NCBI GenBank assembly: GCA_951406725.2 | Contig: OX597819.1 | Span: forward strand, 806,001-870,000 | Direction of reading: 5' to 3' | From: Octopus vulgaris | Lineage: Eukaryota | DNA: 64,000 nt | Shown: positions 1 through 64,000 of the stretch, one piece after another | Numbering within the stretch: position 1 is the stretch's first letter | Layout of the letters: every line of letters starts with the position of its first letter | Notes under the pieces: generated by a model | What the model saw: only the letters and a program-made list of their open reading frames with translations | The model's database searches: none | Told to the model about the DNA's origin: nothing | Position numbers and translations under genes: made by a program

Positions 1-19
1 ATGTATGTATGTATCTATG

Positions 20-254
20 AGTGTGTGTGTGTGTTTGTGTCTGTGTTTATCCCCACTGCTGCTTGACAACCAGTGTTGGTGTGTTAATGTCTCTGTAACT
101 TAGCTGTTTGGCAAAAGAGACCACTAGAATAATTACTAAACTTAAAAAAGAATAAGTCCTGGAGTCGATTTGTTCAACTAAAACCCTTCAAGGCAGTGCC
201 CCAGCATGGCCACAGTCCAATGACTGAAACAAGTGAAAGATAAAAGATAAAAGA
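20..254 (+). mobile_element. SINE family A, 3' part
   Basis: GCTTGACAAC..GTAACTTAGC..CCAGCATGGCCACAGTCCAATGACTGAAACAAGT plus (AAAGAT)n tail; same sequence recurs at about 41530, 58450 (+) and 35590, 55925 (-). Confidence 0.75.
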
Positions 255-1375
255 TCAGTTGAAACAAACAAAGTGCACGTCAACAGAAATATGGTAGCAA
301 AAGGGTTAAACCACTTTATTTGTTGTATCAGGAAATAAACTAATTGATCATAATGGAATTATTTTAAAAATTAAGGAACAAAATGTATATTAGTACTTCA
401 AATGAAAGTAATGTTACTTATTTTACATTATTATGATAGATACTGACATCACCTAAACTTCAGATAGGATAAAGTACCGTGTTAGGTTCTATTAATTGAC
501 AATAAGGACACGTATAACGTTTATGATCTGTTTAGATGGCTTGCTAGATGTAGCTGATAGTTTTTGTTGTTGGTGGAGGCTGTTGTGGAAACATAATAAC
601 TGGAATAAAGTAAAGGAGAGGAGATGTTCAGGGAATAGATTTTTACAAATGTTGTAACAAAGGGTTATCGTTATGGATGCTTTAAGGGGGAAAAAAGTCA
701 TATTCCACAAGGTAACTTAAAGATATACTAGATCACTTACGCTACTTTTTGTGTAATTTTTTCTGATTAGCTATTTTAGTAGCCAATCTGATAAAAACAG
801 AAGTAAATTCTAATATCATATAACAGTCCTGTACACAACAAAGGAAGTAGGACATTAAAAAAAAAATAGATAAAAATATCAAAGGAAATAAACCATAGGG
901 AAACAGAAAATTGGTAAACATTTGTATCCAACACAAACTAAGTAATCAAGTAGTAAAACAATATTCAAAATAATTAGTACAGTGCTGCCACCACCACCAG
1001 TGCCAAATTTCCTTCCACTTCCATCACCAACAATAATAGCCATACCACATCATATGTTGATCATGGCTTCAAGCCCTCTCTTCGGGCATCAGAAAATCAA
1101 TAGTGAAATAAAAGAAAAAAACACTCAGTGCCTGATAAAACTTGCACCTAAACCACGGATGGATCTCTATAATATCTGCAACTAATCAGCTTAAACTGCC
1201 AAATGAAGCTGCAACCCCCAAACCCTTTATGTCATTTGGCACAGCCTCAAACATTTTAGAAAGATTTATTCTTGATACCACAAACACTCATCTTGGCATC
1301 ATCATCCTTGTCATCAACATTATCATTACCATTGCTGCTGCCACCAACATCACCTCCACCACTGCCACCACCACC

Positions 1376-2424
1376 AGATGAGGCCAAATCAGGAGAATAG
1401 GGTGGGTGATCAACCAATTCAAAGCCACAGTCATGCACAGCATGAAGATTTGTGATGAAGAAATGAAGATTTGTGTGCTGGAGCATTGTCCTGATGAAAC
1501 AAAACTCTTTTGTCAGGTTTCCTGGGCATTTGGTCTTGATAGCCTTTCGTAACTGCCTCAGCGAGTTGGCATAGTATTCTCCATTGATAGTGAGACTCCA
1601 TTGATAGTGAGACTCTTTTGAAGATAGTCAATAAACACAATGCCTCTTACATCCCAAAACCTGAAGCTATCACCTTCCCTGCAGATGAGATGAACTGGCC
1701 TTCTTTGGATCTGATGAGGAATGATGTTTCTACTGCATGGATTGTTCTTAGTTTCTGGCTCAAAGTGATGAAACCAACACTCATACTGAGTTAGGAAACG
1801 TTCGAAGAAACCACCTGGATCTGCCTTAAACAACATCAGATTTTCCCATGATATGATCAGGTTGTTATGCTTTTGATCAGTTGTGAGATGTGGCACCCAT
1901 CAAACAGAAACCTTTGTCATGCCAAGTACACTGTGCAGAATATTCTCAACTCTCTCATGGGATATGTTAATACTATTGGCTATTTGATTTATTGCCAATC
2001 ACCTCTCATCCATCAGCATGTGGTGAACATGATCAATGTTTTCCTCAGTGATGGCAGTTGTCGGATGTCCAGATCTTGGGTGATCTTCAAGACTCTCTCT
2101 TCCTTTTCTAAATTGGGCTGCTTGCTTTTACACTGTTGATAAAGTTGGAGTGTCACCCTCTAAAGTAGCAACCATGTCAGCATGAATGTTGTAGAAAGTT
2201 AAACCTTTTTCTGCAGGTACTTGATAACAATATGATGCAAAATTTTGTCCATTTTCAAGAGAAGATGTTACTAGTTAGTTTTGAAGTCTTCTTTGAAGAG
2301 CTAGTTTATCTGGAATGAAATAATGCAGATATTAAGAAGAGATGAAATTAATGCTTGCAAGGTTTCCCAGCTCTAGCCTCACTCTTTCATAGTCAGCTTA
2401 TGAACTTTTCAGCCCAACCTCATA
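1376..2424 (-). mobile_element. Decayed mariner (DD34D-type) transposon, 3'-truncated
   Basis: Frameshifted ORF pieces TQYECWFHHFEPETK, VLFHQDNAPAH and HPPYSPDLAS; TIR-like TATGAGGTTGGGCTGAAAAGTTCAT on the minus strand at about 2400-2424. Confidence 0.85.
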
Positions 2425-3489
2425 TATATGATGGGCTTCTTTCAGTTTCATCAACCAAATTCCCTCACAAGACTTGTGAGTAGATTTACTTGGCTATAGT
2501 AGAAGATACCTGCCCAAGTTGCTACAGGGTAGGGCTGAACCTGAAACCATGAGACAAACAAACATAAAATATGCACAATTTTAATTACTATTGACATCAT
2601 TAAAATGTTTGACTCTGTTCCGCACTACACATTTCTATACTACAGCAGCAAGTTCTAAGAACCTCATCTTTCCCCTTCAGTTCAAACAAATGTAATACAT
2701 ACAGCAGTAACATTAACTCCAAGTACTGAATTGAGCTATGCCTCACTACAGGGAAGTAGCAATTGCTATGTTCACATTAAGTTCATTTTGCTTGCCTTCA
2801 TTGTGGTCACCAGCAGATATAAAGCCCCAGACTGGGCAGTGGAGAGTTTACAGTATGGTCTAACTGTCCATACTGCACTATATACACTCCTTTTGATCGA
2901 GATATGACATATCTGAAGTTACACACTAGTAGATTGCATCTAGTAGTTCAACCAACTACCTCTGTACCACAGCTTGGTTGGTTTTGAGTTGATCTGGGAC
3001 ATAGGTTTGCTAGTTCAAGGCTGATCTGGGGCACCTAGTACTTGATCCAGTATCCCCATGTACCATAGCTACACTCAATCTAGGTTGAGAAATATAAAAA
3101 CACAGGTTTACTTTTTTTTTCATGTAAACAACAAAGTGTGTAATATTGACTTCAAATTTTGGCATAAGGCCAGTAATTTGGGGAGAGGCCAACAGTTTTG
3201 ATCACATCAACTCCAGTGCTCAACATGTGTATTCCCTCACCTATTCTCATCACCCCTACCCAATGATACTTGAGGGCATGTCCCAACATATTTTAATCAT
3301 TATCTCTCTCACTATCACTTTTTTTACCTTACTCTCTAACTCACTCTCCTTCCTCTCCTTCCTGGTGTATCCATGTATCTACTCTACAGCAAGACACCTA
3401 CCTCTATCCCTTTATATGTTTAATCTCTCAACTGGCACTAAGCTATACCCCATCAGTTGAGGGTTTTTTGTCTTACAAGGTACATGGTG

Positions 3490-3697
3490 ACTCTGTTGGT
3501 GCTGGTGCCATATAAAAAGCATCCAGTACACTCTGTAAAGTGGTTGGCTTTAGGAAGGGCATCCAGCGTAGAAAGCATGGCAAAACAGACAATGGAACCT
3601 AGTGGGGATACCAGCCAGTTCTTGTCAAACCATCCAATATATGTCAGCATAGAAAACGGACATTAAATGATGATGATTATGATGATGATGATGATAT
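3490..3697 (+). mobile_element. SINE or short retrocopy carrying the RTE 3' tail
   Basis: GTGGTTGGCTTTAGGAAGGGCATCCAGC..CAGCATAGAAAACGGACATTAAATGATGAT matches the RTE 3' end at 12760-12908. Confidence 0.7.
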
Positions 3698-4404
3698 TCA
3701 AACCATGCTAGCATAGAAACACAGATGTCAACGTGCTGCTGCTGCTGCTGATGATGATGATGATACTGCCACTGAGGATGATTTACGATAAAACAAATTC
3801 TAAAATTAATCTCAAATGATAAATATTTATCAGATCATTACAAAATTGATATATTTTTGGGGTGGAGCAAACAGAATTTCATAAAGAGGAAAAAATAGAT
3901 TGAAAGAGAGGTAAAAAAATAATAATAACTTTAGAAAAATATAAAATTATTAAATATATGAGTTGTGGGATGAGAAAATGACTGTCTAAAAGGTATAAAG
4001 AAGATAGAATGCATAGGAAAAACATGTAGATTGTAAGAAAGGCATGAATGGAAAGAGAGAAGCAGATTGTGTGAAGCATAACATAAATGGTTCCATTTGA
4101 GTATAGTTTTGTGTTAAGAGGGCAGAAAAGCTGAAATTGATGAGGAAAACAAATAAAGAAAAATAATGATAATAGCAGAATGTTAAAAATGAATTAATTA
4201 GAAGTGGGAGAGCAAAGAGAAAACTACTATTACAAAAGCCTGTTAGAATGTAAGTGAGAATGATGGTAGAAAATATAGAATTAAAGAAAATATTCAACAG
4301 CTAAAATTATATGAGTTGCAATGATAACAACCATAATAATACCATCAACAACATCAACATCACTGATGGCAGTGCTAGTAGGGTGTTGGTCTTGTGAGGG
4401 TAAT

Positions 4405-4452
4405 GGTGGTGGTGGTAGTAGTAGTAGTGGTGGTGGTGGTGGTGGTGGTGGT

Positions 4453-4493
<41 letters not shown>

Positions 4494-4495
4494 TA
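4405..4495. repeat. Compound (GGT)n(AGT)n(AGC)n microsatellite
   Basis: Directly visible. Confidence 0.95.
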
Positions 4496-5056
4496 AATTA
4501 AAAATGAAATGATGTCAAATGAGAGAAAAAGGTAGAAAGTAGACTTATATTTATAGAAATGATTAATGTAATAAGTGTGTAATAGTTCTGAGCTTGAATA
4601 GAAAAAAGAAAGAAAGGTAGAAGGAAAGAAAGAAAAAGTTTGATTTAAATAGGAATAAAAAAAGGAAAGAAAGTAATGGCTGTTGTGAAAGGATGAAGAC
4701 AAAAATGCGAACGAGTGAAAAGTGGAGTAAGAAAGACTAAGAGAAAAAAAGTGGAAGAGTTGTTAATAGAAGTAAAAAAAAAAGAAAAAGAATTATTAAA
4801 AGAAGAGAAATAAAGAAAATGAGAGGAATAGGTTGATAAGAAAGTAAGAAATGTGAAAATGAACAGATTGATGTTGCTAAGGAGGTGAAGAAAAAATGAA
4901 ACATTTAAAGAGATAAATAATATATATGTACATATATATAGAGAGAAATTCAGACGAATGAAGATATAACGATATTTAAAGAGGGGAACTGAATTCTGTC
5001 ATAATTTAACACGTGTCTTCTGTGCATGGGTTGGAATATATATATATTTATATATA

Positions 5057-5214
5057 CTTTATTTTAAGCAGCAGAAAATTCAACAAAATCTGTTACTCTG
5101 AGTTTCTCGTTGCCGTTCATCAGACAGTTTTTGCTAGCAAAAACTGTCTGATGAACGGCAACGAGAAACTCAGAGTAACAGATTTTGTTGAATTTTCTGC
5201 TGCTTAAAATAAAG
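5057..5214. repeat. Perfect 158-bp spacer-less palindrome (inverted PLE pseudo-LTR end)
   Basis: Centre TTGCT|AGCAA at 5135/5136; arms complementary base by base out to 5057/5214; (TA)n on both sides. Confidence 0.95.
5138..5186 (+). ncRNA. Minimal type I hammerhead ribozyme (mirror copy on the minus strand at 5085-5133)
   Basis: CAAAAACTGT-CTGATGA-A.CG(GCAA)CG.A-GAAA-CTC(A)GAG-TA-ACAGATTTTG; stem I 9 of 10 bp, GNRA-capped stem II, palindromic stem III, GUA site. Confidence 0.75.
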
Positions 5215-5564
5215 CATATTACTCTACCACTGGTATTTGAGTACTCTTTTTTTTCCACCTTGTTTCACATTTATGTGTTTACTCCGGTATATTTATATAT
5301 ATATATATCGTGTTTTGTTTGACACAGCATCCAACTCTAAAACATTAGTCCCAACTGAACCAGGAAGAAAGATCTTCTTTGCAGTTGAGAGATCAGTCGA
5401 CCTGTTTCTTCAATAAATAATATTTAAAAAAGGGACCCTACAATTGCAATCTCCTATATTTCAACATAATCTTTGAAACAACAACAACATAGGTGGGAGG
5501 CAGCTTTCAGAATATTGAGAAAAGGCTGAAGTTCAATGTTAATTTACATGTTTTATATCAGTTA

Positions 5565-5955
5565 CTAGCAGTATCGCCCGGCGTTGCTCGGGTTTGTTTC
5601 GACCCGCTGGAATTGGAATTTTTGAAAAGTAAAAATTTTGCATTATGTAGCTTGTTATTCTCTTCAAGTGAACATTTTTCTGGTTGAAATACACCGAAAA
5701 GTGGCGACACAGCAGTGAAAAAATCATAAAAAATATGGATTTTCATAGAAAAAAGCACCTTTTTGATGTAAATAATTTTTGGTGTTAACATGGTCCGATT
5801 TGAATTTTATCTTCTACGGAAGGAAGAGCAACCCTTCTTCTATCATACTCTTAATTTTGGTCAACTTGCGCCGCAGGGTCTCAGAGGAGATAGTGTTAGT
5901 TGAAGGCTACCAAAGCTGGCACACACAGACAACTTCAGCTTTATATAGAGAGAGA
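5565..5955 (-). mobile_element. Non-autonomous Helitron
   Basis: Minus strand starts 5'-TC, ends with hairpin CCCGAGCAACGCCGGG then CTAG-3', inserted between A and T, no TSD. Confidence 0.8.
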
Positions 5956-5956
5956 T

Positions 5957-6170
5957 AACACACACACATTAATACACATACATACACACACACACACACA
6001 CATGTATGTATGTATGGATGTATGTATGTATATATGTACATCTGTCCACTTCTTGCTATATTTTTATCCTTCATTTCCTACACACACACACACACACACT
6101 TACACACACACAGACACAGACACACACACACACATACACACACACGCACGCGCACACACACACACACACC
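5957..6170. repeat. (CA)n/(TATG)n microsatellites
   Basis: Directly visible. Confidence 0.9.
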
Positions 6171-7730
6171 TTCTTAGCTTACAATTTCTTTCTTTCAACA
6201 ATTGACAACTGAAGTACGCTTGCAAATTTATACTACGAAAACTTAGTGACAGAAAGTAAATTAAAAACCAATCGTAAAATATTGAGTTTTCTCGAATTTT
6301 TGCTTAATTGGGGGTCAAATTGAAAGAAATTTCAATGCCATGACCCAGTGGAATGTACTTCCAAAAATGACAGGTAAATTCCAATTGAAGAAATTGTGTG
6401 AGGTGTAAATCGTTATGTATTTATTTGTTTCTGTTTCCTGTGTATTTTTTTTGAGTAGTGGTTTAAGGTACACTTGCAAAGAGAAAGTAGGAGGAAGTGT
6501 GGTAATAGAAGGAGTGAAGCAGTTGATATGAGAGAGGCAATTGGGGTCAAATTGAAAAAAATTGATATGCCATGACCCAATCGAATCCACTTCGAAAAAT
6601 CATAGGTAAATTCCAATTGAAGAAATTCTATATTGTACAATTGTATTAAAAACAAAGTATGTCAGAGACAGAGAAAATCTGCCTTTTATCATAAGAGATG
6701 CTGGTTGCAAGACCTAGAGATTGTTTCTAGGCATGCTGTAAGCTCTGTCACTCCATGCCATTTCATGCCATTGTTATTGTCATCATCGTCATCAACCATC
6801 AACCATCCATCCCATCTAACTGAAAACATCTGTTTTTAATACAGCTACAGATGTTTTCTTTTCCCCTCATAATTGATGTTATCAATGAACTCATTTCCTG
6901 TTTTAATATAAAATGCAAAACACAGAACATACTTGAAATATAAAATATAAAATCTCGCTTCTTCCGTTTGCCAAAGGTCACCAATTTCTGAAGAGAATTA
7001 TAGGTATGATAGGTGGTACTTATTCTACCTGCTCCCTATCCTGGCAAAGTCAACCCAAAGTCTTCCCGCCCACCTCTGTTTGTCTGCACTACTTTAACAA
7101 TTATAACAATAGACATGAAGATCCTATACAAGTAGAGATTCAAAATAATGTCAGCATAACCAATGAGTCAGAAGTCTTATTCCTTGCCAACTATTCTGCA
7201 CATCTCAACATCGATGGTTTCTTAATGGGATATGAAACCAAAGTTATATAAAATCATAAATGTTGGTCATAGATTCAACGGATTACAAATTCACTGTTCC
7301 TAATTTTAAGAATAATTTATGTTAGCATATGTTTGTAGATGCTGACTTGCATGTTTAATTGTAATATGTTTTGGTAGATTTGAATGTGAATATGCTAATT
7401 AAATTACTGTTGTGGTTCATTGCAGAACAACTCCTATATGACAAATATTTTCACAACACACTCTATTCATTACTGCAAAGCAGTCTGGGACAGTTGGTGT
7501 TTTAATACCACAGGGTTCCCTCAGCCAGAGGCTACTGGATTAATGAATCTAATAAACGACAAAGCTCTTGTTAATAAATTATTATTAGTTGGCAGATATC
7601 AGAACAGATCAGTGAACTAACTGTCTGCCTGATCTGGGCTGATGTCTACCAACTGATAACAAATTGTCATATCATTGTTTTGATTCTTGCTGTTTCCCAA
7701 GTATACGACAATTTATTATATGTACAGAAT

Positions 7731-7816
7731 ATATCCAATATGAAGCTAGGACAAAGCTAATTCAAATGAATACTAAGTACAGGTGTTGGATGGACACACA
7801 CACACACACACACACA
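7731..7816 (+). mobile_element. 3' UTR fragment of the second R4/Dong-like LINE family ending in (CA)n
   Basis: Near-identical to 25847-25915, which follows the decayed RLE ORF end. Confidence 0.65.
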
Positions 7817-7908
7817 GAGTAAGTTGGATGGAACAGTTTGCATATCATATTGCATTATTCTTGGCAGCTAGTTCAGTGTTCGCTAAAAATCTATAGATAT
7901 AGCCAGTA

Positions 7909-8271
7909 CGGTACTTTTTGGTTATCTCACTTCCATTAAAAAACTGGATTATCTCCCCACAAAACCATTGAGTTTACTTGGTGACAAGAGATTGGATTAA
8001 AAGAATTCGATCCTTTTGATTCAGTACTTCAACACATTGTTGGCATTTGGCCTCCTCAATAGGCATGGAATGATTTGTTATAAAAATGTTATCAGATTCA
8101 GTAAGATATTTAACTTTTTGGGTTTTCATGTTTATTAATCTTTTCAGTTTTGTATGATTTGTTATAAAAATATCAGATTCAATAAGATGTTTCATCTTTT
8201 CACTTTTGTTTTTGTAGTTGAGGGAGATAACCCAGTTTTGTTAATGGAGGTGAGATAACCAAAAAGTACTG
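7909..8271. mobile_element. MITE with about 55-bp imperfect TIRs, nested in a second inverted-repeat element (about 7851-8345)
   Basis: CGGTACTTTTTGGTTATCTCAC.. / ..GTGAGATAACCAAAAAGTACTG; flanks CCAGTA/CCAGTC; outer IR ATTCTTGGCAGCTAGTTCA / TGAACTAGTTGCCAAGAAT. Confidence 0.7.
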
Positions 8272-9687
8272 CCAGTCCTACAGAAAAAAAAAACACTATT
8301 GACACACAATAATTTCTCTATTGAACTAGTTGCCAAGAATGTATTATAATATTCCAATTATTTTTCTGATTTACTCAAACCTTATGTAGATTGGGGGTTA
8401 TAATCCATGCCTCTGTAAACAGTTAAAGTGGATTCTCTTTGGGTCAGATGAAATCCCTACACAAGATTGAAACTATTTTGACTGATCCCTCTTTTGTAAC
8501 CCACAAAGCTATTATGTACGAGAACCAAGTGGCTACATTTGTTTATCTATTGCTATATTCTTTACTACAGTAGAGCATGTAAATATTTATATATTAATCA
8601 TTCATAATGTAGAACTTGAAAAATATTATCTCACTCATTGAAACATTACAAAATTGAGATTTCATCAGAGAAGAAAGATATACAGAGTTTGGTCTCAGAA
8701 CTATCAAAATTGAAAACTTGCCTAGTACATTGGGCAAGTGTCTTCTACTATAGTGGCTGGCTGATCAATGCTTTGTGAGAGAATTTAGTAGACAGAAAAT
8801 TGTGTATATATATATATATCAAAAGTGTGTGTTATAACACTATTCCACATATACAAAAACAGCAATACCAACAATCCAACACACCTCTATCATCAGCTGC
8901 CCCACAGATATCATTATGGTTTCAACACCTGGGCAGTACCATTCAATTCAGCAGTGTCAACAGCACTAAAATAAGTGTTGTTTGGGAACAAACATCTCAA
9001 AGAAATGACAACTTTCAAACACATTTATCCTATGTACAACAATATTGGTAAATAAATTCTATAAGTAAATCAATAACCAGCTTCTAAATATGTATGTAAC
9101 TAAACAGCGACCAAACCTTTAAGTCATACATGTAGTCTTCCACAGTATAATATAAAAGTGAAAGCTTAATAACCACATTCATTCAATCTAATATAGGCAG
9201 GATTAAACACAAACTTTAAAATTAAACTGCAATAAAGAAACATCTGTATCAATACATCTGTATCGGTATTAATAGTAAACCTACAATAACTAAATTATAT
9301 ACTAAAAAGTAATAATCCCACCAGTCTTCCATTGTTACTACTATAATAAAAAAGTGAAAGCTTTATTTCAATTCTCTCTAAAACAAAACATGATTGAATA
9401 TAATTTAACGAATAATATAATAATTATAAAATAATACATTATTTCATAATTCAAAGGTTAATAATAAAAACACTACACGCTCATTAATATATATTACCCT
9501 TACAAGCTTTAATATAAATTTACCAATATATATATATATTTTATATGAAATATAAAGCCAAAAAGGAAAAATTTAGTCATCACTAATTGTAACTGAGGGT
9601 GTTGGTAGTAGCTGTATTGTTAGAAATAATAGTTTAAATCCTTAAATGACTGACAGGGGAGATAACCATCCCATAAGCAAAGCTAGA

Positions 9688-9739
9688 TCACTGAACTAGA
9701 TTAGTTTCACCAGTAAAATCGCAGGCTCGTCAGTAGTGA
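9688..9739 (-). ncRNA. Type I hammerhead ribozyme
   Basis: Minus strand TCACTA-CTGACGA-GCC..GGT-GAAA-CTA(ATC)TAG-TT-CAGTGA; complete core, stem I TCACT/AGTGA with one mismatch next to the core. Confidence 0.7.
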
Positions 9740-9893
9740 CTACTCCATCACTGAATTGTTTGGTGAAATCTAGACTGTCAGTATATATACTGTATATTTA
9801 TCAAATATATTTATGGGTGAGCGAAATGCTAATGTGAAAATTGCAAAATAATGTAGGCAGTCATTCACAATATAAAACCAAAAAAGGAAAATT

Positions 9894-10366
9894 CATAATG
9901 GAAGGCACGGTTTACAGTATCGGGAGGATATCACCTTCTCCCATTATATCTTGTTGTTTGTGTAGTTCAGGCTCCAGCAGGTGAAGAAAGAAGTCTTTAA
10001 GTACAAATGCAATTTACAACCAGTTTATTTACAAGTTTCACAGGACAGGTGAAGTGCGTTGCTCTCAGCAACCATCTGTGTGCATGGTGTTGTATCTCCA
10101 TTAGTACAGGCACATTACCTCTGGAGGTACAACGTGCAGACAGGCCCAGCCAGTGAAGTGTGCTCACCAAGTGCTGCTGTGAAGAAGCAGAGAGAGAGAA
10201 CGAGTCTGCTTCTGTTTTGTCCTTATATACAGTTTGCCATCACCAGCCTCGTTCTGATATTGTGCATGGCAAATGGATGAAGATGAGGTCTCGCTCCAGT
10301 TTCGGAGATGACAGTGGCTGCTGCAAGATCTCATCCAATATGGCGCTGACTGCTTGTGCCATTACA
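9894..10366 (-). mobile_element. Probable solo LTR (473 bp)
   Basis: 4-bp TSD AATT (9890-9893 and 10367-10370); minus strand TGTAATGG...CCATTATG termini; TATATAAGG then AATAAA in the right order; splits the duplicated unit cleanly. Confidence 0.6.
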
Positions 10367-10414
10367 AATTAAATCATCACTGATTGTGACTGACGGTGCT
10401 GGGTAGCACTTATA

Positions 10415-11662
10415 TTGTTAGAAATAAGAGTTAAAAGGGCTATTAGAGAAAAGAGACAGGCTTGGAAGGACTGGAAGAATGGTGGTAGCAGGGAATTGTA
10501 TCAGACTGCCAAAAGGGAAGCTAGGAGACAGGTCTATTTAGCCAGAGGGGAAGCGGATAAGAAAAAATTTGCCAATGTTCTGCGCCGTGAGGACCAAAGA
10601 CTTGAGGTGTTTCGTGTTGCAAGACAGTGTGTGAGAGAGAATCGTGATGTGGTAGGAGAGAAGTGTGTTTGCATGGAAGATGGTTCACTTGCGCTAAATG
10701 AGGATGCAAAGAGAGAGGTTTGGAGACGCCACTATGAAAGGTTGCTGAATAAAGAAAATGAATGGGATAAAGAGAGTCTGCCGAATGTTGACCCAACAGA
10801 GGGACCAGCTATCCAAGTTGACAGTTCCTTGGTAGTTAAGGCAATTAGAAGCATGAAGACAGGGAAAGCCCCAGGCCCATCAGGAATCACTGCAGAGATG
10901 CTCAAAATATCTGGTAGTGTCGGCTATAGCCTAGTCACCCGTATAGTTAATCAGGTGATACACGAAGGAGTCATACCCAATGACTGGTGTAGCAGCATAA
11001 TAGTCAACTGCTACAAAGGTAAAGGTAACGCTTTAGATACAAATAATTACAGAGGTATCAAGCTGTTGGATCAGGTAATGAAGGTTACGGAGAGGGTCAT
11101 AACCCAACTAATTAGAGAGAGAGTTAGTTTAGATGAGATGCAGTTTGGGTTCGTGCTAGGGAAAAGTACTACTGATGCTATATTCCTGGTAAGGCAGCTG
11201 CAGGAGAAATACCTAGCCAAAGATAAGCCCCTGTACCTGGCTTTTGTTGACATGGAGAAAGACTTTGACAGGGTCCCCCGATCCCTTATCTGGTGGTCAA
11301 TGAGGAAACTAGGGATAGATGAATGGTTAATGAGAGCTGTGCGAGCCATGTACAGGGATGCCGCTAGTAAGGTGAGGGTTGGCAATGAGTACAGTGAAGA
11401 ATTCCGGGTAGAGGTAGGGGTCCACCAAGGCTCAGTCCTCAGCCCCCTCCTATTTATCATAGTCCTCCAGGCAATAACGGAGGAATTCAAGACAGGATGC
11501 CCCTGGGAGCTCCTCTATGCTGATGATCCTGCTCTAATTGCTGAGTCACTATCAGAACTGGAGGAGAAGTTTCAGGTGTGGAAGCAAGGATTAGAATCGA
11601 AGGGCCTTAGAGTCAATCTAGCTAAAACCAAAGTCCTAATAATCACAAACGCCTTCAGGTAG
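10415..11662 (+). pseudogene. Non-LTR reverse transcriptase ORF (RTE); no endonuclease domain; frameshift near 11640
   Basis: KAPGPSGI, NYRGIKLL, QFGF, FVDMEKDFDRVPR, GVHQGSVLSPLLF and YADD motifs. Confidence 0.93.
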
Positions 11663-28699: not shown

Positions 28700-28905
28700 A
28701 AAAAAATCTCATCATGCAATCAAACCAATGAAAGAGCCTTTACCTGGTTGCTCGACACACTAAAAATAGCAGCCAAAGTATCCCCCTACCTAAATCACAT
28801 GCTCATTGTATGTAATGTCCTAGATAATCCCTAAAAAGACAGTTTGCTGAAGACTGGAATGTCTTTGCAGTATTAGGGTTGATCTGAGGCTAAATAAAAA
28901 CAACA
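28700..28905 (+). mobile_element. SINE-like element 3' part (family C)
   Basis: GTTGCTCGAC..AAATAGCAGCCAAA..; ends GATCTGAGGCTAAA plus (AAC)-like tail; related minus-strand piece near 63790-63820. Confidence 0.45.
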
Positions 28906-29448
28906 TTATGGTAAATTTCTATATTAACACACACAATTTTCACAAAGACAAAAAACAACAAAAATTTGATTTTTTGCATGGAATCAAGTACCCTAACCTC
29001 CTAATATGCTGCAAATCCCCTATTTTGGTTTGGAAAAAAATGAGGTGGGGTTCCCCCTACCCAATCCTGGAATCATTGGAAATTTTTTTTTTCATTGAAT
29101 GAATTCCTGTAACCTCCTAATATTGCAAAATTAGGTTACTTAAGGTGAGCCTGGTAACTGATGGTTTTGGGATCTTGTTGTTTGTAACTTTTGGTGAGCC
29201 ATGGGGTAACCAACAACATGGCAAAAATCCCTGCCGTTAATTTGGTGTGGATGGGTAATATCAAATAATTCAATCACAACAGATATTTAAATTAAACATG
29301 AAAAATAAAATTGAAATAATACCATCACTTACACGGAAAAATTGAAATATTATCTTTCAGTATTTTATGAGGTAAAATCTTAAATTATTAATTGACACAT
29401 TATTAATTATCTTATAACAGCAATGCCTGGAAAAATGGATTAAATAAA

Positions 29449-29921
29449 AAAAATGTGAGCATGAAAAGTAATATTCTTAAGATTATAAACCTAGAAAAGT
29501 ACAGGACAAGTTATTACACCTGTAAAAGTATAGGACAAACTATTACTTCAAGTAAAGTAAAGAATAAGAAACTTTTTGCTTAAAACATTGCAGCTAAAAT
29601 TAAAATTTGAATATTAAAACTTATTTTATTATAGTTTACAAATAACACTATACTTATTTAAGCAGAATTTGGCTAATTTACTGCCTTAAATACAGAAAAA
29701 GTGACTAATTAGACAAACTTACAAATTAGCTGAACAGTTTTGTACAATAAATTTAAAAGATGAGAACTGTAAAGAGTGATAAATTAGAAGAACTGGCATT
29801 CTTTGCTACAATGTTTTAAGTAAAAAGTTTCTTATTCTTTACTTTACAAGAAGTAATAGGTTGTCCTATACTTTTAGAGGTTTATAATCTTAAGAATATT
29901 ACTTTTCATGCTTGCATTTTT
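29449..29921. mobile_element. Foldback element or MITE with 110-140-bp TIRs
   Basis: AGCATGAAAAGTAATATTCTTAAGATTATAAACC.. mirrored by ..GGTTTATAATCTTAAGAATATTACTTTTCATGCT; the left arm has a 30-bp internal duplication. Confidence 0.8.
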
Positions 29922-29926
29922 CCATG

Positions 29927-29961
<35 letters not shown>

Positions 29962-29988
29962 AGAGTCAGGGAATGAAGTAGGAAAGAT

Positions 29989-30077
29989 CCAGGCTACATA
30001 TGTTTCACAGCAAGTTGAACTTCAGAAGCAGTAAAATCCAAGTGAGGTGTATACTGCTGGCTACTCTTCAGGCCAAG
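29989..30077 (-). ncRNA. Type I hammerhead ribozyme with extended stem II
   Basis: CTTGGC-CTGAAGA-GTAGC..AGCAGTA/TACTGCT..GCTGT-GAAAC-ATAT-GTA-GCCTGG; palindromic stem III ACATATGT. Confidence 0.65.
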
Positions 30078-30454
30078 AATATCTTGATTAGATTTAAGGT
30101 TATATTACTGTTAGGAGGTACATGTTGATGCAAGGAAGATTCAATCAGAATGTGTACAGAGCACAGTATGTGAGGAGTATATAAATGTAGGGAGAAATAA
30201 ATATTAGAAGAAGGGAAGAACGAAGAAAATATAATGGAGTGAGAAGGAGGAATTTAAACAAGGTCAGTTGACTGGTAATATATAACAGAGTTGTTTTGGC
30301 TGTATCGCAGAATTTAGTAAGGGGATTGGTATTTGAAGAAAAGATAATTTGAAGGGAGGTGGGGAAATGTTTTTTTGTCGTGGGGGAGAAAGAAAGTGTG
30401 TATGAATAAAGCTAGGTAGAGTGAGGAATTAAAGCACCGTTATTTCACTGTTGG

Positions 30455-30582
30455 TCGACTTTGCCTTTCATCCTTCCGGGGTCGATATAATCGACTTAAT
30501 ACCTATGTCTGTCCATGTTTTTCCCCTCTATGTTCAGCCCCTTGTGGGTAATAAAGAAATAGGAATCTAAAGGGCTTTTTTG
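30455..30582 (+). mobile_element. SINE family B, 3' part
   Basis: GTCGACTTTGCCTTTCATCCTTCCGGGGTCGAT..GCCCCTTGTGGG..AAAGAAATA. Confidence 0.75.
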
Positions 30583-30667
30583 GCCGAATCACAGAAATTA
30601 GCAGGGGAGTGGTATTATAAGTAAAAAAAGAAAAAGAAAACTATGAAGTGGTGGAGGTGTATGTAGG

Positions 30668-30846
30668 TATGTAGCAATATCGTTCTCTCATTGCTATCTT
30701 CACTGTTTGAGAAGAGTATTAAGAATACTCTCGTTCGAGATTACAAACATCTTCGGCTAGTTCAACATTGTTGTAAACACTAATTCGATTGGCTGACACG
30801 TGGTCTCTACTACGTTCGAGCAATGAGAGAACGATATTGCTACATA
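30668..30846. mobile_element. Small MITE with a perfect 28-bp inverted repeat
   Basis: TATGTAGCAATATCGTTCTCTCATTGCT / AGCAATGAGAGAACGATATTGCTACATA. Confidence 0.8.
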
Positions 30847-30924
30847 GGCATATGTACTTGTAAGTTTATGGATGGAGGGCGGGGTAGGAGTTGAAATAAA
30901 AGAAAAGAAAATATTGTTTTAGAT

Positions 30925-31093
30925 TTTTTTATTCTTTTATTTGTTTCAGTCATTTGACTATAGCCTTGCGTTGCTTTGGGTCAATGCAAGGCTATAGTAG
31001 AAGACACTTGCCCAAGGTGCCATGCAGTGGGACTGAACTCGGAACCATGTGATTGGGAGGCAAGCTTCTTACCACACAGCCACGCCTGTGCCT
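30925..31093 (-). mobile_element. SINE family A, internally deleted
   Basis: tRNA-like head GGCGTGGCTGTGTGGTAAGAAGCTTG..GAGTTCAGTCCCAC on the minus strand, joined to the tail. Confidence 0.75.
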
Positions 31094-31469
31094 ATTGATA
31101 AGGAAAAATACGGAAAGAAGTTTGTAATTGATAATCAAGGAATTAAAGGGGAAAAATATTGTTGATTTAATACATAGTGGTAGTGAGGGTGGATTAGAAG
31201 GAAAAAAAAATGTATGAAGGTTAGAGGGAGAAAAGAGCTGGGTGGGGTTGAAATTATTTATATTTTGAGAATAGATTTAGTGGCCGATATTTGCAGGTGA
31301 ATATTATACTGCTGCGTTCATTGAAATAATCTGTGGATTGCAAAATAGCCAAAACCTCGACTATGCAGAGATCACACTTGTTATTATATGTGCTGTAAGG
31401 CTTGGCATTAGTGACTATGGACCACTTGAGAGTGTAAGAAGTTATTTTTACAAAGCTATAATGGACGTG

Positions 31470-32481
31470 ACAAATCGGCATATTTTACTTCAATAAAGAC
31501 AACGCAATAGAAAGTGCAAGGAATATTAATGCAGTCTATGGAGATTGGACAATAAGCATAAGCCAGTGTCAATGATGGTTCCAGAAATTCCAAGCTGGAA
31601 ACTACAGCCTAGAAGACAAGCCTAATCCTGAAAGATCTGTAGAGCACAATTAGGACGTCCTGCAGACCCTGGTTGAACAAAATCCCATTGTAACTGTTGA
31701 GGAAATAGCAGAGAAGCTTGGTCATTCAACCATTCATCGATAGCTGTGTGCCATCAGAAAAATCAGCAAATTGAGTCAATAGGTTCCTCACAAACTTTCT
31801 GAGTCTAATTGCACAGAGAGAGTGAATGTGTGCTCTTCTTTGCTGTCACATCTCATGAACGAAACTTTCTTGGACTGAATAGTAACTGGTGATGAGAAAT
31901 GGGTTCACTATAAAAATGTCAAGCACCAAAGACAGTGGGTAAAGAAAGGGGAAACTCTGGCACCCCAGGCTAAAGGAGGTCTTCACCCAGGTAAGGTGTT
32001 GTTATCTGTTTGGTGGGATATTCATATCCCACCAAACAGATAACCTTTTAAACCCAGACCAAACAATAACAAAGCAGCTTAAGTCAATGCTAGAAGAAAA
32101 ACGACCATCTTTGGCTCCAAGATGAAGGGTGTTCTTCCATCAGAGCAAGGGTGACATTCCAAAGGTGACATTCCAAAGGCTGGAGCAGTTTGAATGTCCC
32201 ACCCACTATATTCGCTGGACATTGCCCCATCTGATTATCATTTATTCTGCAGTCTTCAAAATTATTTGGATGAGAAAAATATGAATTCTGTAGATGAGGT
32301 CATAACAGTACTGGAGAAGTTAATTTTGGAAGAGAGGCTTTGCAAGTCTAGCAGACAGATGGAAGAGCATTGTAGGAAATGAAGGAGAGTATATTTTAGA
32401 TTAAAAAAGAACTTTGTTTATCTTAATTTTGAAAAATAAAAGAAGTATTAAAAAATCGCATTATTTATGGGATGACCCAAT
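31470..32481 (+). mobile_element. Decayed mariner transposon
   Basis: VTGDEKWV and HPLYSLDIAPSDY motifs; terminal CGCATTATTTATGGGATGACCCAATA followed by TA. Confidence 0.88.
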
Positions 32482-32563
32482 ATATATATAACAACAGGTA
32501 ATTGAAACTGTACCACTGCTTTACTCATCATCTATTCATATCATACATTTTGTATGATTTCTC

Positions 32564-32603
<40 letters not shown>

Positions 32604-32726
32604 CAAATTTACAGAAAACAAAAGATGAAGACAGGTGTAGGAACAACAAGCAGGTGTATTAGTTTAAAGCTCAGGAAAAATGGAAAAGTATTTAGCGTTT
32701 TGAGCCTATGCTCTTTGACAGAAAGG
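32604..32726 (-). mobile_element. PLE pseudo-LTR fragment with a decayed minimal hammerhead-like motif
   Basis: Homologous to 45884-45997; minus strand CTGTCAAAGAGCATAGGCTCAAAACGC. Confidence 0.55.
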
Positions 32727-33356
32727 ATTAAGAGAAAAAAAATGGAGAGAGAAAAAGATGTGCAGAGTTCAGTGGTTCAACATGATGAGATGACTGGAAG
32801 AAAGTGGCTGAATGAAAGGGAAATAATAATGATAATGATAATGGTGGCCTCAATGAACTAAGGTGCACAAGTGCGTGTGTGTATGTGAGAATGGTGTGTG
32901 TGAGTGTGTATGTGTGAACGGGGCGAATGTGTGTGTGCATGCATATGGATGTATGTATATGTGTGAGTTTATATATATATTCCAAGAGAGTTAGAGGTTG
33001 TGAATCTATCCAATATCTATCCAATGTACTGCTGGTAGAATACCCAATTACTAATACACAAGTGTTTTTTCATTGCATGTCAATTACTTTACCGATTGTA
33101 ATAAATGGGTGAGGGTAAAAAGTTATTTTACCCTTACTTTATACAGCAATAAGAAAATGGAGGGGATCAAGAGGACGTTCATAAGGTTAAGTTGTATATA
33201 AACATGTGATCACATGTTTATATGAATATATATACATATTTGTGTATAATTATTATAATTAGGTACAAAAAGAATAATACGAACTGCTGCAATAATACTC
33301 CCTTCTCAACACATGTAATACGTATGTACCTATGGGTATGTTTGTACGTAAAAATA

Positions 33357-33419
<63 letters not shown>

Positions 33420-33749
33420 ATATGTGTATATGCATATATACATATATATATATTCCTCATGTATATACCTTTTCATTCCTACATAACTACAATAATCTTA
33501 AGTTACATTGATTTTTTAAAATTGTACTGTTATTTCTCTTTTAATAACTTTCCCCTACCTCTGTTTATACTTTATCTAATAAGAATAATATAATATAATA
33601 CACCCAATAATAATAATAATTGATTCCTTTGTATGCATATACATATGCATATACATTTAAGTATATGTATATGTGTTTATGTATATGTATGTATATGTAA
33701 AAGTATGTATTTATATTTATAGCTTAACCTTATGAACTTTCTAAACTGT

Positions 33750-33870
33750 GTGACGAAGCCCAGAGACACACCCAAGTACCTTAATCTTGTCTACCAAATA
33801 CTTCAGTTCACCAGAAGGATAAAAGTAGAATGGGGTACTATGGTCTCTTGGCTGAAACAGCTGTAAGATA
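33750..33870 (+). ncRNA. Degenerate hammerhead with an about 95-nt stem II
   Basis: gTGACGA-AGCC.AGAGAC..AGTACC//GGTACT..GTCTCT.GGCT-GAAAC-AGCT-GTA; C3 and stem I are not intact. Confidence 0.5.
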
Positions 33871-34083
33871 CCATCCTACTTTCTATGTTCTACGTTACAT
33901 ATTTTAATAATTACTGGTATTTTTATATTTTATATTTTATATATTATACATGTAAAGCATAATATGTTATACATGTATGTATATTGCCATAATTGTCATT
34001 TTTTTAAAAATAAATAAATAGACATAATATAATGTGTAAAAGTTGATGAATACCAACTCTTGATCCCCTCCACTTTCTTATTG

Positions 34084-34118
<35 letters not shown>

Positions 34119-34379
34119 CATATGGAGAGTATGTGTGTATATGTGAGTGTGTTAGGAAGTGTATTCTTCTTCAACTAAAATAGTATTTTTGTTAATCTTT
34201 CCCCTACAATACCTCACTGCCAGACTCCAACAAAAACCAGGAATATACATTCACAGCTACACAACAGCAGCATTTCATTCACGATAGCTCGGCTTATGTG
34301 TGTATTGATTAAAAAGCAAATTGGTTGATGCCAATTTGATTGCATGCCTCAAAGAAGGCATCTAAGCAGAAACTGGCAA

Positions 34380-34539
34380 GAGATAGATAGATAGAGAGAG
34401 AGAGAGAAGAAGAAGAAGAAGAAGAAGAAGAAGAAGAAGAAGAAGAAGAAGAAGAAGAAGAAGAAGAAGAAGAAGAAGAAGAAGAAGAAGAAGAAGAAGA
34501 AGAAGAAGAAGAAGAAGAAGAAGAAGAAGAAGAAGAAGA
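34380..34539. repeat. (AGAT)n(AG)n(AGA)n microsatellite
   Basis: Directly visible. Confidence 0.97.
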
Positions 34540-35184
34540 AACAGAAAGCTATAATATTGTGAGGAATTGTCAGGAAATTTTTGTATTTTCTTTCTTTTGG
34601 GGATTTTTTTTACGAGCTCAGTCATTTGAATTGCTGCAGAACAGTTTAACAGTTCGTAGACTGAACATTTATATTTTTACTTTCATGCTGACATAATTAT
34701 TTCTTTATTTCTTCTCTCTATGGTCATTAAAATGCTGGTAGAGATGAAAGAATGTGTAAAAATAGTGTCCTTTTCATGTTAGAGGAAGAAGCAATATCAG
34801 GCTGTCCAAAGCATTGATACTTTGAATTGCCAGTCATGGTTAATAGATATTTCATCTGTTGATAAAGTGTGTAGATGGATCAATATTCTATGAATATTAA
34901 TAGAAATAAGACTCTCCCAAAATAGGACCAGAGTGACATGACCATCCTTTTTTGCAATAAAATAAATGTTTTATTGTCAATTGTGTTTAACTTTTACCTT
35001 TCATTCTGTTGGGTCCTATCAATAAGATAAGTATCAGTCAAGTACTGAGTGCAGTTGAATTACTTGTTCACTGCCCCCAAAATGTGTGGTCCATTTATTC
35101 ATGCTAGAAATCAAATTAGATAAAATAAATAGACATGTGGTAGATGATGGATATTTCAAAATTTACATAGTATAGAAAATATTG

Positions 35185-35360
35185 ATTTCAAATTTTGGCA
35201 TGAGGCCAGCAAGTTCAGGGCAGTGGGTAAGCCAATTGCATTGACTTCACTGCTTGAGTGGTACTTATTTTGTCAACCCTAGCAGAATTTGAACTCAGAA
35301 CATAAATACAAACAAAATGCTGCTAAACAATGCTAACAATTCTGCCAGCTTGCCACCTTC
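35185..35360 (-). mobile_element. SINE family B, decayed
   Basis: CAAATTTTGGCA..GGCCAGC..GAATTTGAACTCAGAAC..TCTGCCAGCTTGCCACCTT. Confidence 0.65.
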
Positions 35361-35589
35361 ATAATACAGAAAATATTAACTTAAAAGCAAATATTATTTA
35401 ACCCAAGGAATGAATAAAATGATGATAGTTTTTCTAGACCTCACCAGGCTGGTTAACAACCAATTTAAATAGTTAGAGTTTGGAAGAAAAACATAGACAA
35501 AATGGAGTTCAAGAGGAATAATTACATAAATTGTAAACCACAGGGTCTTAGATGAGGGTCAAGAATGAAAATTACTCAGTGGTTTTAGA

Positions 35590-35826
35590 TCTTTTATCTT
35601 TAATTTTTTACTTGTTTCAGTCATTAGACTGCAACCATTCTAGGGCACTGCCTTGAAGAATTTTTAGTTGAAGGGATCAACCCCAGTACTTATTTTTTGT
35701 CAAACCTGGTACTTATTCTATTGGTCTCTTTAGCCCAAACACTAAGTTACAGGGATGTAAACACACAAACACCAGTTGTCAAGTGGTAGTGGGAGACAAA
35801 CACAGACCCAAAGACATACGCACATA

Positions 35827-35882
<56 letters not shown>

Positions 35883-36430
35883 TATATATATACAATGGGA
35901 TTCTTTCAGTTTCTGTCTATCAAATCCACTCACAAGGCTTTGGTTAGCAGCCTGAGGCCATGGTAGAAGACACTTGCCTAAGGTGCCATGCAGTGGGACT
36001 GAACCCAGAACCCACACAGTCACATCTGCTCCTAGATGAGGATTAAATTTTTTATCCTTTTTTATCATTTATATTTTAACTTATTCCAGATTGGAGCCAT
36101 GCTGGTGATCCACTTTAAGGGGCTTAGTTAAATAAATTGATCTCAGTCCTTTTTATTTTCTAAGCCTGGTATTTATTCTATTGTCCTTGTATTGCTGAAC
36201 TACTAAGTCTGGTATTTATTCTATTGTCCTTGTATTGCTGAACTACTAAGTTACAGGGATGTAAACAAACTAATAGCAGTTGTCAAGCAGTGGTGAGGGG
36301 CAAACACAAGCATGTACACACACACACACACACACACACACAATGGGCTTTTATAAATTTTCCATCTACTAAATCCACTCATAAAGTTTTGGTCAGCCTG
36401 AGCTTCTAGTGAAAGACACAAGACACTTGC
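35590..36430 (-). mobile_element. Two tandem SINE family A copies, each with an internal TA/CA microsatellite
   Basis: Tail, body and head motifs at about 35590-36010 and 36070-36430. Confidence 0.7.
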
Positions 36431-36576
36431 CCTACAACATCACAGTTGTAACTCTGTGATACAACTGTGATGTTGTTGGTAAAACGTTCTTTGTCTATCT
36501 CCTTATCCTCTTGGAGATTTTGTGTAAAATTATACTAATGTGTCCTAATTTAATTTAATTTAATTCTATGTCTTTG

Positions 36577-36668
36577 TGCAGCTGAAGATTGCTCTGCATT
36601 TTAAATTGATGTACTGAAATGATTGCATTGTTCAATTAAATGGAGTCGCATGAAACGCTCATACTGCA
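36577..36668 (+). ncRNA. Degenerate hammerhead-like motif
   Basis: TGCAG-CTGAAGA-T.TGC..GCA.T-GAAAC-GCTC-ATA-CTGCA; stem I is 5 bp, stem III is imperfect. Confidence 0.4.
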
Positions 36669-36782
36669 TTACCTCTGGATATCCTTCTTACTTATTTTGA
36701 TTTTAATCACTTTATTTTGAAATTGTATGGATTATACCATACTAAATTCTGGTGCCTCAACTTAAGTACCATATTCATCTGA

Positions 36783-36958
<176 letters not shown>

Positions 36959-36963
36959 CCATC

Positions 36964-37058
36964 ACAGCTACCGCTGAAGAGCACAGGGTTACATAATCGG
37001 ACTGTTGCTCAACACTCCATTGAACTCCTAGAGCGAAATTGATTGGTAAATCAGCTGT
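36964..37058 (+). ncRNA. Degenerate hammerhead-like motif between (TA)n tracts
   Basis: ACAGCT-accg-CTGAAGA-GC..GC-GAAA-TTGATTG-GTA-aatc-AGCTGT; stem III is consistent with a deaminated ACCGATCGGT palindrome. Confidence 0.45.
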
Positions 37059-37264
37059 AGTGGATATGTAATACTGATACTTCGATTTATATATATATAT
37101 ATATTTATATATATACACACACACATATATATATTCACACAAATGCACACACATATGCATGTACATACATACATACATACATACAAACATATATATATAC
37201 ACACACACATACACACACAAATATATCTAAGTATGTATATGTATGTATGTATGTGTGTATGTAT

Positions 37265-38455
37265 GAAAGATATGCAGCACATGGTGAATGCGATTTCTGC
37301 AGCATGTGCAGCCTTGGGTCTAACAATCAATCTAAAAAAATGCTGTTATAATGTACCAGCCCACTCCTTCCAAGATGTATGCGGAACCTTTTATAACTGT
37401 GAATGGTCGAAGGTTGGAGACTGTACCTAGATTTATTTATTTCGGAAGTACCTTGAGCACTGCTGGTCTTGATGATGAAATTTCGTATAGAATCAGCAGG
37501 GTTAGTAGTGCTTTTGGTAGGCTTGATAGGCGTCTGTGGAAACAACATAATATGTCTTCACAAATTAAAGTTAAGGTATATAATGCATGCATCCTCCCAT
37601 CTTTGCTATATGGAAGTGTGGCATAGGTTGTTCATCATAGACAGGTAAGGCAATTGGAACAATTTCATCAACACTGAGAAAAATTGGGGGGGATAAACTG
37701 GAAAATGGCCATTAGTAATGTGGAAGTACTTGAGAAGAGTGGCTGTAGAAGTATAGAGTCAATGATTTTGCAAAGACATTTGAGGTGGTGGGGACATTTG
37801 ATAAGGCTGAGTGATGAGCAACTGCCCAAGCAGTTATTGTATGGTGAGCTGGAAGGTGGCAGGAGAGCAGCGCATAAGCCTAAACTAAGGTTTAAGGATT
37901 GTCTTAAAAATGCTTTAATACAGACAGGAATTGCAGCTGGTAATTGGGAGAGGGAGGCACAAGACCATGATGGATGGAGGAAGATAGTGCAAGACGGTTG
38001 TTCAAGGTTTGAGAGAGAGAGAGAGAGTGAAGTATGAGAGAATTGGGAGGGGGATTAGAAGGGGAGAACCTGTGGAAAGTGAGAGAGTGTTGCTTTTTAT
38101 GTGTGTGGTTTGTGGGCGGAGGTGTTTGAGTTGTGCAGGCCGGGTGAGCCATCAGAATTCTCATAGAAATCGACCCATGATAAACAATGATGTGGCTATT
38201 AAAATTCATAACAGAACATGTGTAAAATGTGGAAGGGTGTGCCTCTCAGTTGGAGGCCTAAAAAGACATGTTAAGGGAGTTCATGTGGTGGCACCTGTTT
38301 CTCCTGCCGGCCAGCACAGTTGTCTTGTATGTAATAAAATGTGTACAAGTTTGGTTGGGCTTAAAAGTCATACAATCATGAATCATTTCAGTTAGTCTTC
38401 TTGGCAATGACTTTTCTCATGTAACGAGGATGCAGCTGTGATGTGATGTATGTAT
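37265..38455 (+). mobile_element. RTE-clade (BovB-like) LINE 3' fragment with three C-terminal C2H2 fingers
   Basis: GLTINLKK, FIYFGSTLS, ASSAFGRL-like, LPSLLYGS, LRWWGHL, LPKQLLYGEL; CVVC..H..H, CVKC..H..H, CLVC..H..H; stops and frameshifts. Confidence 0.85.
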
Positions 38456-38815
38456 GTATAGTGGTAGTTTAAATATAATAACCTCAATATTTTGCATTGA
38501 GAGAGCAGAGAGAATAGAACTAAATGAATAAGTCGTGATTGTTTAGCAATTTGATTTTTAAAAATTATAAATTACAATCCAAACAAAGCTGATGTAGTGA
38601 AAATTAAAGTTAATTAAAAGAACACCACACACCAGACAGTTGTTGAGACTGTTAAATGTATACAAACATCAACAACAAACAAATATATGTGAAATTTTCT
38701 GTTTTAATTTCAATCAAGAGAAATATCTATTTTGGAATTTCATATTTTTTTCAAAGGAATAGAATATGTTCCTTTAGTGAATTGTATAAAATTGGATAAT
38801 ATAGTAAACTACACA

Positions 38816-38867
<52 letters not shown>

Positions 38868-39482
38868 GCTTTAAGCTTTCTTTTTTGCACCAGAATATTT
38901 ATAAATGTAGTTTTAGAAAAAATCTTTTCCATATACTCTTTAGTGTGAGGCTTTGCCAAAGTGTTGTTTTACTGGACACTAAAAACATTAATAACTGCAT
39001 TTATTAATGGCTGACTTGAATCACAAATCTCTAGTCATTATCTGTTTTAATTAGAAATGGATGATAACTTTTTAGTGATATTTCAAAAATGATTTATTAT
39101 TCAAAGCATTTACTTTTGTTTTCATTTGTTTTAAAATCATTTGTTTTCATTTTACAGGAAATATTGACTAAAATTATATAATGATCTTCTTAGGATAATT
39201 ATTGAGTAAAATCGCATTTACGTACTGATAAAGCAGTATTTTACAGGGATTAAGCAAATGCTAAGTTTATTGAGGATTAGTTTCAATCGAATTAGCCCTT
39301 TATCTATATTGTATAGCCCTTTCATAATATTCTCATAACAGACTTGTTGTGAGGGTGGGGCTTAGCCTGAATTCAGTATATTTAAAGTACAGGCTAGGTA
39401 TATTAGTATACATTTGACTGTATAATTTGTTTAGTAACAAATGATTTTACAATGTCATTTACACACAAATATATACATATAT

Positions 39483-39657
39483 AGGCGCAGGCCTGGCTGA
39501 GTGGTATGAAGCTTGCTTCCCAACCACATGGTTTTAGGTTCAGTCCCACTGCATGGCAACTTGGGTGAGTGTCTTCTATTATAGCCTTGGGCCAACCAAA
39601 GCCTTGTGAGTGGTTTTGGCAGACAGAAACTGAAAGAAGTCCATTGTATTTATATAT

Positions 39658-39690
<33 letters not shown>

Positions 39691-39905
39691 GTTTAACATC
39701 TGCTTTCCATGGGTTGGACATATAATATGTGTGTGTGTGTGTGTGTATGTCTTTGTGTCTGAGTTTGTCATCCCACCATTGCTTGACAACTGATGTTGGT
39801 GTATTTATAATAGAAGACCTTGGGCAAGTATTTTCTATTATAGTTTCGGTCTGACCAAAGCTTTGTGAGTGGATTTGGTGGATGGAAACTGAAATAAACC
39901 TGTCA
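39483..39905 (+). mobile_element. Cluster of SINE family A fragments with an RTE-tail fragment
   Basis: Head GGCGCAGGCCTGGCTGAGTGGTATGAAGCTTGCTTCCC..GGTTCAGTCCC (Pol III A/B box-like). Confidence 0.7.
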
Positions 39906-39969
39906 TATTTATATATATCTGTGTGTATGTATGTATGTATATACACACACACACACACATATATATACA

Positions 39970-40001
<32 letters not shown>

Positions 40002-40099
40002 ATCAGACTGCGCCCGGTGCAGCCTCCTGGCTTCCCAGACCCCAGTCGAACTGTCCAACCCATGCTAGCATGGAAAGCGGACGTTAAACGATGATGATA

Positions 40100-41337
40100 T
40101 ACAGGGTGCATAAGGTATTTGAGGACATGCCTTTTTTGTGTCATTGCTGCATTTCTTGAAAATTCTGTATAATCTTTGTTTCAGAAAATGATAATGGCAG
40201 AACCTCAGCTTACTCGAGAAATGAAGTGGCATACTGTTATATTGGTTATAAAGGCTGAGCATAGCAATTTAGAAATATGATTTTTAAAAGTCTACAAAGT
40301 TTGTAAGGAGCTAGAGACTGAAGATGGAAATGTATAATGAGTATCAAAATATAAAAAGCATTCTAAACACTCTGAAATCATCAGAACTCCTGAATTGATC
40401 CAACAAGTTCAACAGACTATTGATTACAATCCCAGAAAGTCCATGAGGTCAATTGCAAAAGATTTCCATGTGTCAGAAGGAACAGTCAGCAATGTTGTCC
40501 ACGAAGATATCAGATATAAGTCTTATATGATGGGGAAAGGTCAATTTTTCAGAAAAAGCAAAAGAAAATCACTACATCAGATCTAAAAGGCTCTTAAAAA
40601 AACTGAAAAATCCAGCAGAAGAAGATTTGATTTGGTTTTTCTCAAATAAGAAAAACTTTGACCAAGATCAAAACGTTAACAGAAGAAATGACAGATGGTT
40701 ATGTGCAGACCCTTCTTAAGTTCCAAGTGTTATGCATACAGAATTTCCTGCAACTGTAATGGTTTTAGGGGTTGTCAACAATGAAGGATATGTGATGCCT
40801 CCTTACTTCTTTCCACAAGGCCTTAGAGCTGCCTACATTGAGGTTCTGGAAATAATTGTTAAGCCCTGGTTAGACAGTGTATGCAAAGGAATGCCATATG
40901 TGTTTCAGTAAGACTCTGCATTATCACACATAGTTCTAGTAACACAGGAATGGATGGCTGAAAGTTTTCATGATCAAATTACCCCTAACATTTGGCCTCC
41001 TAATTCCCCAGATCTCAATCCATTGGACTATTACATGTGGAGTGTTGTTGAAAGAGAGGTCAATGAACACATCCATAACACCAAAGATTCTTTGAAAGCT
41101 GCCATTGTCAGAGTAATGTCCAAAATGAACCAGGACCACTTGATTCAAGCATGTAGATAATTTAAATCTCGTATAGAAGCAGTTGTTGAAGCTGAAGGTG
41201 GCTTTATTGAATAACATTAGAGGAAAGAAGGTTTATTTTTATCTTCATAGCATTTTTTGATGAATAAAGTTATTATCTGTTATATATATATTTTTATAAA
41301 CATAAATCTGTTCCCAAATATCTCACGCAACCTATAT
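40100..41337 (+). mobile_element. Decayed Tc1/mariner (maT/DD37D-like) transposon with both TIRs
   Basis: TACAGGGTGCATAAGGTATTTGAGGACA / TGTTCCCAAATATCTCACGCAACCTATA; NPRKSMRSIAK HTH and WPPNSPDLNPLDY. Confidence 0.88.
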
Positions 41338-41484
41338 ATATATATGTATGTATATATGTATGTATGTATGTATATATATATGTATATATATATATATGTA
41401 TGTATATATGTATGTATGTATATATGTATATATATATATATATGTATGTATATATGTATGTATGTATGTGTATATATATATATA

Positions 41485-41527
<43 letters not shown>

Positions 41528-41529
41528 TT

Positions 41530-41756
41530 ATGTGTGTCTTTGTGTCTGTGTTTGTCACCTCATCATAGCTTGACAACCGATGTTGGTGTATTTACATACC
41601 CGTAACTTAGCAGTTTGGCAAAGAGATCAATAGAATAAGTACTAAGCTTACAAAGAATAACTCTTGGGGTTAATTTCTATGGCTCAAACACCGTTTAAAG
41701 CAGTGCTCCAGCAATGCCACAGTCGAATGACTGAAACAAGTAAAGGAATAAAAGAA
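41530..41756 (+). mobile_element. SINE family A, 3' part
   Basis: Matches 20-254. Confidence 0.75.
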
Positions 41757-42251
41757 TGTATATATGTGTGCGTGTGTGTGTGTGTGTGCACACGCATACG
41801 TATATGTGTGTGTTTGTGTATGTATATATGTATATATAAATCTGTGTTCTCCTTATTATTAATATATATATCATCATCATTATCATGAACAATTAATTTC
41901 CATTCTCCATGGGTTGAACAGTTCAACTGGTGTTGATGAGCCTGAGGACTGTGCCAAGCTTCAGTACCTGCTTTGGCATAGTTTTTTTGGCTGGATGCCC
42001 TTTCTAATGCCAACCAGAGTGTAGTGAGTACTTTTTATGTAGCACTGGCATCAGTAAAGTCACCAAGTTACAACCCCAGGACTTATTCTTTGTAAGCCTA
42101 GTGCTTAATCTATTGGTCTCTTTTCTTGAACTGCTAAGTTTACAGGGACATAAATACACCAATATTGGTTGTCAAGCGATGGTGGGGGGGGGGAGACAGA
42201 CACATACACACAAACACACAAACACACATACATACATACACACACACATAC

Positions 42252-42327
<76 letters not shown>

Positions 42328-42484
42328 TACACTCGTGGAGTGGTTGGTGTTAGGAAGGGCATCCAGCTGTAGAAACACTGCCAGATCAGACTGGAGCCTG
42401 GTGCAGCCCCTGGCTTCCCAGACCCCGGTCGAACCGTCCAACCCGTGCTAGCGCAGAAAACGGACGTTAAACGATGATGATGAT
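42328..42484 (+). mobile_element. Young RTE 3' tail copy
   Basis: Close match to 12748-12908, ending in (GAT)n; another at 40002-40098. Confidence 0.8.
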
Positions 42485-42488
42485 ATAT

Positions 42489-43062
42489 AGTGGTTGTATA
42501 CTGTCAACTTAACGTGACAGTCCTGTATGGGAATTACACCACCACTGTTTAGCCCTAGGAAGCATCGAACGCTTCCTGTTGGCTTTGACACATTTTTTTC
42601 CCCAGTGTCCTTATATTTGTGAAGGGGAGGCAAGCATCCCCACCAGCCAAGATTCACACCTGAGGACATGCATGTTTCTGGGTCTTAACCCGTCATCAGC
42701 CCAGGATAGTGAGATCTGCTGATTGAGGAGCCTGTCCAGCATTCACAAACATATATATTTACAGTGAAATCTATTCACTGATCACCATAATAAGAAATAT
42801 TAAATTTCTAAATGTCTCAAAGAGACATGAGCGGTGGTGGAGCGATAGAGTGGTTGTATACTGTCAACTTAACGTGACAGTCCCGTAAAGGGAATTACAC
42901 CACCGCTGTTTAGCCCTAGGAAGCATCGAACGCTTCCTGTCGGCTTTGACACATTTTCTGTGTCCTTATATTTGTGAAGGGGAGGCAAGCACTCCCAGCA
43001 GCCAAGATTCACACCTGAGGACATGCATGTCTTAACCTGTCATCAGCCCAGGATAGTGAGAT
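42489..43062 (-). mobile_element. Retrozyme-like element: 1.6 tandem copies of a 355-360 nt non-coding unit
   Basis: 42489-42715 is repeated at 42849-43062; each copy has the hammerhead, and the right one has lost its GAAA. Confidence 0.8.
42659..42705 (-). ncRNA. Type I hammerhead ribozyme, canonical core
   Basis: CCTGGG-CTGATGA-C.GGGT(TAAG)ACCC.A-GAAAC-ATGCAT-GTC-CTCAGG; stem I extends (TCAC/GTGA, AGAT/ATCT, CAGC/GCTG). Confidence 0.85.
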
Positions 43063-43064
43063 AT

Positions 43065-44147
43065 ACGTTAATGCTCTTTCATCTATCAGGTAGTTTTGCA
43101 AGGCTCCTCTTCCAAAATTCACTTGATCATGACACTACTGTTCTGACCTCGTCTACAGAATTCATATTTTTTCCGTCCAAATGATTTTGAAGACTGAAAT
43201 AAATGGTAATCAGACGGGGGTAATGACCAGTGAATACAGTGGATGGGGTATCACTTCCCATTCAAACTACTCCGGCCTTTGGAATGTCATCCTCGCTGTA
43301 TGTGGCTGAGCATTATCCGGATGGAAAAACACCCTTTGTCATGAAACCAAAGATTTTTCTTCTGGTGCTGACTTAAGCCGCTCAGGCTGCTCATGGTAGA
43401 TCTCCTTTGTTAATGTTTGGTTTGGGTTTAAAAGTTCAAAGTGGACTAAACCTTTCATATCCCACCAAACATATAACAACACCTTGCTTAGGTGAAAACC
43501 TTCTTTAGCCTGGGGTACCAGTGTTTCTCCTTTCTTCGGGGCTTGACATTTTTATAGAGAACCCATTTCTCGTCACCATCTGTGAGATGTGACAGCAAAG
43601 AAGAGCACACATTCATTCTCTGTATGCAATTAGACTCAGAAAGTTTGTGAGGAATCTATTGGCCCAATTTGCTGACTTTTCTGATGGCCCGCAGGTGTCT
43701 ATGAATGGTTGAATAACCAAATCCAAGCTTCTCTACGAGATCCTAGACAGTTACAATGGGATTTTGTTCCATCAGGGTTTGCAGGATGTACTTTTCAAGC
43801 TCTATAGATTTTCCAGGATGAGGCTCATCTTCTAGGCTGTAGTTTCCAGCTCTGTCCAATCCCCATATACTGCATCAATATTCCTCGCACTTACAATTGC
43901 ATTGTTACCTTTGTTGAACTCATGAAGCAAAATATGTTGAATATGCTCCTTTGTCACTTCCATTATAGCTTTGAAAAAGTAACTATTAAAATTGAACTGC
44001 ACTCTTCAAAACTTGCACTAAGAATAAGTACAAGGTAAAAATTAGTACCTGCTTTTATAGCAAGTTGATGCAGGTAGTTTATCCCATCCCCCTCCAACTT
44101 TTAGTTTATGCATTGAAAAAACGCATTATTTATGGGATGACCCAATA
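43065..44147 (-). mobile_element. Decayed mariner, same family as 31470-32481
   Basis: Same TIR CGCATTATTTATGGGATGACCCAATA at 44122-44147; GDEKWV and FHPDNAQPH read on the minus strand. Confidence 0.85.
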
Positions 44148-45166
44148 TAATCTTACCTGTGTGGTTTAATCTTTTTTTATCTAAGTCCTTTTATCACAAG
44201 ATTTTCTTATTAGATTGGACATTCATTTTAGGTATTTTCCATCATCAACCAACATCACTTTCATACTATGTAGACTGCATCAAACAGCATGTCTACATCT
44301 AGACATGCTTTTGATGTCTATCTGTATACAACATTTCCTTTAATTTATCATTGCACCTATTTCAATTCATACTTAGTTTACTTCCCAAATGCTCAATATA
44401 TATACTCCCTGATTTTCCTTTTTTTACTGTCATTTAGCCTGTCACATGTAAGTCTCTTATAATCAAATAACTTCATAACTTTATTGATACAAATAAACGT
44501 TTTGTTTGAATGTTCTCACCTCAGACTATATTTGCACTGATGGCTTCTATAGCTTTGCAGGGGAAAATATATCATCAAGCTATCAAATGTATTGATGATC
44601 ATCTATGCAACTAAGTGCATTAAAACCAAGGCTGTTGAGTTAAAGAGTAAATTTGCATTGCAAATATTGATTTCTTTTTCCTTGCCAACAAAGGTCTATT
44701 TTTGCTTCAAGAGAGCAAGAGAAGGCAGGATTATACTATATTACTCATGATGAAAAGATAAGTTGACTCCAGTTGAATATACAAAAGTCAGGTCCCTTAT
44801 TAAATAGTAAAAGAAACATTTTGTATGGTACACATTTTTTCAGTTAGTTTTATCCTTTATAAATGCTAATATTACAAAAGACCTGTCTCTAGAGCGATCA
44901 TTTAGATACAACAGATATCATAGTCTATTGTTTTGGTTTTACTTTGTTTACGATAACTCTTTTAAGTGCTACCTTTTAAATGAGATGTAAAGTATTATAA
45001 GCAAACAATTTGGATACCTTGATTGTATCCAAAGAGTCTCATTAACCAGAAAATCAAATGTAATAATAACATGATATATATGTAAATACATAGATATATA
45101 TAAAATGAAAGTAAAATAAAAAGAAATAAATTTTGAGGATGTACCAGTCTCCATATTCTCTGTTGT

Positions 45167-45213
<47 letters not shown>

Positions 45214-45215
<2 letters not shown>

Positions 45216-45545
45216 TCATAAAATACAGTGTACATTTAAACACATAAGGAATCCACTTGTGGGATTCAACACGCTAGAAAGAACAGCTAGGTTCTATAAC
45301 CTTGTAATCTAAGGTGTACCTGTCAAAGAAGATTTCACCTAGTGAATATTATTTATTTACTAAACTAAAATCAGAAACTAATTGGTCCAGGAAACTAGAT
45401 GGTAAAATGTTTTTATTTTTTCATTTCGTTCCTGTCGGATTTTACCTCTAATTTTGTGGTTATAGAACCTAGCTGTTCTTTCTAGCATGTTGAATCCCAC
45501 AAGTGGATTCCTTATGTGTTTAAATGTACACTGTATTTTATGAGT
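45214..45545. repeat. 88-bp inverted repeat (45214-45301 / 45458-45545) around a decayed hammerhead; PLE-type inverted end
   Basis: Arms differ at one position; loop has CCTG-tcaAAGA-A.GATTT..AAATC.A-GAAAC-TAATTG-GTC-CAGG (45319-45391); (TA)n on both sides. Confidence 0.8.
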
Positions 45546-45634
45546 TTTACATAGTCTTTGGACTAAATTTTTACACGCTAGGCCACTGGAAGTGAAAATT
45601 TCTATTAATTTCCATTTCCCTTCGATACGATTAA

Positions 45635-45685
<51 letters not shown>

Positions 45686-45958
45686 TTTCTCATCAAGAGT
45701 AGAGTCCACAGTGATCTGTATGTAGGAGAGATGCAGCCGGAGGGTAAATATCCAAATGAAGAATCCGTAAATGGTAGATAAAGAGTAGATAAAGAGTTCA
45801 GTGGAGAAGTTTGTGTGTGGTAAGAAATGACAGGATTAACATGTGCGACCACGTGAGCATGTGATATATAGGAGAGTTTATGAAAAAAAGCAAAAGACGA
45901 AGACAGGTGGTGTACAAAACAAACAGATGTATTAGTATAACGCTCAGGAATAGAAAAA

Positions 45959-45997
45959 GTCTTTTACGTTTCGAGCCTACGCTCTTCTACAGAAAAC
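45959..45997 (-). ncRNA. Minimal PLE-type hammerhead-like motif with variant core
   Basis: GTTTT-CTGTAGA-A-GAGC(GTAG)GCTC-GAAAC-GTA-AAAGAC; A6 replaced by U; loop-less ACGT stem III. Confidence 0.5.
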
Positions 45998-46219
45998 AAG
46001 GAGAGAAAAAAGTGTGTGTAGTGGCTAACGATCTATCATGGCACCATTATCAACATTTTTTTTCTCTTGAAGTGCCTATTCTTGAAGTGTCTAGAATTGC
46101 CTATTCAGAGGCTTTCCTCATAGTCGGACAGATTTAGACAAGAAATGCATATTTAGTCAATTTAAAAGTTTTTTTTATTGCTTTCTGATTCATATGATTA
46201 TTTGGTACCGGAGGGAACA

Positions 46220-46645
46220 CATTTTATCTTTCATCTTCTACTTGTTTCAAATGTGGCCATGCTGAGGCACCACCTTAAATAGATTGTGGCCATGCTGGAG
46301 CAACACCTTAAATAATTTTTAGTCTAATGAATCTACCCTGGTACTTTTTTTAAAGCCTGGTGCTTATTCTTTTGGTATCTTGTGCTGAACTGCTAAGTTA
46401 TGGGAACGTAAACACACCAATGCTGGTTGTCAAGAATTGGTGAAGAACAAACACACACACATATACACACACACACACACCTATATATTTTTGATGGTTT
46501 TTTTTTTTCAATTTACCTCTATCAAGTCCACTGACAAGTTTTTAGTTGGTTGTAGTAGAAGACACTAGTAGAAGACATTAGTAGATGACTGGACCTGGAA
46601 CTATGTTGTTGGGAAGCAAACTTCTTATCACACACCCATGCTTGC
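46220..46645 (-). mobile_element. SINE family A, decayed full length
   Basis: Tail, internal (CA)n and head motifs. Confidence 0.65.
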
Positions 46646-46879
46646 TTTCTAAAATTATCTAATCAATGGAGAGAGTATTTTTGATCCCTTCTTAAGACCT
46701 GAATTCAGTCATGTAAATCCCAGAGTTTTTTGACAGAGAGCAAAAGGAGGAAACCGGCAGTTTGTGTGTTGGCGGGGCCAGGGTGCAATTAAAAAGTAAA
46801 GTTCTCATCCATTCATTCATGCCAATGCTTTAAAATATAATTTTAAATATTTAAAGTTATTTAAGAAAGGTTACATAAA

Positions 46880-47680
46880 AAAGTAAACTAGCACCTAAAT
46901 GATCTATTAGCAAAAAGCTTCAATTCATTTAAAAAGATAGAATTTCTCATGCCTTCAATCACCCCCAGGATTACAAAAGGGTCAGTTAGTTCAGTTTTCT
47001 CTCTACTGTCCCCAACTTTGAAACAGATAAGAAGAATATTATCATTCTTGGAAAAGAGAAACCAAAGCTTAAGCTGAAAGTCAAAACTGAAGTGGACAAC
47101 AAGGAATGTCATCATTATTTTGATTAAAATATTATGAATAATCTGAGTGAATGATGAGATGACTCGTTCTGAACAATTTCTTTCTGCTTCCCAAGTCTGT
47201 TAGTTTGTCAGTATCAGAACACATCTTCTCAGCTTTGAAGTGAGAATCAAAATGAATATCACTTTCAAAATGAAATCATTTAATTGTACAGCTGTTACAA
47301 GTGAAGGTATAATTAAGCCAGTGATAAAAAAAAAAAACAGCATAATGAATGCTGTTATGCTTGGTGAGACTACAGACCTTTGAATGAAATCTTTACTATC
47401 ACATGTTTATCACATGAGGAGGAAAGGCTTCAAGAAAAGTTTAGGGGATAAGTCGATGTCAGTAAAGACAGAAAAGTTGCATCACTGACAGAAGTTGTAC
47501 ATTGTTATAGACATTCACTTAATTTGGTACTCTCTCAATCAGCTTCAAGAGTTTGTGAATAATGAATTTTCTTACAAACTTTAAAAAGAATTTCAACATT
47601 TTTCTCAAAGTCAATGGCTTGAATCGCTCCTGCTGGATGAAATCGTTGGAAGGTGATGTCTAGAGTTATTTGTACATTTC
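46880..47680 (+). mobile_element. hAT (ZMYM1/DUF4371-like) transposase remnant
   Basis: + frames AVMLGETTDL and VHCYRHSLNLVLSQ..ISTFFSKS; the last 100 bp recur at about 50111-50210. Confidence 0.65.
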
Positions 47681-47876
47681 TTGTATTTTACCAACTACTT
47701 CAAAATGGTGCATTGTAGTGGGGGGGACTATTTCCATTTTCAGACTCCCCATATCTCAAATACTACACTTTCCATGGAAAGTTAGGGCAGGTAGAACACT
47801 CAGAATCCCCCACCCCAACCTCAGTGGGGGTGGGTTGGATTGCATGCCCTAGTTTCCTAGTCACCCTTTGCCACTG

Positions 47877-47919
<43 letters not shown>

Positions 47920-48089
47920 TTACGAGAAAAATAATTCACCAAAAATTAATTTGTGATGGTGTTATTAATTCTATTATTATCCAATGTAACTATTTTAAAA
48001 ATGATAATAACAGAATCAATGATACAGGCGATAGCAGGCCAAAAAATAGCAATATATATATATATATATACACACACATATAAATATAT

Positions 48090-48362
48090 AGGTTGGACCC
48101 TCCTGTCGGAGTGTTCAGCTTTTGCCAAACGACTTGCACAAATGATTTATTTATAATGATCAAATGTTCGTGCCACCCTCTCCCTCAAATTAACGTTGTC
48201 TGAACAGGTGCATGGTGTGCCATGCATCAGGTGTGGAAGTGATCACGGAGCAATGTGACATGAAGTGTTTTGCTCAAGAACATAATGCGCCAGCTGATCT
48301 AGGAATTGAAACCATGATCTCGCAATCGTGAGTGCAACACTCTAACCACTAAGCCATGTGCC
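48090..48362 (-). mobile_element. tRNA-derived SINE (family D)
   Basis: Minus-strand head CACATGGCTTAGTGGTTAGAGTGTTG..GGTTTCAATTCC..TTCTTGAGCAAAACACTT. Confidence 0.65.
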
Positions 48363-49570
48363 CACATATATGTACATACACACACACATATAAGGATTCA
48401 TAAATTACCTTTACAATTTCCCCAATTTGTTGTCTAGAAGAAGTGTTACATGCAACTAATGGAATCCATGGGGAAGTGTTCTTCAGTTTCTAATAAACCT
48501 TTTATTTGTTTGCTTAGGTTTTCCAATAAATTCTGTTGAAATATCTTTATTTTTCATTGTCATCTGAATTATTCAAATTGTAAAGGTAATTTATGGACAT
48601 GCTATTTATATATCATCATCATTTAACATCCGTTTTTCATGCTGGCAAGGATTTGACAGGAGCTGATAAGGCCAGGGGCCACACCAGGCTCTATTGTCTG
48701 TTCTGGCATGGTTTCTACTGCTTGATGCTAACCACTTTACAGTGGTAACCAGCACCTGTGCTTTTAACATGACACTAACACCAGCACAAGCACCAGTTCT
48801 TAGTAGATATTTAAAAAAAAATACAACCATTTTAGGAGGTCTTACAGACAATAGCACTCTCATAGCTGTGACAACCTTTATGTCTTGACTGCCTTAGGGA
48901 AGGAGAGAAATAAAGTATTAAAAATGTCAGACAATGCTATTAGAATTATAAGTAATGTCGTGGGAGTCAGCAAAAACATAGATAGAAATGTGTTCCTTGG
49001 ACAAATAACCAGGAAAGCCAGCAAAGACTTGACAATATCTTGATGTATGACAAAATGCATGGCATTTTTACAGAACAAGAAATTATTTTAGGAATACCGC
49101 TTTTATTGATTTTGTTGTGAACGAGTACAATTGACATGAGAGTAGCAAAGAAATCGATTGTTTTTCCTATCACAACTACCTCAGATTTAATCATTTCATT
49201 TAGTTCAGTATCCAACAGCAATCAATAAAAATTATACAAACATATATTCCAGTGGTGCACAGACTTTTTAAATTTTAATACATTTTTGAGTGGTTAGTTT
49301 TTGCATATATATTAAAATTCGTAAAAATTAATGAATCAATAGTGATTTAATGAAAATCATATTTTCACCTGCAGTTCCTCAACATTTTGAAAATTTGAAG
49401 GAGAGTGTAGAAATAGGAATATCAACAGCATTTTATTGCTTTGGTTAGTTTCTAGGATTGTAGTTTTGATTTAGTTTTAAGGTTAAAATTATCCAAAGCA
49501 ATAGTTTCACAGTTAGCATCCATGCTATTTTGCTCTTATATATTAAGTTTTATATATATATATATATATA

Positions 49571-49731
49571 TCTGTAACTGTAATATGATAAAACTCTGGG
49601 TTTCGGATGCCAAAACTCGGAGTTTTATCATGTCTACCGAATAATTGTCACATATTATATTTACAGATAAATTCCTCTACTTACATAATATCGAGGTCTC
49701 TTTCATTCTTTTGTTGTCTTACCATTTCTAT

Positions 49732-49734
<3 letters not shown>
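49571..49734. repeat. Imperfect fold-back within (TA)n, probable truncated PLE end
   Basis: ATGATAAAACTC / GAGTTTTATCAT plus outer TCTGTAA / TTACAGA. Confidence 0.55.
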
Positions 49735-49764
<30 letters not shown>

Positions 49765-51038
49765 AAGTTTTCTATGAAACAACACACCCTGAAGAGCACC
49801 CTACAAATATTTCTTGGTGTCAATGAACTAAAAATCGCAGAAGGAATAAATACATTTTGTTGTAAGATATGTGACTGTGTGTGTGTGTGAAATTAATAAA
49901 TATAGTTTACGATGAAAATTTGGTTTCATTTTTGGTTAAACACTGACAACTGCAGAGCTCACTACAGTTCACGTGGATTTAGCATTTCTGACCGTCGCTC
50001 ACTCCCACTTAATTTGTTTTAGTCTCCCTTTACCAGCAGGACTGGCAAGGAATTTACCAGCAGGACTGCATTTAATCAAATGTAAGATATGAAGCCTTAA
50101 CTCTTCCAAGCTTTGAAAAGAATTCCAACATTTTTCTCAAAGTCAATGGCTTGAATCGCTCCTGCTGGATGAAATCATTGGAAGGTGATGTCTGGAGTTA
50201 TTTGTACATTTTTCAGTCATTGTTTAGGCACAAACATGAAAAAATTGTTAAGCTTCCACTTTTTTAAACCTAAAAGAAAAAAAAAATTAAAGAAAGGAAC
50301 TTCTAGTTTTGTTTTGAATGTAGAGAAACATGGGGTGTTCTGAATTTCTAGCACAAATCAGCAATCTCTAAATGTTCTTTGCTGCATATGGTTGGATATA
50401 GATAGACTGAGGTTTTTCTTACCAACAATTTGTGAGAATATTTTGTTCTCAATTTGTCAAAATTCTATTGAATTGTTCCACTTGTATCTCTTCTGTTTTA
50501 AAAGTATTCTATGTGTCGATTGTAGGTTTTAACCCATGAGCATTTAAACCAGCCTTATTCAGCCAAAATAACCTACCTCTTTTATCTTCAAACAGGCCAG
50601 ATCTGACCTCTCACACTTGCCCTACAATATTATTCTAGAAATAAACAACTATGTCATAGAAATCTCAAGGTTTGACTAATTCATATCAATGGGAATAAAT
50701 AAGCATTACTTTTGACAAAGTAATCTGAATGACAAAGAATGAAGCTAATCTTTGTCTCTCCTGTCTGTTTGCTTTTCTTTAATCTACTCTTCTTTACTTT
50801 ACTAAAATTATACCTGGACAAGATGGTATACTTTATTGACATAAAATAACTTTATATCTAAATAGTACTGAAATAAAAAGAAATGGAAATCTGAAGTTAA
50901 ATCTTGAACTGGTTACATCAGACTCTGAGATGTTAGGAATACAGCATTAAGTAAACAATAAATGCTCTGCAAGCAAACATTACATTTCAAACAAAATGCT
51001 ATGAAATATTCTTTCTCATTCAAGTGAATTTTGATATG

Positions 51039-51496
<458 letters not shown>

Positions 51497-51655
51497 TCTG
51501 TGTATATGTATATTGTTGATAAAACAAATCTGAAAAAGAAACATATTCTAAGTTATAGAGCAGTATATAATACACCGGCCTTTATACATACACACACACA
51601 CACACAAAAATGTATGTGTATGTGTATAGATATATACATTTGTCAATATTGTCAA

Positions 51656-51681
51656 TATCTATCTCTCTATCTATCTCTCTC

Positions 51682-51744
<63 letters not shown>

Positions 51745-51760
51745 CTCTATCTATCTACCT
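51656..51760. repeat. (ATCT)n microsatellite
   Basis: Directly visible. Confidence 0.95.
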
Positions 51761-52851
51761 ATATTCATACTCGACATTTTCATTATCTCCCATCTTTCTT
51801 GCCATCCATCATTTCTCCCCTACCACCACCACCCATTTTTATTGTTATTCATTACACATACTTTCTTTTGCTCACCCTTCACACATTATCAACCTCTCTC
51901 TCTCTCTCTCTCTCTCACACACATTATTCCCTTCTCTTTCATTCATCATAGGCATCCATCACTCTTCCCATCATGCCACCTTAGTAATGGCTATATCATA
52001 AATGTCTCTTTCTCTCCTTTCTTTTCTGCTCTCACTTTTATCACTGGTTATTTCTATTATTCTCTCCTCTATTGCTCTGATTCTTTTTCCTTCACTTTCT
52101 CTTCTGTCATTCAGTCATGTTGCTTCTGTTTCATCTTTTTGTCAACACCCATCATGTCTCTCTCTCTCTCTCTCTCTCTCTCTACTCTTTTGCACCTATA
52201 GCTCTGATGATACCTTCCTTTTTTTTTCTACCACCTTCTGCTCTGATTCTCTTCCCACTCAGTAATATTGGAAAGAAAGGAATAAATGAATGGAGACAGT
52301 GCAAAGGATGAACCTTCTTTAGTCTTGCTGGTGGGAGGATCACCTGTGAATGTATGAGCAGAGACAATTTGAGGAGAGAGGAGAACTTTAGTCTTGCTGG
52401 AAACAAGACAACTTCTCTGGTGTTGATGCTACAATAAACTTCATCAAGTACATTTTGCTAAGTGGTTGGCAACAGGAAGAGTATCCAACCACAGAGACCA
52501 TGTCAGAAGTGTAACATGCAAGATGAATTTCTCAACCTATCTTGGTGATAGTAACTCTAAAAATATCTGACTTGGATCATAACAACCAATTCAACTCAAG
52601 TAAGAGTAGGAGAAAATGAATGTAAAACGATGATGATGATGACAATAATGGCAACAACTAATATGATTAGAAATAAAAATTAATATGTGTAACATAATTA
52701 AAATTCACTAAACTGAAAACCATGTTCACTTGTTTAATTGATTGTAAACTAATGTTTGCACAAATGGAGAAAAAGCCACAAAATCATCTAATTGATTATC
52801 GTTCTTACCTGAATGATAGCTAATTGGTTGTCAAGTGTAGGGGTGGGGTAG

Positions 52852-52899
<48 letters not shown>

Positions 52900-52904
52900 G
52901 TGGT

Positions 52905-52938
<34 letters not shown>

Positions 52939-53028
52939 CAGGTGGTGGATATATATATATATATATATATATATCGATCTTGTGTTGATGTCTGGTGTGT
53001 AGTTCTGCAAATTATATTTGTATGGACG

Positions 53029-53104
53029 ATCATACTGAAGATCTACAGATAAAATGCGTAAGTAGAATTACGTAATTTATTGATAGTGAAACGTTGTTTA
53101 TGAT
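53029..53104 (+). ncRNA. Type I hammerhead ribozyme with long stem II
   Basis: ATCATA-CTGAAGA-T.CTA..ATAAA.TGCGTAA(GTAGAA)TTACGTA.TTTAT..TAG.T-GAAAC-GTT-GTT-TATGAT; perfect 6-bp stem I. Confidence 0.7.
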
Positions 53105-53282
53105 TAATCTATATTTTTGTTACTTTTCATGTCTTGCTCGCTTACGTTTCTGGTGTTTGCTAAATTTTCTAGAGAACAATTCTTAGTGGTAAGACCATAA
53201 CGGATCTTCTAGCATAAGGGTTTCCACATAGTGGTAATTCCCTCTTATATGTATGTAATATATATATATATATATATATATA

Positions 53283-53440
53283 TGACAGGCTTCTTTCAGT
53301 TTCCTTGTACCAAATCTACTCACAAGGTTTTGGTTGGCCTGAGGCAATATTAGAAGACACTTGCGCAAGGTGCCATGCAGTGGGACTGAATCCTGGAACC
53401 ATGTGTTTGGGAAGCAAGCTTCTTACCACACAGCCATGCA
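53283..53440 (-). mobile_element. SINE family A, 5' part
   Basis: Head motifs as at 39483; further copies at about 2430, 54920 and 56640 (-) and 55710 (+). Confidence 0.75.
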
Positions 53441-53799
53441 TGTGCCTTTTTAATCATCACCATGGGGATAATTAAAACAATTATTATTTGAAAGATAATG
53501 CTGACATGTGATTATATATCATCCTCATCAGTTATCATCCACTTTCAACTGGATGAATACCATAGATCACCATTTCATTATTTCTTGTGCAGTCAATATG
53601 CATTCATAATATCTTAGGTCTGTGCAATTCTTCATATTATCAATGCATATATTTTGTAGTTTTTCTCTTCCACTTTTATTTTGCTACATATTACAGTCTC
53701 CATGAAGCATGTTTTCCTAATTAAGTATCCCAAATATTCTTTTCTATTCTATGTATATATATACATATATATGTATGTATGTATGTATGTATATATATG

Positions 53800-53848
<49 letters not shown>

Positions 53849-53852
<4 letters not shown>

Positions 53853-54606
53853 CATAAGGGACTAAAGCCATCTGAATATGGCTAGGGACAGGGCAGGGTG
53901 GTGGGGGTGTTACTGTTGCATTTAGCCCCAGGCGAACATCGACGTCACCAGAAAGGCCCGAGACCGTCACGGTGTCCTTAACCTGCAAAGGGAGGTAATT
54001 CCCCGATGAAGCGGAAACCACACACGGACCATGGTTTCAAGGTGTATTGCCTATCGTCGGCGTGTGGTAGGCTTCCGCTTCCTCGACGAACTCTCACTCT
54101 GCAGGATATTCATATATAGATTTTCAAGCAAAATACATTTGCTGATTTCGAAAATCTGTTCGAAAGCAATAATAATTCTCTAAAAGAGATATAGACAGTA
54201 ACTGCTCGATAACATAAGGGACTAAAGCCATTTAGAGAATTATTATTGCTTTCGAACAGATTTTCGAAATCAGCAAATGTATTTTGCTTGAAAATCTATA
54301 TATGAATATCCTGCAGAGTGAGAGTTCGTCGAGGAAGCGGAAGCCTACCACACGCCGACGATAGGCAATACACCTTGAAACCATGGTCCGTGTGTGGTTT
54401 CCGCTTCATCGGGGAATTACCTCCCTTTGCAGGTTAAGGACACCGTGACGGTGTCGGGCCTTTCTGGTGACGTCGATGTTCGCCTGGGGCTAAATGCAAC
54501 AGTAACACCCCCACCACCCTGCCCTGTCCCTAGCCATATTCAGATGGCTTTAGTCCCTTATGTTATCGAGCAGTTACTGTCTATATCTTTTAGAGAATTA
54601 TTATTG

Positions 54607-54608
<2 letters not shown>
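53849..54608. mobile_element. Young retrozyme-like insertion: two inverted, differently permuted, terminally redundant 360-nt units
   Basis: Arms 53849-54184 / 54231-54566 (336 bp, one mismatch seen); 23-nt redundancy at 53849/54209 and 20-nt redundancy at 54231/54589; (TA)n on both sides. Confidence 0.88.
54330..54411 (+). ncRNA. Type I hammerhead with U4C core (mirror copy on the minus strand at about 54004-54085)
   Basis: GAAGCGGAAGCC-TAC-CACACG-CCGACGA-T.AGG(CAATACA)CCT.T-GAAAC-CATG-GTC-CGTGTG-T-GGTTTCCGCTTC. Confidence 0.8.
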
Positions 54609-54695
<87 letters not shown>

Positions 54696-54711
54696 TATAT
54701 ATGTATATCAC

Positions 54712-54900
54712 CATCGTCGTCATTGTCGTCATCATCATTTAATTTCTCTGTTCCATGCTGGCATGGGTTGGATGGTTTTACAGGAATCAATGTGTCCAAG
54801 GACTGCTGCGTGCTCCAATGTCTGATTTGGTATAATGTTTATGGTTGGACACCCTTCTTAACACCAACCGCTTAACAACATGGACTGGGTGCTTTTTCCA
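54712..54900 (-). mobile_element. RTE-tail SINE fragment
   Basis: Reverse complement of the RTE 3' tail; similar pieces at about 41880, 48610 and 62490. Confidence 0.65.
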
Positions 54901-56184
54901 TAATACCTACACTATTATATGACAGTCTTTTTTCAGTTTTTGTTTGTGGAATTCACTCACAAGGCTTTGGTCAGTCTGGGACTATTGTAGAAGGCACTTG
55001 CCCAAGGTGTCACACTATGAGACTGAACCCAGAACCATGTGGATGGGAAACAAACTTTTTACAACAAAAAATTTCTTAACCTTATTCCTAATTGCATATT
55101 GACAAAGCATCATTAATTAATAGAGGTTTGTTCATAAGACAGCTTTTGATAACTTGAGTAAGGTTTTGCAAAAAAAAAGAAATTGAAGTTTGTGATTTGA
55201 TCTGAACCATTATTTGATTAGAAACATATTGATCATTGATTAAATAGAGTATGTTGTAAGCAGAAAGTCAAGCAGCATAAACGAAACAACAAATGACGCT
55301 TCTCTAAAGGTTAGAAGATAGTAGTGATATCAATAACACAAGCTGCAACATTCTGGCAAGAGTAAAAAAAAAAGAAAAAAAAAGAAAAAAAAGAAGCCCT
55401 GTAAATTGAGTTCATCAAAACATAGTATAAAGCTCATGAAATGAACAGCATTTTTCTTGGACTGTTTCCAATGACTTCTGTGTTCAATGTATAGAAAGGG
55501 TATTTATTGATTAGCATCCACCTAATATGTGGTTTTCTACTACCACAATGTCAAATACCAAGATTTACTATAAAAGAAGAAAATTTAAGCTGCATAAACT
55601 GAAATTACTAAAGAGGGAGAAGAATTGAATTTTTATAAAAGTTTTATGTATACTTCTATGCAATGTTTATATATACTTTTATGGATTTTTATGTACACTT
55701 TTATAAGGTGCAGACTTGGTCGTGGGATTAAGAAGCTTACGTTCCAAAGCATGTGGTCGTGGGGCAAATGTCTTCTACTATTGCCCCATGCAGATCAAAG
55801 CATTATGAGTAGACTTGGTTGATGAAAACTAAAAGCAGCCCATCATGTGTGTACCTGTGTGTGTGTGCATGTGCATGTGCATGTGTGTGTGTGTGTGTGT
55901 GTGTATACATATGTTTACATATATTCTTTTATTCTTTTACTTGTTTCAGTCATTAGACTCTGGCCATGCTGGGGCTCTGCCTTGAACTTTTAATCAAATG
56001 AATCAACCCCAGTACTTACATTTTCCTTTTAAGCCTGGTACTTATTTTCTTGCTTCCTTTTGCTGAACCACTAACTTACAGGGATGTAAACACACCAGCA
56101 CCAGTTGTCAAGTGGTAGTGGGTTGTGGTGGTGGGGGGACACAAACATTGACACAAAGGCACACACACAGATATATATACATAT

Positions 56185-56585
56185 ACAGGGTGGACCTGAA
56201 TGACTTGGAGGGATCATTGTCAATCATGGCCTGAATCTCACCAGCAAATTTAGGAGTTCTTTTCTTATCAGAACAATTGGAATGAGTTCTCCGAGCTGCT
56301 GTACCTTCATAATCACCATTAAATTCATCCAACTCTGAATTCTCTACACTGACAACCAAGCACTCTGAAATGCTTGTATTGGAGCTTCAGGAGTGAATGC
56401 CAAGCAGTAGAGCATGTCATTTCCAAATTTCTGGCAGAGTGAATGGCATCATTATGCTGGTTTTCTCACAGATGGAGCCCAACTGACCCTACTATACTGT
56501 CTAGTCAACAAAATCAAAAACAGACGATGCACATGCACAAAATAAAAAATATAAAATGGTGACATTTTACCCATTGTACCCTGTT
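56185..56585 (-). mobile_element. maT-like non-autonomous fragment
   Basis: KRTPKFAGEIQAMIDNDPSKSFRS HTH region; homologous to 13370-13612. Confidence 0.7.
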
Positions 56586-56591
56586 TATATG

Positions 56592-56631
<40 letters not shown>

Positions 56632-56917
56632 CACATACAACAAGCTTCTTTCAGTTTGCATCTACCAAATCCATTCTCAAGGCCTTGATTGATCTGAGGC
56701 TATAGTAGTAAACACTTGCCTAAGGTGCCACATTGTGACTGAACCTGGAACCATGTGGTTGGGAAGTAAGCTTCTTACCACACAGATATTGATGCAAGCA
56801 TACATATACATATATATGTATATATATATGTATGTATATATATATGTATGTATATATATATATATATATACATATATACATATATATATGTACATATATG
56901 TATCTATGTATGTATAT

Positions 56918-57215
56918 ATGGGGGTTGGACAAAATAATGGAAACACCTTAAAATTTCAAACAAATTTATTTTAATATGGGGTAGGACCGCTTTTGGCAGT
57001 AATTACAACTTGAATTCTATGAGGTATGGACTCATACAAAGTTTGAATTGTTTCCAAAGGAATTTTGGTCCATTCTTCAGCTAAAACAGTCTCTAGTTCT
57101 TGTAGTGATGATGGTAGAGGATATCGACTCCTTATTTGTTTTTCTAAAATGCACCATAAATGTTCAATAATATTGAGATCTGTGGACTGTGGTGGCCAGA
57201 TAAGATGTTCAACTT
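56918..57215 (-). mobile_element. Tc1 transposon 3' fragment
   Basis: WPPQSTDLNIIEHLW..SIPHRIQVVITAKSGPTPY* followed by a TIR-like end and TA. Confidence 0.85.
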
Positions 57216-58267
57216 CACACACACATACACACATATATAAATATATCATGATGATGATGATGATGATATATGTATGTGCATGTGTGTGCATGTGTGTGTG
57301 TGTATATGAATATGAGTCTCTTTTGTTTATGCGCATCAAAGAAAAGTCTATTTTTATATTTGCATTTTGAGATGATATAGCGAAGAAATGATTATGCAAT
57401 TCCTGGCTTTTCTGAGTTGCATACTTTTTTTGTTTTTGATATTTTTGATTTTTCAAATTGTCTGTTCTATTTATATTGTCTTACTAAAATCCTTATCATT
57501 CTTGTAATTTTCCACAAACTGTTTCAGGTTACTAACTTGATCAAAACATTTTACATCAACAACTTCTCTCTGCTTATTAATCAAATATCAAACACATAGT
57601 TCCCAATCAATCCAGAGAGATGTTTCATTCAAGGTTGTTTGAAGCAAGAAAATATCTATTGGTTTCATTCATTTCTCAATAGGCATCTGTCAAATACATA
57701 AACTATTTCAGTATAAATCTTGTTACTCTCTTTCTCCTTTCCTTCTTTACATTTCTGAGTAAGTAATCCATTAATTTTCAAAGGCATAAACTTCTGACTG
57801 TTGATTTTCTGCAAGCATTTTATAAACAGATTCTAAATTAGTCAACACATAATTACATCATAATTACTTTCCTTTTCAGTGTGTGTTTGAAATACTTTAA
57901 ATAATGCAGGCACTTGCTAAAGATAAATCTCATTCATTTCATTCGCAAAGAATTTTTTAAATTACTGTGAATTGTGATAGAAAGAAGAGCATCAGAGCAG
58001 GAAATCGCTGCATCAGCCTGCAATGTGAGACCACATTAACAGCTAACAAGTCTTACTATTTATTCAACTTCAACATAATCACAATATTCCTGGAGCATCT
58101 CATTTCAAATTGTGCAGGCATGAATATATTGATAAATTTTTACAGATAATTTTTTCAATATCAGTATCCATTATTTCTGATGCGTGATAGACTCAATTAT
58201 CTAAAATATATGCTGGGCAACTCACTCTAATAAAATTATCACTTTTAAAACATTTCCTTCAATATTA

Positions 58268-58640
58268 AGGTGTAGGTATAGCTGTGTGACCGAAAAGCTT
58301 ACTTCCCAACCATGTTGTCTTGGGTTCAGTCCCACTGGGTGGCATCCTAGGCAAGTGTCTTTTACTACGGTGTCAGGCCATCTTGTGAGTGGATTTGGTA
58401 AACTGAAATTGAAAGAAACTTATCATATATATGTGTGTGTGTATGTCTCTCTGTGTTTGTCCCAATTACTACTTGACAACTGGTGTTATTTCCCTTGTGT
58501 CAGCAGTTTGGCAAAAGAGATAGATAAAGTAATAAGCTTAAAAAAAATAAGTACTAAGGTTGATATGTTTGACTAAACTCTTCAGCATGGTACCTCAACA
58601 TGACTGCATTCCAATGACTGAAACAAGTAAAGGATAAAAT
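58268..58640 (+). mobile_element. SINE family A, near full length
   Basis: tRNA-like head, GGCAAGTGTC, body and TGACTGAAACAAGTAAA tail. Confidence 0.75.
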
Positions 58641-58669
58641 TTGCAAACACATTTTTATTTTCAATATAC

Positions 58670-59102
58670 TCAAGTCTTCTAAATATTGCATTGCAGTCAG
58701 TACTTGTCAGTACCATTAACTTAAACAAGTATCAAGGGAAGTGGGGTCACCAAAGAAATGGTAAATGGTTTATGGCAGAAAAGAAATCACTTTAAACTTG
58801 CAAAAATAATATTCAGGATGCCTTACCTCTACTAAATAGAGAAGCAGATGTGTTATGTCAGATTGATTTTGAGGATCTGATTGAAGACTTTGCAATTAAA
58901 AAAAATAGAAAACTTCTCAAATATAAATAAAGTTGAAATATACAAAAATAGACATTATTTTCCATTTTACTGTTAGTTCAGTTTCATTTTGAAAAAATTA
59001 AAATTTATTTTATGGTTTATTATTGTTTATATTTTGAATTACATATGTATGAGGGCATCAAAATAAGCGCTTAGGACCACCATGGGTTTTGATCCAGCCC
59101 TG
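58670..59102 (+). mobile_element. hAT 3' end remnant
   Basis: + frame LNREADVLCQIDFEDLIEDFAIKKNRK; TIR-like GATCCAGCCCTG at the end. Confidence 0.55.
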
Positions 59103-60161
59103 ATAGCAGTTGTCACAAATTTTTCAGAAAGACCATTTTTCCTAAGGTTTCCTTTACATAATTTGTGATTGTGTCTATAGTCTCATTTAGTGCATTCTTC
59201 CCAAAACATGAATCAGTTTCAACAGCAAACCATAATTCTTTCAAAATACCAAAGTAGTTTTATTGAATTCTAATTACTTTTTGTGAAGCAATTCCATAGA
59301 ATGCTATCTTATTTTCTTCAAGAAATTTCAAAGCATCTTTAACAGATGCTTTTGTTGGAGAAATATAAAATTTCTTTGCCGCATCAGAATCAGAGAAAGT
59401 CTTTTCAACCAAAGCAGAGGAAGAGTACATGGACATGAAGCTATTGTTAGTGCAATGTAGAAGTACTTTCAGCAACAATAATATTATCAGTTTTACTACT
59501 TTGTGTGACAAAAAATATATCAGTTTCCTCGATGATCCCACACCACGAACGAGGAAGGACACTGGAGTCTGTTGAGATTTTTGAGAAACAAAATTTTATT
59601 CTTTTTGTACACAAAAAAATTGATGTTGTTGTTTCTATGTTTCTATGAATGGCAAAATGTTGAGAGTTTTGAATGTTATTGTTCTGGGTGTAGTTATAGC
59701 AGCAAATAATGTGTTGTTAGTTGGTTGCCAGCTACTGACTTTGAATGTCATTTGTCCTCCGACTGTTCATTGCCTTTTTGTTGTCAGCTGGTGTCTGTTG
59801 GCCATCTCCTACAATGTCTGTCAATGCTCTCTCTGCTGCATCTTAAAACTCTTTGTCTAGTAGTCATGGTATGTTGAATTTATACTGGTTAATAGGCTCA
59901 GAAGGAAGCCTACCTAAAGATGAGATTGTCGTTGGAGCCTATCACATGTGAAGTTGTGATTGGTCAGATTTTGTTGATCACATGGGCAATATTCTAGTGA
60001 ATTGCAGCATTGGCTGATTACAGAATATTCTTGCTACAAACTGCTTTCTTTGAGTTTACATGTGTTTGCAAACTATTAATACCTTTGTTTACACTGTGCA
60101 TCTGATTCACTCTTATCTCTCTTTAAACATGGTAGTTTACTCTGCAACTCTACAGTATGGT

Positions 60162-60397
60162 TAAGGCGACAAGCTGGCAGAAACGTTAGCACACTGGGTG
60201 AAATGCTTAGTGGTATTTCGTCTGCTGTTACGTTCTGAGTTCAAATTCCGCCAAGGTTGACTTTGCCTTTCATCCTTTCGGGGCTGATTAAATAAGTACC
60301 AGTTATGCACTGGGGTCAATATAATCGACTTAATCTGTTTGTCTGTCCTTGTTTGTCCCCTCTGTGTGTAGCCCCTTGTGGGCAGTAAAGAAATAAG
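60162..60397 (+). mobile_element. SINE family B, full length (tRNA head plus Meta-domain-like core)
   Basis: AGCTGGCAGAAACGTTAGC (A box-like), GAGTTCAAATTCC (B box), GACTTTGCCTTTCATCCTTTCGGGG..AATAAGTACC. Confidence 0.8.
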
Positions 60398-61699
60398 TAT
60401 GGAGTGTATAGTACCATTTAATGTTCTGGATAAGTACAACTAATTGTAGCATACGCTATGGCAACAGGTGGCAAATGCACAATAATGAGTAAGATCTAAC
60501 ACAATAACTGTAAGCTGAATGTTGGCCAGACACCAGTTCTCAAACTTCTTTGACTATCACTCCCTTTCTTTTACTAACACTATTTCAATGAGCCCTTGCT
60601 ACAATTTAGCAAAATTAAATACACTGCATGTGTCTTTATATGCATGTATATGTTCCCATCAGTCAGAATGTTTGTCAGAATGCTACATGTGCTGTGACTG
60701 TCATTATTGCATAGACGAAAATACCCACAAATTTTGATAATGTCTTTTAAAGCACACTTCTGTTCATTATTTATAATTTACATGCATTGGAGTATAGATT
60801 TAGTTTTGTTTATTGTTATTCATATTTGGAAGTCTATTATTATGGCTAATGTTGTTATTGTTACAGTTGTTGTCATTATTGTTGTGATAGGGCCTAACAA
60901 GCAGACTAACATCACAGTATTGCAGTAAAAGTTTTATTTGAAGTTAATATCCATACAGGAGATAAAGATTTAAAAAACTGTCTGTTTCTGTTCTCTGCTT
61001 TCAGTCTAGTAGAAAGGGAATGTGTGTGTATCATTGTTGTTTTATGGCTGCTTTCCATCCTTTTATGTTGAACAGGTTGCTGTGGTTTAAACCAGTTCTT
61101 ATTCAGAGATACTGTCCTCATAGACAGGTTGGAAGACCAAGTCCTGCTCATATGTTTCATTTTTGGCTTGGTTTCCACTGCTAAATATTCTGTAAGCAAC
61201 TTTACAGAGTGTACAATGTGCATTTTATTGTATCGCCGGCACTATAAAAGTTTGATCATGTCAAGGACATGACCAAAGAGTCCTTTTGACGCTAAGTAGT
61301 TTTCACTTATTTGCCAACTACCTTACATAATGTACTAAGTGCATTTTATCTTGGCATCAGTACTAGTGAGATTGCCTTGTACTTCCTAAGATTGAAGAAT
61401 TCTCACTCTATGATGGGTTCATTCACTCAAAGTTTTGACTAGGAATGTAAATTGTACAGTGATTGACAACACAAGAGATAGGGTGAATGAGGAAGGGGGT
61501 AAAAGTATGATTGTAGGAATGGAGTGATTGGAGTGAAGGCGTGGTAGAGAGAGAGAGGGGGGTAAGGAGAGCATTTTGTGATATTTGCTAAGAATAAAAT
61601 TTGTATGGTTTTGTTTTGTTAAATAATCCTAATGAACTACATTTAAACCAATTATAGTGATAGTGTAGTCATTTAAGTATTTTATCAACATAGTGGTCA

Positions 61700-62300
61700 A
61701 GAATGTGAAGTATACTTTTGCAGAATTCAGAAATATATCTTAGTGGATGTAGATATAGATCCTCCCTCTCTGCTTATAGATTTTATATGTACAGTTGGTT
61801 ATAGATTTCCAATGTGGCAATCACTGATTCCCTGTGAGAGGTAGAGGAAGAGCAGATGAACATACAAACTTTCAGTTCTTTTGGACAAAGTTTCAATACA
61901 CCCAGAAAGTCAGCACCATACATTAACACAATCAAAGGTGGCAAATAATTTATACTTACTTGTTTTGATTTTTTGTACATTGGCTAAATGCCAAATATTT
62001 GACCATTTAATTAAGCCTCTATAGTGACCTTTATATTTTTTAGGCTTGGTCAAGGCTTCATTAATTTTGTTGAATAATCTCTCACATATTGCCAAAACAT
62101 TTATTTAATCAATATCTAACAAAAACCTTCCAAACCATTGTTTCTGGTTGAAGTAATTAGTAAATGACCAACATTGGTACCCATTTGAATTAGCAGCATT
62201 GTTATTTCAAATTTAGTGTAGCACTTTAATTAATTAGCTTATCTCTAATATTAATTTGTTCTATTTTTACTACCAGGAACCAGCAACTAACGTTCATAAA
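61700..62300 (-). mobile_element. Possible highly decayed LINE RT C-terminus
   Basis: PLIVLMYGADFLG resembles the P.L.YG.E.W motif; weak. Confidence 0.3.
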
Positions 62301-64000
62301 TCCTGAATAAATATGTCTGTCCTTTAATAGTTAATATTGGTCAGACGTTGTTTGTATTTAACAAAAACTAAGGCATAAAACAAAAATAAAGTTTGGCATC
62401 GATCATATGTTGAAAGTTAGCAGAATTAATTGTTTTGTGAAAAGTTCTAAGTTATAACTGAAATAATATTGTTGCTATTGAGAATTCACTATCATCGTCT
62501 TTTACCATCCAGCTGTCATGTTGGCATGGATTGGACAAAACAGTAGGATCTGACAAGTTGGGGGATTGCTTTGTGCTCCAGTGTCTACTTTGGCATGGTT
62601 TCTCTGGCTGAACACTCTTCCTAACACCAACTACTTTACAGAATGTACTAGGTGTATTTTTCATAGCACCAGCATTAGTGAGGTCATCATGTAACTTACA
62701 AGACAAAGAAAAGGGCCCTCGACTAGGTTGGAGTCATAGTAGAGAGGAAGGTGACTTTGTGCCAGGTGTTGAGAGGGTAAAGTATGATATAAGGATTGGC
62801 ACAAGTATCTTACTATAGAGGAGTTACATGGCAATCTTGCATTATATGAGGGTGGGTAGGAGTAGTTAGAAAGAAGATAAAGAAGGTGTCAGAGTATACT
62901 CTACAGGTATTAGAAGGAGACTATACAAGAGAATTCGAAAGGGTAAGTTCAAAAGTGTGTGAGACGAGGGTGACAGTTGGCTGGAGATGAGGACAGAGGA
63001 AAATGAAGTGAATAAAGAACAAGGGAGGAAGCATGGTCAATGGTAAAGTTGAGTTTGAAGGGGAAAGTGATAAAAAGTATTTGTAAATAAATGTAAGATG
63101 GGGAGATGATAAGTGGGAGTGGTGGATCAAGAGAAGTTGGGGGAGGAGAGAGAGTGAAAGATGTAGATTAACAGAGATGAAGGTCAGAGGTACTAAAGGA
63201 TTAATACAGTGAAAAGTTAAAATAATTCAATCACAATGTAAATGCTGTCCTCATTGGTAATGTAACAATTATAAATTCCTTTGAAAGTGTTTCAGCAAAC
63301 CAGATTCCAATGGTTCAAACCAAGTAAAGATTAAAGAACTAAATAGCTCATTTCTTAAACAAACTAAGAATCCTATATTTTATTTTATATGAAGATAACA
63401 AACTAGTCTAGATTTTTTTCTCTTTTATGGTAGTGATTTATTAATTTTCCCAGCTTTTTCTCAGTGAGGTCTTAAGTATAAATCATATCAAATATATTAT
63501 TAATGTTTACCTCAAGATATTTTCACTTAACAATTCCTAACATTATTATAAAAAATTTCAATCTGGCAATATTGCAACATCAATTATTTTCCCTACACCT
63601 TATACAACCAGTTGTAATGAGAAAATATATGCAACATATGTTGATTTAGCTTCATGTCAGTCTTGATTGAGCATATAACCAAATGAGTGCAAACTGTGAA
63701 ATTCCATCTTATAAGACAGTGAATTTAGGACTGTATTAGCCAATGTAGTCCTTCAATTTCCTTTTTAAAAGTATTAGAGTGCAATTTGGAGATTTAGTTG
63801 CTATTTCTAGCAAGTTGAGCACTTTGCAGTTACATGATTTGGGCTTCAATTCTATTGTGTGATATCTTTGGTGTCTTTTACTTGGATTGGCCAAGGTTTT
63901 GTCAGACTATATGGGAACCTGTTTGAAGACCACTCCTATTCTTGCAGGGTAGCTTTAATCCATTGTCTTTTTTAACTCCATCTCCTGGCCCTGGGGCACC

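Follow-up and report, generated by a model that had tools for sequence, protein, structure and literature searches.

The window analysed here is a stretch of 64,000 nucleotides from Octopus vulgaris (assembly GCA_951406725.2, contig OX597819.1, positions 806,001 to 870,000), a species whose 2.8 Gb genome is rich in microsatellites. At positions 53849-54608 the repeat structure of the window reveals an insert flanked on both sides by a (TA)n microsatellite. The insert contains two inverted arms of 336 nt each (53849-54184 and 54231-54566) and two direct repeats, one of 23 nt at 53849 and 54209 with a spacing of 360 nt and one of 20 nt at 54231 and 54589 with a spacing of 358 nt. These repeats bear out the original prediction that the left copy returns to its start after 360 nt and that the inverted right copy regains its own start after 358 nt; the spacing is 358 instead of 360 because of a 2-nt deletion in the right arm.

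The segment 53849-54208 (360 nt) serves as reference unit M, and all M positions are counted on it. M1-360 followed by M1-23 makes up the left arm. The right arm is M317-360 plus M1-336 in inverse orientation and differs from M by one substitution and the 2-nt deletion. The observed/expected ratio of CpG is 0.91 in the insert versus 0.27 for the window, and the description of the arms as nearly identical and CpG-rich therefore holds. A scan of the insert gave no open reading frame (ORF) of 150 amino acids. A target-site duplication is unreadable because the target is itself (TA)n. The features are as follows, where PLE stands for Penelope-like element.

53750..53848, no strand: (TA)n-rich microsatellite that forms the left half of the target; the arm's first 3 nt can be assigned to either
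53849..54231, minus strand: left arm, 1.06 units (M1-360 + M1-23); its outer end is the tail-less start site M1
53866..53881, minus strand: hairpin a short way in from the tail-less start site, retained in sister families B and D through compensatory changes; candidate component of a putative protein-recognition signal
54021..54066, minus strand: type I hammerhead motif in the left arm, with the cut predicted between 54027 and 54026
54165..54208, minus strand: internal copy of the 44-nt tail (M317-360), which reads through into the next unit
54231..54231, no strand: inversion junction of two variable 5' ends, M23 and M336, with a 1-nt overlap
54231..54608, plus strand: right arm, 1.05 units (M336 down to M1, then M360 down to M317); its outer end is the tailed start site M317
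54349..54394, plus strand: type I hammerhead motif in the right arm, with the cut predicted between 54388 and 54389
54567..54608, plus strand: terminal PLE-type tail, at this end only; 44 nt in the family, 42 nt here through the 2-nt deletion
54609..54708, no strand: (TA)n-rich microsatellite, right half of the target

Elsewhere the window holds very long trinucleotide arrays (15400-16610 and 17485-19842, about 400 and 790 copies), LINE-type reverse transcriptase (RT) frames (10394-12416 and 19845-21523) and, on the minus strand at 42475-43065, a 1.6-unit tandem hammerhead repeat that resembles family D, has a canonical core and begins beside a short AT run.

The hammerhead motif

The circularised unit was searched with a hammerhead descriptor that allowed one change in the core, and 100 shuffled sequences served as control. 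One type I hammerhead was found on the minus polarity of M, and none on the plus polarity or in the 100 shuffles. The motif consists of a 6-bp stem I, the core CCGACGA, a stem II with a U-U first pair, GAAA, a palindromic stem III and a GUC cut site. A hammerhead had been predicted on both strands, which is right for the window because the arms are inverted, but the unit itself carries it in one polarity only. In the left arm the RNA would therefore read as the minus strand and in the right arm as the plus strand, so that its 3' sides would face outward at both ends of the insert.

Across about 250 units the core is almost invariant: free variation is confined to position 7 (128 C, 122 U), and 248 of 249 units have U4C. 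The motif is collinear with the canonical CUGAUGA hammerheads of sister families B and D, which differ in their stem III palindromes. The U4C change is reported to lower hammerhead activity in vitro and yet to allow viroid infectivity (PMC3088659). The minimum-energy fold of the isolated motif is not a monomeric hammerhead; dimer-type hammerheads are described in PMC4209133. Self-cleavage of the family M transcript is predicted from the motif.

Several other readings of the unit were discarded. A CCGAUGA...GAAA look-alike in the plus polarity fails the descriptor, and twister, HDV-like, pistol, hatchet and hairpin ribozymes were dropped on comparison by eye with their consensus structures. Rfam gave nothing at the gathering score within the window and, at E<=10 between 53700 and 54750, no ribozyme family, only miRNA-type hairpin matches below threshold. 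An ambisense viroid-like circle, which carries a ribozyme in both polarities, was also rejected because the hammerhead occurs in one polarity only and Rfam added no other ribozyme.

Family M and its outer ends

The insert is one of several hundred young dispersed copies of a 360-nt non-coding repeat, here called family M. A genome search with M returned 817 candidates, and full-length matches with 98-100% identity were present among the 40 that were scored. Copies are dispersed over hundreds of loci, with tandem arms of up to 14.7 units, and the longest insert has arms of 14.7 and 8.4 units. Searches gave 2591 candidates for sister family B and 2581 for sister family D. Both families are older than M, collinear with it over the whole unit and likewise without ORFs. 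Several hairpins, one of them beside M1, show compensatory changes between the families, in a comparison that covers three families and involves no formal covariation test.

The ends of the copies are highly regular. Genome-wide, 438 ends at M317 and 526 ends at M1 abut (TA)n exactly, and controls with the reversed patterns gave 0 for both. The two sites are 44 nt apart. Facing ends within 10 kb on contigs C1 and C2 (68 and 84 ends) formed 45 pairs, and all 45 were mixed with one end at M317 and the other at M1. When 50 loci were mapped on the circular unit the outer ends were fixed and the inner ends scattered; an apparent fixed end at M50 proved to be a search artefact. In the first sample, which is biased by score, 23 of 25 distinct inverted loci have one arm starting near M317 and the other near M1, and the exceptions end at M1 and M15 (L015) and at M333 and M358 (L006).

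The same rule appears from either side. An inverted partner accompanies 29 of the first 30 tailed ends on C1. The partner's outer end was reached in 28 cases and fell at M1-15 in 27, at M82 in one and never at M317. The first 30 tail-less ends on C1, a set that overlaps with the former, include 24 with a partner ending at M317-340, five that are single and one unresolved. Loci anchored by pattern are flanked by TA at one end through their selection, whereas the 50 mapped loci were selected by score and are free of this; the (TA)n or AT-rich target typical of PLE derivatives is found in score-selected loci too. The insertions show a further trait of such derivatives, an inverted arm truncated at its 5' side together with a tail confined to one end.

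Start points plotted over many genomic copies thus give a divided answer to the original prediction of two permuted monomers. The geometry is as described, but throughout the family the outer ends keep to M317 and M1 and are not scattered by chance, an outcome named beforehand as one that would speak against scattered starts. A simple linear element is nevertheless a poor description, since the inner ends vary and arms cross unit junctions. The redundancy of about 20 nt, read as a mark of the mechanism, merely shows where each arm stopped in this copy.

Inverted structures of this kind may also arise as assembly or library artefacts, since palindromes are prone to fold-back chimeras, and none of the contigs listed for four public runs spans the inversion junction in the window. 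Those contigs show no empty (TA)n allele at the insert either, and both observations are explained by microsatellites that break the contigs. An artefact is nevertheless extremely unlikely because the two arms differ by a substitution, a 2-nt deletion and their ends, and because dozens of loci have the same asymmetric ends with different junctions. The inversion is accordingly regarded as genuine. Part of the stretch is present in 20 public runs from 11 studies, none of them listed as RNA. Contigs of 390-391 nt that wrap the unit junction come from runs guessed to be RNA, and a circle and a tandem repeat look alike in such contigs.

Arm lengths and the RNA template

The inversion was originally explained by a strand switch. 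In this form one reverse transcriptase would enter a circle at an arbitrary point and switch strand once, either by fold-back or in the manner of L1 twin priming. Twin priming in L1 yields an inverted 5' segment through priming from the second strand; there the second start has no set position and lies beside the point at which the first cDNA ended. Family M shares the inverted segment, which would likewise be primed from a second strand, but its second start is fixed at M1 whatever the length of the first arm, and both arms copy the same region.

Arm lengths were compared in 28 unselected insertions with hand-entered extents, after L210 (no partner) and L218 (incomplete) had been dropped. The tail-less arm that starts at M1 was longer in ten, the tailed arm in nine, and the arms were equal within 30 nt in nine. 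Since folding back can yield no copy longer than the template, two priming events are required for most insertions. A single switch does agree with the shared haplotype of the two arms, with the nine near-symmetric insertions and with the many inversion junctions that lie inside the M109-131 hairpin (where the common variants 110T and 131A form a new pair). With both outer ends fixed family-wide and the tail-less arm longer in ten insertions it is contradicted for most copies and very unlikely as a general account, although it could apply to the symmetric subset.

The two arms thus probably represent cDNAs that were primed separately and then joined through their variable 5' ends. They are not independent in length: the class with equal arms holds nine insertions against 2.7 expected (p=0.0003), which indicates that both arms stop near the same point of the template, and the lengths of paired arms correlate (rho 0.44, p=0.02). 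The near-symmetric arms suggest either a shared linear RNA end reached by both enzymes or fold-back in that subset.

The same measurements bear on the form of the template. Arms longer than one unit make up 46% of 56, and 64% extend past the predicted cut site. True arm ends number about five at M177 and one at M178 among 19 pattern matches, where about three per position are expected from some 960 ends, so that the predicted cut site is not enriched and cut linear monomers are not the usual template. A recent reverse-transcribed insertion from a template with a head-to-tail junction, either a circle or a multimer, had been proposed for the window and is supported.

Sequence variation was studied in 232 units of at least 300 nt, out of 394 pieces from 75 loci. 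Units diverge by 0.27% within arms and 0.25% across arms (about 0.26% per insertion) versus 1.9% between loci, and most insertions carry one haplotype common to both arms. About ten haplotypes are each present in all or nearly all units of an array of at least three units, as in L265, where a single haplotype with 12 changes occupies essentially all units. Haplotypes common to whole arrays imply repeated steps from monomer to multimer, by rolling circle or by repeated template jumps. The low divergence within insertions fits rolling-circle copying without proving it. Differences at common sites were seen in 17 of 52 multi-unit loci, many of them single changes. A pure single circle is opposed by the mosaic of haplotypes in L049 (10.8 units), by variant 21C>G in single units at three loci and by a complex variant in three of 16 units in L266. 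The cut site without enrichment of arm ends and the U4C change leave cleavage, and with it the formation of circles, a prediction. A circular monomer is given slightly better than an even chance as the template, and a linear multimer, with or without template jumps, comes a little short of that.

Arrays could also have grown at the DNA level after insertion of short arms, through unequal exchange, slippage or conversion, in which case no multimeric or circular RNA would be needed. Scattered units of one array that share variants, as in L266 and L049, have a conversion-like appearance. Against such growth stand the high proportion of arms above one unit in very young copies, the arms of 1.05 units that already cross the unit junction, as in the window, and the occurrence of the same haplotype in both arms. 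This origin of the arrays is very unlikely.

Relation to Penelope-like elements and retrozymes

The units of family M are short and without ORFs, each with a type I hammerhead, and they form dispersed tandem multimers, as in non-LTR retrozymes. Animal non-LTR retrozymes are known as circular RNAs in coral, mussel and axolotl, and PLEs have been proposed to mobilise them (Cervera and de la Pena 2020, PMC7229834). A PLE origin of retrozymes has been argued from co-occurrence and similarity of terminal repeats (Li et al. preprint 10.64898/2026.07.22.740005). As described in these two sources they resemble M in a non-coding unit of 150-450 nt (350-390 nt in mussel), GC content under 50%, one type I hammerhead per unit with a palindromic stem III, tandem copies and co-occurrence with PLEs. 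The axolotl motif HHR_Amex2 and family M have in common a U-U pair where stem II begins. Family M differs in that most insertions are inverted, with two fixed start sites of PLE type and a fixed U4C core variant, and whereas circular RNA has been observed for known retrozymes, M is known here from genomic sequence. The word "inverted" is absent from the main text of PMC7229834, and in the preprint it appears only in the title of a reference, with no "tail". We found no description in the literature of inverted retrozyme insertions with PLE tails or of the one-of-each count, though supplements may hold examples. The main text of the Octopus vulgaris repeat annotation (PMC13282606), in the sections consulted, makes no mention of hammerhead, ribozyme or retrozyme.

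PLEs often have an inverted 5'-truncated copy, a 30-40-bp tail at one end only and a bias for (TA)n (Craig 2021 PMC8557442; Arkhipova 2013 PMC3846280). A PLE protein has been reported in vitro to nick and extend both strands, to start reverse transcription at two adjacent internal sites whose gap corresponds to the tail, and to prefer uncleaved RNA (Frangieh 2024 PMC11167929). Endonuclease-positive PLEs and family M thus have in common the inverted truncated arm, the tail at one end, the two start sites, the targeting of (TA)n and a hammerhead upstream of the start sites. In contrast to these PLEs, M has no ORF, a 360-nt unit repeated up to 14.7 times per arm and a tail of 44 nt. In the in vitro assays of Frangieh et al. 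the start site did not differ between the strands; insertions of M, by contrast, almost always have one site per end. Non-autonomous PLEs in Chlamys such as MRC1 (PMC8557442) are, like M, PLE derivatives with multicopy head-to-tail insertions. They generally share 3' sequence with an autonomous family, a match that was not found for M in 80 loci, and Chlamys elements are mostly without hammerheads according to the same paper.

The end structure and the hammerhead type of the insert are also those of a PLE terminus, and it could be no more than a truncated pLTR, the terminal repeat of an autonomous PLE. However, among all arms mapped, those longer than 360 nt always continue into the next unit and never into an ORF, and an ORF with RT and GIY-YIG domains, which marks an autonomous PLE, is found in no arm. 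PLE ORFs near some loci belong to separate insertions, with (TA)n in between at the junctions inspected, and two older sister families have the same ORF-less unit. A terminal repeat of this kind is highly unlikely.

Young PLEs with RT and GIY-YIG domains do exist in this genome, where 150 of 6136 GIY-YIG candidates were scored. A family with a 781-aa protein (L061-L074, L080) has an intact RT and GIY-YIG frame, an upstream 479-aa frame in full-length copies and a degenerate hammerhead-like motif; its copies end in (TA)n, where a 33-nt tail may be present or absent. The asymmetry of family M recurs in inverted PLE copies at L066, L075 and L236, where one end is tailed and the other tail-less, and L068 and L080 have one tailed end and a second end left unclassified by the script. 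A second young family (L075:2812-5992, also L236 and L244) adjoins M insertions in two of 60 pattern-anchored loci. Its hammerhead has U4C and a U-U first pair, as in family M, and this family is a possible partner of M, with ends that have no sequence match. At L118:870-1725 (C10 near 61.41 Mb) an internal PLE RT fragment is fused directly to a family B multimer within one (TA)n-flanked insertion, probably through a template switch.

A profile of families M, B and D matched no PLE end in 80 loci around PLE matches, comprising about six PLE families. No 3'-end match came from the 781-aa family, the L075 family, the family of the L118 RT fragment or two Naiad-like families, and the family D copy that lies beside a Naiad-like fragment in L133 was inserted separately. 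The inner flanks of 18 single-arm loci are common repeats or unique DNA, with no PLE end among the matches listed.

The Naiad-like families (L185-L203) have open frames of 900-960 aa, and in the L190-L200 group a CUGAAGA...GAAA hammerhead-like motif can be seen by eye in the 3' UTR. Canonical hammerheads have been reported to be missing from Naiads. A further hammerhead repeat lies at L185:7932-8330; its core is UUGAAAA and it contains a near-perfect internal palindrome.

Taken as a whole, the insert is most probably a young copy of a non-LTR retrozyme whose arms start at two fixed sites and which was likely inserted in trans by a PLE enzyme. In the proposed course of events, the PLE protein would nick both strands of a (TA)n tract, and the two freed 3' ends would serve as primers, with reverse transcription starting at M317 from one and at M1 from the other. 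Both cDNAs would copy the same RNA, or RNA of the same source, going round a circular monomer or along an uncleaved multimer, and would stop at variable points before repair joined them end to end. More tentatively, a dimeric Penelope-type enzyme may carry out double target-primed reverse transcription on one small circular RNA, with its subunits starting from two fixed sites that are 44 nt apart and not equivalent, each on its own nicked strand, and both rolling round the circle in parallel.

Family M is a new, young retrozyme family, and its value lies in the integration footprint rather than in a new class of element. The earlier case for PLEs as mobilisers of animal retrozymes was built on shared hammerheads, co-occurrence and similarity of terminal repeats, whereas family M carries the footprint itself. 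Hundreds of near-identical copies without protein-coding capacity allow a count of end pairs that full-length PLEs rarely permit, and the rule of one end of each kind constrains models of PLE integration. The 360-nt unit is also a minimal substrate for the study in vitro of start-site choice and rolling-circle copying. If the dimeric enzyme should prove true, the family would be a genome-wide record of rolling-circle integration of a retrozyme, and the tail at one end of PLEs would be explained as an obligatory asymmetry.
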